Below are positions 1-38,638 of a stretch of 38,638 bases of DNA, piece after piece. Source of the stretch: Clostridium sp. CAG:1193. GTDB lineage: Bacteria > Bacillota_I > Bacilli_A > RF39 > UBA660. Where the stretch lies: positions 17,943 to 56,580 of the forward strand of contig HF990819.1 in the NCBI GenBank assembly GCA_000436255.1, read 5' to 3'. The position numbers and the translations under genes are program-made. Under the pieces are notes generated by a model. The model saw only the letters and a program-made list of their open reading frames with translations, did no database searches and was not told the origin of the DNA. Numbering within the stretch: position 1 is the stretch's first letter; each line of letters starts with the position of its first letter.

Positions 1-1
1 T

Positions 2-577
2 TTACAAAGATATTTAGCAAAAACTGAAGGTGCAACTATAATGGATGAAGGGCTAGTAAATGCCGATATAAATTTAGATGGAAATACAGATGCTGTAGAT
101 GTAAGTTTACTAAGAAAATACTTAGCAGGATATAAGATGGACTTACCTTACTTAAAATATAAGGTAGGAGATGTAAATTTAGATGGAACATTAGATGCAT
201 TTGACCTAGTAAGAATAAAAAAATATCTAGCAAAACAAGTAGAATTAACAGATGAATCAAAAATAAATGCTGATATAAACCTAGATGGAAACATAGACAA
301 ATTAGATGAGGCGTTATTAAAAAAATACTTAGCAGGATATAAGATGGATTTGCCTTATCTAAAATATAAAGCAGGAGATGCAAATCTAGATGGTATAGTA
401 GATATATTTGATTTAGTAAGAATCAAAAAATATATTTCAAAACAAGTAGAATTAACAGATGAATCAAAAATAAATGCTGATATAAATCTAGATGGAAACA
501 TAGATGAAACTGATTTGGATTTCTTAAAAGAATATTTAGCAGGAAACTATGACAGTCTACCAATAATTCAAAATTAA
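2..577 (+). CDS. 3' part of a secreted protein ending in tandem dockerin modules; the ORF is open to the left window edge, so it is 5'-truncated here
   Basis: The reading frame is open from nt 2 (LQRYLAKTEGATI...). It has repeated EF-hand-like dockerin segments: DINLDGNxDxxDxxLLKKYLAG and GDxNLDGxxDxFDLVRIKKY. The ORF-track start at 41 is an internal Met. Confidence 0.8.
   Translation, partial: LQRYLAKTEGATIMDEGLVNADINLDGNTDAVDVSLLRKYLAGYKMDLPYLKYKVGDVNLDGTLDAFDLVRIKKYLAKQVELTDESKINADINLDGNIDKLDEALLKKYLAGYKMDLPYLKYKAGDANLDGIVDIFDLVRIKKYISKQVELTDESKINADINLDGNIDETDLDFLKEYLAGNYDSLPIIQN
59..577. repeat. Tandem 207-bp (69-codon) coding repeat, about 2.5 copies with units starting at 59, 266 and 473; each unit encodes one two-segment dockerin module
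   Basis: The units NADINLDGN..ELTDESKI recur in frame at exactly 207-nt spacing with high identity. Confidence 0.85.
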
Positions 578-585
578 GTAATATA

Positions 586-627
586 AAAATACTATTTAGT
601 AAAGTGCTATTTAGTATTTTTTCTTTT
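586..627 (+). terminator. Rho-independent terminator after the dockerin gene
   Basis: aaaatacta (586-594) pairs with tagtatttt (612-620). An inner 5-bp stem and triloop follow, then a T-rich tail ttcttttg. Confidence 0.55.
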
Positions 628-658
628 GCTCTTAATATAATTATAATGGGGTGAAAAC

Positions 659-1486
659 ATGAAGAAGATAGTTGAATATTCTTTAATAACTATACTTTTT
701 ATATTTAGTTTAATATATACAGAAAGGGCAAGTAATATAGCAAAAAGAGAAGATCCCATAATGAAAAGTATAATAAAAAATGCAAGTAGTTATAATATAG
801 ATTCAGTAAATGCACTAGTTAGTGGTGATACAATAACACCCGGTATAAGAGGATGTGTTATTGATATTAATAAAAGCTATGAAAAAATGAAAAGAATTAA
901 TGAATATAGAGATACATTACTTAGATATAAAGATTTAATTCCAGAAATTACTATAGATAATATTTATAATAAATATATATCAAATGGTAATAAAAAGAAA
1001 CGTCAAGTGTCAATTGTAGTTAATATATCAAATGATATAACAGAAATAAATAGTATTGCTTCTTTTAATAAAGAAAAGATAAATGTATTTGTAGATAGTG
1101 TGATGCTAGAAACTAAATTATTAAAAGTTGATAAAGAGTATATTAATATATATAACGGGGGAAATAATAATAATTATGATGATATAACTATTGAATGGAT
1201 GAATGATGTAATATTAGATAATTATAATGAATCTAAGTATTGTATAAATAAAAATAAAAACGATGATAATTTAGTTATATGTGCAAGAAACAAGATGCAT
1301 ACGATTAGTCCTAAAATAATAGTTAAACAAAATACTTATGATGTAAAGGCACTGATAGAAAACGGAAGTATTATATATTTTGATGAAAATAATATTAAAA
1401 ATATAGATTCTATTATAAAATATGTGAAGAGTAAAGGATATGAAATAGTATTTTTAAATGAATTATTAAATGAAAATATGTGTTAA
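659..1486 (+). CDS. Hypothetical protein anchored by an N-terminal TM segment; weak resemblance to NodB-type polysaccharide deacetylases, but the usual Asp/His motifs are not recognisable
   Basis: RBS ggggtga lies 5 nt upstream. N-terminal hydrophobic segment ITILFIFSLIY. The C-terminal end KSKGYEIVFLNELL is typical of deacetylase-fold proteins. No catalytic TFDDG-like motif is seen. Confidence 0.5.
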   Translation: MKKIVEYSLITILFIFSLIYTERASNIAKREDPIMKSIIKNASSYNIDSVNALVSGDTITPGIRGCVIDINKSYEKMKRINEYRDTLLRYKDLIPEITIDNIYNKYISNGNKKKRQVSIVVNISNDITEINSIASFNKEKINVFVDSVMLETKLLKVDKEYINIYNGGNNNNYDDITIEWMNDVILDNYNESKYCINKNKNDDNLVICARNKMHTISPKIIVKQNTYDVKALIENGSIIYFDENNIKNIDSIIKYVKSKGYEIVFLNELLNENMC

Positions 1487-1611
1487 AAAGCATTAGATCT
1501 AGTTTTAGATGCTTTTGTTTTTTAAACTATGATTGTTTTTTTTATAAATATGTAATATAATCTAAAAGAGTTTATGGAATTGTTTTCTATAAACAAAGAA
1601 AGGATGATGAT

Positions 1612-3555
1612 ATGAAGAATTTAGTAATAGTAGAATCTCCAAGTAAATCAAAAACGATTGAAAAATATTTAGGTAAAGATTATAAAGTGGTGTCGAGTAA
1701 AGGACATATTCGTGATTTAGCAACTAAAGGTAAATATGGACTTGGTGTTGATTTAGAAAATAACTTTGCACCTACTTATGAAATAATTAAAGGTAAGAAA
1801 AAAATGGTTTCTGACTTAAAAAAAGAAGTTAAAGCTGCTGATAAAATTTATCTTGCAACTGACCCCGATAGAGAAGGTGAAGCAATAAGTTGGCATTTAA
1901 AAGATGAACTTAATATAAAAGATAAAGATTATGAAAGAGTAGTATTTAATGAAATAACTAAAAATACAGTAATAGATGCTTTTAATCATGCAAGAAAAAT
2001 AGATGATGATTTAGTACGTAGTCAAGAAACAAGAAGAATATTAGATAGAATAATTGGTTTTAGATTAAGTAAATTAATGCAATCTAAAACAGGTGGTAAA
2101 AGTGCAGGTAGAGTTCAAAGTGTTGCACTTAAACTAATTGTAGATAGAGAAAATGAAATTAATAATTTTATTAAAGAAGAATACTGGGATATAACTGGTG
2201 TATTTAATGAATTTGAAGCTAATTTAGAAAAATATAAAGATGAGAAAGTAGAAATACATAATGAGGCAGAAGCAGATGAAATTTTAAGCAAATTATCAAA
2301 TGTATTTAAAATAGAAGATGTTTCTAAGAAAGAAAAAAATAAACAATCAAAGCCTCCATTTATAACTAGTACATTGCAACAAGAAGCTAGTACTAAATTG
2401 GGTTTTAATGCAAAAAAAACTATGTCAATTGCACAAAAATTATATGAAGGAATTGACTTAGGAAATGAAACAACAGGTCTTATTTCATATATGAGGACTG
2501 ATTCAATAAGATTAAGTGATGAATTTGTAAAAAGTGCATATCAGTATATAGAAAGGAATTATGGAAAAGAATATTTAGGCATTGTTAAGAAAAGCAAGAA
2601 AACAGAAAATGTTCAAGATGCTCATGAGGCAATTAGACCAACAAGTATTAACAGAACACCAGAAGTGGTTAAAGAATATCTAACTACTGATGAATATAAA
2701 TTATATAAAATGATATATTATAGAGCATTATCTTCACTTATGAAAGATGCTAAACAAGAACAAACAAGTGTTACTCTTGATAATAATAATTATAAATTTA
2801 AAGTAACAGGAAGTGTTATAGTATTTGATGGATACTTAAAAGTATATAAAGATTATGAAGATAATACAGATATTATATTACCACCATTTGATACATATAA
2901 ATCAAATGTACTTGTATCAAATAGTATAGAAAAAACACAACATTTTACAAAACCACCAGCAAGATATACAGAAGCAAAATTAATAAAAGAAATGGAAGAC
3001 TTAGGTATAGGAAGACCATCAACATATGCAAAAACGATGGAAACACTTGTTGATAGAGGTTATGTAAAAGTAATTGATAAAAAATTTAATCCAACAGAAA
3101 TAGGTATAGAAACTACTAATAAATTGCAAGAATATTTTAGTAATCTTATTAATGTTAAATATACTGCAAAAATGGAAGATGATTTAGATAAGATTGCTGA
3201 TGGAAAGATGGTATGGGTTAATTTACTTGATTCATTTTATAAAGAATTTGAACCTATGTTAGAAAATGCATTTAGCAATATGGAAAAGAAAAAAGCTGAA
3301 CAGACAGGTGAACTATGTCCAGAATGTGGTAGCCCTTTAGTAATTAGAAAAGGAAAATATGGAGAATTTACTGCGTGTTCAAACTATCCAACTTGTAAAT
3401 ACATAAAAAAAGAAGAGAAAAAAGTAGTTGAAGTATGTAAATGTCCAAAATGTGATGGAGTGGTTATTGAAAAAAAGACTAAAAGAGGCAAAATGTTTTA
3501 TGGCTGCTCAAATTATCCAAGATGCGATTATGCCACTTGGAATAAACCAGAATAA
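1612..3555 (+). CDS. topA: DNA topoisomerase I (type IA) with two C-terminal 4-Cys zinc ribbons
   Basis: Toprim start MKNLVIVESPSKSKTIEKYLG, then DPDREGEAISWH and the active-site region GLISYMRTDS. Zinc ribbons CPECG...CSNYPTCKY and CPKCD...CSNYPRCDY. Confidence 0.95.
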   Translation: MKNLVIVESPSKSKTIEKYLGKDYKVVSSKGHIRDLATKGKYGLGVDLENNFAPTYEIIKGKKKMVSDLKKEVKAADKIYLATDPDREGEAISWHLKDELNIKDKDYERVVFNEITKNTVIDAFNHARKIDDDLVRSQETRRILDRIIGFRLSKLMQSKTGGKSAGRVQSVALKLIVDRENEINNFIKEEYWDITGVFNEFEANLEKYKDEKVEIHNEAEADEILSKLSNVFKIEDVSKKEKNKQSKPPFITSTLQQEASTKLGFNAKKTMSIAQKLYEGIDLGNETTGLISYMRTDSIRLSDEFVKSAYQYIERNYGKEYLGIVKKSKKTENVQDAHEAIRPTSINRTPEVVKEYLTTDEYKLYKMIYYRALSSLMKDAKQEQTSVTLDNNNYKFKVTGSVIVFDGYLKVYKDYEDNTDIILPPFDTYKSNVLVSNSIEKTQHFTKPPARYTEAKLIKEMEDLGIGRPSTYAKTMETLVDRGYVKVIDKKFNPTEIGIETTNKLQEYFSNLINVKYTAKMEDDLDKIADGKMVWVNLLDSFYKEFEPMLENAFSNMEKKKAEQTGELCPECGSPLVIRKGKYGEFTACSNYPTCKYIKKEEKKVVEVCKCPKCDGVVIEKKTKRGKMFYGCSNYPRCDYATWNKPE

Positions 3556-3594
3556 TAATTAATTTAATAATCATAATAATAGTAGGTGATATTT

Positions 3595-4098
3595 ATGTTG
3601 TTTTTGTGCTTAAAAATATTCTTTGTAAGAATTCTTGATGTATCTTTAGGTACAGTAAGAACAATGTTTACTGTAAAAGGTAATAGAATAACCGCATCCT
3701 TAGTAGGCTTTATAGAAATTCTAGTATGGTTTTTAGTTGCAAAAGAAGCACTTCAAACAGAAGAAAAAAGTATACTTATTGCAATATCATATTCATTAGG
3801 ATTTGCAACAGGAACTTATATAGGCGGATATTTATCTAGTGTATTAATTACAGGTAATATTACAGTTCAAGTATTTACTGATAATCTTAAATTAGAACAA
3901 ATATTAAGAAAAAAAGGATATGCAGTAAGTGTAATTGAATGTAAAGGATATAATGAAAATAAAGGTAAGCATATGCTTTATATAAATATAAATAAGAAAA
4001 AAGAACAGGAACTTATGAAAATAGTTAATATAAATGATGAGCATGCATTTGTAGTGGTTAATGAAACTAAGTATGTAGAAAACGGGTATTTTAAATAA
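3595..4098 (+). CDS. UPF0316/DUF2179-family small membrane protein (B. subtilis YebE-like)
   Basis: KIFFVRILDVSLGTVRTMFTVKG, then TM segments and a C-terminal soluble domain. I prefer ATG 3595 (aggtg RBS 6 nt upstream) over the track's GTG at 3586. Confidence 0.7.
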   Translation: MLFLCLKIFFVRILDVSLGTVRTMFTVKGNRITASLVGFIEILVWFLVAKEALQTEEKSILIAISYSLGFATGTYIGGYLSSVLITGNITVQVFTDNLKLEQILRKKGYAVSVIECKGYNENKGKHMLYININKKKEQELMKIVNINDEHAFVVVNETKYVENGYFK

Positions 4099-4102
4099 GA
4101 TT

Positions 4103-4136
4103 AAAGACTATATATTTGATATATGGTCTTTTTTTT
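4103..4136 (+). terminator. Rho-independent terminator
   Basis: aaagactatata / tatatggtcttt stem with one G-U pair, followed by a T6 run. Confidence 0.7.
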
Positions 4137-4206
4137 ACGAAAATAATAACTTTTTTAAAAAATATAGGGGAGTTTTTAAAGTTATGTGGAATAAAACAAA
4201 TAGGGG

Positions 4207-6210
4207 GTGATAATATTGGCGTATAAATATGTTTATCAACATAATACCAATGATTGTGCGGTTGCATGTTTACTTTCTATAATTAGGTATTATAAAGGGA
4301 ATAATACTTATGAAAATATTCATTATTTAACACATTGTGATAATAATGGAGTAACTGCTTTAAATTTAATTAATGCAAGCAATAAGTTGGGTTTTGAAAG
4401 TAGGGGTTTAAAGGTTGAATATGCTCATTTAAAAAATTTAAAAATACCTATTATTGCACATTTAATTCTAAAGGATGGATATAATCATTATGTTGTAGTA
4501 GAAAAAATAAAAGAAAATACCATTTATATTTTTGATCCTGCAAAGGGGAAAATAAAATATAAAAAAGAAGAATTTTTAAAGTTATGGAGTAATGTAGTAA
4601 TAGAATTAAAACCTACTCGTGTATTAGATGTAATAAATGAAAAAGAGATTAACTTATTAATCGATATTATAAAAAATAACATAAGTACTTATTTAATAGT
4701 TTCCTTTGTTTCATTTTTAGCAATAATATTAACGTTAGTTTCTAATTATTACTTTAGTACACTTATTAAAAATAGTGCATTAAGTATATTAATATTTTTC
4801 TTGTTTATAACTTTTATTAAAGAAATAAATGATTATATAAGAGGATTAATAATAATTAAATTAGAAAGTAAAATAGAAAGTGATATTAATAAAACTACAC
4901 ATGAAAAATTGTTATTGCTCCCATATTATTATTTTAATAGTAGAACTACAGGTGATATTATTTCAAAGATGCAAGATTTAGATTATATTAAAGAACTTAT
5001 AATTAAAGTGCCTATCTATTTACTAATTGATATTACTCTTATGGTTTTATCTACAATTATACTTTTAAATATAAGTATTAAATTATATATAATATTTTTG
5101 TTTGTATGTTTATTATATTTTTTAGTGTTATTACTATTTGATAAAAAAATAAAAAAAATGATACGTATAAATCAAGAAAACAAAATAATAAATAATGAAA
5201 TATTAATAGAGAATATAAAATCTATAAACACGATTAAAAATTTAAATATAGAAAGTGTAAGAAATGATATATTTAATCAATCATATGATAGTTACCTTAA
5301 AGATAAAAAACGATATGAAAAAACAATTAATAAAGAATTATTCATAAGAAATTTAATAATACTTATGGGTTTAAATATTATACTTTATGTAGGCATAAAA
5401 ATAGTAGATCTTAAAGAATTAATACTTTTTGACTCAATTGCAATATATTTTTTAGAAGCCATTAAAAATATTTGTGAATTAAACCCATTATATAAGAATG
5501 CGATAAATGCGTTAAAAAGAGTCAAAGAGATATATAAAATTGATATTCCTTCCTATCAAAAATTAGAAATTGATAATTTTGATATTCATATAAATAATCT
5601 TAGTTATTCATATAATGGTTATAAAAATATTTTTAAAAACCTAAATTTAAATATATTAAGTAAAGAAAAAATTGCTGTAACAGGATTTTCTGGTTGTGGT
5701 AAAAGTACATTATTTAAATTAATAAATAAAACATATCAAATAGAAAATAACAAAATATTTATCGGGAAAACTGATATTAATAAGATAAATACAAGTGATA
5801 TAGTTTCTTATATATCACAAGAAGAAATATTATTTAAAGATACTTTATATAATAATTTAACATCATATAAAAATATTAAAAATGAGACTGTAATGAAAAT
5901 TAGTAAAATAACAGGTCTTGATAAAGTTATTAAAAGTAAAAATATGAATTTAAATAGTTTTATATTAGAAGATGGTATAAATTTTAGTAAAGGTGAAAAA
6001 CAAAAAATAATTTTGACAAGAGTTTTACTTAAAAATAATAATATATTAATATTAGATGAAGCATTAAATGCATTAGATGAAAGTGAAGAATGCAAGATAT
6101 TAAATAGAATTATAAAGTGTTATAGAAATAAAACAATTATTTATATAACACATAGGAAAAAATGTATTTCTTTATTTGATAGAGAAATAAAATTGAAAGG
6201 AGAGGTATGA
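4207..6210 (+). CDS. Bacteriocin/competence-peptide type ABC exporter with an N-terminal C39 double-glycine peptidase domain (LagD/ComA/PedD class)
   Basis: C39 motifs QHNTNDCAVACLLSII (Gln/Cys), HYVVVEKI (His) and DPAKG (Asp). A six-TM region follows. NBD has Walker A GFSGCGKST, Walker B ILILDEA and H-loop YITHR. TTG 4216 (aggggg RBS 8 nt upstream) is a plausible alternative start. Confidence 0.9.
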   Translation: MIILAYKYVYQHNTNDCAVACLLSIIRYYKGNNTYENIHYLTHCDNNGVTALNLINASNKLGFESRGLKVEYAHLKNLKIPIIAHLILKDGYNHYVVVEKIKENTIYIFDPAKGKIKYKKEEFLKLWSNVVIELKPTRVLDVINEKEINLLIDIIKNNISTYLIVSFVSFLAIILTLVSNYYFSTLIKNSALSILIFFLFITFIKEINDYIRGLIIIKLESKIESDINKTTHEKLLLLPYYYFNSRTTGDIISKMQDLDYIKELIIKVPIYLLIDITLMVLSTIILLNISIKLYIIFLFVCLLYFLVLLLFDKKIKKMIRINQENKIINNEILIENIKSINTIKNLNIESVRNDIFNQSYDSYLKDKKRYEKTINKELFIRNLIILMGLNIILYVGIKIVDLKELILFDSIAIYFLEAIKNICELNPLYKNAINALKRVKEIYKIDIPSYQKLEIDNFDIHINNLSYSYNGYKNIFKNLNLNILSKEKIAVTGFSGCGKSTLFKLINKTYQIENNKIFIGKTDINKINTSDIVSYISQEEILFKDTLYNNLTSYKNIKNETVMKISKITGLDKVIKSKNMNLNSFILEDGINFSKGEKQKIILTRVLLKNNNILILDEALNALDESEECKILNRIIKCYRNKTIIYITHRKKCISLFDREIKLKGEV

Positions 6211-6347
6211 AAGAATTAAACAATATTGAATTAAATAATATAAGTGGTGGTTTTAAATGGATAATAGGAGGTGTGATTGGTGGTATTTTAGCATTTATTG
6301 TAGGAGTATTAGATGGTTTTACAAGGCCATTAAAATGTAATAGTTAA
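6207..6347 (+). CDS. Double-glycine-leader peptide 1 (46 aa): MKELNNIELNNISGG / FKWIIGGVIGGILAFIVGVLDGFTRPLKCNS
   Basis: The ATG overlaps the exporter stop (ATGA). RBS aaaggagagg. The leader matches the ELxxIxGG consensus. The mature part is hydrophobic with GxxxG repeats. It is below the ORF-track size cutoff. Confidence 0.8.
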   Translation: MKELNNIELNNISGGFKWIIGGVIGGILAFIVGVLDGFTRPLKCNS

Positions 6348-6349
6348 TT

Positions 6350-6469
6350 ATGAGAGAGTTAAAAATAAATGAATTAAATAGTATAAGTGGTGGATGCATA
6401 ATATCACGCTATATATATAAGTTTATTATAAAAACATTCCGATTATTTTTTAAACCGACATTTATGTAA
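6350..6469 (+). CDS. Double-glycine-leader peptide 2 (39 aa): MRELKINELNSISGG / CIISRYIYKFIIKTFRLFFKPTFM
   Basis: It starts 2 nt after the peptide-1 stop, which suggests translational coupling; there is no SD of its own. The leader is nearly identical in pattern to peptide 1. The mature part is cationic and aromatic. Confidence 0.7.
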   Translation: MRELKINELNSISGGCIISRYIYKFIIKTFRLFFKPTFM

Positions 6470-6479
6470 AGGAGGAATT

Positions 6480-6635
6480 ATGGAACTTAATAAAAAAGAA
6501 TTAAATGATATTATTGGAGGTAGTATTTCTGGAAGTATTATATCGAGTATAGTAAGGGGTGGAATACTTATATTAGAACTTGGTAGAAGTTTTGGAAGTG
6601 CATTAAGAAGATTACTAAAGAAAAAATATTGCTAA
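6480..6635 (+). CDS. Double-glycine-leader peptide 3 (51 aa): MELNKKELNDIIGG / SISGSIISSIVRGGILILELGRSFGSALRRLLKKKYC
   Basis: Strong RBS aaggagg 5 nt upstream. Leader ELNDIIGG. The mature part is amphipathic and strongly cationic at the C-terminus. Confidence 0.8.
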   Translation: MELNKKELNDIIGGSISGSIISSIVRGGILILELGRSFGSALRRLLKKKYC

Positions 6636-6641
6636 ATAAAA

Positions 6642-6680
6642 ATTCTCAGCTAAGTATGCTTAGTTGAGAATTTATATTTT
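6642..6680 (+). terminator. Rho-independent terminator closing the exporter-peptide operon
   Basis: 13-bp stem attctcagctaag / cttagttgagaat (one G-U), loop tatg, then a T-rich tail. Confidence 0.8.
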
Positions 6681-6710
6681 ATATGGTATTATATATATGG
6701 ATGTGATGAT

Positions 6711-6953
6711 ATGAATACTGATAAATTAAAGATAATAGTTAATGGAAAGACTATAGAATATGATATTGTAAAAATATTATTACCAACTAATGCAAAATAT
6801 AAATATATAGTATATAAAGATAATAAAGAAAATCTCTATTCATCTAGATTTGATGTTGATAATAATAATAATATTATCCTTTCAGATCTTAAGTATAAAT
6901 ATGAATTTGATTATGTAAATAGAATATTAAATGGTGATAACAATGAAAAATAA
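6711..6953 (+). CDS. Small soluble protein, DUF1292-like
   Basis: The pattern KIIVNGKTIEYDIV...KYKYIVYKDNKENLYSSRF...EFDYVNRIL resembles the two clear DUF1292 genes at 28042 and 30543. No TM segment is present. Confidence 0.45.
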   Translation: MNTDKLKIIVNGKTIEYDIVKILLPTNAKYKYIVYKDNKENLYSSRFDVDNNNNIILSDLKYKYEFDYVNRILNGDNNEK

Positions 6954-8223
6954 AAAAGTAAAAAATAATTGGTTTATTAGTATGTCTTCATGGCAAAAAG
7001 CTTTATTTGCAACTATAGTATCAGTAGATATTTTAGCTACAGGAGTAGCAGGACACCTTATATATGATTTATCAAAAGATAAAGAAAATAAAGAAGATAA
7101 TATAGATACTAAAGAAAGTATTGTTACATATGCACCAATTACAGAAGAAATGATTGAACTTCAAGTAACTGATCGTGATGAGTTAATGGAAGAGTATGAG
7201 TTAATAAATTCTAGTTTTTCTAAAGATACAAGTTGTTATAATTATGCTTTAGCATCTTCACCGGTATTTCCAATTAAAAATGTATGTACTAGTAGTGATA
7301 TTATGATGGAAGTATTTACTAAAAACTTAGATACTCCTTGTTTTCTTGATAACTTAAATATAGATGAAGTAGAATTTTATGAAGAACAAAAATCAAAAAT
7401 AATTGAAGAAGTAATAAAAGAGTATGATGCATATTTTCCTTTAAGTGAATCATCATACATTCCAGAAGAATTTTATAAAACGTGTGAAAAACATACATAT
7501 TTAGGAAATAGCCCAATAGAAGAAACTATAGTTATTGATAAAACAGAAGTAGATGATTCCATTTTAAATAAAGTATTAAATAATCAAGAATTAATGAGTA
7601 GTATTAATGAATGTAGTACAAAGTATAAAATCGATAAAAGCTTGCTTATTGCAGTTGCAACAGTTAATCTTGAAGTAAATGGAGAAGATGCTTTTCTTAA
7701 TAATCCAATGGGAATTGGTTTTCCATTAAAAGGCTTTAATTCGTGGATAGAACAATTTGATGAAAACGATAATTATACAAGTTTAAAAGATACTATATAT
7801 GGTGAGCAATTAACGAGATTTAAAAAAGAGTGTGAAAGTAATGGAATTATGGGTAATGTAGAGTTTGGTGCGATGATTATGCAGCATTGCCTTGATAATC
7901 CAGTTGAAGATTCTACTTTACTTCATAGTGTGTATTTATATTTTGATTATAAAAGTAATCCAGATAAAGCCCAGGCATTAACAAATAAAGCATTAAATTA
8001 TATGTTTAGATTAGCTAATGATAGTGAGATTAAATTACAATATTATATGCCTGTTGATGAACGTAATACAACTACACCATTAAATGAAAGATTTGCATAT
8101 AGAGTAGAGACTATAGTATCATCTGATATAAAAGAATACTTAGGGAATATGTATGATATGTATGCAAGAGTAACATATAATATGGCAAAAGAAAATACTA
8201 AAAATATGGTTGTTATAAAATAA
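6943..8223 (+). CDS. N-terminally membrane-anchored extracytoplasmic protein with a possible divergent GH73-type (glucosaminidase-like) motif
   Basis: TM segment WQKALFATIVSVDILATGVAGHLIY. The motif LLIAVATVNLEVNG-x6-NNPMGIG resembles the GH73 pattern AQAxLESGWG...NNxFGIK. ATG 6943 (ggtga RBS) is preferred over 6931. It overlaps the previous gene by 11 nt. Confidence 0.55.
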   Translation: MKNKKVKNNWFISMSSWQKALFATIVSVDILATGVAGHLIYDLSKDKENKEDNIDTKESIVTYAPITEEMIELQVTDRDELMEEYELINSSFSKDTSCYNYALASSPVFPIKNVCTSSDIMMEVFTKNLDTPCFLDNLNIDEVEFYEEQKSKIIEEVIKEYDAYFPLSESSYIPEEFYKTCEKHTYLGNSPIEETIVIDKTEVDDSILNKVLNNQELMSSINECSTKYKIDKSLLIAVATVNLEVNGEDAFLNNPMGIGFPLKGFNSWIEQFDENDNYTSLKDTIYGEQLTRFKKECESNGIMGNVEFGAMIMQHCLDNPVEDSTLLHSVYLYFDYKSNPDKAQALTNKALNYMFRLANDSEIKLQYYMPVDERNTTTPLNERFAYRVETIVSSDIKEYLGNMYDMYARVTYNMAKENTKNMVVIK

Positions 8224-8251
8224 AAAAAGAAAAAATTAATTTTCTTTTTTT
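8222..8251. terminator. Possible weak bidirectional hairpin between convergent genes
   Basis: aaaaaaagaaaa / ttttcttttttt inverted repeat, almost entirely A-T, so stability is low. Confidence 0.35.
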
Positions 8252-9684
8252 TATAAATCTAATACTTGAGTATCATCAAGAGATGGAGGTTTAATAATAG
8301 TTTGAACATTATTTACAGGTTCATTACTAACTGATGGGGTATCAGATTTGAATAAACTTTTCTCAGTTACAGGTGAATAAATTTTAGCACTATTTTTTAC
8401 ATCGTTAACATTAAGTTGACTAGTTTTAGATAATTCAGTTTGCTCAATTGCATTATGTAAGTCATACTTATATGCACTTGATGCATTTTTATCATCAGCA
8501 ACATCATCAAGTTCGATTAATTTAATTATTTCTTCAAAAGTGGTATATCCATTTATTACTTTTTCAAGACCATCTTGAAGTAGAGTATTAACATCAGTAT
8601 TGTATACTAAATTACGAAGTTCATCTTTAGGCATATTATTAGAAATTGCATCTCTTATTTCTTGGGTAATTAATAATACTTCATGAATTGCAATACGACC
8701 TCTATAACCACTTCCACATTCAGGACATCCAACTGCAGAATATATTTCATTTATTTCCATACCAAATACTTTTCTAAATATTTCTTTTTCATAACTATTA
8801 GTTGGTCTTTTTTTCTTACATTTATCACATAATTTTCTTGCTAGTTTCTGTGAAATTATTCCTTCAAGAGCACTTGCAAGTAAGTATCTTTCAACTTCCA
8901 TATCAAGTAAACGTTCAATTGTATTAAGTGAGTTATTAGTATGTATTGTTGATAATACTAAGTGACCAGTAATAGATGCTCTAACTGCTATTTTTGCTGT
9001 TTCATTATCACGAATTTCTCCGATCATTACTATATCTGGGTCTTGTCTTAATACAGAACGCAATACATTAGCAAATGTTAAACCAATTTCACTATTAACT
9101 TGAACTTGGTTAATTCCTTTTATATTCATTTCTATCGGATCTTCAACCGTAATAAGGTTAGTTTCAGTTCTATTTAATTTTTGTAAAATAGAGTATACAG
9201 TAGTAGATTTACCACTACCAGTCGCACCTGTAACTAATATTATACCAGAAGGTATATTTATAAGTTTTGAAATCTTTTTAAAGTTTCTTTCACTAAATCC
9301 TAAGTATTCAATACCTTTTAAACTCATCGAATAATCAAGAATACGAATAACTATTTTTTCACCTTCATTAGTTGGCAAAGAAGAAACACGGAGATCCAAA
9401 TTTTCTTCTTTAATAGTAGTTTTAATCGCACCGTCTTGTGGTAATCTTACTTCAGTAATATTCATACCAGACATAATTTTAATACGTGTAATCAAATTTT
9501 TCTTAAGAGTGTTTGGTATAGTTGTATAATCTGATAATAATCCGTCAATACGAATTCTAACTTTCATTTCATCTTCTTCAGGGTCAAAGTGAATATCACT
9601 AGCACCCCTTTTAGAAGCATCATAAAGTATTTCATTTACTACTTCAACTATAGGCAACTTCTCATAATCAAAAGTTTTAATCAT
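8251..9684 (-). CDS. pilB: GspE/PilB-family type IV pilus / type II secretion-like assembly ATPase (ComGA-like short form) with a C-terminal extension of about 83 aa
   Basis: ASDIHFDP, Walker A VTGATGSGKSTT, Asp/His boxes (IRDNETAKIAVRASITGHLVLSTIHTN) and a tetracysteine motif CDKCKKK...CPECGSGYRGR. RBS gggagg. Confidence 0.85.
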   Translation of the reverse strand: MIKTFDYEKLPIVEVVNEILYDASKRGASDIHFDPEEDEMKVRIRIDGLLSDYTTIPNTLKKNLITRIKIMSGMNITEVRLPQDGAIKTTIKEENLDLRVSSLPTNEGEKIVIRILDYSMSLKGIEYLGFSERNFKKISKLINIPSGIILVTGATGSGKSTTVYSILQKLNRTETNLITVEDPIEMNIKGINQVQVNSEIGLTFANVLRSVLRQDPDIVMIGEIRDNETAKIAVRASITGHLVLSTIHTNNSLNTIERLLDMEVERYLLASALEGIISQKLARKLCDKCKKKRPTNSYEKEIFRKVFGMEINEIYSAVGCPECGSGYRGRIAIHEVLLITQEIRDAISNNMPKDELRNLVYNTDVNTLLQDGLEKVINGYTTFEEIIKLIELDDVADDKNASSAYKYDLHNAIEQTELSKTSQLNVNDVKNSAKIYSPVTEKSLFKSDTPSVSNEPVNNVQTIIKPPSLDDTQVLDL

Positions 9685-9787
9685 AAACTGCCTCCCAATT
9701 TATTCTTTCTAAAATACCTATGGTATTTATTATAAATTTATTATATAATAATAGAGGAATAATATCAAGTAAGAATTTTGGGGTGAT

Positions 9788-12700
9788 ATGATGAAAAAAA
9801 AGAGAAATGGTTTCTTTTTGTCAGAAACAATGATAGTAATGACAGTCGTTGCAGTTGTTATATTAGGAGTATTTAAAGTATTCTCAAGTGTTTACACAAG
9901 ATATAAAGAAAGTGAGAACTATAATACAATAAATTCAATAAATGCTCTTTCAATATTAAACCAATACTATGACTCATATGATATTAATATATTAACTATA
10001 TTAAATGGAAATTATTATGTTGATTTAACTAACTTAGATACATATGAAAGTGAACATTATGACAATTTAAAAAGTACACTTAATGTAGATAAGGTGTATT
10101 TATTTGATGGAACTAAGTTATTTAGTGGAGAGAATATATATAATTTTGATCTAAATACAAGAAAGTACTTAAAAACATTAAGTAAGAAAAATTATGATAC
10201 TATGCTTGTAGTAAAACTAAAAAGTGAAGAGTATGCTAGTGTAGAAGTAAAAGGTAATGAAATAGTTACTTTAGTAGGAGACTCTAACGATGAATTTGTA
10301 ACGTATGTAGAGTTAAATACTGAGTTTTTTGATCCAGGATATATTAACTGGATTGGTGATAAACCTAAAATAACAGGATCAGTAGATACTACGAAAGAAG
10401 GAACATATTATTTAACATATGACTTTAATGGATATTTATTAAGAAGAAAAGTAATAGTAACAAAAGCTGTTTATAACTATGATTACACAGGTGGTGCTCA
10501 AACATTTACTGCACCATCTTCAGGATATTATAAATTAGAAACTTGGGGTGCTCAAGGTGGAACATCTTTAAATAATAATGTTCTTACAACACCAGGTGGA
10601 TATGGGGGATATAGTAAAGGAGTAGTTTATTTAAAAAAAGGTGAAACTGTATACATATATGTTGGTGGAAAAGGTCAAGATGGTACAAAAGGTAAAAATG
10701 CTACAGGGGGATATAATGGTGGTGGAAGTGGAACATGGGATACCACTGATGATGAAAGTGGTGGTGCAGGAGGAGGAGCCACACATATTGCAAAAGCATC
10801 AGGATTATTGTCATCATTAGAAAGTAACAAATCATCAATTTTAATAGTAGCTGGTGCAGGAGGAGGCTCTAGTTGGACATATGAAGTTGGACATGGTGGG
10901 GGCTTTACAGGAGTAGTGACTAAAACTACTAATCAATCAGTAGCAAATCAAGTAATGGGTTATGCATTTGGAAAAGGCCAAAATGCAACTGGTGTAGGTG
11001 CTAATGATGGAGTTGGTGGAGGAGGCGCTGGATATTATGGTGGATATTCAAACGATGTAAAAAACAAATCTGCCGGTGCTGGTGGTTCAGGGTACATTGG
11101 AAATGATTTATTAACAAATAAAGCAATGTATTGTTATGGGTGTGTAAATTCTACATCCCCAGATACATATACAGTATCAACTACAAATGTATCTGATACT
11201 GCAATCGAAAACTATGCTAAAAAAGGAAATGGTTATGCAAGAATAACACTTGCATATAAAGAAGAAAGTGAAGATGCTAAAACTTATAATTATACAGGTA
11301 ATGTTCAAACATATACAGTTCCTAAAACAGGTTGGTATAGAATAGAAGCATGGGGTGCAGCCGGTAATAACAATTATAGTGATTATGTAAAAACTTTAAT
11401 ACCAACAAAAGGTGGTTATACAAAAGGAGAAATTTACTTAACAAAAGATGAAAAACTTTATGTGTATGTTGGAGGTATAAGAGAAACATTTAACTGTTGT
11501 ACACAACAATCTGGTGTTGGTTCTGGTGGCGCTACTGACATAAGGCTAGTTAGTGGGGATTGGAATAATGCTGATTCATTAAGAAGTAGAATAATGGTTG
11601 CTGGTGGAGCTGGTGGCTCTTACCTTGATCCAAGTGCTCCAAGAGGCGGAAGTGCTGGTGGACTTATATCTGAAAATGTAATTTTAAGTTATGAAACAAC
11701 ACATCTTGCAGGGCCTACTACACAAACATCTAGTGGAGCTGCTGGTACTAGTGGATCAGTTGGTGGATTTGGATATGCCGGTACTGTAACAAATATAGCA
11801 TATAGCCCAGGTGGTGGTGGCTACTATGGTGGAAGTGGAGCAGCAGCAAGTGCAGGTGGTTCATCATTTATATCTGGATATGCTGGTGTTAATGCAATAG
11901 ATTCATCAGGAAATCACACAAATGATACAAAACACTATAGTGGTAAATACTTTATTAATGGAGAAATGCAAGCAGGAGTTAATTTAGAATCTGGTAAAGC
12001 AAGAATAACATATATAGGTGAAAATAAATCAACCAGAAATACGAAACTAGATAATGTAAGATATATAAAAGATTGTGTTTCAGGTAACCAAACTGATAGT
12101 ACAAATAGATGGAATGAAATACAAGCAATATATAATGGTAGCAACATTGCAAAAGGAAAAACTGCTACTATGGTAAGTGGTACTTTATCACTACCTGCAA
12201 AAATAACTGATGGAGATATAGGAAAATATGCTACAGGGAATGATTCATATAGTACTGGTAACTGTGTATTAATAGATTTAGGACAAAGCTATAATCTTGA
12301 TGAAGTTGCTGTATGGCGTAATTATGAAACAATATTTAATGCTACTAAAAATACAGTTACATCAGTATCAAGTGATAATACTAACTGGACTACTATAATA
12401 ACAGATAGTAAAATAGAAACTCCAGAAGGTAAAAGAATGACGGCATATTATTACGATAATGAACAAAATAATATATTAACTAATTATACTTTTAGTGATT
12501 ATACAAAAGTAGACTGGCCTTGGGATAAAACTTTAAATAGAAGTTTAGGAATTGTCCCTACAAATTGGTCTAGTTATAATAGTGGAGTAGAAGAACCTGA
12601 AAAAGGATATCATGCGAGATTTGATAATAGTCCATTTGGTTATAATATGGTGGTATTTCCTAATTTAAATTCATCTATAAATCAAACTGGAAGATGGATG

Positions 12701-13033
12701 GGTATATATATAAATAGCATTAATGCGAATGTAATAAAAGCAAATGCGACTTATGAAGTAGTTATGGATATTTATCCAACAATAAAAGAATTTACTGTAA
12801 CAGGTGGTATATGGCATAGTAATAAGAATACTCAAACTTATGAATTTTCTAGTGCATTCTTTACAATTGCCACATCAAAAGAAAATATAAATAAATGGAT
12901 AACTGTAAGAAGAGTAATTACAACACCTACAACTTTAAATGAATCTGCAGGAACTAATTTATTTATTTATGGTAATGCTGGAAAAGAAGGAACAGCATAC
13001 GTAAGAAATATAAAACTTAGAAGAGTGAGTTAA
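9788..13033 (+). CDS. Giant modular type IV pilin-like protein (1081 aa): prepilin signal, Ig-like module, two glycine-rich (ALK/LTK-type) domains, discoidin-like module and a C-terminal beta-sandwich-like module
   Basis: N-terminus MMKKKRNG|FFLSETMIVMTVVAVVILGVF gives Gly at -1, Phe at +1 and Glu at +5, followed by about 20 hydrophobic residues. Downstream modules are listed separately. Confidence 0.85.
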   Translation: MMKKKRNGFFLSETMIVMTVVAVVILGVFKVFSSVYTRYKESENYNTINSINALSILNQYYDSYDINILTILNGNYYVDLTNLDTYESEHYDNLKSTLNVDKVYLFDGTKLFSGENIYNFDLNTRKYLKTLSKKNYDTMLVVKLKSEEYASVEVKGNEIVTLVGDSNDEFVTYVELNTEFFDPGYINWIGDKPKITGSVDTTKEGTYYLTYDFNGYLLRRKVIVTKAVYNYDYTGGAQTFTAPSSGYYKLETWGAQGGTSLNNNVLTTPGGYGGYSKGVVYLKKGETVYIYVGGKGQDGTKGKNATGGYNGGGSGTWDTTDDESGGAGGGATHIAKASGLLSSLESNKSSILIVAGAGGGSSWTYEVGHGGGFTGVVTKTTNQSVANQVMGYAFGKGQNATGVGANDGVGGGGAGYYGGYSNDVKNKSAGAGGSGYIGNDLLTNKAMYCYGCVNSTSPDTYTVSTTNVSDTAIENYAKKGNGYARITLAYKEESEDAKTYNYTGNVQTYTVPKTGWYRIEAWGAAGNNNYSDYVKTLIPTKGGYTKGEIYLTKDEKLYVYVGGIRETFNCCTQQSGVGSGGATDIRLVSGDWNNADSLRSRIMVAGGAGGSYLDPSAPRGGSAGGLISENVILSYETTHLAGPTTQTSSGAAGTSGSVGGFGYAGTVTNIAYSPGGGGYYGGSGAAASAGGSSFISGYAGVNAIDSSGNHTNDTKHYSGKYFINGEMQAGVNLESGKARITYIGENKSTRNTKLDNVRYIKDCVSGNQTDSTNRWNEIQAIYNGSNIAKGKTATMVSGTLSLPAKITDGDIGKYATGNDSYSTGNCVLIDLGQSYNLDEVAVWRNYETIFNATKNTVTSVSSDNTNWTTIITDSKIETPEGKRMTAYYYDNEQNNILTNYTFSDYTKVDWPWDKTLNRSLGIVPTNWSSYNSGVEEPEKGYHARFDNSPFGYNMVVFPNLNSSINQTGRWMGIYINSINANVIKANATYEVVMDIYPTIKEFTVTGGIWHSNKNTQTYEFSSAFFTIATSKENINKWITVRRVITTPTTLNESAGTNLFIYGNAGKEGTAYVRNIKLRRVS
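10253..10471 (+). other. Ig-like module (DUF5011-like pattern) inside the giant pilin
   Basis: VTLVGD..FVTYVELNTEFFDPGY....ITGSVDTTKEGTYYLTY..........KVIV. The same pattern occurs at 17128-17352. Confidence 0.55.
10472..11257 (+). other. Glycine-rich domain copy 1 (Pfam Gly_rich / ALK-LTK glycine-rich-domain-like)
   Basis: YNYDYTGGAQTFTAPSSGYYKLETWGAQGG...PGGYGGYSKGVVYLKKGETVYIYVGGKG...GGYNGGGSG...GGAGGGATHI...ILIVAGAGGGS...GNGYARITLAY. Confidence 0.65.
11279..12019 (+). other. Glycine-rich domain copy 2
   Basis: KTYNYTGNVQTYTVPKTGWYRIEAWGAAG...KGGYTKGEIYLTKDEKLYVYVGG...GSGGATDIRL...RIMVAGGAGGS...PGGGGYYGGSG...SGKARITYIG. It is collinear with copy 1. Confidence 0.65.
12041..12410 (+). other. 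Discoidin / F5-8 type C-like (galactose-binding-like) module
   Basis: RWNEIQAI...ITDGDIGKYATGN...CVLIDLGQSYNLDEVAVWRNYE...SSDNTNWTTI. Confidence 0.5.
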
Positions 13034-13034
13034 T

Positions 13035-13994
13035 TTATAATACTTTCCATATAAAGAATATTATTGTAGATATAGATGCATGTAATATCCTTGAAATAAA
13101 ATATGGAAAGTATTTTATTTTTGTATCACTAATAATACTTAGTACTTGCATATGTACGGATAGCCCACCAAAAGAAATAAAAAATACAGAAATTAATGCT
13201 TGTTTATATAATGGTATTTTAAGCATACTTAAATATTTTAATCCTTGTGTCATTTCAAATATTCCATTAATTATTGATTTATAATAAGGACTAACACTTA
13301 AATTATTATTAATAAGAGTAGTCAGTACTAAAAATATAGTAACTGTGCCTAAAATTAGTAATAAAGTACTAATACTACTTGTTATAGCATTAGATAACAT
13401 TTGACCAAATGATTTATCAGTTCTAGAACTATTCATACTAATAATTGCATTTTTTAAAGATACTTTTGTAGTGTCTTTTTTCGATATATAATAATTTCTA
13501 AATATTAAACCAATAAATAAGTTTCCAATATAATGTGATATTAAAATACACATACCAATTTCTTTATTATTTAAGAAAGTTATTGAAAGGGTGCCTAGTA
13601 TAAATAATGGATTAGAAAAATGAGTAAATGTAAGAAGTTTAGTTGCTTCTTTATCATTGATTTCACCATTTAAATATAGTTCTTTAGTGTATTTAGCACT
13701 ACTAGGAAATCCACTTAAAATGCTTAATATAATTATAAATGCTCCAGTACCATTTATTTTAAATAATTTATACATAACATCTTTAAGAAGTGTACCAAGT
13801 AATTTGGGGAAACCTAAATCTATAAGTATATTTCCAATAACAAAAAATGGAAACAAAGATGGGAATATACTATTTTCCCATATATTAAATGAAAATTTAA
13901 CTGATTCTAAAACATCAGCACTTTCAATTAATACTTCTACACTTATTAATATCATTATTAAAAGAAGTAAAACATTTGATAATATTTTTTTCAT
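13035..13994 (-). CDS. ylbJ: Sporulation integral membrane protein YlbJ-like (nucleoside-recognition/Gate-domain family)
   Basis: Polytopic membrane protein with FNIWENSIFPSLFPFFVIGNIL. It sits next to a ylbL homologue, as in Bacillus. Confidence 0.65.
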   Translation of the reverse strand: MKKILSNVLLLLIMILISVEVLIESADVLESVKFSFNIWENSIFPSLFPFFVIGNILIDLGFPKLLGTLLKDVMYKLFKINGTGAFIIILSILSGFPSSAKYTKELYLNGEINDKEATKLLTFTHFSNPLFILGTLSITFLNNKEIGMCILISHYIGNLFIGLIFRNYYISKKDTTKVSLKNAIISMNSSRTDKSFGQMLSNAITSSISTLLLILGTVTIFLVLTTLINNNLSVSPYYKSIINGIFEMTQGLKYLSMLKIPLYKQALISVFFISFGGLSVHMQVLSIISDTKIKYFPYFISRILHASISTIIFFIWKVL

Positions 13995-14035
13995 AATAAC
14001 TCACTTTCTGATATACTAATATAAAGAGGGATAAG

Positions 14036-15019
14036 ATGATTAGTAAATTATATTCAAAAATAAAAAATTTTTTAAAAGATAATATAATATATATTTTGTT
14101 AGTATTAATAACTATTACTATTTCTAATATACCAATGCCTTATCATATAGAAACTTATGGAGGATTAATTAATATTAAAAATAAAGTAATAGTAGATAAT
14201 GAATATGAAAGTATGGGCTCATATAATTTAACCTATGTTTCTGAGATAAAAAGTAATATTTTTACAGTACTTTTATCTAAATTTAATAAAGACTGGGATT
14301 TATATAAAAATGAAAATACTAAAGAAAAAGCATCTGATTTGAATTTAAGGGGAGAATTACTTTTATATAATTCATTTAGTAATGCCACGTATGTTGCATA
14401 TACATATGCGAAAGAAAAAATAAACATTGTATCATCAAGTGTATATGTTATTTATATAGACAAAGATGCATCTACTAACTTAAAAGTAGGAGATAAAATT
14501 AATTCTGTTAATGGCTTTGATATATCAAGTTTAAGTAATTATTTAAATGTTGTAGAAAATAGTAAAAAAGGTGATAAGTTAAAATTAATCGTTAATGATA
14601 ATGAAGAAAAATATATAGTGGTAAGTGAATATAATGGTAAAAAAAATACACTTATAGCTTTAATATGTAATAATTCATATGATAAGAACGTAACATTTAA
14701 TTTTAATAAAAATGAATCGGGCCCATCAGGAGGATTTATAATAGCACTTAGTATTTATGATAAATTAGTATCTGCTGATATATCTCGTGGGTATAAAATA
14801 TCTGGTACAGGAACAATTGATATAAATGGTTTAGTTGGAGAAATTGATGGTGTTAAATATAAATTAAAGGGCGCAGTTAAAAATAAAGCGGATATTTTCT
14901 TTGTTCCTGTTAATAATTATAATGAAGCAATTAAAGAAAAAAACGAAAACAATTATGATATAGACATAGTTAAAATATATAAATTTAGTGATGCGATTAA
15001 GTATTTAGAAAGTAAGTAA
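14036..15019 (+). CDS. ylbL: YlbL/SepM-family membrane protease (PDZ plus Lon-like S16 C-terminal domain)
   Basis: N-terminal TM segment and a PDZ-like region (LKVGDKINSVNG). Lon-C motif SGPSGGFIIALSIYDKL...ISGTGTIDINGLVGEIDGVKYKLKGA. Confidence 0.8.
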   Translation: MISKLYSKIKNFLKDNIIYILLVLITITISNIPMPYHIETYGGLINIKNKVIVDNEYESMGSYNLTYVSEIKSNIFTVLLSKFNKDWDLYKNENTKEKASDLNLRGELLLYNSFSNATYVAYTYAKEKINIVSSSVYVIYIDKDASTNLKVGDKINSVNGFDISSLSNYLNVVENSKKGDKLKLIVNDNEEKYIVVSEYNGKKNTLIALICNNSYDKNVTFNFNKNESGPSGGFIIALSIYDKLVSADISRGYKISGTGTIDINGLVGEIDGVKYKLKGAVKNKADIFFVPVNNYNEAIKEKNENNYDIDIVKIYKFSDAIKYLESK

Positions 15020-15046
15020 TTAGTTTTATAAACTAATTTTCTTTTG
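15018..15046 (+). terminator. Rho-independent terminator
   Basis: aattagttt / aaactaatt 9-bp stem, 3-nt loop, T-rich tail. It overlaps the stop codon. Confidence 0.5.
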
Positions 15047-15097
15047 TAATAATATTCACTTTAAAATCATATTAATTAATGGAAAGAGAGGAATGTT

Positions 15098-15802
15098 ATG
15101 AAACAAATTGTACCTTTTGTAAAAGAAATCGAACTAAAAAACAATATTGAGGAAATTACTAGTATATCTTTAGATCACACTTTAAAAAGTAATGGATTAA
15201 ATGAAATAAATGGAGAATTTTCTTTATATTTTGAGTATAAAGAAAACGAAATAAGTGTAAATACAGAATCATATTCATGTAAGATACCATTTAATATAGA
15301 TTTGGATGATAGATACATATTAAAAGATTCTAATATAGATATTGATGATTTTTATTATGAAATAGAAGATAGAAAAGTTATACTTCATATTGATGTATTA
15401 GTAGATAATATTGATATAAAAGAAAGTGAAATTGAAATTATGCCAAGAAATATTGATAAAAAAGTATCAGAAGAATTTAATGATGAAAGAGCTATTGAAG
15501 AAGAAAAAGGGGATGAAGATATTAAAATAGATGATTTATTTAAAGAAATTGATACAGATGTAGATTTAAGTGTGCCTAAAGAAGATGAAGAAGAAAGTAA
15601 AAAAACTATAGAAATATTTGAAACGTTTGATTCGAAAAGTGAAACTTATGTTACATATAATGTACATATAGTAAGAGAAAATGATACTATTGATTCTATA
15701 TGTAGTAAGTATGGTGTTACAAAAGAAGAATTATCTAATTATAATGAGTTAAAAGATATTAAATTTGGTGATAAGTTAATAGTACCAACATATAAAAAAT
15801 GA
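15098..15802 (+). CDS. spoVID: SpoVID-like sporulation protein (N-terminal SPOCS/DUF3794-like region, acidic linker, C-terminal LysM)
   Basis: C-terminal LysM YNVHIVRENDTIDSICSKYGVTKEELSNYNELKDIKFGDKLIVP and an acidic middle region. It is coupled to a ysxE-like gene, as in Bacillus. Confidence 0.55.
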   Translation: MKQIVPFVKEIELKNNIEEITSISLDHTLKSNGLNEINGEFSLYFEYKENEISVNTESYSCKIPFNIDLDDRYILKDSNIDIDDFYYEIEDRKVILHIDVLVDNIDIKESEIEIMPRNIDKKVSEEFNDERAIEEEKGDEDIKIDDLFKEIDTDVDLSVPKEDEEESKKTIEIFETFDSKSETYVTYNVHIVRENDTIDSICSKYGVTKEELSNYNELKDIKFGDKLIVPTYKK

Positions 15803-16692
15803 AAATATTAAAAGAAGTATTTGGTAATGATAAAAAAATATCTAATGTAACAAAAAAAGGAAAATGTATAATTGCAAAAGTAGATGAAGATTATATAGTG
15901 CTTAAAGAAAAAAATAATCATAATATAAATGAAACTTATGATTATTTAATATCAAGGGGTTTTTCATATTTTCCAAAAATTAAGTATGATAATTATAAAT
16001 ATAATTTGTATGAATATATAAAAGAAGTTAATGTTCCACTTGAACAAAAAGCTTTTGATATGATGAATTTATTATCATTACTTCATAATAAAACTACATT
16101 CTATAAAGAAATGGATATGGATGAATATAAAGGAATATATGAAGGAGTTATTAATAAGATAAATAATACAATTACATATTATGATAATCTTATGAATATA
16201 ATAGAAAGTCATGTATTTATGAGTCCATCAGAGTATTTAATTGCAAGAAATATATCTAAAATTTATGGTGCGCTTAACTATGCAAAAATAACTATAGATG
16301 AGTGGTATAACATAATTAAAGTAAGTGCAAAAAAAAGAGTTGTACTTCTTTATAATAATATAGATTTAGATCATGTTATAAGAAATAAAGAACTCTATTT
16401 AATTAATTTTGAAAAAACTAAACAAGGAATACCTATTTACGATTTATATGATTTTTATAAAAAATATGCATTTTCTTTTGACTTTGTTGATTTGATAAAA
16501 TATTATGAAAGTAAATATCCATTATTAAAAGAAGAAAAATTACTATTTTATACTTTAATATCGATACCAGATATTATTAAATTTACAGACACTGAGATAA
16601 ATAATTGTAAAACATGTAAAGATATAATTGATTTAATTTATAAATCAGAAGTATTAATATCTAAAAATACAGAAGAAGGAAATAGTGAATAA
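15799..16692 (+). CDS. ysxE: YsxE/CotS-family spore-coat kinase-like protein
   Basis: ATGA overlap with the spoVID-like gene. Size and position match the Bacillus spoVID-ysxE pair. The assignment rests mainly on synteny. Confidence 0.5.
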   Translation: MKILKEVFGNDKKISNVTKKGKCIIAKVDEDYIVLKEKNNHNINETYDYLISRGFSYFPKIKYDNYKYNLYEYIKEVNVPLEQKAFDMMNLLSLLHNKTTFYKEMDMDEYKGIYEGVINKINNTITYYDNLMNIIESHVFMSPSEYLIARNISKIYGALNYAKITIDEWYNIIKVSAKKRVVLLYNNIDLDHVIRNKELYLINFEKTKQGIPIYDLYDFYKKYAFSFDFVDLIKYYESKYPLLKEEKLLFYTLISIPDIIKFTDTEINNCKTCKDIIDLIYKSEVLISKNTEEGNSE

Positions 16693-16842
16693 TGCCATGA
16701 TTTCTAAAAAAAGAATGATGGCATTTATTTTACATGTAACAAAAACAGTAAGTATTGCTTGATAAAATACACCAAACACTAAAAACCAGAAAAAGCATAA
16801 CCAAAGTAAGGCACCTTTAAAAAATGGAAACATATTACGCAT
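16654..16842 (-). CDS. Possible 62-aa hydrophobic peptide, convergent with and overlapping the ysxE-like 3' end
   Basis: aggtga RBS 4 nt upstream of the ATG. N-terminal two thirds are TM-like (ALLWLCFFWFLVFGVFYQAILTVFV). However, the 3' third runs through the ysxE terminator hairpin and coding end. Confidence 0.3.
   Translation of the reverse strand: MRNMFPFFKGALLWLCFFWFLVFGVFYQAILTVFVTCKINAIILFLEIMALFTISFFCIFRY
16691..16731 (+). terminator. Rho-independent terminator after the ysxE-like gene
   Basis: aatgccatgatttct / agaatgatggcatt stem (one mismatch, one bulge), A6 loop, tail tatttt. Confidence 0.55.
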
Positions 16843-16872
16843 AGTATCACCTAATATATAATATTCATCTGT

Positions 16873-16930
16873 AAAATAATGGTTATTTGTTTATTTTATT
16901 TAAGTAGTACTAAAAAAATAATGGTTATTT
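16873..16930. repeat. Two identical 16-nt direct repeats aaaataatggttattt (16873-16888 and 16915-16930), 42 bp apart centre to centre, upstream of the second pilin-like gene
   Basis: Exact match read directly from the sequence. They lie 39-96 nt upstream of the ATG at 16969. Confidence 0.8.
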
Positions 16931-16968
16931 ATATATTTTTGTGATATTATAATATTGAGGTAAATGAT

Positions 16969-18297
16969 ATGAAGAATAATAAAGGAATGATATTATCAAC
17001 ATATGTATATATGTTACTTGTTTTTTTCTTATTACTACTAGGAACAATGTTAGTAGTTTTAAACAATACAAAATTACTTGCAGATAAATTAAAAGAAAAT
17101 GCAAAAGATAATCCAGCTATTAATAAAGATTTAGTAAGTCTAGTATTAAATGGTGATGATGAAATGGTAATTGTAAAAGGAGATACATTTATTGATCCAG
17201 GATATATAGCAAAAACGCAAAGTGGAAAAACTTTAACTGCGAAAGTAGAAGGAAATGTAGATACAAGCACAATTGGTGAATATATAATTACCTATACAAT
17301 AAAGTATAAGCAATTTAGTAAAATGATAACTAGAAAAGTATACGTTACAGGAGCAAGTACTAAAGATTACATTGAAAACTTATATAATGATGATGAAGCA
17401 AGAACAAAAAATGGGTTAAAGAAAGATAATACAAGTGATAAGAATATAAGGTATGAAGGATCTAACCCAAATAATTATGTAAAATTTAATGATGAATTAT
17501 GGAGAGTAATTGGAGTATTTGGTGACAATGTAAAAATAATAAGAAGTGAATCAATTGGTAAATTATCTTGGGATTCATCGGCATCAAATATATATAGCGG
17601 ATATGGAATAAACGAATGGAGTGCATCTGATTTAAAAGAATATTTAAATACAATGTATTATGGCGGTTCTACTGTAACTTGTTATGGAGGTCGTAATAAT
17701 GCAACAACAACATGTCCAACAGCAAGTTTGAGCGAAACTGCAAAATCAATGATAGATAACCATATATGGAATACGGGGGCAATAAATTACAAAAAAGATA
17801 CTACTATAATGAATCAACAAACATATCAATTAAATACAGTACCAGTTTACAATGCAGAAAGAGGTAATGAAAGTGGTAAAGTGTGTTCAAGTAGTTCTTA
17901 TTGCGTTGATACTGTACCAAGAACAACAAAATGGCAAGGCTATGTTGCATTACCATATGCGACTGACTGGGCATATGCAAGTAGTGAGGTCGCATGCAAA
18001 ACAGATATACATGCCGGATATGATGTTACAAACGATTCAGCAGATAATATGACATGTAAAAAGAATAACTGGATGCATTATGGTAGTACAGCAACTGACG
18101 GAATGTGGACAATATCTGCTTATGCTCCTACTGATGGTGCTTATGTTGTATGGCTTGTTTATGGCAATGGAGTTGTATCTCATAGTAATGCTGCTGGTCC
18201 TGCATATGTTTTTCCAACCACATATCTTAAATCTGACGTAAAAATAACATCTGGAAGTGGTACTAGTGCTGATCCGTATATATTATCAACAAGTTAA
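16969..18297 (+). CDS. Pilin-like / pseudopilin-like secreted protein (442 aa) with an Ig-like module; it lacks the conserved Glu5
   Basis: N-terminus MKNNKG|MILSTYVYMLLVFFLLLLGTMLVVL has a basic stretch, Gly, then about 25 hydrophobic residues, with Thr at +5. An Ig-like module at 17128-17352 is shared with the 1081-aa pilin. The C-terminal domain is Cys-containing. Confidence 0.7.
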   Translation: MKNNKGMILSTYVYMLLVFFLLLLGTMLVVLNNTKLLADKLKENAKDNPAINKDLVSLVLNGDDEMVIVKGDTFIDPGYIAKTQSGKTLTAKVEGNVDTSTIGEYIITYTIKYKQFSKMITRKVYVTGASTKDYIENLYNDDEARTKNGLKKDNTSDKNIRYEGSNPNNYVKFNDELWRVIGVFGDNVKIIRSESIGKLSWDSSASNIYSGYGINEWSASDLKEYLNTMYYGGSTVTCYGGRNNATTTCPTASLSETAKSMIDNHIWNTGAINYKKDTTIMNQQTYQLNTVPVYNAERGNESGKVCSSSSYCVDTVPRTTKWQGYVALPYATDWAYASSEVACKTDIHAGYDVTNDSADNMTCKKNNWMHYGSTATDGMWTISAYAPTDGAYVVWLVYGNGVVSHSNAAGPAYVFPTTYLKSDVKITSGSGTSADPYILSTS

Positions 18298-18313
18298 TAT
18301 ATTTATAAAAAGT

Positions 18314-18349
18314 AAAAGAATTTCTACTTAATGTTGAAATTCTTTTTTT
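18314..18349 (+). terminator. Rho-independent terminator
   Basis: aagaatttc / gaaattctt 9-bp stem, 11-nt loop, T7 run. Confidence 0.75.
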
Positions 18350-18390
18350 ATGTAAGTAGCGTCTATGGATAAAAAAGCGCATAAAAATAG

Positions 18391-18419
18391 TTGATATAAA
18401 AACAAACGTTTGGTATAAT
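18391..18419 (+). promoter_or_regulatory. Sigma-A type promoter for the dinD-like gene
   Basis: TTGATA, 17-bp spacer, TATAAT, with an upstream TG (tggtataat). Confidence 0.6.
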
Positions 18420-18443
18420 ACACGATAAGGGAGGTTTGTAAAA

Positions 18444-19271
18444 ATGAGTAGTATAGAAGAATATACAGAAAAAACTTTTGAAAGTATAAAACATATTGAT
18501 GAATTTGAAAATGAATTTTGGGAGGCAAGAGAATTAATGCCTTTACTAGAATATAGTAAATGGGAAAATTTTCATAAAGTTATAGTACGTGCAATGATTG
18601 CATGTGAAACTAGTAATAATAAAGTAAGCGACCATTTTCCTGAGTTCAGGAAAATGGTTGATATAGGTTCAAAGACAAAAAGAGAAACAATTGATTATCA
18701 TTTATCTAGGTATGCTTGTTATTTAATAGTGCAAAATGCAAATCCTAGAAAAAAATCAGTAGCGCTTGGACAAACATATTTTGCAATACAAACAAGGAAA
18801 CAGGAAATTACTGAATCAGAATATTCAAGATTAACTGAAGATGAAAAGAGATTATATACTAGAATTCTTGTTAATAATAAGAATAAATATTTATTTAAAA
18901 CTGCTAGAGAATCTGGAGTAGAAAATTTTGGTAAATTTAATAATTGTGGATATAAAGGGCTTTATAATGGAGAAACAGCTAAACAAATAGCAAAACGTAA
19001 AAATATAAAAGAAGATGAAGATATTCTTGATTATATGGGTAGTGAGGAATTAGGTGCAAATTTATTCCGTATTACACAAACAGAAGCCAAACTAAAAAAA
19101 GATAATATAGGTAATGAAGATGATGCTTGTTTAACTCACTATAATGTAGGTAAAACAGTTAGAAGGGCAATTGAAGAACTTGGTGGTAATATGCCGGAAA
19201 CTTTGCCAACTCCAGAAAAATTTATAAAAGTATTAGAAAAAGATGAATTACAAAAAATTGAAAACAATTAA
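18444..19271 (+). CDS. dinD: DNA-damage-inducible protein D (DinD) family protein
   Basis: FESIKHIDEFENEFWEARELMPLLEYSKWENFHKVIVRAMIACETS...SDHF matches the conserved DinD-family N-terminal pattern as I remember it. Length is about 275 aa. RBS gggagg. Confidence 0.75.
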   Translation: MSSIEEYTEKTFESIKHIDEFENEFWEARELMPLLEYSKWENFHKVIVRAMIACETSNNKVSDHFPEFRKMVDIGSKTKRETIDYHLSRYACYLIVQNANPRKKSVALGQTYFAIQTRKQEITESEYSRLTEDEKRLYTRILVNNKNKYLFKTARESGVENFGKFNNCGYKGLYNGETAKQIAKRKNIKEDEDILDYMGSEELGANLFRITQTEAKLKKDNIGNEDDACLTHYNVGKTVRRAIEELGGNMPETLPTPEKFIKVLEKDELQKIENN

Positions 19272-19338
19272 AAAATATAATTACGTTTTAGATTATTCTA
19301 TATTAGGAAATAGTAAAAAAATAATTATACTATCATGA

Positions 19339-19440
19339 GTTTTCATATATAGTTATCTAACTATATAACTTAAATCAAGTGTAAAAATAACAGAGGGAAG
19401 TGGAACAAACAATAATCCATACATATTGGGATGGAATTAA
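19339..19440 (+). pseudogene. Decayed 3' fragment of a paralogue of the 16969-18297 pilin-like gene
   Basis: It translates as VFIYSYLTI*LKSSVKITEGSGTNNNPYILGWN*. The intact gene ends YVFPTTYLKSDVKITSGSGTSADPYILSTS*. There is an in-frame stop, and no upstream ORF, start or RBS. Confidence 0.6.
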
Positions 19441-19491
19441 AATATTACAAACGAAATAATAAAATATTTTTGGTAAAATTAATAAGCAAAG

Positions 19492-19520
19492 TAGACTTTG
19501 TGTGAGTGATTTGGTATAAT
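19492..19520 (+). promoter_or_regulatory. Probable promoter of the T-box leader
   Basis: tagact, 17-bp spacer, tataat, preceded by TG (tttggtataat). Confidence 0.45.
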
Positions 19521-19740
19521 ACATGTATCTACTTTGAAGAAAAGGTTTTATTAAGCGAATTTAAAGAGAGTTAGTGGTTGGTGTAAACTAATAATTTGAT
19601 AATAAAATGTAGTTTCTGAGTATTATTACTGAGTTAAGTAAGTAATAACGTTATCTGCGTTAAAGAATAAAGTGCATAGAATCTATGAACTAAGGTGGTA
19701 CCGTTCTTATGAACCCTTAGATTATGGGTTCTTTTATTTT
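19521..19740 (+). promoter_or_regulatory. T-box riboswitch leader (tRNA-sensing transcription attenuator), probably valine-specific
   Basis: Stem I AGAGAG element at 19565-19570. Conserved T-box sequence aactaaGGTGGTACCG at 19688-19703. Terminator gaaccc/gggttc at 19711-19731 plus a T-run. valS lies downstream. Candidate specifier codons are GUA or GUU at 19609-19614; I have not folded this. Confidence 0.8.
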
Positions 19741-19750
19741 AGGAGGCTAT

Positions 19751-20512
19751 ATGTTAAATATAAGTGTTGCAAAAGATGCATTTGAAAAATATGTTAGTAA
19801 ATATGATATGACTGATCCAAAGGTAAAGTTAAAATATCATCATACGTATAGAGTATGTGAACAAAGTCTTAATATATCTAAAAGTTTAGGATTAAATGAA
19901 GAAGAGACTAATCTTGCATATGTTATAGCGCTTCTTCATGATATAGGTAGATTTAGACAAGAAGAAGTTTACCATACGTTTAATGATTTAAAAAGTATAG
20001 ATCATGCACTTTTAGGATGTACTATATTGTTTGATGAAGGGTTAATTAAAGAGTTTGTGAGTGATGAAAAGTATTATCCAGTTATTAAAGATGCAGTATT
20101 TAATCACAACAAATATAGTATTGATTGTGAAGATGAACATACTTTACAATGCAAAATAATAAGAGATGCAGATAAAATAGATATAATGTATGCGGCTATA
20201 GTAATTGGTGATATCGCACTTAAAGAAGATGATAGTGATATTAGTGATGAAGTTAAAAATGCATTTTTAAATGGTATTTCTATAAATCATTCGATGAAAA
20301 AAACAGTAAATGATTCAATAATTACAAGGCTTGCATTTGTTTATGATCTTAATTTCAAATATTCTTATGAATATTTTCGTGATAATAGATTTATAGATTT
20401 GTTTTATGAAAAATTAAAAAATAAAGAGAAATTTAAAGAATATATAGATATTATAAATAGTTATATAGAAAGGAAGTGTACGTATGCTAGAGGCAAAGTA
20501 TTCACACAGTAA
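19751..20512 (+). CDS. HD-domain metal-dependent phosphohydrolase
   Basis: H...HD motif: YHHTYRVCEQS...VIALLHDIGRF...DADKID. ATG 19751 has an aggagg RBS. The track start at 19724 lies inside the T-box terminator. Confidence 0.8.
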   Translation: MLNISVAKDAFEKYVSKYDMTDPKVKLKYHHTYRVCEQSLNISKSLGLNEEETNLAYVIALLHDIGRFRQEEVYHTFNDLKSIDHALLGCTILFDEGLIKEFVSDEKYYPVIKDAVFNHNKYSIDCEDEHTLQCKIIRDADKIDIMYAAIVIGDIALKEDDSDISDEVKNAFLNGISINHSMKKTVNDSIITRLAFVYDLNFKYSYEYFRDNRFIDLFYEKLKNKEKFKEYIDIINSYIERKCTYARGKVFTQ

Positions 20513-23006
20513 AGTAGAAGAAGGTAAATATGATTTTTGGTTAAAAAATGATTATTTTAAGAGTGGAGATTTAACTAAAGAACCATTTACAATTGTTATT
20601 CCTCCTCCAAATGTAACAGGTAAATTACATTTAGGGCATGCTTATAATACGTCTATACAAGATGTAATAATAAGATATAAAAGAATGCAAGGGTATGATG
20701 CGTTATGGCTTCCAGGTATGGATCATGCTGCTATTGCAACTGAGGCAAAGGTAGTAAAAAAATTAAAAGAAAGAAGAATAAATAAATATGAGTATGGTAG
20801 AGAAAACTTTTTAAATGCTTGTTGGGATTGGACTTATGAATATGCAGGTAATATAAGAAGTCAATGGGCAAAATTGGGTTTATCACTAGATTATACTAAA
20901 GAAAGATTTACATTGGATGAGGGGCTTAATAAAGCGGTTAATAAAGTATTTGTTGATTATTATAATGAAGGAATTATATATAGGGGAGAAAAGATAATAA
21001 ACTGGGATCCAGAAGCTAAGACTGCACTGTCAAATGAAGAGGTTATATATAAGGATGTAGAGGGTGCTTTTTATCATTTGAAATATTATATAGAGGGCAC
21101 TAATAAATACTTAGATGTTGCAACAACGCGTCCAGAAACATTGTTTGGTGATACTGCTATAGCAGTAAATCCATCTGATGAAAGATATAAAGACTTAGTT
21201 GGTAAAAATGTAATACTTCCAATTGTTAATAGATTAATACCTATTATTGCAGATGAACATGCTATGCCTGAATTTGGTACTGGATGTGTTAAAATAACTC
21301 CAGCACATGATCCAAATGATTTTGAAGTTGGTAATAGACATAATTTAGAAAGAATAGTAGTTATGAATGAAGATGCTACTATGAATGAAAATGCAAAAGG
21401 ATATACTAATCTTACAAGAGAAGAGTGTAGAGAAAAATTACTTGCTGATTTAAAAGAAAAAGATTTACTAATAAGAGTAGAAAAAATTACACACTCAGTA
21501 GGTCATTCTGAAAGAACAGGTGTAATGGTTGAACCTTATTTATCAAAGCAATGGTTTGTTAAGATGGGCACGCTTGCAAAAAATGTTTTAGATAATCAAA
21601 AAAATAAAGATACAAAAATTAATTTTGTGCCTGAAAGATTTGAAAAAATATTAAATCACTGGATGGAAATTAGTTATGATTGGTGTATATCAAGACAATT
21701 ATGGTGGGGACATAGAATACCTGCGTGGTATAAAGGTGATGAGGTTTATGTAGGAATAAATCCGCCAGTTGGTGAAGGATGGTGCCAAGATGAAGATGTT
21801 CTTGATACATGGTTTTCAAGTGCATTATGGCCTTTTAGTACACTAGGATGGCCTACTAATAAAGAATATAATAGATATTATCCAAACGATTGCTTAGTAA
21901 CTGCATATGATATTATATTCTTCTGGGTAGCACGTATGGCATTTCAAGCATTAAAAATAACTGGACAAAGACCATTTAAAGATTGTATTATTCATGGATT
22001 AATAAGAGATAAAAATGGAAGAAAAATGAGTAAATCATTAGGTAATGGAATTGATCCTATGGATATGATTGATGAGTATGGTGCAGATGCATTAAGATTT
22101 TATCTTACAACAGATTGTGCTTTAGGAACAGATTTAAGATTTGATACAGAAAAACTTAAATCAACATGGAATTTTATTAATAAATTATGGAATGCATCAA
22201 GATTCTGCTTAATGAATATAGAATCTTTAGAAAGTATAGATTTAAAAGATTTACATAGTCATGATAAGTGGATACTTACAAAATATGAAAAAACTGTTAA
22301 ACAAGTAACTAAGTTTATGAATAAGTATGAATTTAATAATGTAGGAAGTATATTATATTTATTTATTTGGGATGATTTCTGTGATAATTATATAGAAATG
22401 AGTAAGTTTACAAATGATACTGTTGAAACAAAAAGCACACTTTGTTATGTATTAAGTGGAGTATTAAAAATGCTTCATCCATTTATGCCTTTTGTAACAG
22501 AAGAAATATATCAAATGTTACCAGTAGTTGATAGTAAATCTATAATGATAAGTGAATATCCAAAATATGATAAGCATTTTGTATTTGAAAGTGAATTTGA
22601 AAAAATAGAAAATACAATTGCATTTATTCGTAAGTTTAGAAATGTATGTGCAGAAAATAGTATTCCAAAAACAGCATTAGTAAGGATAAATAATAATGAA
22701 GATTATGATTTGATCATTAAAGTATTAAGATTAGAAAATAGACTAGTAAATATTAATCAAGATGTAACTAAATATGATATAAAAGAAAATATTTTTGATA
22801 TGTCTATATATTATGAGAAAGAAATAAATAAAGAAGAAATAGAAAAAGAAATTAATTCTTTAAGGGTTAGTATAGAAAGAAGAGAAAAATTGTTATCAAA
22901 TGATGGATATGTAAATAAAGCACCTGCTAACTTGGTTAATGAAGAAAGAAAAAAACTTGAAAATGAAAAAACAAAATTGGAAGAATTAATAAATAAATAT
23001 AATTAA
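20484..23006 (+). CDS. valS: Valyl-tRNA synthetase
   Basis: PPPNVTGKLHLGHA (HIGH), KMSKSLGN, an editing-domain TRPET motif and a C-terminal coiled coil. It overlaps the HD gene by 29 nt. Confidence 0.95.
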   Translation: MLEAKYSHSKVEEGKYDFWLKNDYFKSGDLTKEPFTIVIPPPNVTGKLHLGHAYNTSIQDVIIRYKRMQGYDALWLPGMDHAAIATEAKVVKKLKERRINKYEYGRENFLNACWDWTYEYAGNIRSQWAKLGLSLDYTKERFTLDEGLNKAVNKVFVDYYNEGIIYRGEKIINWDPEAKTALSNEEVIYKDVEGAFYHLKYYIEGTNKYLDVATTRPETLFGDTAIAVNPSDERYKDLVGKNVILPIVNRLIPIIADEHAMPEFGTGCVKITPAHDPNDFEVGNRHNLERIVVMNEDATMNENAKGYTNLTREECREKLLADLKEKDLLIRVEKITHSVGHSERTGVMVEPYLSKQWFVKMGTLAKNVLDNQKNKDTKINFVPERFEKILNHWMEISYDWCISRQLWWGHRIPAWYKGDEVYVGINPPVGEGWCQDEDVLDTWFSSALWPFSTLGWPTNKEYNRYYPNDCLVTAYDIIFFWVARMAFQALKITGQRPFKDCIIHGLIRDKNGRKMSKSLGNGIDPMDMIDEYGADALRFYLTTDCALGTDLRFDTEKLKSTWNFINKLWNASRFCLMNIESLESIDLKDLHSHDKWILTKYEKTVKQVTKFMNKYEFNNVGSILYLFIWDDFCDNYIEMSKFTNDTVETKSTLCYVLSGVLKMLHPFMPFVTEEIYQMLPVVDSKSIMISEYPKYDKHFVFESEFEKIENTIAFIRKFRNVCAENSIPKTALVRINNNEDYDLIIKVLRLENRLVNINQDVTKYDIKENIFDMSIYYEKEINKEEIEKEINSLRVSIERREKLLSNDGYVNKAPANLVNEERKKLENEKTKLEELINKYN

Positions 23007-23081
23007 TGGGGTAACTTAATGTTGCTCTTTTTTAATAAAAAGCAAAAATATATGTTATAATATTACATAGGTTGTGATTAT

Positions 23082-24359
23082 ATGGAAGATATTAAGTATT
23101 TAACGGTTACAGAGTTAAATAAAATTATAAAATATAAATTTGATAATAGTGCATTTTTTAATAGAGTTTTTATAAAAGGTGAAATATCAAACTTTAAAGT
23201 ACAAATGCCTAGTGGACACTGTTATTTTACAATAAAGGATGAAGGAAGTAGACTTTCTGCAATTATGTTTAGGGGTACTGCTAGTCGTGTAGGTACTAAT
23301 TTTAAAGATGGAGATATGGTTAATGTTATAGGTAAAATAAGTGTATATGAACCATCTGGAAATTACCAAATATATATTGAATCTATGGAACAAAGTGGTA
23401 GTGGTGATCTTTATAAAAAATTCTTAGAACTAAAAGATAAACTATATAAGGAAGGTTTATTTGATGAATCTAAGAAAAAAGAAATACCAAAATTTCCTAA
23501 AAAAATAGGAATAGTAACTGCATCTACAGGAGCAGCAATAAGAGATATATTAACTACTATTAAAAGAAGATATCCACTTTGTGAAACAATACTTTTTCCT
23601 TGCCTTGTTCAAGGAGTTGGAGCTAAAGAAGATATAGTTAAAAATATTAAACTTGCAAATACATATGATATTGATACTTTAATTGTAGGAAGAGGTGGAG
23701 GCTCTATAGAAGATTTATGGGCATTTAATGAAGAAATTGTTGCAAGAGCAATATATGATTCAAAAGTACCTGTGATAAGTGCAGTAGGTCATGAAATAGA
23801 TTTTACTATTTCTGATTATGTAGCAGATAAAAGAGCAGCAACTCCAACAGCAGCAGCAGAACTTGCTGTTCCTAATGTTAATGAACTTTTACTAAGTATA
23901 GATAAATGTTATGAAAGATGTACTAATAGTGTAGTATCTTTAATTAATAGATATAAAGAAATATTAAGCAAAATTAAAAAAAGTAGTATACTTATAAATC
24001 CAGTGAATTTGTATAACGCTAAAAAGCAAATGCTTTTAATTGATACTAAAAATTTAAATAATAGTATTAATAATATATTAACTATCAATAATATGCATTT
24101 ATTTAGGCTTAAAAATAGTTATATAATAACTAATCCGAATATGATATATGAAAAAAAATTAATTGAACTTAAGAATAATATTAATGCATTAGAATTATTA
24201 AATCCACTATCTTCATTAAAAAGAGGATATGGAATAGTAAAAAAAGAAAATAAATGTATAGAAAATATTAAAAAAATTAAAATTAATGATAAAATAGATA
24301 TATATTTACAAGGCGGAGTTGTAAAAAGTATAGTAACAGATATTAAGGAGGAATTATGA
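23082..24359 (+). CDS. xseA: Exodeoxyribonuclease VII large subunit
   Basis: N-terminal OB fold (VFIKGEISNFK...SGHCYFTIKD) and GRGGGSIEDLWAFNEE. Confidence 0.9.
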   Translation: MEDIKYLTVTELNKIIKYKFDNSAFFNRVFIKGEISNFKVQMPSGHCYFTIKDEGSRLSAIMFRGTASRVGTNFKDGDMVNVIGKISVYEPSGNYQIYIESMEQSGSGDLYKKFLELKDKLYKEGLFDESKKKEIPKFPKKIGIVTASTGAAIRDILTTIKRRYPLCETILFPCLVQGVGAKEDIVKNIKLANTYDIDTLIVGRGGGSIEDLWAFNEEIVARAIYDSKVPVISAVGHEIDFTISDYVADKRAATPTAAAELAVPNVNELLLSIDKCYERCTNSVVSLINRYKEILSKIKKSSILINPVNLYNAKKQMLLIDTKNLNNSINNILTINNMHLFRLKNSYIITNPNMIYEKKLIELKNNINALELLNPLSSLKRGYGIVKKENKCIENIKKIKINDKIDIYLQGGVVKSIVTDIKEEL

Positions 24360-24574
24360 AAAGTAAAACATTTGAAGAAAGTTTAAATGAACTTGAAACA
24401 ATAGTAAAAGATTTAGAAAGTGGAAATGTTAATTTAGATGATGCAATAAATAAATATACTGAAGCTATGAAACTTGTTAAAGAGTGTAGTGATAAAATTA
24501 AAAATGCAGAAGAGTTAGTAAGTAAAATAGCATTGGAAAATGGTTCTTTAGAAGATTTTGGAGTTGATGCATAA
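24356..24574 (+). CDS. xseB: Exodeoxyribonuclease VII small subunit
   Basis: FEESLNELETIVKDLESGNVNLDDAINKYTEAMKL. ATGA overlap with xseA. Confidence 0.85.
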   Translation: MKSKTFEESLNELETIVKDLESGNVNLDDAINKYTEAMKLVKECSDKIKNAEELVSKIALENGSLEDFGVDA

Positions 24575-27249
24575 TGAAAAAAATGACTAGTAATGAAATA
24601 AGAAGTATGTATCTTGAGTATTTTCATAATCATGGACATACAATCATGCCAAGTGCATCTTTACTTATACTTAATGATCCAACTCTTCTTTGGAATAATG
24701 CTGGTGTTACTCCTTTAAAAAAATATTTTGATGGTAGTGTGATTCCAGTAAATAGAAGAATGACTAGTAGTCAAAAATGTATAAGAACTAACGATATAGA
24801 ATCAGTAGGAGATAATACTCATCATACATTTTTTGAAATGTTAGGTAACTTTTCTATTGGGGATTATTTTAAAGAAGAAGCTATTGAAATGGCTTATGAG
24901 TTATTAGTATCACCTGAATATTTTGGTTTTCCAAAAGATAAATTATATTTTACTGTTTATACTAACGATACTGATGCTTACAATAAATGGGTAAGTATGG
25001 GAGTAGATGAAAGTCACATAGTAAAACTAGATAGTAATTTCTGGGAGATAGGTGAAGGACCATGTGGACCTGATTCAGAGATATTTTATGACAGAGGGGA
25101 AGAATATGATCCAAATCATTTAGGAATTAAACTTTTAACAGATGAAATAGATAATTCAAGATATGTAGAAATATGGAATAATGTATTTAGTCAATTTAAT
25201 TCAAAAGAAGGATTAAAAAGAGAAGATTATCCACAACTTCCTAGCAAGAATATAGATACAGGTATGGGTCTTGAAAGAATGACTTGTATAATGCAAGGAG
25301 TAGAATCAAGTTATGATACAGATTTATTTAGTAAAATAATAAATAAGATAGAAGAATTAAGTAATAAAAAATATGCCAATGATAGAGAATTTAGAATAAT
25401 TGCAGATCATATACGAACTTTAACTTTTGCAATATGTGATGGTGCAGTATTCTCAAATGAAGGTAGAGGATATGTTGTAAGAAGACTATTAAGAAGAGCT
25501 GTACGTTATGGACATAATATAGGTATTGCCGGTAACTTTATGTATAAACTTGTTGATTCAGTAGTAGAAACTATGGAAAATTATTATCCAGAATTAAGAA
25601 GCAAGCAAGAATATATAGAAGGTATTATAAAAAAAGAAGAAGAATTATTTGAAAAGACATTACAAAGTGGAGAAAAGAAACTTGATGAAATGTTAGAAAA
25701 GTGTGAAGGTAATACTTTAAGTGGAAGTGATGCATTTAAACTTTATGATACTTATGGCTTTCCTTTTGAATTGACACTAGAGTATTTAGAAGAAAAAGGT
25801 TATACAGTATCAAAAGAAGAATTTACAATGTGTATGAATGCTCAAAAAGAAATGGCTAGAAATGCTCGTCGTAATGAGGCAAGTATGAATATGCAAAATG
25901 AAGCACTTCTTAATTTTAAAGAAGAAACTACATTTACAGGATATAATGATTATCAAACAGAAACAGAAGTAATCGCACTTATAAAAGGTGATAAATTAGT
26001 AGATGAACTTACTGATGAAGGATATGTAATATTAAAAAGTACTCCATTTTATGCAGAAATGGGTGGACAAGTTTCTGATACAGGATATATATATAATGAT
26101 TCTTTAAAAGCAGAAGTAGTAGATATGATAACATCTCCAACTAAGGCACATGTTCATATAGTAAATATAGAAGAAGGAGTAATTAAACTTCATGATAAAG
26201 TAACTGCAAGAATTAATGTAAAAAGAAGAGAAGCAATAGAGAAAAATCATAGTGCAACTCACTTACTACATCAATCATTAATAGAAGCTCTTTCTTATGA
26301 AGTAGAACAAGCTGGTTCACGAGTTATGGCTGATTCATTAAGATTTGATTTTACATATCCAAATAAAATAACTGATGAAGAAGTAATGATTACAGAAAAT
26401 TTAGTAAATGAAAAAATAAATACTAAAGTAGATACTATAATTAAAGAAATGCCACTAGAAGAAGCAAAAAAAAGTGGAGCAATACATCAATTTGATGAAA
26501 AATATGATGATATAGTAAGAGTAGTAACGTTATATAATTCTACTGAATTATGTGGTGGAACACATGTTAGAAATGTTGGTGATATAAAAAGATTTGCAAT
26601 TAAGTCAATTGAATCAAAAGGTGCAAATGTTTATAGAATAGAAGCTACTACAGATACTAATATAGAAAGAGAATTATTTGAAGTAATAAAACCATATAAT
26701 GATGAAATGGTAAAATTATTAAACAAAGCGAAAAATATAATGGATGAATCAAAAAAATATGACATTGATTTATCATTTGATGTAGATATAGATAATTCTA
26801 AACCAATGAGTTATAAAGATATTATATTTAATAGAAATGAAGTTATGATGGTTAGAAATAAAGTTAAAGAATTAGAAAAAGAATTTAATATAAAAAAAGA
26901 AGAAAAACTATTAAAAGATAACAAAGATTTTTCTAATATAGAAATTATTAATGATAAAGAAACAATAATAAAAGAAGTTTATAATTATGACATACCACTT
27001 CTTAAAACATTAGTAGATAATGCATTTAATAAAATATCAAATGGTATAATATTTATTGCTAATATAAAAGAGGGTAATGTCAACTATATTTCAAGATCAA
27101 ATTGTAATTTATCATCAGGAGAATTAGTAAAAGAAGCATCTATTAAGTCAAAAGGTAATGGTGGAGGTTCAAACTCTTTTGCACAAGGAGGAGGAACTGA
27201 TATAACATGTGTTGATGAAATTATAGAAAGCATTAAGTCAAGGTTATAA
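24574..27249 (+). CDS. alaS: Alanyl-tRNA synthetase
   Basis: HHTFFEMLGNFSIGDYFK, the editing-domain HSATHLL...CGGTH motif and a C-terminal DHHA1-like GGG motif. The start overlaps the xseB stop (TAATG). Confidence 0.95.
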   Translation: MKKMTSNEIRSMYLEYFHNHGHTIMPSASLLILNDPTLLWNNAGVTPLKKYFDGSVIPVNRRMTSSQKCIRTNDIESVGDNTHHTFFEMLGNFSIGDYFKEEAIEMAYELLVSPEYFGFPKDKLYFTVYTNDTDAYNKWVSMGVDESHIVKLDSNFWEIGEGPCGPDSEIFYDRGEEYDPNHLGIKLLTDEIDNSRYVEIWNNVFSQFNSKEGLKREDYPQLPSKNIDTGMGLERMTCIMQGVESSYDTDLFSKIINKIEELSNKKYANDREFRIIADHIRTLTFAICDGAVFSNEGRGYVVRRLLRRAVRYGHNIGIAGNFMYKLVDSVVETMENYYPELRSKQEYIEGIIKKEEELFEKTLQSGEKKLDEMLEKCEGNTLSGSDAFKLYDTYGFPFELTLEYLEEKGYTVSKEEFTMCMNAQKEMARNARRNEASMNMQNEALLNFKEETTFTGYNDYQTETEVIALIKGDKLVDELTDEGYVILKSTPFYAEMGGQVSDTGYIYNDSLKAEVVDMITSPTKAHVHIVNIEEGVIKLHDKVTARINVKRREAIEKNHSATHLLHQSLIEALSYEVEQAGSRVMADSLRFDFTYPNKITDEEVMITENLVNEKINTKVDTIIKEMPLEEAKKSGAIHQFDEKYDDIVRVVTLYNSTELCGGTHVRNVGDIKRFAIKSIESKGANVYRIEATTDTNIERELFEVIKPYNDEMVKLLNKAKNIMDESKKYDIDLSFDVDIDNSKPMSYKDIIFNRNEVMMVRNKVKELEKEFNIKKEEKLLKDNKDFSNIEIINDKETIIKEVYNYDIPLLKTLVDNAFNKISNGIIFIANIKEGNVNYISRSNCNLSSGELVKEASIKSKGNGGGSNSFAQGGGTDITCVDEIIESIKSRL

Positions 27250-27250
27250 T

Positions 27251-27664
27251 ATGAGATATTTAGGGCTTGATTTAGGAACTAAAACATTAGGACTTTCAAT
27301 AAGTGATAAGACAGGATTAATTGCAACTTCACTAGAAACAATAAGGCATAATGAAGATTTTGATTATTTGATCTTAGAATTAAAAAAAATAGTTAAAGAA
27401 CGAGAAGTAGATTGTCTTGTCTTAGGATTTCCAAAAAATATGAATAATACAATAGGTGAAAGAGGGGAAATGGTATTATCGTTCAAGAATAAACTTGAAG
27501 AAAATATAAATATACCCATTTATTTAGAAGATGAAAGACTAACAACAAGAGTAGCAGAAAATATATTAATAAATGCAGATGTTAGTAGAAAAAAAAGAAA
27601 AAAGGTCATAGATAAAATGGCTGCGACTGTTATATTACAAAGTTATTTAGACAAAAATAGATAG
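27251..27664 (+). CDS. ruvX: Holliday-junction resolvase-like / pre-16S rRNA nuclease YqgF (RuvX)
   Basis: MRYLGLDLGTKTLGLSISD...GFPKNMNNTIGE...DERLTT. Confidence 0.9.
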   Translation: MRYLGLDLGTKTLGLSISDKTGLIATSLETIRHNEDFDYLILELKKIVKEREVDCLVLGFPKNMNNTIGERGEMVLSFKNKLEENINIPIYLEDERLTTRVAENILINADVSRKKRKKVIDKMAATVILQSYLDKNR

Positions 27665-27671
27665 AGGGTTT

Positions 27672-28055
27672 ATGGATAATAATATAAATAATATCAAGAA
27701 AAAAATAAAAAAACTAGAAAAAAGATCATCAAAAGATGTACTTAGAGTAAAACTTGTATCAGCAATTTTACTTTCTACTCTAACAATATGTTTCCCTTAT
27801 CAAATACCACTTCTTGGTGTATTAATACCAACCTTTATACTTCTTACATCATTCTTTATAATAAATGAAATAAATATAAAAAGAAAAGAAAAAATTATAA
27901 AATTAAATGATGAAATAGCAAGTATTTGTAGTGATGAAGATAATAAGAATATAGCTTTAAATAAAGTAAAAGATAAACAAGAATTACTTTATAAAAATAA
28001 TAATTTGAATTCTAAAGTGAAGAAAATTGGAGGAATAAAATATGGAAGAAAATAA
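27672..28055 (+). CDS. Hypothetical small membrane protein
   Basis: Two predicted TM segments (LVSAILLSTLTICF and LLGVLIPTFILLTSFFII). RBS gaggg. No family recognised. Confidence 0.45.
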   Translation: MDNNINNIKKKIKKLEKRSSKDVLRVKLVSAILLSTLTICFPYQIPLLGVLIPTFILLTSFFIINEINIKRKEKIIKLNDEIASICSDEDNKNIALNKVKDKQELLYKNNNLNSKVKKIGGIKYGRK

Positions 28056-28314
28056 ACTAAATAATGAATTTGAAATTTATAATGATAATGGAGAAAAGAT
28101 AAAATGTAATGCATTATTTACATTTGAATCAGATGAAACGAATAAGAATTATATTGTTTATACAGACAATACTACTGATGAAGCTGGGAATAAAAGAGTA
28201 TATGCATCTACATTTGATCCTAAAGAAGCAAATCCAGTTTTAGGACCAATTGAATCAGAAAAAGAATGGAAAATAATAGAAGATATATTAAATAAACTAC
28301 AACAAGAAAAATAA
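28042..28314 (+). CDS. DUF1292 protein (YrzB-like)
   Basis: NALFTFESDETNKNYIVYTDN...VYASTFDP...PIESEKEWKIIEDILN. The position after alaS-ruvX matches Bacillus. Confidence 0.75.
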   Translation: MEENKLNNEFEIYNDNGEKIKCNALFTFESDETNKNYIVYTDNTTDEAGNKRVYASTFDPKEANPVLGPIESEKEWKIIEDILNKLQQEK

Positions 28315-28322
28315 TACAATTT

Positions 28323-28355
28323 AGAGTGCTTACAAAGTTGAGCACTCTTTTTTTA
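28323..28355 (+). terminator. Rho-independent terminator
   Basis: agagtgct / agcactct 8-bp stem, 10-nt loop, T7 run. Confidence 0.8.
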
Positions 28356-28456
28356 GACATATAAAAAGTGAATATTCACTTACCTTTAAAAAAATTATTT
28401 ATAAGAAAACCCCAAGATAAAATCTAAGGGTTATAAACATAAAAAAGAATAAATTT

Positions 28457-28639
28457 TTATTCTTTTTCTATAGCATTTGTTGGACAATTTTCCATTGCTT
28501 CAATAGCTAAATTTTCATTTTCATTATTAGGTTGATTTTTTACATATGCAAGATTATCATCATCAAAATCAAACACATTATCACATGTTCCAACACATGC
28601 ACCACAACCTATACATTTTTCTTTATCAACTTTAAACAT
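28457..28639 (-). CDS. Small ferredoxin (single Cys cluster motif plus distal Cys-Pro)
   Basis: CIGCGACVGTC...ENCP. RBS aggagg. Confidence 0.85.
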   Translation of the reverse strand: MFKVDKEKCIGCGACVGTCDNVFDFDDDNLAYVKNQPNNENENLAIEAMENCPTNAIEKE

Positions 28640-28742
28640 ATTTTTCCTCCTAAAAAATTATATCATTTATAATTTAAAATGCAAACACTTTAAAAAAAAA
28701 TAAATATATGTTATTATAATTATATGCATGGTAGGTGATTAT

Positions 28743-29417
28743 ATGAGATCAAGAATGGATAGGTATTATAAAGATGAAGAAATGTTACAAAGAACTTCTA
28801 GAAATGATTTATTATATGAAGAATTATATAAAGAAAAACAAGAACCTACCAGCAATATAACAGTTCTTGACAACATTAATGAAATAGATATATCAAAAAT
28901 AAAAGAAATAGTTAGTGATAGAGAAAACTATAGAAAACTTAGAAATTATGAAGATCTTGTCGATAAAAGAGAAAAACCAAAAAAAGAAGTAACGCCAGTT
29001 GAATTTGAAATGATTGATGAAAGTAAGTATGATATTAATAGAATACTTGAGAAAAAAAGAAATGACAAAAACGAGGACGATAAGGTAAGAAAAATAGGTA
29101 ATGCAGAGTATAATGCACTTACAGAATTAAGTAAAGTAGATTTTTCTAATCAAGATGATAATTTAAAAGATTTAATGGATACAATAACTATGAAAACAAG
29201 TACGGTAACTGATTTATTTGCAAATTTAAAAGAAACACAAGAAATAGAAAAAACGGATACAACATTCTATACTAAAAGTGATTCATTTGATAAAGAAGAC
29301 TTTGATGAATCGGTTAAAGAAAAAGAAAAGAGTAGTAATACTACACTTATAATAATAATTATATTAGTAATATTAATTGCAATAGCAGTATTTGTATGGT
29401 TTAAGTTCTTTAAATAA
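28743..29417 (+). CDS. Hypothetical protein with a charged N-terminal region and a C-terminal TM anchor
   Basis: ATG 28743 (aggtga RBS) is preferred over 28728. C-terminal TLIIIIILVILIAIAVFVWF. Confidence 0.5.
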   Translation: MRSRMDRYYKDEEMLQRTSRNDLLYEELYKEKQEPTSNITVLDNINEIDISKIKEIVSDRENYRKLRNYEDLVDKREKPKKEVTPVEFEMIDESKYDINRILEKKRNDKNEDDKVRKIGNAEYNALTELSKVDFSNQDDNLKDLMDTITMKTSTVTDLFANLKETQEIEKTDTTFYTKSDSFDKEDFDESVKEKEKSSNTTLIIIIILVILIAIAVFVWFKFFK

Positions 29418-29453
29418 GTACTATAATTAGTACTTATTTTCATAATATTTAAT

Positions 29454-30164
29454 ATGAAAAAGAAAATATTTGTAATAACATTAATACTAATTATAGTATT
29501 AAGTTTAATGAGTTTAAATTTTTTAAATAAGAAAGTATCTCCAGTATTATTTAGCTATGCACAAAGTGAGACAAAAAGATTATCTGCAATAATAATAAAT
29601 AAAGCAATTAATAAGCAACTTGCAAATGGAATAGATTTAGAAAAGTTATTTCAAATAGTTAAAAATACGGATGGAGAAATACAAACAATTGATTTTAATC
29701 CTCTTGTAGTAAATAAAATATTAAACACAACTACAAATGTAGTTTTAGTTAATTTAAAAGCAGTTGAAGAAGGAAATATAAATTTTGTTGAACTTCCAGA
29801 TATTCTTATTAATAGTAAAAACTTACAAAAAGGAATCATATATGAATTACCTATATTTGTATCTACAAATAATTTATTACTTTCAAATTTAGGGCCTAAA
29901 ATACCAATAAAACTTAATGTAATCGGTAGTGTAGAAAGTAATATTAAAACAAATATAAAAGAATATGGGATAAATAATGCTTTAATCGAAGTATTTGTTG
30001 AAATAACTGTAAGTGAGATGGTAAATGTACCATTTATTTCAAACAAAGTAAAAGTAACATCATCTATACCAATCGCATTTAAGGTAATACAAGGTAAAGT
30101 TCCTAGATATTATGGTGGAAATTTATCGAAAGAATCAAATATATTATCTATACCAATTGAATAA
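29454..30164 (+). CDS. yunB: Sporulation protein YunB-like
   Basis: N-terminal TM segment, length about 236 aa, and the general YunB pattern (AIIINKAINKQL...IQTIDFNP..VNKIL). Called from memory of the family, not from a search. Confidence 0.5.
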   Translation: MKKKIFVITLILIIVLSLMSLNFLNKKVSPVLFSYAQSETKRLSAIIINKAINKQLANGIDLEKLFQIVKNTDGEIQTIDFNPLVVNKILNTTTNVVLVNLKAVEEGNINFVELPDILINSKNLQKGIIYELPIFVSTNNLLLSNLGPKIPIKLNVIGSVESNIKTNIKEYGINNALIEVFVEITVSEMVNVPFISNKVKVTSSIPIAFKVIQGKVPRYYGGNLSKESNILSIPIE

Positions 30165-30198
30165 TTTATGGTATTATTATTATAAAGGAAGTGTAAAT

Positions 30199-30483
30199 AT
30201 GAAAGAGTTTACAATTGATAAATATAAATATGAAGTAATAAAAAATGTAAGAGATGGTTTTGATTTAGAAGAAGTTAAAAATAAATTAACAGATTATTTT
30301 TATCCATATGATTATATAGTTGGAGATTGGGCATATGGAAAATTAAGATTAAAAGGTTTTTATGATGAAAAAAATAAAAATTGTAAGGAAATTAACAACA
30401 TAAAAAATGTTGATAATTACATAAAAAACAATTGTGCATACAATTGTAAACATTTTATTGTAAAAAAATGTGTACAAAAATAG
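30199..30483 (+). CDS. yutD: DUF1027 protein (YutD-like)
   Basis: YDYIVGDWAYGKLRLKGFY. ATG 30199 is chosen. The track's upstream extension from 30112 overlaps yunB in another frame. Confidence 0.6.
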   Translation: MKEFTIDKYKYEVIKNVRDGFDLEEVKNKLTDYFYPYDYIVGDWAYGKLRLKGFYDEKNKNCKEINNIKNVDNYIKNNCAYNCKHFIVKKCVQK

Positions 30484-30542
30484 TAAATATGTGTTATAAT
30501 AACATTGAATTGTAATGTAAGAATAAAATAGAGGTGGATATA

Positions 30543-30812
30543 ATGAATGAAAATAAGACAAAAATAATAGTTCTAGATGAAACAGGTAATGAAAAAGAAG
30601 CAGAAATCCTATCAGCATTCAGTATAAAAAAATATAATAAAAACTACATTTTATATACTTTAAATGAAGTAGATGAAAATGATATGATTAAAATATATGC
30701 ATCTGAACTAATTGAAAAAGACAATATGTATTCATTAGGTGTTATTGAATCTGATGAAGAATGGGCAGCAGTAAAAGAAGTAATGAAAGAAATGGCAAAA
30801 AGTGAGGAATAA
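30543..30812 (+). CDS. DUF1292 protein (second clear paralogue)
   Basis: IIVLDETGNEKEAEIL..F.....KNYILYT...IKIYASEL...VIESDEEWAAVKEVM. ATG 30543 follows the agaggtgg RBS. Confidence 0.7.
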   Translation: MNENKTKIIVLDETGNEKEAEILSAFSIKKYNKNYILYTLNEVDENDMIKIYASELIEKDNMYSLGVIESDEEWAAVKEVMKEMAKSEE

Positions 30813-30833
30813 TTAAATTAGGAGGTAATTGCT

Positions 30834-32129
30834 ATGGATACAGTTTATACAAATTATACTTTATCATCACCATTTAATAATGTTAAAGATGAAGTAATGA
30901 CAAGAGCAGTAAGAGTAAAAAAAGCAATAACAGAAAAACTTCAAAAACATTTATCTTTTAAAGAAGAAGTTAAGAACGATGTTAGTACTGTAGAAAAAGA
31001 AAATGAAAGTGATAGTTTAAAAGAAAAATTAATTGGTTTAATTCATCAAGGCAAAGTAGAAGCTAAAGTAAAAAGAATGGTTTTATATACTAAGGATTTA
31101 GCAGATAAAAATGCTCGTATATTAGAAAAAACTTTTGGAACACTTAAAGATATTAAAGAAGAAGATATAAAAGTAGAAAATCCAACAGTTTCACCTAGTG
31201 GAGTAATTTCTGATTCTTGGGATAATGTTAGTGTTAAAGAAGAACCAATTGTAAATGAAACTAAAGTAGAAGAAAATATGCCTGTTAAACCAGTAGATAA
31301 AGTTGAAGAACCAAAAGAAAACGTGTTAGCTGAAGAATCTAATGAAGATGTTTATCAACCACAAGAAGAGACTAAAATAGAAGTTAAAGAACCAGAAACA
31401 GTTAATGATAATTCACTTGATTTTTCATTTCCTAATTCATGGACTAGTGAAAATGAGAATAATGAAGTAAAAGTTAATGATACTCCTAAATCTCTAATTT
31501 CAACAAATAGTTTAACAGATGGATTAAGTGCAATGTTATCAAGAAACCTTAAGCCAGAACCAGTTGCTAGTAAAATAGATATAGAAATTCCAAAGCCAAC
31601 TTTCGAAGCCGAAAAAGAAGAAACTTTAAGCTCATCATCAGTACTTGCAAAAGTTAAAATGACAAAAGATAGATTAAGAGATGAACAAGCTAAAAATGCA
31701 GTTTTAACATCAAGAGTAGATTCTCTAGAAGCAAAAAATAGTGAATCAAAAGATAAAATACGTGTACTTGAAGCATTTATAAAAGATGTAGTAAAAGAAA
31801 ACGGAAGATTAACTAGTGAAAATACTCAATTATCAGGAGAAGTTAAAAAGTTAAAAACAAATGTAGAAACTTTATCTGATACTAATAAGAGAATTAATGA
31901 TGATCAAAGAAAAGTTCGTCAAGAAGAATCTTCAAAATATATTGCAGAAATTGCTTCATTAAAAGAACAATTTGCAAAAGAAAAAGAAGAATTGAGAATA
32001 GAGTATACTCAAAAGTTAGAATCATCTAAAGCAAGTCACAAAAAAGCTATGGAAGAATTATATAGAACTCTTTCAGAAGCACTTGGTGAACCTGTAAAAG
32101 GTGATGATGATTATCAAAAAGTAGCATAA
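30834..32129 (+). CDS. Hypothetical protein with an acidic Glu/Pro/Val-rich centre and a long C-terminal coiled coil
   Basis: RBS aggagg. Heptad-like C-terminal third (LEAKNSESKDKIRVLEAFIKD...LKTNVETLSD...). No family recognised. Confidence 0.55.
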   Translation: MDTVYTNYTLSSPFNNVKDEVMTRAVRVKKAITEKLQKHLSFKEEVKNDVSTVEKENESDSLKEKLIGLIHQGKVEAKVKRMVLYTKDLADKNARILEKTFGTLKDIKEEDIKVENPTVSPSGVISDSWDNVSVKEEPIVNETKVEENMPVKPVDKVEEPKENVLAEESNEDVYQPQEETKIEVKEPETVNDNSLDFSFPNSWTSENENNEVKVNDTPKSLISTNSLTDGLSAMLSRNLKPEPVASKIDIEIPKPTFEAEKEETLSSSSVLAKVKMTKDRLRDEQAKNAVLTSRVDSLEAKNSESKDKIRVLEAFIKDVVKENGRLTSENTQLSGEVKKLKTNVETLSDTNKRINDDQRKVRQEESSKYIAEIASLKEQFAKEKEELRIEYTQKLESSKASHKKAMEELYRTLSEALGEPVKGDDDYQKVA

Positions 32130-32135
32130 TAAATT

Positions 32136-32162
32136 AAAAAGATATTTTAAATATCTTTTTTT
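32136..32162 (+). terminator. Rho-independent terminator
   Basis: aaaaagatat / atatcttttt stem, then a T-run. Confidence 0.65.
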
Positions 32163-32195
32163 CATGTATAATAAACTTGTATGAAAGGAGTTTAT

Positions 32196-33380
32196 ATGGA
32201 AAAACTAATAATGATTAAATATGGAGAATTATCTACTAAGAAGGATAATATCAAAGTATTTATAGAAAAATTAAGTAATAATATAACAAAAAAATTAAAA
32301 AATTATGATATAAAAATACAAAAAAATAAAGTAAGAATGTTTATTGATATAAAGAATTATGATGAAGATAAGATAGTTAATTTGTTAAAAGAGGTATTTG
32401 GTATACATAGTATTGTTATTTGTTATAAAGTAGATAAAAACTTAGAAAGTATAGAAAGTGAATCTTTAAATTTACTTAAAAATGAAAACTTTAAAACTTT
32501 TAAAGTAGAAACAAATAGAGCAGATAAGAATTTCAAATATAATTCAATGGAAGTAAGTAAATTTGTGGGTGCACGTATTCTTAAAAATATAGATAATGTT
32601 AAAGTAGATGTACATAATCCAGATATATTATTACATGTTGAAATAAGAAGTGAATGTACATATATATATACTAAGGAAATACCTGGATTAGGCGGATATC
32701 CAACAGGAATACAAGGCAAAGGATTACTTATGTTAAGTGGTGGAATAGATTCACCAGTAGCAGGTTATTTAGCATCTAAAAGAGGAATAGATATAGATGC
32801 AATATATTTTGAAGCACCACCACATACTAGTAATGATGCTAAAAATAAAGTAATTACTTTAGCAAAAGAATTGTCTAAATATGGAAATAATATAAACTTA
32901 TATGTCATTCCATTTACTAAATTACAAGAAGCAATATATAAAAATATGGATCCTACTTATATGATAACCATATTAAGAAGAATGATGTATAGAATATCAG
33001 AAAAAGTTGCGAAGAAAACAAAATCAAAAATAATAATAAATGGTGAATCAATTGGTCAAGTTGCTAGCCAAACATTAACAAGTATGTATGTAATTAATAA
33101 TGTTACTAATATGCCAGTAATAAGACCAGTAGCATGTTTAGATAAATTAGAGATAATAGAAATTGCAAAAAAAATAAATACTTATGAAATAAGTATATTA
33201 CCATATGAAGATTGTTGTACAATTTTTGTACCAAAACATCCAGTAATAAATCCTAATTTAGAAAAATGTATATATAATGAATCATTAATAGATTATGAAT
33301 CTATGATAGAAGAATGCGTTAATAATATGGAAAAAATAAATATAAATGAATATAATAATAACTTGTCCAATTTGCTATAA
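32196..33380 (+). CDS. thiI: tRNA 4-thiouridine synthase ThiI (THUMP plus PP-loop ATPase)
   Basis: IMIKYGELSTK and the PP-loop LMLSGGIDSPVAGYL. ATG 32196 (aaggag RBS) is preferred over 32181. Confidence 0.9.
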   Translation: MEKLIMIKYGELSTKKDNIKVFIEKLSNNITKKLKNYDIKIQKNKVRMFIDIKNYDEDKIVNLLKEVFGIHSIVICYKVDKNLESIESESLNLLKNENFKTFKVETNRADKNFKYNSMEVSKFVGARILKNIDNVKVDVHNPDILLHVEIRSECTYIYTKEIPGLGGYPTGIQGKGLLMLSGGIDSPVAGYLASKRGIDIDAIYFEAPPHTSNDAKNKVITLAKELSKYGNNINLYVIPFTKLQEAIYKNMDPTYMITILRRMMYRISEKVAKKTKSKIIINGESIGQVASQTLTSMYVINNVTNMPVIRPVACLDKLEIIEIAKKINTYEISILPYEDCCTIFVPKHPVINPNLEKCIYNESLIDYESMIEECVNNMEKININEYNNNLSNLL

Positions 33381-33398
33381 ATTACCATAGAAAAATTT

Positions 33399-33427
33399 GT
33401 ATATTTTGACAAAAATTTCACATTCTA
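33399..33427 (+). promoter_or_regulatory. Forespore sigma-G/sigma-F-type promoter candidate for the SASP gene
   Basis: GTATA, 17-bp spacer, CATTCTA. This fits GHATR-N17/18-CATNNTA as known for ssp genes. Confidence 0.5.
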
Positions 33428-33450
33428 ATAGTGTATAGGAGGTGAAATAA

Positions 33451-33660
33451 ATGAACAACAAAACTACAAAAATGGCTGTACCAGGAGCTAAACAAGCAAT
33501 TGACAGAATGAAATATGAAATAGCTAACGAATTTGGTGTTAACTTAGGACCAGATACAACTGCTAGAGCAAACGGATCAGTTGGTGGTGAAATCACAAAA
33601 CGTTTAGTACAATTAGGTGAAAACCAATTAAGTGGATCAACTTATGGTCAATCTAAATAG
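33451..33660 (+). CDS. Alpha/beta-type small acid-soluble spore protein
   Basis: [10 protein letters not shown] and [12 protein letters not shown] signature blocks. RBS aggaggtg. Confidence 0.9.
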
Positions 33661-33674
33661 TTAAATAGATAATA

Positions 33675-33709
33675 GATTAAAAAATGTTACAATTTTTTAA
33701 TCTTTTTTA
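33675..33709 (+). terminator. Rho-independent terminator
   Basis: agattaaaaaat / attttttaatct 12-bp A-T-rich stem, then a T-run. Confidence 0.6.
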
Positions 33710-33798
33710 TTTATAATAATTAATCTATTTTACGTCTACTTAAATAATCATTAATTTACTAACTATATAATACATGATATAATTATAGTGGTGATAAA

Positions 33799-34422
33799 AT
33801 GAAAAATATAAATAAATTACAGAAAATAATTTTTATTATAATAATCGCATTAATTATAGCAATGGGTATATATGTTCTTACTATATTTATTCCAAATAAA
33901 AAAGCAAATACAAAAATTGATAAAGAAGAAACTATAAAATATGATTATACTGTATATAAAAGAGATAGTTCTTTATATAAAGAAACGTTCAAAGATTTAA
34001 AAAAAGTATTAGATGCGAGTGAAATTGATTATAATAAGTATGCAGAAGATGTAACCAAGCTTTTTATTATTGATTTTTATACATTAAATAATAAACTGAG
34101 TAAAGATGATATTGGAGGATTACAATATATAAAAAGTGATTTTAAAGATAACTTTATATTAAATGCAAGAAATACAATGTATAAATATATAGAAAATAAT
34201 AGTGATGGTAAAAGAAATCAAGAATTGCCTGAAGTAAGTAATGTAAAAACAGAAAAAGTAGAAAAAGGTACATATGAAATTGATAAGATAAGTTATGAAG
34301 CATATATTTTAGATATGACTTTTGAATATAAAAAAGATTTAGGATATGATACAAGTGCTAAATTCACTCTAATTAAAGATGGAGAAAAACTATATATAGT
34401 AGAAGAAAGTAAGATGGATTAG
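33799..34422 (+). CDS. Hypothetical N-terminally anchored protein
   Basis: TM segment IIFIIIIALIIAMGIYVLTIFI. No family recognised. Confidence 0.5.
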   Translation: MKNINKLQKIIFIIIIALIIAMGIYVLTIFIPNKKANTKIDKEETIKYDYTVYKRDSSLYKETFKDLKKVLDASEIDYNKYAEDVTKLFIIDFYTLNNKLSKDDIGGLQYIKSDFKDNFILNARNTMYKYIENNSDGKRNQELPEVSNVKTEKVEKGTYEIDKISYEAYILDMTFEYKKDLGYDTSAKFTLIKDGEKLYIVEESKMD

Positions 34423-34423
34423 T

Positions 34424-35560
34424 ATGAATAAATTAGATGTAATAAAAAAAAGAATGAGTAACAAAAAATTATCTAAATATGCATGTACTGATAATGAGGC
34501 CATTCTTTTAAAAGATGAGGAAAATGATATAAGACCAAGATTTTTTAGAGATGCAGATAGAATTTTATATTCACTATCTTATACAAGATATATAGATAAA
34601 ACACAAGTTTTCTCATTTAGTGATAATGATAATATAAGTAAGAGAATGACACATGTGCAGTTTGTTAGTAAAATTGCAAGAACTATAGGAAGAGGGTTAC
34701 AATTAAACGAAGATTTAATTGAAGCGTCTTCACTTGGTCATGATTTAGGACATCCACCATTCGGGCATGAAGGAGAAAAAATTTTAAATGAAATAAGCAA
34801 GAAAAATGGATGTGGCGTTTTCGCACATAATATTCAAAGCGTAAGAACACTTATTACACTAGAAAATAATGGAGTAGGTAAAAATATTTCAGTACAAGTA
34901 CTAGATGCTATACTATGTCATAATGGGGAAGTACTAAATAAAGAATACTATCCAAAGAAAAAAACAAAAGAAGAATTCTTAAATGAGTATAGTGAAGTAT
35001 ATAAAGATGATTCATATTCAAAAAAACTAATACCGATGACAAAAGAAGGTTGTGTTGTAAGAATATCAGATATAATCGCATATGTTGGTAAAGATCTAGA
35101 AGATGCAATAAGATTGGGAATATTAAAAAGAGAAGATTTAGATAAATCTATTACAGATGTATTAGGAAATACAAACGATAAAATAGTAGATGCATTAGTT
35201 ACTGATGTTATTAATAATAGTTATAATAAACCATATATAAAACTTTCAAACAAAGTATATAATGCACTTAATAAATTAATAGAATATAACTATAAAAATA
35301 TATATAAAAAAATACATGATAATAATGAACTAAAAACATATGAAGAAATGTATAATTCACTATTTAAATCATGTTTAAAAGCATTAAATAATAATAATTT
35401 AGAAGATGATATTTATAAAATATTTTTAAATAATATGAGTAATGATTATAAAAATAATACTAAAAAAGAAAGAATTGTTATTGATTATATTGCAGGTATG
35501 ACTGATGATTTCTTTATAAATGAATATAATAAAATATCTTCTATTAAAATAAAAAGATAA
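34424..35560 (+). CDS. dGTP triphosphohydrolase-like HD-domain protein
   Basis: RTIGRGLQLNEDLIEASSLGHDLGHPPFGHEGE, ILCHNGE and DYIAGMTDDF. Confidence 0.8.
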   Translation: MNKLDVIKKRMSNKKLSKYACTDNEAILLKDEENDIRPRFFRDADRILYSLSYTRYIDKTQVFSFSDNDNISKRMTHVQFVSKIARTIGRGLQLNEDLIEASSLGHDLGHPPFGHEGEKILNEISKKNGCGVFAHNIQSVRTLITLENNGVGKNISVQVLDAILCHNGEVLNKEYYPKKKTKEEFLNEYSEVYKDDSYSKKLIPMTKEGCVVRISDIIAYVGKDLEDAIRLGILKREDLDKSITDVLGNTNDKIVDALVTDVINNSYNKPYIKLSNKVYNALNKLIEYNYKNIYKKIHDNNELKTYEEMYNSLFKSCLKALNNNNLEDDIYKIFLNNMSNDYKNNTKKERIVIDYIAGMTDDFFINEYNKISSIKIKR

Positions 35561-35561
35561 A

Positions 35562-35590
35562 AATAAAAAACAGTTAAACTGTTTTTATTT
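35562..35590. terminator. Bidirectional terminator between convergent genes
   Basis: aaaaacagt / actgttttt stem flanked by A-runs and T-runs. Confidence 0.65.
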
Positions 35591-35591
35591 T

Positions 35592-35933
35592 TTACCAACA
35601 ACTCCATAAATCTCCAGCATTTGTAAAGCTAATAATCATATTAACAATTATTGGTAATAAAAGTATTATTACACATATAATTATTCTTTTAATACTATTA
35701 TTAAATGCTACTTTTAATGGTTCAGGCTTTTTTGGATCATAATAATCTTGATCAACAGTAGCCTTAAGAAAATCAACTGAACAAAAAATAAGTGTTAATA
35801 TAGGTGCAGCAATCATAATGATTTTTGCAGCAGGTCTAGTTATATCTGCAAAAGCACCACAATCAACTTTATCAGCAAAAACTGGATATGCAGTAAATAG
35901 CATTGTAAATAATAATAATAGTTTTCTTTTCAT
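35592..35933 (-). CDS. Hypothetical small secreted/membrane protein (signal peptide plus two TM segments, C-terminal ...LWSCW)
   Basis: RBS agaggtga. Signal-like N-terminus MKRKLLLLFTMLFTAYPVFA. No family recognised. Confidence 0.5.
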   Translation of the reverse strand: MKRKLLLLFTMLFTAYPVFADKVDCGAFADITRPAAKIIMIAAPILTLIFCSVDFLKATVDQDYYDPKKPEPLKVAFNNSIKRIIICVIILLLPIIVNMIISFTNAGDLWSCW

Positions 35934-36003
35934 ACATTCACCTCTACATAGAAATTATAACATATTTAATAGTGTTAAACAATAAAATAATTTAGTTAAA
36001 CAC

Positions 36004-36032
36004 TTGATATATATGAAAAAATAGTGTATATT
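36004..36032 (+). promoter_or_regulatory. Sigma-A promoter candidate for rpsO, followed by a structured leader of about 80 nt
   Basis: TTGATA, 17-bp spacer, TATATT. The leader contains hairpins actaag/cttagt and attct/agaat. Confidence 0.5.
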
Positions 36033-36115
36033 ACTAAGTGTTACCAATTCTTAGTGATTAGATTCTCCAACTTTCACTCAGAATATGGCGGAAATTAATA
36101 TAAGGAGGAAATAAA

Positions 36116-36385
36116 ATGGCTTTAACTAAAGAAGAAAAAGCTAAAATTGTTAGAGAATTTGGGCAAAGTGAAAATGATACAGGTTCAATGGAAGTTCAAA
36201 TAGCAATTTTAACTAAAGAAATCGAGGATTTAACTCGTCACTTAGAAGTTCATAAGCATGACTATCATTCAAAAAGAGGTTTACTTATGAAAGTTGGACA
36301 AAGACGTAATAAGTTAAATTACTTAATGAAAAACGATGTTACAAAATATCGTGAAATAGTTAGAAAATTAGGATTAAGAAAGTAG
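36116..36385 (+). CDS. rpsO: 30S ribosomal protein S15
   Basis: GDTGS-like [14 protein letters not shown]...[16 protein letters not shown]. RBS aaggagg. Confidence 0.95.
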
Positions 36386-36415
36386 GCATTCTTTTTTGAG
36401 TGCCTTTTATTTTTG
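36384..36415 (+). terminator. Intergenic rpsO-pnp hairpin (terminator or processing site)
   Basis: aggcattc / gagtgcct 8-bp stem (one G-U), T6 loop, tail ttttattttt. Confidence 0.7.
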
Positions 36416-36428
36416 AAAGGATGTTGTT

Positions 36429-38606
36429 ATGGATAAGAAAATATTTGAATTAGATTTTAGAGGAAGAAAGATTGTAGTAGAAAATGGAGAATTAGCTAAG
36501 CAAGCAGCAGGTGCAGTTCTTGTTAGATATGGTGATACAGTAACATTAGCAGCAACAACTGTATCAAAAGAATGTGATATATTATCTGATTTCTTTCCAC
36601 TTACAGTTGTATATATGGAAAAACAATATGCTGTAGGTAAAATACCAGGTGGATTTATAAAAAGGGAAGGAAGACCAACAGAAGCGGCTACATTATGTGC
36701 AAGAATGATTGATAGACCTATGAGACCATTATTCCCTGAAAATTTTAGGAATAAAGTTGATGTGGTAAATGAAATATTATCAGTAGATCAAGATAATACA
36801 CCAGAAATGACAGCTTTATTTGCTTCATCACTAGCTGTATCAATAAGTGAGATACCATTTAATGGTCCAGTTGCTGGTGTAAAAGTTGGTAGAGTTAATG
36901 GCGAGTTTATAATTAATCCAACTGCAGAAGAAATGGAAGAAAGTGATATTGATTTAACAGTTGCAGGAACAATGGATGCTGTTAACATGGTTGAATCAGG
37001 AAGCAAAGAAGTTAGTGAAGATGATATGCTTGATGCAATAATGTTTGGACATGATGCAATAAAAGAATTACTAGAATTTGCTAATAAAATAATTAAAGAA
37101 ATTGGTAAAGAAAAAATGGTATATGAAGTTCTTGATATAGAAACTAAGTTAAGAGAAGAAGTAGAATTACTTGCTAAAACTGAAATGATTGAAGCAATAA
37201 AAATAAAAGATAAACTAGAAAGAAATGAAGCAGTAGAAAGAGTAAAAGAAGAAGTAATAAAACATTATACTGATAAAAATATTGGTATAGATGATATATT
37301 ACTTGAAACATTACTTACAAAAGTTAAATTAGTTTTAGCAGATATAGAAAAAAGTGAATTTAGAAGATTAGTTGCAGATGAAAAAATTAGACCAGACGGA
37401 AGAAAAGTTGATGAAATAAGACCATTATCTGCAAGTATAGATTTACTTCCAAGAACACATGGTTCAGCATTATTTACAAGAGGACAAACACAAGCTTTAA
37501 GTATTACTACACTAGGAAGCTTAACAGATAACCAAATATTAGATGGCCTTGGAGTAGAAGATTCAAAAAGATTTATGCTACATTATAACTTCCCACAATT
37601 TAGTGTAGGTGAAACAGGAAGATATGGAAGTCCAGGAAGAAGAGAAATTGGACATGGTGCATTAGGCGAAAGAGCACTTCTTCAAGTAATCCCAAGTGAA
37701 GAAGAATTCCCATATACTATAAGAGTAGTATCTGAAATATTAGAATCAAATGGCTCATCAAGTCAAGCATCTATATGTGCTGGATGTTTATCACTAATGG
37801 CTGCAGGTGTACCAATAAAATCCCCAGTTGCAGGTATAGCTATGGGACTTTTAACAAAAGGTGAAAACTATACAATATTAACTGATATTCAAGGCATGGA
37901 AGATCATTTGGGAGATATGGATTTTAAAGTAGCAGGTACAAGAAAAGGTATATGTGCACTTCAAATGGATATAAAAATTAAAGGTATAACAAAGAAAATT
38001 ATGTCAGAAGCACTTGCACAAGCAAAAAAAGCAAGAATGCAAATAATTGATTTAATGGAAACAGTTATAAAAGAACCAAGAAAAGAATTAAGTCCATATG
38101 CACCAAAAATTGAACAATTTACAATTAATCCAGAAAAGATTAAAGATGTAATTGGTAAAGGTGGAGAAATGATTACAAAAATCATTTTAGAAGCTAGTGA
38201 TGTAAAAAGTGTTAATGATATAAATGCGGTTAAAGTTGAACTACTTGATGATGGAAGAGTAATAATTTATCATAAAGATAAAAATATTATAAATAAAACA
38301 AAAGAAATGATAGAAAATGTTGTAAAAGAAGTAGAAGAAGGAAAAATCTATGTTGGTAAAGTAGTAAAAGTAGAAGACTTTGGATGCTTTGTTGAATTAT
38401 GGCCAGGTTGTGAAGGTTTAGTACATATTTCTCACCTAGATACAAAACGTGTTGAAAAAACAAGTGATATAGTAAAAGTAGGAGATGAAATAGTAGTAAA
38501 AGCTATTGGATATGATAAAAGAGGTAAACTTAATTTATCAAGAAAAGAAGTATTAAGCAGTAAAGAAGATAAAAAAGATAAAAAATCAAAAACAAAAGAA
38601 GATTAA
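36429..38606 (+). CDS. pnp: Polyribonucleotide nucleotidyltransferase (PNPase)
   Basis: Two RNase PH domains ([29 protein letters not shown]), then KH (IGKGGEMI) and S1 ([15 protein letters not shown]). Confidence 0.95.
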
Positions 38607-38607
38607 T

Positions 38608-38638
38608 AAAAGACTTTTAGAAATTTCTAAAAGTCTTT
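38608..38638 (+). terminator. Terminator hairpin after pnp (window ends inside or just after it)
   Basis: Perfect inverted repeat aaaagacttttagaaa / tttctaaaagtcttt. Confidence 0.65.

Follow-up and report, generated by a model that had tools for sequence, protein, structure and literature searches.

A putative class IIb-type peptide pair and a species-specific third leader-bearing ORF behind a C39-ABC exporter in the uncultured gut bacterium Clostridium sp. CAG:1193

The stretch of DNA analysed here (38,638 nucleotides, hereafter the window) belongs to the gut MAG "Clostridium sp. CAG:1193", an uncultured human-gut bacterium, and its positions 4207-6683 read as one self-contained operon in which a PCAT exporter is followed by three cargo genes. 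The operon probably combines this exporter with a class IIb-type pair, peptides 1 and 3 (the A and B peptides), and with ORF2, a recent extra cargo encoded between them. The kind of system is well known and the A/B peptide family is hitherto uncharacterised; a literature search returned nothing on CAG:1193.

All features of the operon lie on the forward strand. Its 5' boundary is a hairpin and T-run (4103-4139) ending the upstream DUF5698/DUF2179 gene, in which the arms of an inverted repeat (4103-4115 and 4119-4131) are 92% complementary and are followed by TTTTTTTT. The exporter gene (4207-6210), which the gene callers start at TTG 4216 to give 664 aa, encodes a C39 peptidase, a six-helix ABC membrane domain and an ATPase. 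Peptide 1 (46 aa, 6207-6347) begins within it, its ATG (6207-6209) overlapping the exporter stop codon TGA (6208-6210) as ATGA 6207-6210, and its Shine-Dalgarno sequence GGAGAGG, as read from the sequence, lies at 6199-6205 in the 3' end of the exporter gene. ORF2 (39 aa, 6350-6469) follows after 2 nt, and peptide 3 (51 aa, 6480-6635) after a further 10 nt that contain its own Shine-Dalgarno sequence AGGAGG (6470-6475, likewise read from the sequence). An intrinsic terminator (6640-6683) with a 15-bp stem, a 4-nt loop and a T-rich tail closes the operon. Its hairpin (6640-6673) is the sole terminator-like site between 3400 and 8400 and is present in both the MFE and the centroid folds, and folding of the ORF2 region gave no notable internal structure besides it. 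The terminator stem is preserved, since variation between strains is confined to loop bases 6655-6656. The gene lengths, the gaps, the start-stop overlap and the strong terminator given in the original prediction were all recovered in the sequence. The GG-leader ORF pattern is expected by chance about 0.46 times per 38.6 kb of the same composition, and the window holds these three in tandem together with one antisense artefact (28766-28876).

The exporter matched the Pfam families Peptidase_C39 (2e-37), ABC_membrane (9e-20) and ABC_tran (3e-21) and aligned end to end with Clostridium thermocellum PCAT1 (PDB 4RY2, E 8e-79) and with Streptococcus ComA (8HF4, E about 7e-69). It shares with both the C39-TMD-NBD architecture, the Walker A and Walker B motifs, the H-loop and the catalytic Gln/Cys/His/Asp, its Q11, C17, H94 and D110 aligning to those of PCAT1, and its peptidase domain is not of the Cys-less C39-like kind. 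Unlike them, it is about 60 residues shorter and carries the ABC signature FSKGE instead of LSGGQ/LSEGQ. Its score against TIGR01193 (bacteriocin_ABC) was 318.1 bits, below the cutoff of 523.85, which marks it as divergent within the superfamily, and NCBIfam also ties it to the Mbov_0121 (Mycoplasma-type) peptidase-ABC family. A genome-scale search with the exporter in GTDB returned generic ABC transporters only, at about 25% identity, and no orthologous loci. The full-length alignment to PCAT1 and the retained catalytic residues agree with the earlier proposal that the three peptides are cargoes of this adjacent exporter. By homology to PCAT1/ComA-type transporters, the C39 domain would bind the amphipathic leader through Ile -4, Leu -7 and Leu -12 and cut after Gly-Gly, and the ABC core would export the core peptide.

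The leaders of peptide 1 (6207-6251, MKELNNIELNNISGG), ORF2 (6350-6394, MRELKINELNSISGG) and peptide 3 (6480-6521, MELNKKELNDIIGG) are 15, 15 and 14 aa long, and each has Gly-Gly at -2/-1, Ile at -4, Leu at -7, Glu at -8 and Leu at -12, as the claim of double-glycine leaders with hydrophobic residues at -4 and -7 had stated. Against the model TIGR01847 (cutoff 15.7 bits) they scored 15.5, 16.3 and 15.5 bits, so that ORF2 alone lies above the cutoff and the others fall 0.2 short. The peptide 1 core (6252-6344, FKWIIGGVIGGILAFIVGVLDGFTRPLKCNS) is a hydrophobic helix of 31 aa with a net charge of +2, for which AF2 predicted a helix at residues 14-39 (pLDDT 82). The peptide 3 core (6522-6632, SISGSIISSIVRGGILILELGRSFGSALRRLLKKKYC) is an amphipathic helix of 37 aa with a net charge of +6 and a maximum hydrophobic moment of 0.75, and its AF2 helix spans residues 5-50 (pLDDT 80). 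The ORF2 core (6395-6466, CIISRYIYKFIIKTFRLFFKPTFM) comprises 24 aa, is amphipathic with a hydrophobic moment of 0.69 and has a net charge of +5. Exactly one Cys is present in each of the three cores. Their predicted masses are 3289.84 Da (peptide 1), 3074.70 Da (ORF2) and 3990.33 Da (peptide 3), and a disulfide-bridged pair of the peptide 1 and peptide 3 cores would have 7278.16 Da. The GxxxG motifs ascribed earlier to peptide 1 are class IIb-like, and the conserved G35xxxG39 of peptide 3 had been overlooked; the ORF2 core contains no GxxxG motif. No modification enzyme (LanB/C/M, radical SAM, etc.) was found in the 38.6-kb window, in keeping with what had been reported, and the peptides are therefore probably of the unmodified class II type.

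The description of the three genes as unannotated applies to ORF2, which has never been called as a gene in database records; peptide 1 (CCY44822.1 / MEF2689932.1) and peptide 3 (CCY44823.1 / MEF2689931.1) are already deposited, are present on about 440 contigs and carry the IMG name 'bacteriocin-like protein'. For each specific bacteriocin family, both score slightly under the curated cutoff. With the lactobin A/cerein 7B model TIGR03949 (cutoff 21.5 bits), peptide 1 scored 19.9, peptide 3 13.6 and ORF2 12.5 bits, all below the cutoff. The model was matched by peptide 1 and by 8 of 9 sampled members of its family (family A), and its name, 'class IIb bacteriocin, lactobin A/cerein 7B family', is already carried by some of that family, PGAP or IMG having given it to the relatives P0266 and P0276. 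Common to model and family are the GG leader and, behind it, a hydrophobic segment rich in Gly, whereas the conserved DGF-RP-KC tail is particular to family A and the model is silent on a B partner.

Comparison with relatives distinguished peptides 1 and 3 from ORF2. Behind the exporter, A is followed directly by B in about 14 related lineages, with no middle gene and at a spacing of -8 to +30 nt, and the stop-SD-ATG junction of peptide 3 also joins A to B in related species. The exporters of these lineages are only 48-58% identical or less, and the identity of the cores to the window peptides (39-65% for A, 35-65% for B) is on par with that of the exporter. Family A amounts to 289 clusters; its G33xxxG37 is invariant in a 102-sequence alignment and its C44 is invariant or nearly so, with GxxxG in 114 of 114 members and exactly one core Cys in 108 of the 114. 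In the alignment of family B (A2), G35xxxG39, R43 and the C-terminal C51 are invariant. A homologue search with the single peptide 3 sequence recovered its own species and one 63% relative only, and the B family emerged only via exporter-anchored loci; the metagenome search for B used a five-sequence alignment subset. The homologue search suggested with the original prediction yielded families for peptides 1 and 3 and no relative of the ORF2 core, and in syntenic relatives A and B are kept and ORF2 is absent. The comparative data show that the conserved unit is a two-peptide one (peptide 1 + peptide 3) and not a three-component system, which retains the earlier idea of a multi-component bacteriocin for the pair and drops it for the trio. 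These sequence comparisons indicate vertical conservation of the A/B pair across a lineage of uncultured Bacilli with small genomes. A vague observation of three peptides is sharpened by these data into experimentally specific questions on cores 1, 3 and ORF2.

Class IIb precursors carry a double-glycine leader of 15-30 residues that is recognised by a dedicated peptidase-domain ABC transporter, both peptides are mainly helical and contain GxxxG (or AxxxA/SxxxS), and their immunity gene is always co-operonic, with an accessory protein encoded together with the ABC transporter (PMC2850506). Like lactococcin G, plantaricin EF/JK and enterocin 1071, the operon encodes two different peptides with double-glycine leaders and a dedicated C39-ABC exporter, with cleavage predicted here, and the cores are likewise probably unmodified and, by prediction, helical with GxxxG in both peptides, one partner (peptide 1) being the more hydrophobic and the other (peptide 3) the more cationic. 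It differs in that the leaders are short for this class (14-15 aa), core similarity to characterised members is under curated thresholds, the A and B genes of CAG:1193 share the operon but are split by the 120-nt ORF2, and this clade carries neither a co-operonic immunity gene nor an accessory gene. Overall, A/B has the appearance of a two-peptide bacteriocin family of class IIb type that occurs in uncultured Bacilli. Peptides 1 and 3 would then be its two halves, and on the model of lactococcin G and the plantaricins, the A and B helices would pack via their invariant GxxxG within the membrane of the target cell and make it leak. Should the pair prove active, it would represent a family of short, unmodified and chemically synthesisable antimicrobial peptides from gut bacteria that are still unculturable, and the targets of these peptides would probably be close relatives in the same niche.

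The neighbouring genes in the window include topA, the DUF2179 gene, a T2SSE ATPase and tRNA synthetases. No immunity gene was found in or beside the operon, the terminator lying directly 3' of peptide 3 and the window containing no small TM ORF; the 80-aa gene downstream has no TM segment, and PHROGs gave nothing meaningful for it or for a 430-aa gene. An accessory gene of the HlyD/LcnD type was likewise absent from the window. More distant relatives carry extra genes, including a small membrane-anchored protein with a B-like tail at the usual immunity-gene position, and the window has no homologue of this protein or of the TM protein of about 148 aa encoded in distant operons. Pfam gave nothing meaningful for these two proteins or for the extra peptide of related operons.

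The missing immunity gene also bears on an unlikely alternative, in which A and B are not antimicrobial and form a lineage-core secreted or membrane-inserted pair, acting in signalling, at the envelope or in host interaction, that uses a bacteriocin-type export route. Synteny and vertical conservation across exporters that are just about 50% identical, strong purifying selection on the cores, the lack of an immunity gene in this clade and the very small producer genomes (contig of 1.13-1.14 Mb) agree with such a role, and to our knowledge the biological role of PCAT1's own cargo is likewise not known. Yet the pair matches class IIb on every testable sequence criterion except the missing immunity and accessory genes, as adjacent GG-leader genes encode a hydrophobic helix and a cationic amphipathic one, each with GxxxG, and the B-like membrane protein of distant relatives occupies the position where immunity genes are usual. 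We retain the bacteriocin reading as the more probable one. A locus that is syntenic and apparently core across species is unusual for bacteriocins and counts against it, as do the missing immunity gene when set against the class IIb definition and the sub-cutoff scores of peptides 1 and 3, together with the lack of a ribosome-binding site for ORF2.

A further difference from class IIb is the one invariant Cys near the C-terminus of each of the A and B cores; the class IIb peptides known to us have either no Cys or an even number. Activity may require this lone Cys as a free thiol, or the residues of the two peptides may be linked in an A-S-S-B bridge. Lactococcin B is a thiol-activated one-peptide class II bacteriocin in which the reduced state of the single Cys matters for activity, and though it has no sequence similarity to the window peptides, thiol activation might explain why A and B each keep a lone Cys. 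Our literature search found no two-peptide bacteriocin with an intermolecular disulfide, and such a bridge is doubtful in a strict anaerobe of the reducing gut. A bolder, improbable version of the bacteriocin reading makes A/B a new two-peptide subtype, ancestral to this uncultured small-genome Bacilli lineage, with helices locked or activated through the invariant C-terminal cysteines as an A-S-S-B heterodimer or a thiol-dependent pair. In the ancestral operon, a leaderless mimic of peptide B anchored in the membrane would have provided self-protection before its loss in the CAG:1193 clade, and ORF2 would be a new secreted peptide caught in birth, its leader copied onto previously non-coding or unrelated sequence.

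The ORF2 leader DNA is about 87% identical to that of the peptide 1 leader, and ORF2 was found in this species only. Its core had no homologue among 1.84 billion representatives, PHROGs gave nothing meaningful, and tblastn/blastn searches for its source in the masked window and 299 kb of related loci returned chance-level matches only. Two candidate homologues were rejected, P0168 (962 aa) as a repetitive protein with a composition artefact and P0167 as a leader-swap deletion variant of the same locus rather than an independent homologue. On sequence grounds ORF2 is a species-specific insertion made of a duplicated leader and an orphan core. We propose that a copy of the peptide 1 leader became fused to the orphan core (24 aa, cationic) and that the fusion entered the operon between A and B as a recent addition specific to the CAG:1193 species. 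Translation of ORF2 would probably be coupled to that of peptide 1, and its product would probably leave through the same pump as extra cargo.

It is rather unlikely, with a modest chance remaining, that ORF2 is instead a non-functional by-product, a partial duplication of the peptide 1 leader having left open a 39-codon frame that gives no useful translation, so that the operon would simply be a two-peptide one. Such an origin would fit a core that lacks homologues anywhere searched, the absence of ORF2 from all related species, the silence of every gene caller and the want of a Shine-Dalgarno sequence, the upstream region reading ...AATAGTTAATT-ATG, in contrast to peptides 1 and 3, which each have one. 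Its start 2 nt past the peptide 1 stop, however, permits termination-reinitiation coupling, and a complete consensus GG leader is kept. All three polymorphisms in its core are silent third-position changes (random expectation 0.19, P about 0.007), a selection signal that rests on just these three. All 21 strains keep the frame intact, which is weak evidence because they are only 1-2% diverged. In the natural hybrid of one strain (P0167/L028), the two leaders have recombined with deletion of the peptide 1 core, and the ORF2 core is kept in frame behind the peptide 1 leader, gaining peptide 1's ribosome-binding site. Leader duplication and leader-leader recombination can thus reshuffle exporter cargoes inside one species, as ORF2 and L028 illustrate, and the ORF2 case indicates that peptide genes with a leader but no ribosome-binding site of their own systematically escape standard gene callers.

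The same hybrid bears on whether the bacteriocin obligately needs three components, or whether ORF2 serves as an alternative partner for peptide 3, which we regard as quite unlikely. L028 retains the ORF2 core and peptide 3 in the absence of the peptide 1 core, all three peptides share one operon, one exporter, matching leaders and exactly one Cys per core, and an independent gain of a third GG peptide, placed after B, is seen in another species. Against this, the A+B pair suffices in about 13 other lineages, the ORF2 core is without GxxxG, and L028 is a single contig among more than 400.

ORF2 as an added cargo is also preferred over ORF2 as a secreted pheromone of the ComC/BlpC/plantaricin-A type that autoinduces the operon with peptides 1 and 3 as effectors, a reading we consider very doubtful. 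With its GG leader and its short (24 aa), cationic (+5) and amphipathic (0.69) core, ORF2 has the size and character of GG-leader pheromones such as ComC, BlpC, plantaricin A and EntF, and it weakly matched the BlpC model (15.4 bits, E 0.012). That score is far under the cutoff of 70, the ComC model gave no match, and related species have the same operon without such a peptide. Pheromone genes normally precede kinase genes; ORF2 sits between two structural genes, which is atypical, and has no cognate kinase or regulator nearby. The earlier suggestion that one member could be a signalling peptide found no local support, as the 38.6-kb window contains no histidine kinase, response regulator or LytTR gene and no LytTR-type direct repeats were found upstream of the operon. 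The sole repeat there is a direct repeat of 15 nt whose copies lie 36 nt apart; the ribosome-binding site of the exporter falls within it.

On reading the window and its ORF listing, three short plus-strand ORFs were confirmed behind the C39-ABC exporter gene, namely peptide 1 (46 aa, 6207-6347), ORF2 (39 aa, 6350-6469) and peptide 3 (51 aa, 6480-6635), separated by gaps of 2 and 10 nt as originally noted, with the first ATG overlapping the stop of the 667-aa exporter ORF as ATGA. The strong terminator expected after them is a hairpin with a 15-bp stem (6640-6673) and a T-rich tail, which was present in the MFE and centroid folds alike and was the sole terminator-like site within 3400-8400. 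As a hairpin with T-run (4103-4139) terminates the gene preceding the exporter, these terminators mark 4207-6683 as a self-contained unit. All three ORFs carry the anticipated double-glycine (GG) leader, in which positions -2 and -1 are Gly, -4 is Ile, -7 and -12 are Leu, and -8 is Glu. A six-frame scan of the whole window for the leader pattern returned these three ORFs and one antisense artefact (28766-28876), the chance expectation being 0.46 matches per window in Markov-simulated sequence of the same composition; the three GG-leader ORFs are real and not due to chance. The best sigma-70-like match of the region (TTGACA-18-AATAAT, 11/12; 6013-6042) lies within the 3' end of the exporter gene, ~165 nt before peptide 1, and is only a lead to a possible separate promoter for the peptide genes; promoter-like sites in the peptide-operon region were not enriched relative to shuffles.

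The exporter encodes Peptidase_C39, ABC_membrane and ABC_tran domains and aligns over its full length with PCAT1 (4RY2, E 8e-79) as well as with ComA. Its residues Q11, C17, H94 and D110 align with the catalytic Gln, Cys, His and Asp of the peptidase domain, which is thus a true protease domain rather than a Cys-less C39-like one. The ABC signature reads FSKGEKQ (5974-5994, residues ~590-596), in contrast to LSEGQKQ in PCAT1 and the canonical LSGGQ, whereas the other ATPase motifs look intact, with Walker A, Walker B and H-loop all present. The protein is divergent (TIGR01193, 318 bits against a cutoff of 524) and resembles the Mycoplasma-type Mbov_0121 family.

We consider it fairly probable that peptides 1 and 3 form a putative class IIb-type two-peptide bacteriocin that its own PCAT would process and export, and that ORF2 is a recently born extra cargo. 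Through exporter homologues of 48-58% identity, syntenic loci were reached in other species (L020-L023, L025-L027), where a DUF5698/DUF2179 gene, the C39-ABC exporter, a 44-49-aa gene (family A, peptide 1), a 50-52-aa gene (family B, peptide 3), a terminator and a convergent T2SSE ATPase gene follow one another. Each of these loci holds exactly two GG-leader genes, ~9 nt apart and with a Shine-Dalgarno site in that gap. A metagenome scan with the conserved B block as query added further lineages, again A then B, giving ~14 distinct lineages with the pair in the same order; the A/B system is conserved over a lineage of uncultured small-genome Bacilli. The family A core, i.e. the predicted mature peptide after GG, has the consensus ..IGG.ITFIIGIIDG..RPLKCN (alignments A1 and A6), in which GxxxG is invariant and the Cys nearly so; among cluster representatives GxxxG occurs in 114/114, and exactly one core Cys, 1-2 residues before the end, in 108/114. 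Family B (alignment A2) reads ..SG....S..RG...ILELGRS.GS.IRR......C with GxxxG, Arg and the C-terminal Cys invariant, and the leader is the sole part common to both families. The family A profile retrieved 289 clusters, uncultured Bacilli throughout, a few of which already bear the name "class IIb bacteriocin, lactobin A/cerein 7B family". AF2 predicts a helix (14-39) followed by a non-helical RPLKCNS tail for peptide 1 and a single long helix for peptide 3; core 1 is hydrophobic with a charge of +2, and core 3 has a charge of +6 and a strongly amphipathic character (hydrophobic moment 0.75). A single invariant Cys in both A and B is unusual, and the literature search yielded no two-peptide bacteriocin joined by an intermolecular disulfide. 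Lactococcin B requires a free thiol, and by analogy such a need could be an alternative for the A/B cysteines, especially in the reducing gut.

Class IIb bacteriocins are defined by neighbouring genes that share an operon, a dedicated ABC transporter that cuts the GG leaders, GxxxG in helical peptides, an immunity gene within that operon and, in most cases, an accessory protein (PMC2850506). The A/B pair fits on the first three, GxxxG lying in predicted helices, but the window operon has neither an immunity gene nor an accessory protein. Across the 38.6-kb window, Pfam scans covering all sizeable ORFs revealed housekeeping, pilus-type and surface-protein genes. They turned up neither an HlyD/LcnD-type protein nor a kinase, a response regulator or, in line with the original claim, a modification enzyme. 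The missing immunity gene and the core-like synteny somewhat favour a non-antimicrobial role for the conserved pair, which we nonetheless regard as unlikely. Fuller operons occur in more distant species (L024, L034, L037, L038, L046 and L050). A ~148-aa single-TM protein without a Pfam family, which may be a short accessory protein, lies between exporter and A (L034 2220-2669, L037 2909-3361, L038 2901-3332; further loci L050 2768-3214, L024 638-1093). In several of these operons a leaderless 49-61-aa protein follows B (L024 1398-1568, L034 2981-3145, L046 3644-3793, L050 3549-3734); a TM helix lies at its N-terminus, and the final ~25 residues are similar to the B C-terminus (GxxxG, Arg, terminal Cys), as backed by hmmsearch and hhalign (P 3.5e-5, probability 72%). 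Since this is the usual site of class IIb immunity genes, the protein is a reasonable candidate for an immunity protein that would act as a membrane-anchored B mimic. HMMs of both proteins matched nothing in the window but peptide 3 itself, so the CAG:1193 clade has a minimal version of exporter, A and B.

The GG ORFs of syntenic relatives, proposed as a check on the original prediction, retain A and B, but ORF2 is confined to the CAG:1193 species. The suggested multi-component bacteriocin would therefore be a pair without a third member, and an obligate three-component bacteriocin is very unlikely. The leader DNA of ORF2 is ~87% identical to that of peptide 1 (score 58; shuffle maximum 33), a likeness that ends at the GG codons. 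Its core, CIISRYIYKFIIKTFRLFFKPTFM, had no homologue among 1.84 billion representatives in an exhaustive HMMER search and no trace in any reading frame, whether of the window or of 299 kb from related loci. ORF2 starts 2 nt past the peptide 1 stop without a Shine-Dalgarno sequence, and its translation would depend on coupling. It was intact in 21/21 strain sequences, its sole amino-acid change being S11N in the leader, which gives a match to peptide 1; all three core polymorphisms were silent and third-position, where 19% of random substitutions are silent (P about 0.007). That ORF2 is a silent by-product is possible but doubtful. The proposed signalling function found no local support: the window has no sensor gene and LytTR-type repeats were not found upstream of the operon; ORF2 as a pheromone is very unlikely. 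Extra cargo of the kind we favour for ORF2 recurs in the A/B family, as a third GG-leader gene was acquired independently in another species, where it lies after B (L037 3669-3806, also L039-L045 and L051; MSNEELMSVHGG followed by RLSITISYSYNSVMGYLYTLGRRIGTYFNRLFH) and resembles a B paralogue without Cys.

The single match P0167, seemingly an independent ORF2 homologue, proved to be a natural recombinant of the CAG:1193 locus in one strain (L028, one Logan contig). L028 5001-5120 equals window 6207-6469 minus 6252-6394, a 143-bp deletion with its crossover within the shared TATAAGTGGTGG (6239-6250 and 6382-6393), and the hybrid gene joins the peptide 1 leader to the ORF2 core, the peptide 1 core being gone. 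The two near-identical leaders recombined with each other and thereby created this deletion.

The description of the genes as unannotated applied to ORF2 only, as exact look-up found peptide 1 (CCY44822.1 / MEF2689932.1) and peptide 3 (CCY44823.1 / MEF2689931.1) already deposited, on ~440 contigs and with the IMG name "bacteriocin-like protein". ORF2 was not found in a 15-billion-protein collection, and its position is a gap in gene calls at every strain locus. The window peptides fall just under curated cutoffs for TIGR03949 (peptide 1, 19.9 against 21.5) and, in peptides 1 and 3 (both 15.5), for TIGR01847 (cutoff 15.7), where ORF2 scores 16.3. Two rare deposited variants of peptide 3 (P0164, P0165) carry a frameshift near the C-terminus, read into the terminator (...NKNSQLSMLS) and lose the terminal Cys; either assembly errors or true null alleles may account for them. 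This kind of system and the bacteriocin-like label on two of the three genes were already known. Four points are new: a conserved A/B family is recognised, with no curated model for its B partner; both A and B have a lone invariant cysteine; the operon is a minimal one that lacks immunity and accessory genes; and ORF2, never annotated before, combines a duplicated leader with an orphan core.

Between the operon terminator and the T2SSE gene, 6711-8223 holds two genes, one of 80 aa and one of 430 aa (N-terminal TM), the latter without a family match in Pfam, NCBIfam or PHROGs; both occur in this species only, related species being empty there. A promoter-like TTGAGA-17-TATTAT with TG upstream (6664-6692) overlaps the terminator. 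The convergent T2SSE ATPase gene (8251-9684) adjoins that of a 1081-aa protein (9788-13033) that is prepilin-like at its N-terminus (KRNGFFLSETMIV...) and contains two ALK/LTK glycine-rich domains, whose gene's first 560 nt show ~12% variable sites among strains against ~2% elsewhere; its length ranges from 507 to 1086 aa over strains and related species. An ORF at 41-577 carries tandem type I dockerin repeats (Pfam Dockerin_1, 3e-32) in a host genome of ~1.1 Mb, and the window showed no cohesin partner. A Spore_YunB domain protein (29454-30164) hints that sporulation genes are perhaps kept in this small-genome gut bacterium. A T-box leader (19525-19721, 100 bits) precedes an HD-domain gene and a class I tRNA synthetase gene, and a ribosomal S15 leader (36042-36172, 45 bits) the rpsO/pnp region. 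The BRO-N domain protein at 18444-19271 is probably phage-derived given its strong phrog_8036 match (1e-89), and a BRO-N gene lies near the L020 locus as well.

Follow-up and report, generated by a model that had tools for sequence, protein, structure and literature searches.

A candidate giant modular type IV pilin with adhesin-like cargo beside a PilB-like ATPase in uncultured gut Bacilli

Divergent from a putative filament ATPase gene, the 38.6-kb stretch of Clostridium sp. CAG:1193 DNA analysed here (38,638 nucleotides; referred to as the window) carries an intact ORF that ends in TAA and encodes a protein of 1081 aa beginning MMKKKRNG/FFLSETM…. Its N-terminus consists of the basic leader MMKKKRNG followed by FFLSETMIVMTVVAVVILGVF, with Gly8 at –1, Phe9 at +1 and Glu13 at +5; its hydrophobic run of ~21 residues is uncharged. 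When all six frames of the window were scanned with a strict class III motif, this N-terminus was the sole match, so that both the ORF translation and the scan bear out the prepilin signal (basic leader, Gly–1, Phe+1, Glu+5 and hydrophobic helix) noted in a preliminary description of this DNA. The second ATG of the ORF (9791) may be the true start, because its spacing to the Shine-Dalgarno-like sequence upstream is better than that of the first; starting there would make the leader one Met shorter and change nothing else. A promoter scan of the divergent intergenic region (9685..9787) yielded nothing above shuffled expectation.

The rest of the protein contains no hydrophobic stretch (Kyte-Doolittle maximum outside the N-terminal segment 0.86), no LPXTG motif and, among its domain matches, no wall-binding domain. 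Moreover, Cys is absent from residues 1–448, and there is therefore no lipobox. With neither another hydrophobic stretch nor an LPXTG motif or lipobox, the N-terminal segment is thus the sole anchoring or targeting device of the protein. The features of the locus are collected in Table 1.

Table 1. Features of the candidate pilin locus (window positions; residues are those of the encoded protein).
Feature	Position	Strand	Basis
Type IV filament (T4F) extension ATPase, PilB/GspE/ComGA type, divergent from pilin gene	8251..9684	-	Pfam, NCBIfam, motifs
Divergent intergenic region, 103 bp, Shine-Dalgarno-like GGGGTGA at 9780-9786	9685..9787	.	
Putative modular pilin gene, class A pilin module plus five cargo domains, 1081 aa	9788..13033	+	ORF call, domain matches
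Leader peptide MMKKKRNG, predicted prepilin-peptidase cleavage after Gly8	9788..9811	+	
alpha1N FFLSETMIVMTVVAVVILGVF, Phe+1, Glu+5, uncharged hydrophobic segment	9812..9874	+	
Class A pilin module, residues 1-157, alpha1 plus alpha/beta head, conserved Y-N-T motif at residues 45-47	9788..10258	+	profile search, AF2
Ig-like linker domain, residues 158-228	10259..10471	+	PF16403 19.2 bits vs cut-off 27; clear in same-layout homologues
ALK/LTK-type glycine-rich domain 1 (GRD1), residues 229-492, 22% Gly	10472..11263	+	PF12810 match at 244-488
ALK/LTK-type glycine-rich domain 2 (GRD2), residues 493-745, 19% Gly	11264..12022	+	second PF12810 stretch
D5 beta-sandwich, F5/8 type C / NedA galactose-binding-like, residues 746-905	12023..12502	+	PF22633, model, homologues
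D6 C-terminal beta-sandwich, residues 906-1081	12503..13030	+	model, homologues
Class C pilin-like protein, 442 aa, KG/MILSTYVY…	16969..18297	+	N-terminal sequence, same class in relatives' loci

The N-terminal module was compared with other proteins by means of a family profile, built from residues 1–157 of 11 sequences and searched against 1.84 billion proteins. This search revealed 1371 proteins at E<=1e-3 (454 at E<=1e-10), nearly all of them aligned from residue 1 onwards and many of them stand-alone proteins of 150–175 aa. As judged from these matches, the module belongs to a large, unannotated pilin family (referred to as class A). In 230 of the 233 members inspected, the N-terminus conforms to x-[F/Y]-x-x-x-E, the other three being truncated gene calls, and residue –1 is Gly in 225 of these 230. 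Since the pattern is kept, the preliminary description, which had staked its reading on the G-F-x-x-x-E motif of homologues, survives on this point. Gly–1, Phe+1 and Glu+5 are strictly kept in the GFFLSETM clade, to which the enlarged genes belong. Ordinary pilin size (<=200 aa) is found in 119 of the 233, and about half of the members examined are stand-alone proteins of 150–200 aa. Among longer members, 103 carry GRD (30), DUF285 (11), Ig-like (9), Flg_new (6) and MucBP (5) domains as well as lectin, LRR or TSP1 domains.

The established N-terminal methylation signatures, by which the preliminary description had proposed to recognise the pilin, failed to do so: the 1081-aa protein scored 14.8 bits against PF07963 (cut-off 21.2; E 0.022) and did not match TIGR02532 at E<=1, both of which count against the pilin reading. 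The stand-alone class A members also miss the cut-offs of these two signatures. Likewise, none of the NCBIfam equivalog models ComGC, ComGD, ComGE, ComGF and ComGG matched the 1081-aa protein, and the stand-alone members reached 14–16 bits with ComGE and ComGD (cut-offs 49–70) via alpha1N alone.

In the AF2 model of the class A module (pLDDT 89.3), helices 7–42 and 48–63, which combined approximate the length of a canonical alpha1, are followed by a 4-stranded sheet with helices between the strands. Where the preliminary description had anticipated a pilin fold, the model thus predicts alpha1 with confidence and, after it, a head of alpha/beta type. A Foldseek search of this head against solved structures (PDB) yielded no match below E=1, pilins included, which again counts against the pilin reading. 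Searching the family profile against PDB sequences placed two Geobacter PilA-N pilins at the top and type IV PilA lower down, with matches covering alpha1N alone (E 0.016–1). The class A alpha1N also aligned with that of the class B pilins of the same loci (hhalign probability 94.7), and these class B pilins do pass the N-terminal methylation signature (27–29 bits).

The divergent PilB-like ATPase of the preliminary description was confirmed by a T2SSE match (Pfam E 1e-128), with GspE and PilB as the best NCBIfam models (about 485 bits). It retains an intact Walker A motif, an intact His box and an intact pair of CxxC motifs, is without an N1 domain and ends in an 85-aa low-complexity C-terminal tail. 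Given that the ATPase is 70–86% identical across the fetched loci (77–86% within the GFFLSETM clade) and has kept its catalytic motifs, the machinery looks functional. In all fetched loci but L016, the ATPase gene is adjacent and divergent to a class A pilin gene; loci with the adjacent ATPase include L001, L007–L015, L017 and L021–L030. The window shares its gene order, ATPase(-), class A pilin(+), ylbJ(-), sepM-like(+), with L007, L008, L009 and L012. In relatives, this class A slot is filled by genes encoding 165, 167, 176, 228, 510, 537, 604, 616/619 or 955 aa, and by position the 1081-aa gene is orthologous to a gene for a stand-alone pilin of 165 aa beside the same ATPase. This positional orthology and the family membership support the core of the earlier reading, a modular type IV pilin with adhesive modules.

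Genes for a T2SSF platform protein (608–628 aa in relatives, with an extra N-terminal region) and a Peptidase_A24 lie immediately upstream in L007, L009 and L017/L030 (three loci, two lineages). Of the remaining machinery that the preliminary description had proposed to look for, platform and peptidase genes are thus adjacent only in these relatives' loci. Neither these (pilC, pilD) nor pilMNO, nor a class B or small canonical pilin, occur in the window or in the 10 kb flanking it on each side. Neither pilC nor pilD lies within 10 kb at any fetched locus of the GFFLSETM clade, which counts against the pilin reading, and both PilMNO and PilT are absent from every fetched locus.

Beyond the pilin module, the 1081-aa protein was examined for domain identity. 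PF12810 matched in two stretches (249.6 bits versus a cut-off of 24.5; E 5e-74), the first spanning profile positions 6–242 of 243, and GRD2 proved to be an internal repeat of GRD1 (38% identical). By these profile matches, the two GRDs are ALK/LTK glycine-rich domains; both matches to this domain of the animal receptor kinases ALK and LTK are full-length, but they occur here in a bacterial surface protein instead of a receptor kinase. A phmmer search of the glycine-rich domain against PDB sequences yielded none at E<=0.01. Many GRD homologues have canonical KGFTLVELLAV leaders, and homologues such as P0017 and P0089 pass TIGR02532. D5 scored below the PF22633 cut-off (23.1 versus 27.8 bits) and is a recurrent cargo module of the class A family, present in 23 homologous proteins and in some of them as tandem copies, while D6 is rare and also occurs on a class C carrier (P0031). 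With the model of residues 746–1081 (pLDDT only 67), Foldseek retrieved CBM16, CBM4, CBM22 and CBM61 (probability 1.0, E about 1e-6), indicating that in this model D5 and D6 resemble CBMs. The earlier impression of a carbohydrate-binding-looking cargo is therefore right in part at most, D5 and D6 being the only CBM-like candidates and the GRDs making up ~520 of the ~920 extra residues.

The same gene was found on independent human-gut contigs (L019, L020 and L022), and the 90% cluster of the protein has 160 member sequences. Among near-identical alleles, residues ~300–420, within GRD1, are hypervariable, and divergence from allele P0002 is mosaic. Alleles P0001 and P0002 share 97% identity in the pilin module but only 40–77% in parts of the cargo, and the module is therefore under strong constraint.

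Taken together, these data make a modular type IV pilin the probable identity of the 1081-aa protein, which would take its place as a subunit in a minimal filament assembled by core components only. The pilin-type module, normally a 165-residue stand-alone subunit, has here gained ~920 residues of adhesin-like domains. In the proposed mechanism, the prepilin would enter the membrane via its sole hydrophobic segment, after which a PilD/ComC-type A24 peptidase would cut the leader after Gly8 and methylate Phe9. The alpha1 helix with its Glu5 would then dock the subunit into the filament, which a PilC-like platform and the PilB-like ATPase encoded next door would extrude. As such, the filament would show the ~920 cargo residues (in the order Ig-like, GRD, GRD, CBM-like, CBM-like) beyond the cell wall, for which ~100 kDa of cargo would have to cross the peptidoglycan, and this cargo would serve as an adhesin for a host- or diet-glycan or protein in the human gut.

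Modular pilins known so far polymerise via their pilin module, are thought to be tip-exposed and are minor subunits (PMC8179133), while tip complexes are capped by a subunit lacking Glu5, the residue involved in subunit docking and polymerisation (PMC10191384). In the class C protein of the window, Thr replaces Glu at +5 and alpha1 runs straight into an Ig-like domain followed by cargo; class C is also found within the pilin cluster of L001, L014, L015 and L023, and the protein is a probable partner or cap subunit. Because of the ~100-kDa cargo and the presence of this Glu5-less pilin in the same loci, the 1081-aa protein would most likely be present in low abundance, at the tip of the filament or close to it, and not as the major subunit. 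Its most likely function would then be that of a pilus-displayed, probably tip-located, glycan-binding adhesin.

Alternatively, the class III N-terminus, though processed, could serve mainly to fix the adhesin to the membrane or to a short pseudopilus stub that the ATPase pushes through the wall, so that display would occur without a long filament, comparable to T2SS pseudopili and the archaeal bindosome (sugar-binding proteins with class III signals). We regard this as unlikely. It would fit with the N-terminal helix being the only anchor, with the minimal machinery, and with the many large class III-leader proteins of relatives (nine in L005, six in L003), which lie among housekeeping genes or in tandem arrays and resemble a general display route more than they do a set of filament subunits. 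However, relatives fill the slot with ordinary 165-aa pilins, Glu5 is kept in essentially all family members, and the ATPase is far closer to PilB/GspE than to the bindosome ATPase BasE (34.8 bits to bindosome_BasE, with a cut-off of 1000), on which score a bindosome-type system was rejected. Bindosome substrates do resemble the 1081-aa protein in being large, non-filament-like binding proteins with prepilin-type leaders, and might by analogy parallel the paralogue expansions in relatives, but they belong to another domain of life, and the carrier here is a complete pilin module instead of a leader alone.

It is quite unlikely that class A is instead the principal filament subunit, having grown from 165 to 1081 residues to yield a thick "bottle-brush" pilus with two GRDs and two lectin-like domains per subunit, and that the prepilin pathway is a general display route in this lineage. 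If it were true, uncultured gut Bacilli would use this pathway to display a large, fast-evolving repertoire of giant adhesins. The giant major pilin itself, with 920 residues of cargo on every subunit of a brush-like filament, is distinctly improbable; giant flagellins might serve as its analogue. It would accord with class A always being the pilin gene beside the ATPase and the first after the divergent promoter region, with L007 and L009 having two pilin genes only (A and B) at their locus, and with the ~58 kb around the window's locus holding class A and the Glu5-less class C only, class B being absent. However, the wide size range of the slot gene among close relatives (165–1081 aa) and its mosaic cargo are typical of accessory adhesive subunits, and the known modular pilins are minor ones (PMC8179133). 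Moreover, related genomes encode small canonical pilins elsewhere, such as a 115-aa one (L010, 19466–19813), which leaves room for a major pilin gene beyond the window. Finally, a relic or uncleaved type II signal anchor, merely tethering the adhesin in a clade that lost its filament machinery, would explain the missing pilC, pilD and class B genes and the unmatched signature HMMs, but is very improbable in view of the conserved ATPase with its intact motifs, the strictly kept Gly–1, Phe+1 and Glu+5, and the constrained pilin module.

As a modular pilin, the 1081-aa protein is an extreme example of a known strategy and does not represent a novel type of system. A published census covers 264 architectures with more than 1200 modular pilins (Raynaud et al. 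2021, PMC8179133), and Dataset S1 of that study already contains IPR012902-PF12810 and IPR012902-PF12810x3 architectures, so that the preliminary description of the architecture as undescribed does not hold. These entries share a prepilin N-terminus and one or three PF12810 domains with the 1081-aa protein, but they were found by the canonical N_methyl signature, which the class A module escapes, were never characterised, and lack the Ig-like and CBM-like domains added here. No pilin is known to carry cargo of this size, which speaks against the pilin reading; the most extreme case in the census of Raynaud et al. was 860 aa (PMC8179133). The closest parallels are PilB (vWA module) and PilC (lectin module) of the Streptococcus sanguinis type IV pili (PMC8179133; Shahin 2023, PMC9934059), in which, likewise, a small pilin module with an N-terminal class III signal is followed by grafted, non-pilus adhesive domains in a monoderm host, with a non-canonical partner pilin and predicted tip display. 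In contrast, those proteins carry one module of roughly 300–400 aa instead of five domains with ~920 aa, their cargo is of other types than the ALK-type GRDs and CBM-like sandwiches found here, their carrier is not of the unannotated family that fails PF07963, and the machinery of relatives here is limited to core components without PilMNO or PilT.

The relatives' locus resembles the Com pilus of monoderms, a minimal T4F (ComGA, ComGB, ComC and ComGC–GG; PMC10191384), in providing pilins, peptidase, ATPase and platform and nothing beyond these four core functions, in having an ATPase without an N1 domain (as in ComGA) and in encoding a Glu5-less pilin like its capping subunit. However, the ATPase scores better with GspE/PilB than with ComGA and the platform better with GspF/PilC than with ComGB, all scores being below the equivalog cut-offs, the pilins miss the ComGC–GG models, and the platform protein has its extra N-terminal region. 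To our knowledge, no Com pilin bears cargo of this kind. The filament tip also presents large adhesive or adaptor proteins in the case of CofB/TcpB (type IVb tip minor pilins) and PilY1/PilC (a non-pilin tip adhesin); CofB, however, is a protein of about 500 aa whose domains are its own, and PilY1, itself no pilin, uses a beta-propeller for docking. A PilY1 architecture with PF12810 is contained in Dataset S2 of Raynaud et al. (PMC8179133).

The 1081-aa ORF, identical copies of which occur on independent human-gut metagenome contigs, started with MMKKKRNG|FFLSETMIVMTVVAVVILGVF. The prepilin signal claimed for it in the preliminary description was present in all its parts: the leader was basic, Gly, Phe and Glu occupied positions –1, +1 and +5, and the hydrophobic run bore no charge. 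A six-frame scan of the whole window with the strict class III motif matched this N-terminus only, and a looser ORF-based scan added a single protein with Thr at +5 (ORF 16969..18297). Because LPXTG, lipobox or wall-binding domains were absent from the protein and its N-terminal segment was its only hydrophobic stretch, the N-terminus constitutes its sole targeting or anchoring device. The window (25.8% G+C) carried housekeeping and sporulation genes of a low-GC Bacilli-type organism. Genetic code 4, considered since one relative is labelled 'Mollicutes', was rejected, as long ORFs were intact with table 11 and Trp was encoded by TGG. Promoter and terminator scanning of positions 9600-13200 was uninformative, with counts equal to or below the shuffled expectation.

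Features of the pilin locus (window positions) and domains of the 1081-aa protein (residues)
Feature	Position	Strand	Remarks
Target gene (probable modular pilin)	9788..13033	+	unbroken 1081-codon frame, stop TAA
Divergent neighbour ATPase	8251..9684	-	T2SSE, Pfam E 1e-128; GspE and PilB best NCBIfam matches
ylbJ	13035..13994	-	downstream of target
sepM-like gene	14036..15019	+	after ylbJ
Class C pilin-like ORF	16969..18297		442 aa; +5 is Thr; alpha1 leads into an Ig-like domain
Double-glycine-leader ORF	6207-6347		…NISGG
Double-glycine-leader ORF	6350-6469		…SISGG
Double-glycine-leader ORF	6480-6635		…DIIGG
Ig-like domain	residues 158-228		PF16403 below cut-off in target, clear in relatives
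GRD1, glycine-rich domain	residues 229-492		PF12810 249.6 bits (GRD1 and GRD2), full model length; 19-22% Gly
GRD2, glycine-rich domain	residues 493-745		see GRD1
D5	residues 746-905		recurrent module; similar to galactose-binding domains of F5/8 type C and NedA
D6	residues 906-1081		rare beta-sandwich, common to P0002 (allele of the target) and P0031 (class C protein)

Synteny provided the decisive indication, at the level of sequence, that the target is probably a pilin. In the related loci L007 and L009, forward genes for a T2SSF platform protein (608–628 aa) and a Peptidase_A24 protein (258 aa) precede a reverse T2SSE ATPase gene, followed by a forward class A pilin (165–167 aa), a second forward pilin (168 aa, passing N_methyl), a reverse ylbJ and a forward sepM-like gene. 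The window displays the same frame of ATPase, target, ylbJ and sepM-like gene, so that the target, sitting in the ATPase-adjacent slot, would be orthologous by position to a small pilin, extended C-terminally by ~920 residues. A class A gene adjoined the ATPase divergently in 20 of the 21 fetched loci (which include some redundancy), the exception being L016 with a 955-aa class A gene, and the ATPases beside these genes were 70–86% identical to that of the window. Across loci the slot gene encoded 165, 167, 176, ~165, 228, 507/510, 537, 604, 616/619 or 1081 aa, and this single chromosomal slot offers a clean example of adhesive modules grafted onto a pilin.

The divergence from a PilB-like ATPase noted in the preliminary description was borne out, and Walker A, His box and two CxxC motifs were intact in this ATPase. 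It lacked the N1 domain (its alignment began at position 106 of the GspE profile and 177 of the PilB profile) and ended in a low-complexity tail of ~85 aa (residues ~393–477) that was poorly conserved in relatives. The platform proteins of L007 (5645-7471) and L009 (3314-5200) had a GspF/PilC-like region from ~residue 200 and, unlike ComGB or PilC, a hydrophobic N-terminal extension. In L028 (3876-4266), the class A gene beside the ATPase looked frameshifted, with tblastn splitting at ~residue 89, and reflects either pseudogene formation or a misassembly of this 4.3-kb contig. Convergent with the window ATPase lay a 430-aa ORF (6931-8223) that matched no family and had a single TM segment, at its N-terminus; it occurred only in this species (L019-L021), and L001 carried a methyltransferase at that position.

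When the N-terminal methylation motif was checked with curated models, the target failed PF07963 (14.8 bits versus a gathering score of 21.2) and TIGR02532 was not reported, so that the pilin call would be rejected if judged by HMM criteria alone. Despite these failed signatures, family comparisons argue strongly for a pilin. An alignment of target residues 1–157 with ten close relatives (A1) was used for an exhaustive profile search of 1.84 billion representative proteins, in place of a word-indexed search with residues 1–226 that was too insensitive and returned 4 proteins only. The profile matched 1371 proteins at E<=1e-3, of which 454 reached E<=1e-10, with nearly all alignments beginning at residue 1 of the matched protein. 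The motif G-F-x-x-x-E, whose loss in homologues had been put forward as speaking against a pilin, proved to be kept: x-[F/Y]-x-x-x-E stood near the N-terminus of 230 of the 233 inspected class A members (the other 3 being truncated gene calls), with Gly (225), Ala (4) or Ser (1) at –1 and Phe at +1 in 218. Ordinary pilin size (<=200 aa) was found in 119 of these 233 members, while 66 measured 201–400 aa, 43 measured 401–700 aa and 5 were longer. A Y-N-T motif ~37 residues into the mature protein was common to the class, and a Cys pair was usual in it but missing from the target. Stand-alone members had no Pfam annotation and are named 'hypothetical protein [Bacilli bacterium]' in their sources. 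Class A represents >1300 pilins of uncultured human-gut Bacilli that standard pilin signatures miss, and gut-microbiome counts of type IV pili and of modular pilins consequently fall short. Assignment to the Com pilins was rejected, since the NCBIfam ComGC-GG models scored at alpha1N level only.

AlphaFold2, run with a 52-sequence alignment on residues 1–159, yielded a confident model (pLDDT 89.3, pTM 0.78) with a helix at 7–42, a short break at the E-N-Y-N-T motif and a second helix at 48–63, together spanning ~55 mature residues, the canonical alpha1 length. The head that followed consisted of four strands with intervening helices, and a Foldseek search of the model against the PDB gave no match below E=1. 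Of the pilin alpha1-beta fold that the preliminary description proposed to look for, the model showed alpha1, and its head is unlike any solved pilin. Comparing the family profile with PDB sequences returned two Geobacter PilA-N pilins as best matches and type IV PilA lower down, all aligned via alpha1N only (E 0.016–1), and phmmer with the full protein against PDB sequences gave no match at E<=0.01. A link between class A and the class B pilins encoded at these loci was given by hhalign, across the same 43 columns and at a probability of 94.7.

These loci contain up to three pilin classes: class A, to which the target's module belongs; class B (GFTLVELIAS…), whose score exceeds the N_methyl cut-off; and class C (KG[MI][IV]LS.Y.Y…), which lacks Glu5 and runs from alpha1 straight into an Ig-like domain. 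Class C versions of 738–743 aa in L001 and L015 carried GRD and lectin domains. The 228-aa and 738-aa pair of L001 was considered as a frameshifted copy of the target, and this was rejected because the 738-aa gene starts with a class C leader of its own (48% identity to window ORF 16969). Relative to L012, this ORF and a Bro-N domain ORF (18444-19271) form an insertion in the window (16969-19271). In L022 (7868-9275), from the same species, the class C protein matched at its two ends only, over 129 aa N-terminally (99% identity) and 28 aa C-terminally (82%), from which it seems that its cargo was swapped between strains.

Other GRD homologues had canonical KGFTLVELLAV leaders passing TIGR02532. 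Related genomes held arrays of large proteins with such leaders among housekeeping genes and far from any pilus machinery (L005 3849-17709, L003 560-23075, L002 7272-13630), including nine GRD paralogues in tandem in L005 and, within 23 kb of L003, six proteins with class III signals, the latter with Flg_new, Gly_rich_2 or Gp10_C cargo. Many further GRD proteins (P0005, P0006, P0038, P0046, P0083 and others) had another recurrent leader, e.g. MKKTTILIIVVLFMVIGYAAYNTTINIYGNG or …AYMAPNINNTE; the guess that these non-pilin leaders are of SipW/TasA type found no NCBIfam match. In L010 (19466-19813), a lone 115-aa canonical pilin with two Cys (MKKNG|FTLVELLAV…) was encoded after era-recO-glyQS, at a distance of 9.5 kb from the class A gene. 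It is a candidate major pilin encoded apart from the ATPase locus, and shows that these genomes have pilin genes at scattered sites.

The two GRDs of the target were 38% identical to each other, and D5 occurred in three tandem copies in the homologue P0003. A model of residues 746–1081 contained two beta-sandwiches at moderate confidence only (pLDDT 67), and Foldseek matched it to CBM16, CBM4, CBM22, CBM61 and CBM6 (probability 1.0, E ~1e-6). The earlier wording 'carbohydrate-binding-looking' is thus apt for the last third of the cargo (D5-D6), but not for the GRDs, which belong to PF12810. The target sets bacterial ALK/LTK-type GRDs in a concrete, testable surface-display context. The class C protein P0031 had a D5-D6 pair 41% identical to that of the target, and cargo modules move between carriers. 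Among the 103 longer class A members, cargo comprised GRD (30), DUF285 (11), Ig-like (9), Flg_new (6) and MucBP (5) domains, as well as Laminin_G_3, LRR and TSP1 domains. The two target alleles, P0001 and P0002, shared 83% identity overall in a mosaic along their length: the pilin module (97%), Ig-like domain, GRD2 and D5 were all 92–98% identical, GRD1 residues ~300–420 were at 40–60% and D6 was at 77%. This mosaicism suggests local diversifying selection or cassette exchange, and may reflect selection on binding specificity.

The preliminary description did not recognise the architecture as a described one, a view that did not hold. Raynaud et al. 2021 (PMC8179133) defined modular pilins, counted >1200 in 264 architectures, named one of 860 residues as the most extreme and predicted their own census to be an underestimate; their Dataset S1 lists both IPR012902-PF12810 and IPR012902-PF12810x3. 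The modular pilin is a known kind, and the newness of the target is one of degree and detail: its carrier family is invisible to the signature used in that census, and its cargo alone amounts to five domains and 920 residues. Also new are the allele-level cargo mosaicism and the orthologues by position, which form a clean series of sizes between 165 and 1081 aa.

Taken together, the best-supported reading is that the target is probably a modular type IV pilin. It would insert into the membrane via alpha1N, be cut at Gly8|Phe9 by an A24 peptidase and join a filament through alpha1 and Glu5, powered by the neighbouring ATPase together with a platform protein, and the filament would show an Ig-GRD-GRD-CBM-CBM adhesin; processing, polymerisation, filament position and ligand are all inferred. 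A position at or near the filament tip is favoured by the cargo of ~100 kDa, by known modular pilins being minor subunits thought to be tip-exposed (PMC8179133), and by the accompanying Glu5-less subunit, a hallmark of tip caps (PMC10191384). If truly polymerised, the target would extend the known size limit of pilin subunits, and how ~100 kDa of cargo crosses the Gram-positive wall would become a question.

The machinery comprises core components only, in the sense of Pelicic's review (PMC10191384): PilMNO and PilT were in no locus. Class B pilins were absent from the window, and platform and peptidase genes adjoined only in L007, L009 and L017/L030. The L007 PilC and PilD proteins, used as tblastn probes, had no match in the window, in the 10-kb flanks on either side of it (L018, L019) or at any locus of the GFFLSETM clade, which has enlarged slot genes. 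A pseudopilus- or bindosome-like display that involves no long filament we regard as unlikely. A giant major subunit building a brush-like filament is quite unlikely, and use of the prepilin pathway as a general display route is likewise a minority reading. An uncleaved signal anchor, as remnant of lost machinery, is very improbable, since decay of the filament system is argued against by the highly conserved ATPase with its intact motifs, by the strict retention of Gly-1, Phe+1 and Glu+5 in the GFFLSETM clade, and by the near-identity of the pilin module between alleles that diverge in GRD1 and D6.

Elsewhere in the window, an ORF at 41-577 encoded a pair of type I dockerin repeats (PF00404, E 3e-32) in this 26% G+C gut Bacilli genome, and no cohesin partner was seen in the window. 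After a C39-peptidase ABC exporter gene (4207-6210) came three small ORFs, each with a double-glycine leader. By sequence, this region (4207-6635) resembles an export cluster for a class II bacteriocin, and L001, L019 and L020 have it conserved upstream of their ATPase.

Follow-up and report, generated by a model that had tools for sequence, protein, structure and literature searches.

The glycine-rich domain (GRD) of the receptors ALK and LTK is of medical importance and has an odd structure, and its bacterial relatives are unstudied. The stretch of DNA analysed here (38,638 nucleotides, called the window below) encodes a protein with two such domains behind a putative pilin N-terminus, and the question that it raises is what an uncultured gut bacterium would do with this pair and how the pair would reach the cell surface. 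The locus is a tractable case, in which a small carrier bears GRDs of two subtypes and a dedicated ATPase is encoded beside it, and its natural allelic cassettes point to the predicted ligand-binding surface. It could reveal the ancestral GRD ligand and how polyglycine lattices are used as recognition scaffolds, and it could also show the mode of attachment of abundant, small-genome Bacilli of the gut.

The gene for the modular pilin-like surface protein is the open reading frame at positions 9788..13033 of the + strand, with a product of 1081 aa. The protein starts with a prepilin-type signal and a pilin-like module (~160 aa in all), after which come, in this order, an Ig-like spacer, GRD A, GRD B, a discoidin/CBM32-like domain and a C-terminal domain. 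The exact 1081-aa protein is present on 17 metagenome contigs and its 90% cluster has 160 members; a scan of GTDB genomes with the protein gave matches at the paralogue level only (33-73% identity). The spacer (aa ~166-226; 10283..10465, + strand), similar to bacterial surface Ig-like and Big_3 domains, was assigned from Pfam scores under the cut-off (Bact_surface_Ig-like, 21.2 bits with a cut-off of 27; Big_3, 17.4 bits) together with matches to the Big_3 domain 2kpn by Foldseek (probability 1.0, E 0.014) and phmmer (E 0.019). In orthologues, this region carries a precomputed match to PF16403.

The first-pass annotation had described two collinear domains with a shared order of six motif blocks at 10472-12019, which corresponds to aa 229-744 of the ORF, and all six blocks are found in both copies. 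Block 1 reads YDYTGGAQTFTAPSSGYYKLETWGAQGG in copy 1 and YNYTGNVQTYTVPKTGWYRIEAWGAAG in copy 2, block 2 reads GGYSKGVVYLKKGETVYIYVGG and GGYTKGEIYLTKDEKLYVYVGG, block 3 GGAGGGATHI and GVGSGGATDI, block 4 ILIVAGAGGGS and IMVAGGAGGS, and block 6 GYARITL and GKARITY. The proposed membership in PF12810 (ALK_LTK_GRD, formerly Gly_rich) is confirmed by a profile scan, in which the copies were scanned separately for their individual bit scores and both lie far above the gathering cut-off of 24.5 bits. Copy 1 (aa 229-488; 10472..11251, + strand) scores 141.6 bits (E 5e-41, profile positions 6-242 of 243), copy 2 (aa 500-745; 11285..12022, + strand) 123.8 bits (E 1.5e-35, positions 6-243 of 243), and the whole protein 249.6 bits. 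The match does not reflect mere glycine runs, of which copy 1 has nine and copy 2 five, as the non-glycine blocks (Y.YTG..QTF, LY.YVGG, ARIT) are kept. Glycine makes up 22.3% of copy 1 and 18.4% of copy 2, and 5-7% of the flanking parts of the protein. The two copies share 37% identity over 129 aa, confined to the N-terminal halves of the domains, and the E-value of this BLASTP alignment (2e-22) places their likeness well above chance. In their C-terminal halves the copies differ in subtype: copy 1 is of subtype A, marked by a "MYCYGC" motif in this half, and copy 2 is of subtype B, marked by "ATDIR...SRIMVAG...SFISG...HYSGKYFING".

Bacterial relatives of these domains form about 6,000 clusters at 50% identity. 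Arrays of two to five GRDs are the norm among relatives and the combination of a pilin with PF12810 was listed previously, so the earlier view of the two-GRD arrangement as unusual was overstated. That bacterial members of the family are uncharacterised agrees with our literature search, which gave no paper on those of cellular bacteria. We know of no bacterial GRD with an identified ligand.

The likeness to ALK and LTK that had been proposed for these domains extends to the predicted fold. An AlphaFold model of both GRDs has a pLDDT of 80.8, with copy 1 mostly at 84-97, and all of the top 21 Foldseek matches of this model in the PDB are TG/GRD structures of ALK, LTK or SCD-2 (E 1.6e-9 to 1.3e-6, probability 1.0). 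Both GRDs are true PF12810 members, with a predicted fold like that of the TNF-like/glycine-rich ligand-binding domain in ALK/LTK. They share with the TG domains of these receptors (7NX1, 7MZY, 7NWZ, 7LRZ and 7LS0; SCD-2, 7LIR) the PF12810 family and the same order of conserved blocks, but identity is 17-22% and superposition only moderate, with a target-normalised TM-score of 0.34-0.48 and an rmsd of 7.5-12 Å. At the sequence level, a profile of the family reaches ALK chains at E 8e-11 and SCD-2 of C. elegans at 1.6e-8; a single-sequence phmmer search of PDB sequences with the two-GRD region gave nothing relevant, ALK being reached by the family profile only. The ALK domain, whose ligand is a protein, has 14 glycine helices of the PPII type (PMC12227593). 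In the bacterial model, the glycine runs lie in confidently modelled segments (residues ~142-226, pLDDT 73-97) that DSSP classifies as neither helix nor strand, the appearance that PPII helices would have. No EGF-like domain, transmembrane helix or tyrosine kinase was found by Pfam in the GRD protein, in contrast to ALK and LTK, and here the GRD is doubled on a pilin-like carrier; no ALKAL-like ligand is known in bacteria. The protein has a domain in common with these receptors and is no such receptor.

Outside ALK and its kin, the first PDB match scored as probable is the fibre protein gp24 of cyanophage Pam3 (7ypx, E 0.014, probability 0.87), and 89 viral predicted structures match the GRD model at E<=1e-3, several of them annotated as virion structural or tail-fibre proteins. 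[quoted passage not shown] In the tips of Pam3 gp24 (7YPX) and of gp38 of Salmonella phage S16 (6F45), a TNF-like sandwich runs into a glycine-rich lattice, much as it runs into a glycine-rich part in the predicted fold of the GRD protein. These tips differ in being trimeric and chaperone-dependent, and for the GRD protein, a cellular one, neither a trimerisation helix nor a chaperone gene was seen. A further parallel is that in these phage tips a conserved stem carries a variable distal part, the latter proposed to meet the receptor (PMC9608196), and in the GRD protein strain variability is likewise concentrated in the glycine-rich part. The gene could on these grounds be read as a prophage remnant encoding the receptor-binding tail fibre of a resident phage, and 5 kb downstream of it there is a Bro-N gene. 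Its context argues otherwise: genes for a capsid, terminase, tail or integrase are absent from the window, the gene is surrounded by housekeeping and sporulation genes (topA, valS, alaS, ylbJ, ylbL-like, ysxE, yunB), and the synteny of the locus is kept across species. Moreover, the N-terminus is a prepilin-type signal instead of a fibre attachment domain. A phage origin was rejected on this gene context, and we consider it extremely improbable.

How the pair of domains is displayed depends on the N-terminus. The class III (prepilin-type) signal, read from the sequence (9788..9883, + strand), consists of the leader MMKKKRNG and a hydrophobic helix at aa 9-32; it runs MMKKKRNG/FFLSETMIVMTVVAVVILGVF, with cleavage predicted after G8 (marked by the slash), F at +1 and E at +5. 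The residues G8-F9-F10-L11-S12-E13-T14-M15 are unchanged in eight orthologues of 46-57% identity, and the GRD gene is the only ORF in the window with a canonical class III signal. The Pfam family PF07963 (N_methyl) stays below its cut-off of 21.2 bits, at 14.8 bits with the full protein and 17.3 with the N-terminal segment. It is likewise below the cut-off (14-20 bits) in the stand-alone pilin-like proteins of the clade, and precomputed PF07963 matches are present in more distant GRD relatives.

The signal opens a carrier module (aa 1 to ~160; 9788..10267, + strand) that was defined by its homology to such stand-alone proteins. Residues 1-152 align with residues 1-160 of a 168-aa protein of locus L046 (28% identity, E 1e-13), and the module also matches a 172-aa protein of L047 (23% identity, E 7e-7); further stand-alone pilin-like proteins of 165 and 161 aa are encoded in L048 and L049. 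Sequence comparison thus shows the carrier to be homologous to small pilin-like proteins that occupy the same position by the same ATPase in related genomes. When the first 228 aa were used to search for homologues, four proteins came out, which accounts for the shallow alignment (8 sequences) and weak AlphaFold model (pLDDT 65.6) of the N-terminal 235 aa, in which a low-confidence helix at 13-42 and a helix at 48-63 are followed by mixed alpha/beta structure to ~153. Foldseek with this model found no pilin, its matches being Ig-like only and located at aa ~165-228. The pilin N-terminus that had been proposed is supported by the invariant motif, the homology to small proteins and synteny, and not by Pfam. 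In the suggested survey of prepilin signals among GRD relatives, 30 of the closest 120 homologues had canonical class III N-termini, as did 31 of another 131 representatives; in many relatives the N-terminal anchor is of a different kind.

The ATPase that accompanies the carrier is encoded on the opposite strand (8251..9684, - strand; 477 aa) and is of the PilB/GspE assembly type (Pfam T2SSE, E 1e-128), with a Walker A motif GATGSGKST and a CxxC...CxxC motif in its sequence. It has N2 and the C-terminal core and no N1 domain. Among NCBIfam models it covers positions 106-484 of 486 of GspE (488 bits) and 177-560 of 564 of PilB (485 bits), both under the equivalog cut-offs, and its C-terminal ~90 aa fall outside these models. 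A 100% identical entry is titled [quoted passage not shown]. The two genes diverge from an intergenic region of 103 bp (9685..9787, from the ORF coordinates). Here, of the minus-strand sites, the one most like a promoter (9768-9740) faces the ATPase gene, with TTGATA, a 17-nt spacer and TATAAT; it agrees with the consensus at 11 of 12 positions, a consensus match only. The promoter scan carried no informative signal, since promoter-like counts equalled the shuffled expectation, and no intrinsic terminator was found.

In all seven orthologous loci (the window, L043, L045, L046, L047, L048 and L049), the ATPase gene is divergent from a pilin-like gene with the motif GFF(L/A)xET. The ATPase is 68-81% conserved over these loci, and the passenger protein is only ~53% identical in L043. 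In related loci, small stand-alone pilin-like proteins adjoin the ATPase in pairs. The window holds a second pilin-like carrier gene (16969..18297, + strand; 442 aa; Pfam Bact_surface_Ig-like, E 8e-15), the product of which begins MKNNKG/MILST, without Glu at +5, and continues with an Ig-like domain and a non-glycine passenger of ~310 aa; no GRD was found in it in the strain of the window. A homologue of the "type 2" pilin (KGFSTVELL... class) was not found in the window. Other GRD paralogue loci do not adjoin pilus genes, and a tblastn search of 44 loci found them unlinked to the ATPase, with the exception of true orthologues. A weak ATPase match in L025 belongs to an unrelated Tad-type (CpaF/RcpC) cluster. 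Given the position of the paralogues away from pilus genes and the different anchors of relatives, the GRD itself is not tied to pili.

Taken together with the fold, this arrangement leads us to favour, with somewhat better than even confidence, a reading of the gene product as a modular type IV pilin-like adhesin that an uncultured member of the gut Bacilli displays on a pilus. A prepilin peptidase would cleave after Gly8, and the hydrophobic helix at the N-terminus would be inserted into a short filament of type IV by the ATPase, acting with a platform protein whose gene lies elsewhere. As the passenger is ~900 aa long, the protein is proposed to sit at the filament tip or to be incorporated sparsely. 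The GRDs and CBM32-like modules would then face outward and bind a surface ligand, either glycan or protein, with mucus, food particles, host cells and other microbes as candidate targets. Recombination could vary the specificity: the cassette over the putative glycine lattice of copy 1 differs by strain, and the neighbouring carrier swaps its whole passenger.

The same protein might instead be a membrane-anchored adhesin outside filaments, held as a signal-anchored or cleaved monomer in a bindosome-like or pseudopilus-like display, comparable to archaeal class III sugar-binding proteins, with the ATPase aiding extraction or display. Such an anchor would suit the very large passenger and also the gene content of the locus, as a PilC-like platform gene (T2SSF), a prepilin peptidase (PilD, A24) and an obvious major pilin are absent from the 38.6-kb window and near the gene in the seven orthologous loci. 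It would be in line with related genomes, where many class III-type proteins, whose passengers vary, are dispersed between housekeeping genes and well away from any pilus operon, and with an ATPase that lacks N1, stays under all equivalog cut-offs and faintly matches the bindosome ATPase BasE. Against it, the carrier is a full domain of 160 aa and more than a helix, its homologues are paired pilin-size proteins by the ATPase, as expected of filament subunits, and bulky modular pilins do enter filaments (PMC8179133). We regard this second mode of display as a serious but rather unlikely alternative.

The nearest precedents for the pilus-displayed adhesin are PilB (pilin plus vWA) and PilC (pilin plus lectin) of Streptococcus sanguinis, which are modular type IV pilins (Raynaud et al., 2021; PMC8179133). 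Like them, the GRD protein has a prepilin-type signal and a small pilin-like module that carry a bulky, independently folding binding module, and the putative lectin-like module, the monoderm host and the proposed adhesion at the filament tip are further points of agreement. It differs in its passenger of ~900 aa, in which two ALK-type GRDs of unlike subtype are joined by an Ig-like spacer and by CBM32-like modules, as well as in its sub-threshold N_methyl score and in a locus of ATPase and pilin-like genes in place of a full pil operon. Incorporation into a filament is putative in the present case. To our knowledge, no GRD pilin has been studied. With the diderm tip adhesins PilY1/PilC, the protein shares its large size, its swappable modules (N-terminal in PilY1) and, as proposed here, the tip location, but PilY1 is not a pilin and docks on minor pilins through a C-terminal beta-propeller (IPR008707), which the GRD protein lacks. 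Dataset S2 of the S. sanguinis study includes one PilY1 architecture with PF12810, and its Dataset S1 lists, without discussion, IPR012902-PF12810 in two proteins and IPR012902-PF12810 x3 in one (PMC8179133). The modular pilin design and the PF12810 family are therefore already known and their combination is already catalogued, so that what is gained is a well-supported example and a hypothesis instead of a new kind of system. For the adhesin-type GRD module on its pilin carrier, we infer the function.

The first-pass annotation had placed a discoidin-like lectin module after the GRDs; its position holds, and its assignment is borderline in score. This putative module (aa 805-878; 12200..12421, + strand; NedA-like, galactose-binding) matches PF22633 (F5_F8_type_C_2) with 27.7 bits as an isolated segment (cut-off 27.8; E 4e-6) and 23.1 in the full protein, PF00754 with 19.8 bits (cut-off 28.2), and, weakly (E 0.024), structure 2w1q, a CBM32 from NagH of C. 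perfringens. Orthologues P0003, P0008, P0009 and P0020 have precomputed matches to PF22633 or PF00754, and the domain probably extends over aa ~760-895. The C-terminal domain (aa ~900-1081; 12485..13030, + strand) matched no Pfam family and is missing from the orthologues P0008, P0009 and P0020. A second weak stretch, at tail residues 241-316, matches 2w1q, and the C-terminal domain may form another beta-sandwich of the CBM32-like kind.

It remains to explain how one protein acquired two GRDs. The first-pass annotation had seen a tandem duplication inside the gene, for which the adjacent, collinear domains with the same block order and an E-value of 2e-22 would speak. This account is not supported by closer comparison. 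The 37% identity is limited to the N-terminal halves, with subtypes A and B diverging beyond them, and in the DNA of the copies no repeat above ~30 nt is left. The nearest relatives of copy 1 are GRDs of other proteins, with up to 63% identity, copy 2 being more distant; copy 2 is closest (43-48%) to the GRD of P0009 and P0020, two orthologues that have one GRD each, and the nearest orthologues have only a GRD of the copy-2 type, copy 1 being missing. The difference in subtype, the lack of a DNA repeat, the closeness of copy 1 to foreign GRDs and the B-only orthologues all argue against duplication in place, which we judge very unlikely. By this comparison, a heterologous GRD of subtype A appears to have been inserted upstream of an ancestral GRD of subtype B.

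Alleles of the gene also differ between strains. A hypervariable patch of copy 1 (aa ~261-440; 10568..11107, + strand; 540 nt), delimited by comparison of alleles, spans all of its glycine runs. Compared with the allele in L044, its DNA is 50-82% identical and the flanks 92-100%, with sharp edges at which identity changes from 97% to 65% on one side and from 82% to 93% on the other; at the protein level, the patch is 47-72% identical and the rest 95-100%. Copy 2 is 98% identical in the allele P0002. Judged from these alleles, the 540-nt segment was replaced through recombination between strains of the same species. At the 442-aa carrier, alleles are 43-59% identical over nt ~17340-18200 with 100% DNA identity on either side, and in the L003 allele the passenger is a subtype-A GRD (PF12810). 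Such strain variability is typical of exposed binding surfaces.

A broader proposal, which we offer as speculation and hold to be improbable in its entirety, is that the clade runs a minimal, type IV filament-like display consisting of a PilB-like ATPase and one to three pilin-like carriers, apparently without linked PilC/PilD, on which strains exchange interchangeable adhesin cassettes (GRDs A/B, Gly_rich_2, CBM32-like and others), and that the ALK/LTK domain of animals descended from a bacterial or phage receptor-binding module. Within the gene itself, the C-terminal domain forms a second, milder variable zone, with 72-93% nucleotide identity to L044, the gene elsewhere being at 92-100%.

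The open reading frame at 9788-13033 (+) encodes a protein of 1081 aa (the GRD protein), in which positions 10472-12019 correspond to residues 229-744. The six motif blocks that the first-pass annotation had described in both halves of this region are all present in identical order, and its assignment of the halves to the ALK/LTK-type glycine-rich domain (GRD) family PF12810 is borne out. Scanned separately against Pfam, copy 1 (aa 229-488) scores 141.6 bits over profile positions 6-242 of 243 and copy 2 (aa 500-745) 123.8 bits over positions 6-243, both far above the cut-off of 24.5 bits. Glycine makes up 22% of copy 1, 18% of copy 2 and 5-7% of the remainder. The domain identities of the two copies are practically certain. 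The lectin-like tail that had also been proposed is supported at borderline scores: the discoidin/CBM32-like module after copy 2 reaches 27.7 bits against a cut-off of 27.8 for PF22633, orthologues carry precomputed hits, and the CBM32 structure 2w1q matches the tail (E 0.024). The last ~180 aa match no family and may form a second discoidin/CBM32-like sandwich.

Arrays of GRDs are normal for PF12810 relatives. Among the 120 best homologues, 66 contain two GRDs, 32 three, 16 four and one five, and a scan of all 1.84 billion cluster representatives returned 6062 relatives (E<=1e-3), some of which reach as many as 11 matched stretches (GRD repeats) and lengths of up to 7663 aa. Bacterial GRDs are numerous and unstudied, and the locus offers a clear, testable model.

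The structural comparison agrees with the ALK/LTK-like fold that had been suggested. An AlphaFold model of aa 215-760, built from an alignment with 54 homologues, has a mean pLDDT of 80.8 and a pTM of 0.59, and its top 21 Foldseek matches in the PDB are all ligand-binding domains of ALK, LTK and C. elegans SCD-2 (E 1.6e-9 to 1.3e-6, probability 1.0, target-normalised TM 0.34-0.48). The profile from the same alignment reaches ALK chains at E 8e-11 and SCD-2 at E 1.6e-8; as a single sequence searched against the PDB, the region reaches neither. The glycine runs are confidently modelled segments with neither helix nor strand assigned, an indirect sign consistent with the polyproline-II-type helices of ALK, which has fourteen (PMC12227593). 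The first probable non-ALK match is the cyanophage Pam3 fibre gp24 (E 0.014, probability 0.87), whose TNF-like and glycine-rich tip is the proposed recogniser of the host receptor, and which was likened by its authors to ALK and to gp38 of phage S16 (PMC9608196). Among predicted viral structures, 89 proteins match the model at E<=1e-3, and several of these have annotations as structural proteins of the virion or as tail-fibre proteins.

The tandem duplication originally read into the two copies has to be given up, since they differ in subtype, align only in their N-terminal halves (BLASTP; 37% identity over 129 residues, E 2e-22) and share no DNA repeat longer than ~30 nt. Their C-terminal halves represent two subtypes, A in copy 1 (...SGYIGN..L.NKAMYCYxC...YAKKGNGYARITL) and B in copy 2 (ATDIRL...SRIMVAG...SSFISG.AGVNAI...HYSGKYFING...GKARITY). 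The nearest kin of copy 1 are GRDs in other proteins (at most 63% identity), and those of copy 2 are the lone GRDs of the nearest orthologues (43-48%), four proteins (P0003, P0008, P0009 and P0020) that have subtype B only and the same N-terminus and discoidin-like tail. On these sequence relationships, the simplest history is the insertion of a subtype-A domain upstream of an ancestral subtype-B domain.

The N-terminus of the GRD protein, MMKKKRNG followed by FFLSETMIVMTVVAVVILGVF, begins with a short basic leader whose last residue is Gly; Phe at +1, Glu at +5 and a hydrophobic helix follow. Sequence and structure by themselves give mixed evidence for a pilin: the Pfam N_methyl score is 17.3 bits against a cut-off of 21.2, and the model of aa 1-235 is weak (pLDDT 65.6), with Foldseek matches to Ig-like domains only (aa ~165-228). 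The comparative evidence is stronger and upholds the pilin N-terminus first read from the sequence. Residues G8, F9-F10-L11-S12, E13, T14 and M15 are unchanged in eight orthologues (46-57% identity), and stand-alone homologues occupy the same slot beside an ATPase gene. This PilB/GspE-type ATPase (8251-9684, -; T2SSE E 1e-128 in Pfam) is divergent from the GRD gene, 103 bp apart, and matches GspE positions 106-484 and PilB positions 177-560, that is, a core without the N1 domain. Its aa ~390-477 are a Ser/Asn/Val-rich tail of ~90 aa unmatched by either model, and of variable length, as the orthologous ATPases are 440-544 aa long.

In six other loci, the ATPase (68-81% identical) is always divergent from a gene with the N-terminus ...KG↓FF(L/A)xET..., the arrow marking the end of the leader. 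In four of them (L046-L049) the gene product stands alone, at 161-172 aa; that of L046 aligns end-to-end with residues 1-152 of the GRD protein (28% identity, E 1e-13), and that of L047 matches the carrier at E 7e-7. In L043, L045 and the window, the same carrier is lengthened by Ig-like, GRD and discoidin-like modules. Given the conserved signal, the ATPase synteny and the stand-alone homologues, the first ~160 residues appear to be a complete pilin-sized module bearing grafted passengers, which is by definition a modular pilin (Raynaud et al., 2021, PMC8179133). The next gene is usually another pilin-like one (MNKKG↓FSTVELLVSF...), either stand-alone or extended, as by Gly_rich_2 (PF21722) in L045; the window has no homologue of this type and only one canonical class III ORF.

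Neither the window nor the flanks of the seven orthologous loci contain a PilC/GspF-type platform gene, a prepilin peptidase or an obvious major pilin, and GRD paralogues elsewhere have no pilus genes near them. The absence from the loci favours an alternative considered unlikely, in which the N-terminus merely anchors or displays the protein at the membrane, bindosome-like; for the same reason, cleavage, methylation and polymerisation of the GRD protein are presumed. Preferred, with reasonable though limited confidence, is a modular type IV pilin-like adhesin, in which a pilin-like carrier would display two heterotypic ALK-type GRDs and CBM32-like modules, and recombination would vary the specificity. 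Another Bacilli MAG has a Tad-type cluster (L025, 17029-20700) at a distance of 7 kb from a GRD paralogue, to which it is probably unrelated; the cluster comprises an RcpC/CpaB-like protein, a CpaF/TadA-type ATPase and two membrane-sized ORFs without assignment.

The suggested survey for prepilin signals in other GRD proteins gave canonical class III N-termini in 30 of the 120 nearest homologues, as well as in 31 of another 131 representatives, so that the combination is frequent within the clade. Other relatives have a class III-like variant without Glu5, and the remainder camelysin/SipW-like, plain signal or transmembrane anchors; this makes the GRD a surface module of general use, with the pilin as one carrier of several. 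The GRD is detectable by standard Pfam annotation, and its architecture with a pilin is already catalogued, though undiscussed: Dataset S1 of PMC8179133 lists IPR012902-PF12810 (two proteins) and IPR012902-PF12810 x3 (one protein), and Dataset S2 one PilY1 with PF12810. Among smaller homologues, P0122 (228 aa) is 54% identical to the pilin-like and Ig-like N-terminal 228 aa and ends there, as a passenger-free carrier or a split gene would, and P0124 (130 aa) joins a 66%-identical carrier fragment to a PhdYeFM antitoxin domain. A 23-kb locus of a 389-kb Hadza gut MAG contig (L042) has at least six genes with N_methyl-type N-termini and varied passengers (Flg_new, Gly_rich_2, Gp10_C, GRD), dispersed among the cell division and repair genes mraZ, PBP and mutL with no pilus machinery nearby, which suggests that the clade generally uses class III signals as a means of surface display.

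The allele on L044 (P0002) is 83% identical to the GRD protein overall, with localised differences: the DNA is 92-100% identical in the flanks and most of the gene, and only 50-82% identical, with sharp edges, at nt 10568-11107, the core of copy 1 including every one of its glycine runs. Between the alleles, copy 2 is 98% identical, and the C-terminal domain (nt ~12488-13027) is a milder variable zone. A second pilin-like carrier gene (16969-18297, +; MKNNKG↓MILST..., without Glu5 and with an Ig-like domain) has its counterpart at 7844-9118 of L003. There, the DNA to either side is 100% identical and that at ~17340-18200 only 43-59%, and the whole passenger is swapped between strains, a ~310-aa non-glycine-rich domain of no family in the window and a subtype-A GRD in L003. 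Such cassette exchange of exposed modules is expected for adhesins or antigens under diversifying selection, and it has a parallel in the variable distal tips of phage glycine-rich receptor-binding domains (PMC9608196). Within a Bro-N gene (18444-19271), positions 18576-18725 are a further small mosaic segment, 67-88% identical to L003 amid surroundings of 99-100%.

The host belongs to the Bacilli, is an uncultured gut bacterium and has a G+C content of ~25%. Proteins related to the GRD protein are present in Coprobacillus sp. CAG:605, in Mycoplasma sp. CAG:776 and in many MAGs from Hadza and rabbit guts, each genome carrying several GRD paralogues. The GRD gene is surrounded by housekeeping and sporulation genes rather than phage genes. 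Sporulation-type genes at 13035-16692, 659-1486 and 29454-30164 (ylbJ, a SepM/YlbL-like PDZ-Lon protease, a SpoVID-resembling LysM protein, ysxE, a ylxY-like deacetylase and yunB) make this lineage appear to be a spore former with peptidoglycan. A C39-peptidase ABC exporter (4207-6210) and two small ORFs (~6207-6347 and ~6480-6635, +) with double-glycine leaders (MKELNNIELNNISGG before FKWIIGG... and MELNKKELNDIIGG before SISGS...) constitute a class II bacteriocin-type export locus, and L043 has the same arrangement upstream of its ATPase. The 178-aa protein encoded at 41-577 (+) contains two type I dockerin repeats (PF00404, E 3e-32), a hint that this clade of small-genome gut Bacilli may build cohesin-dockerin assemblies at the surface.
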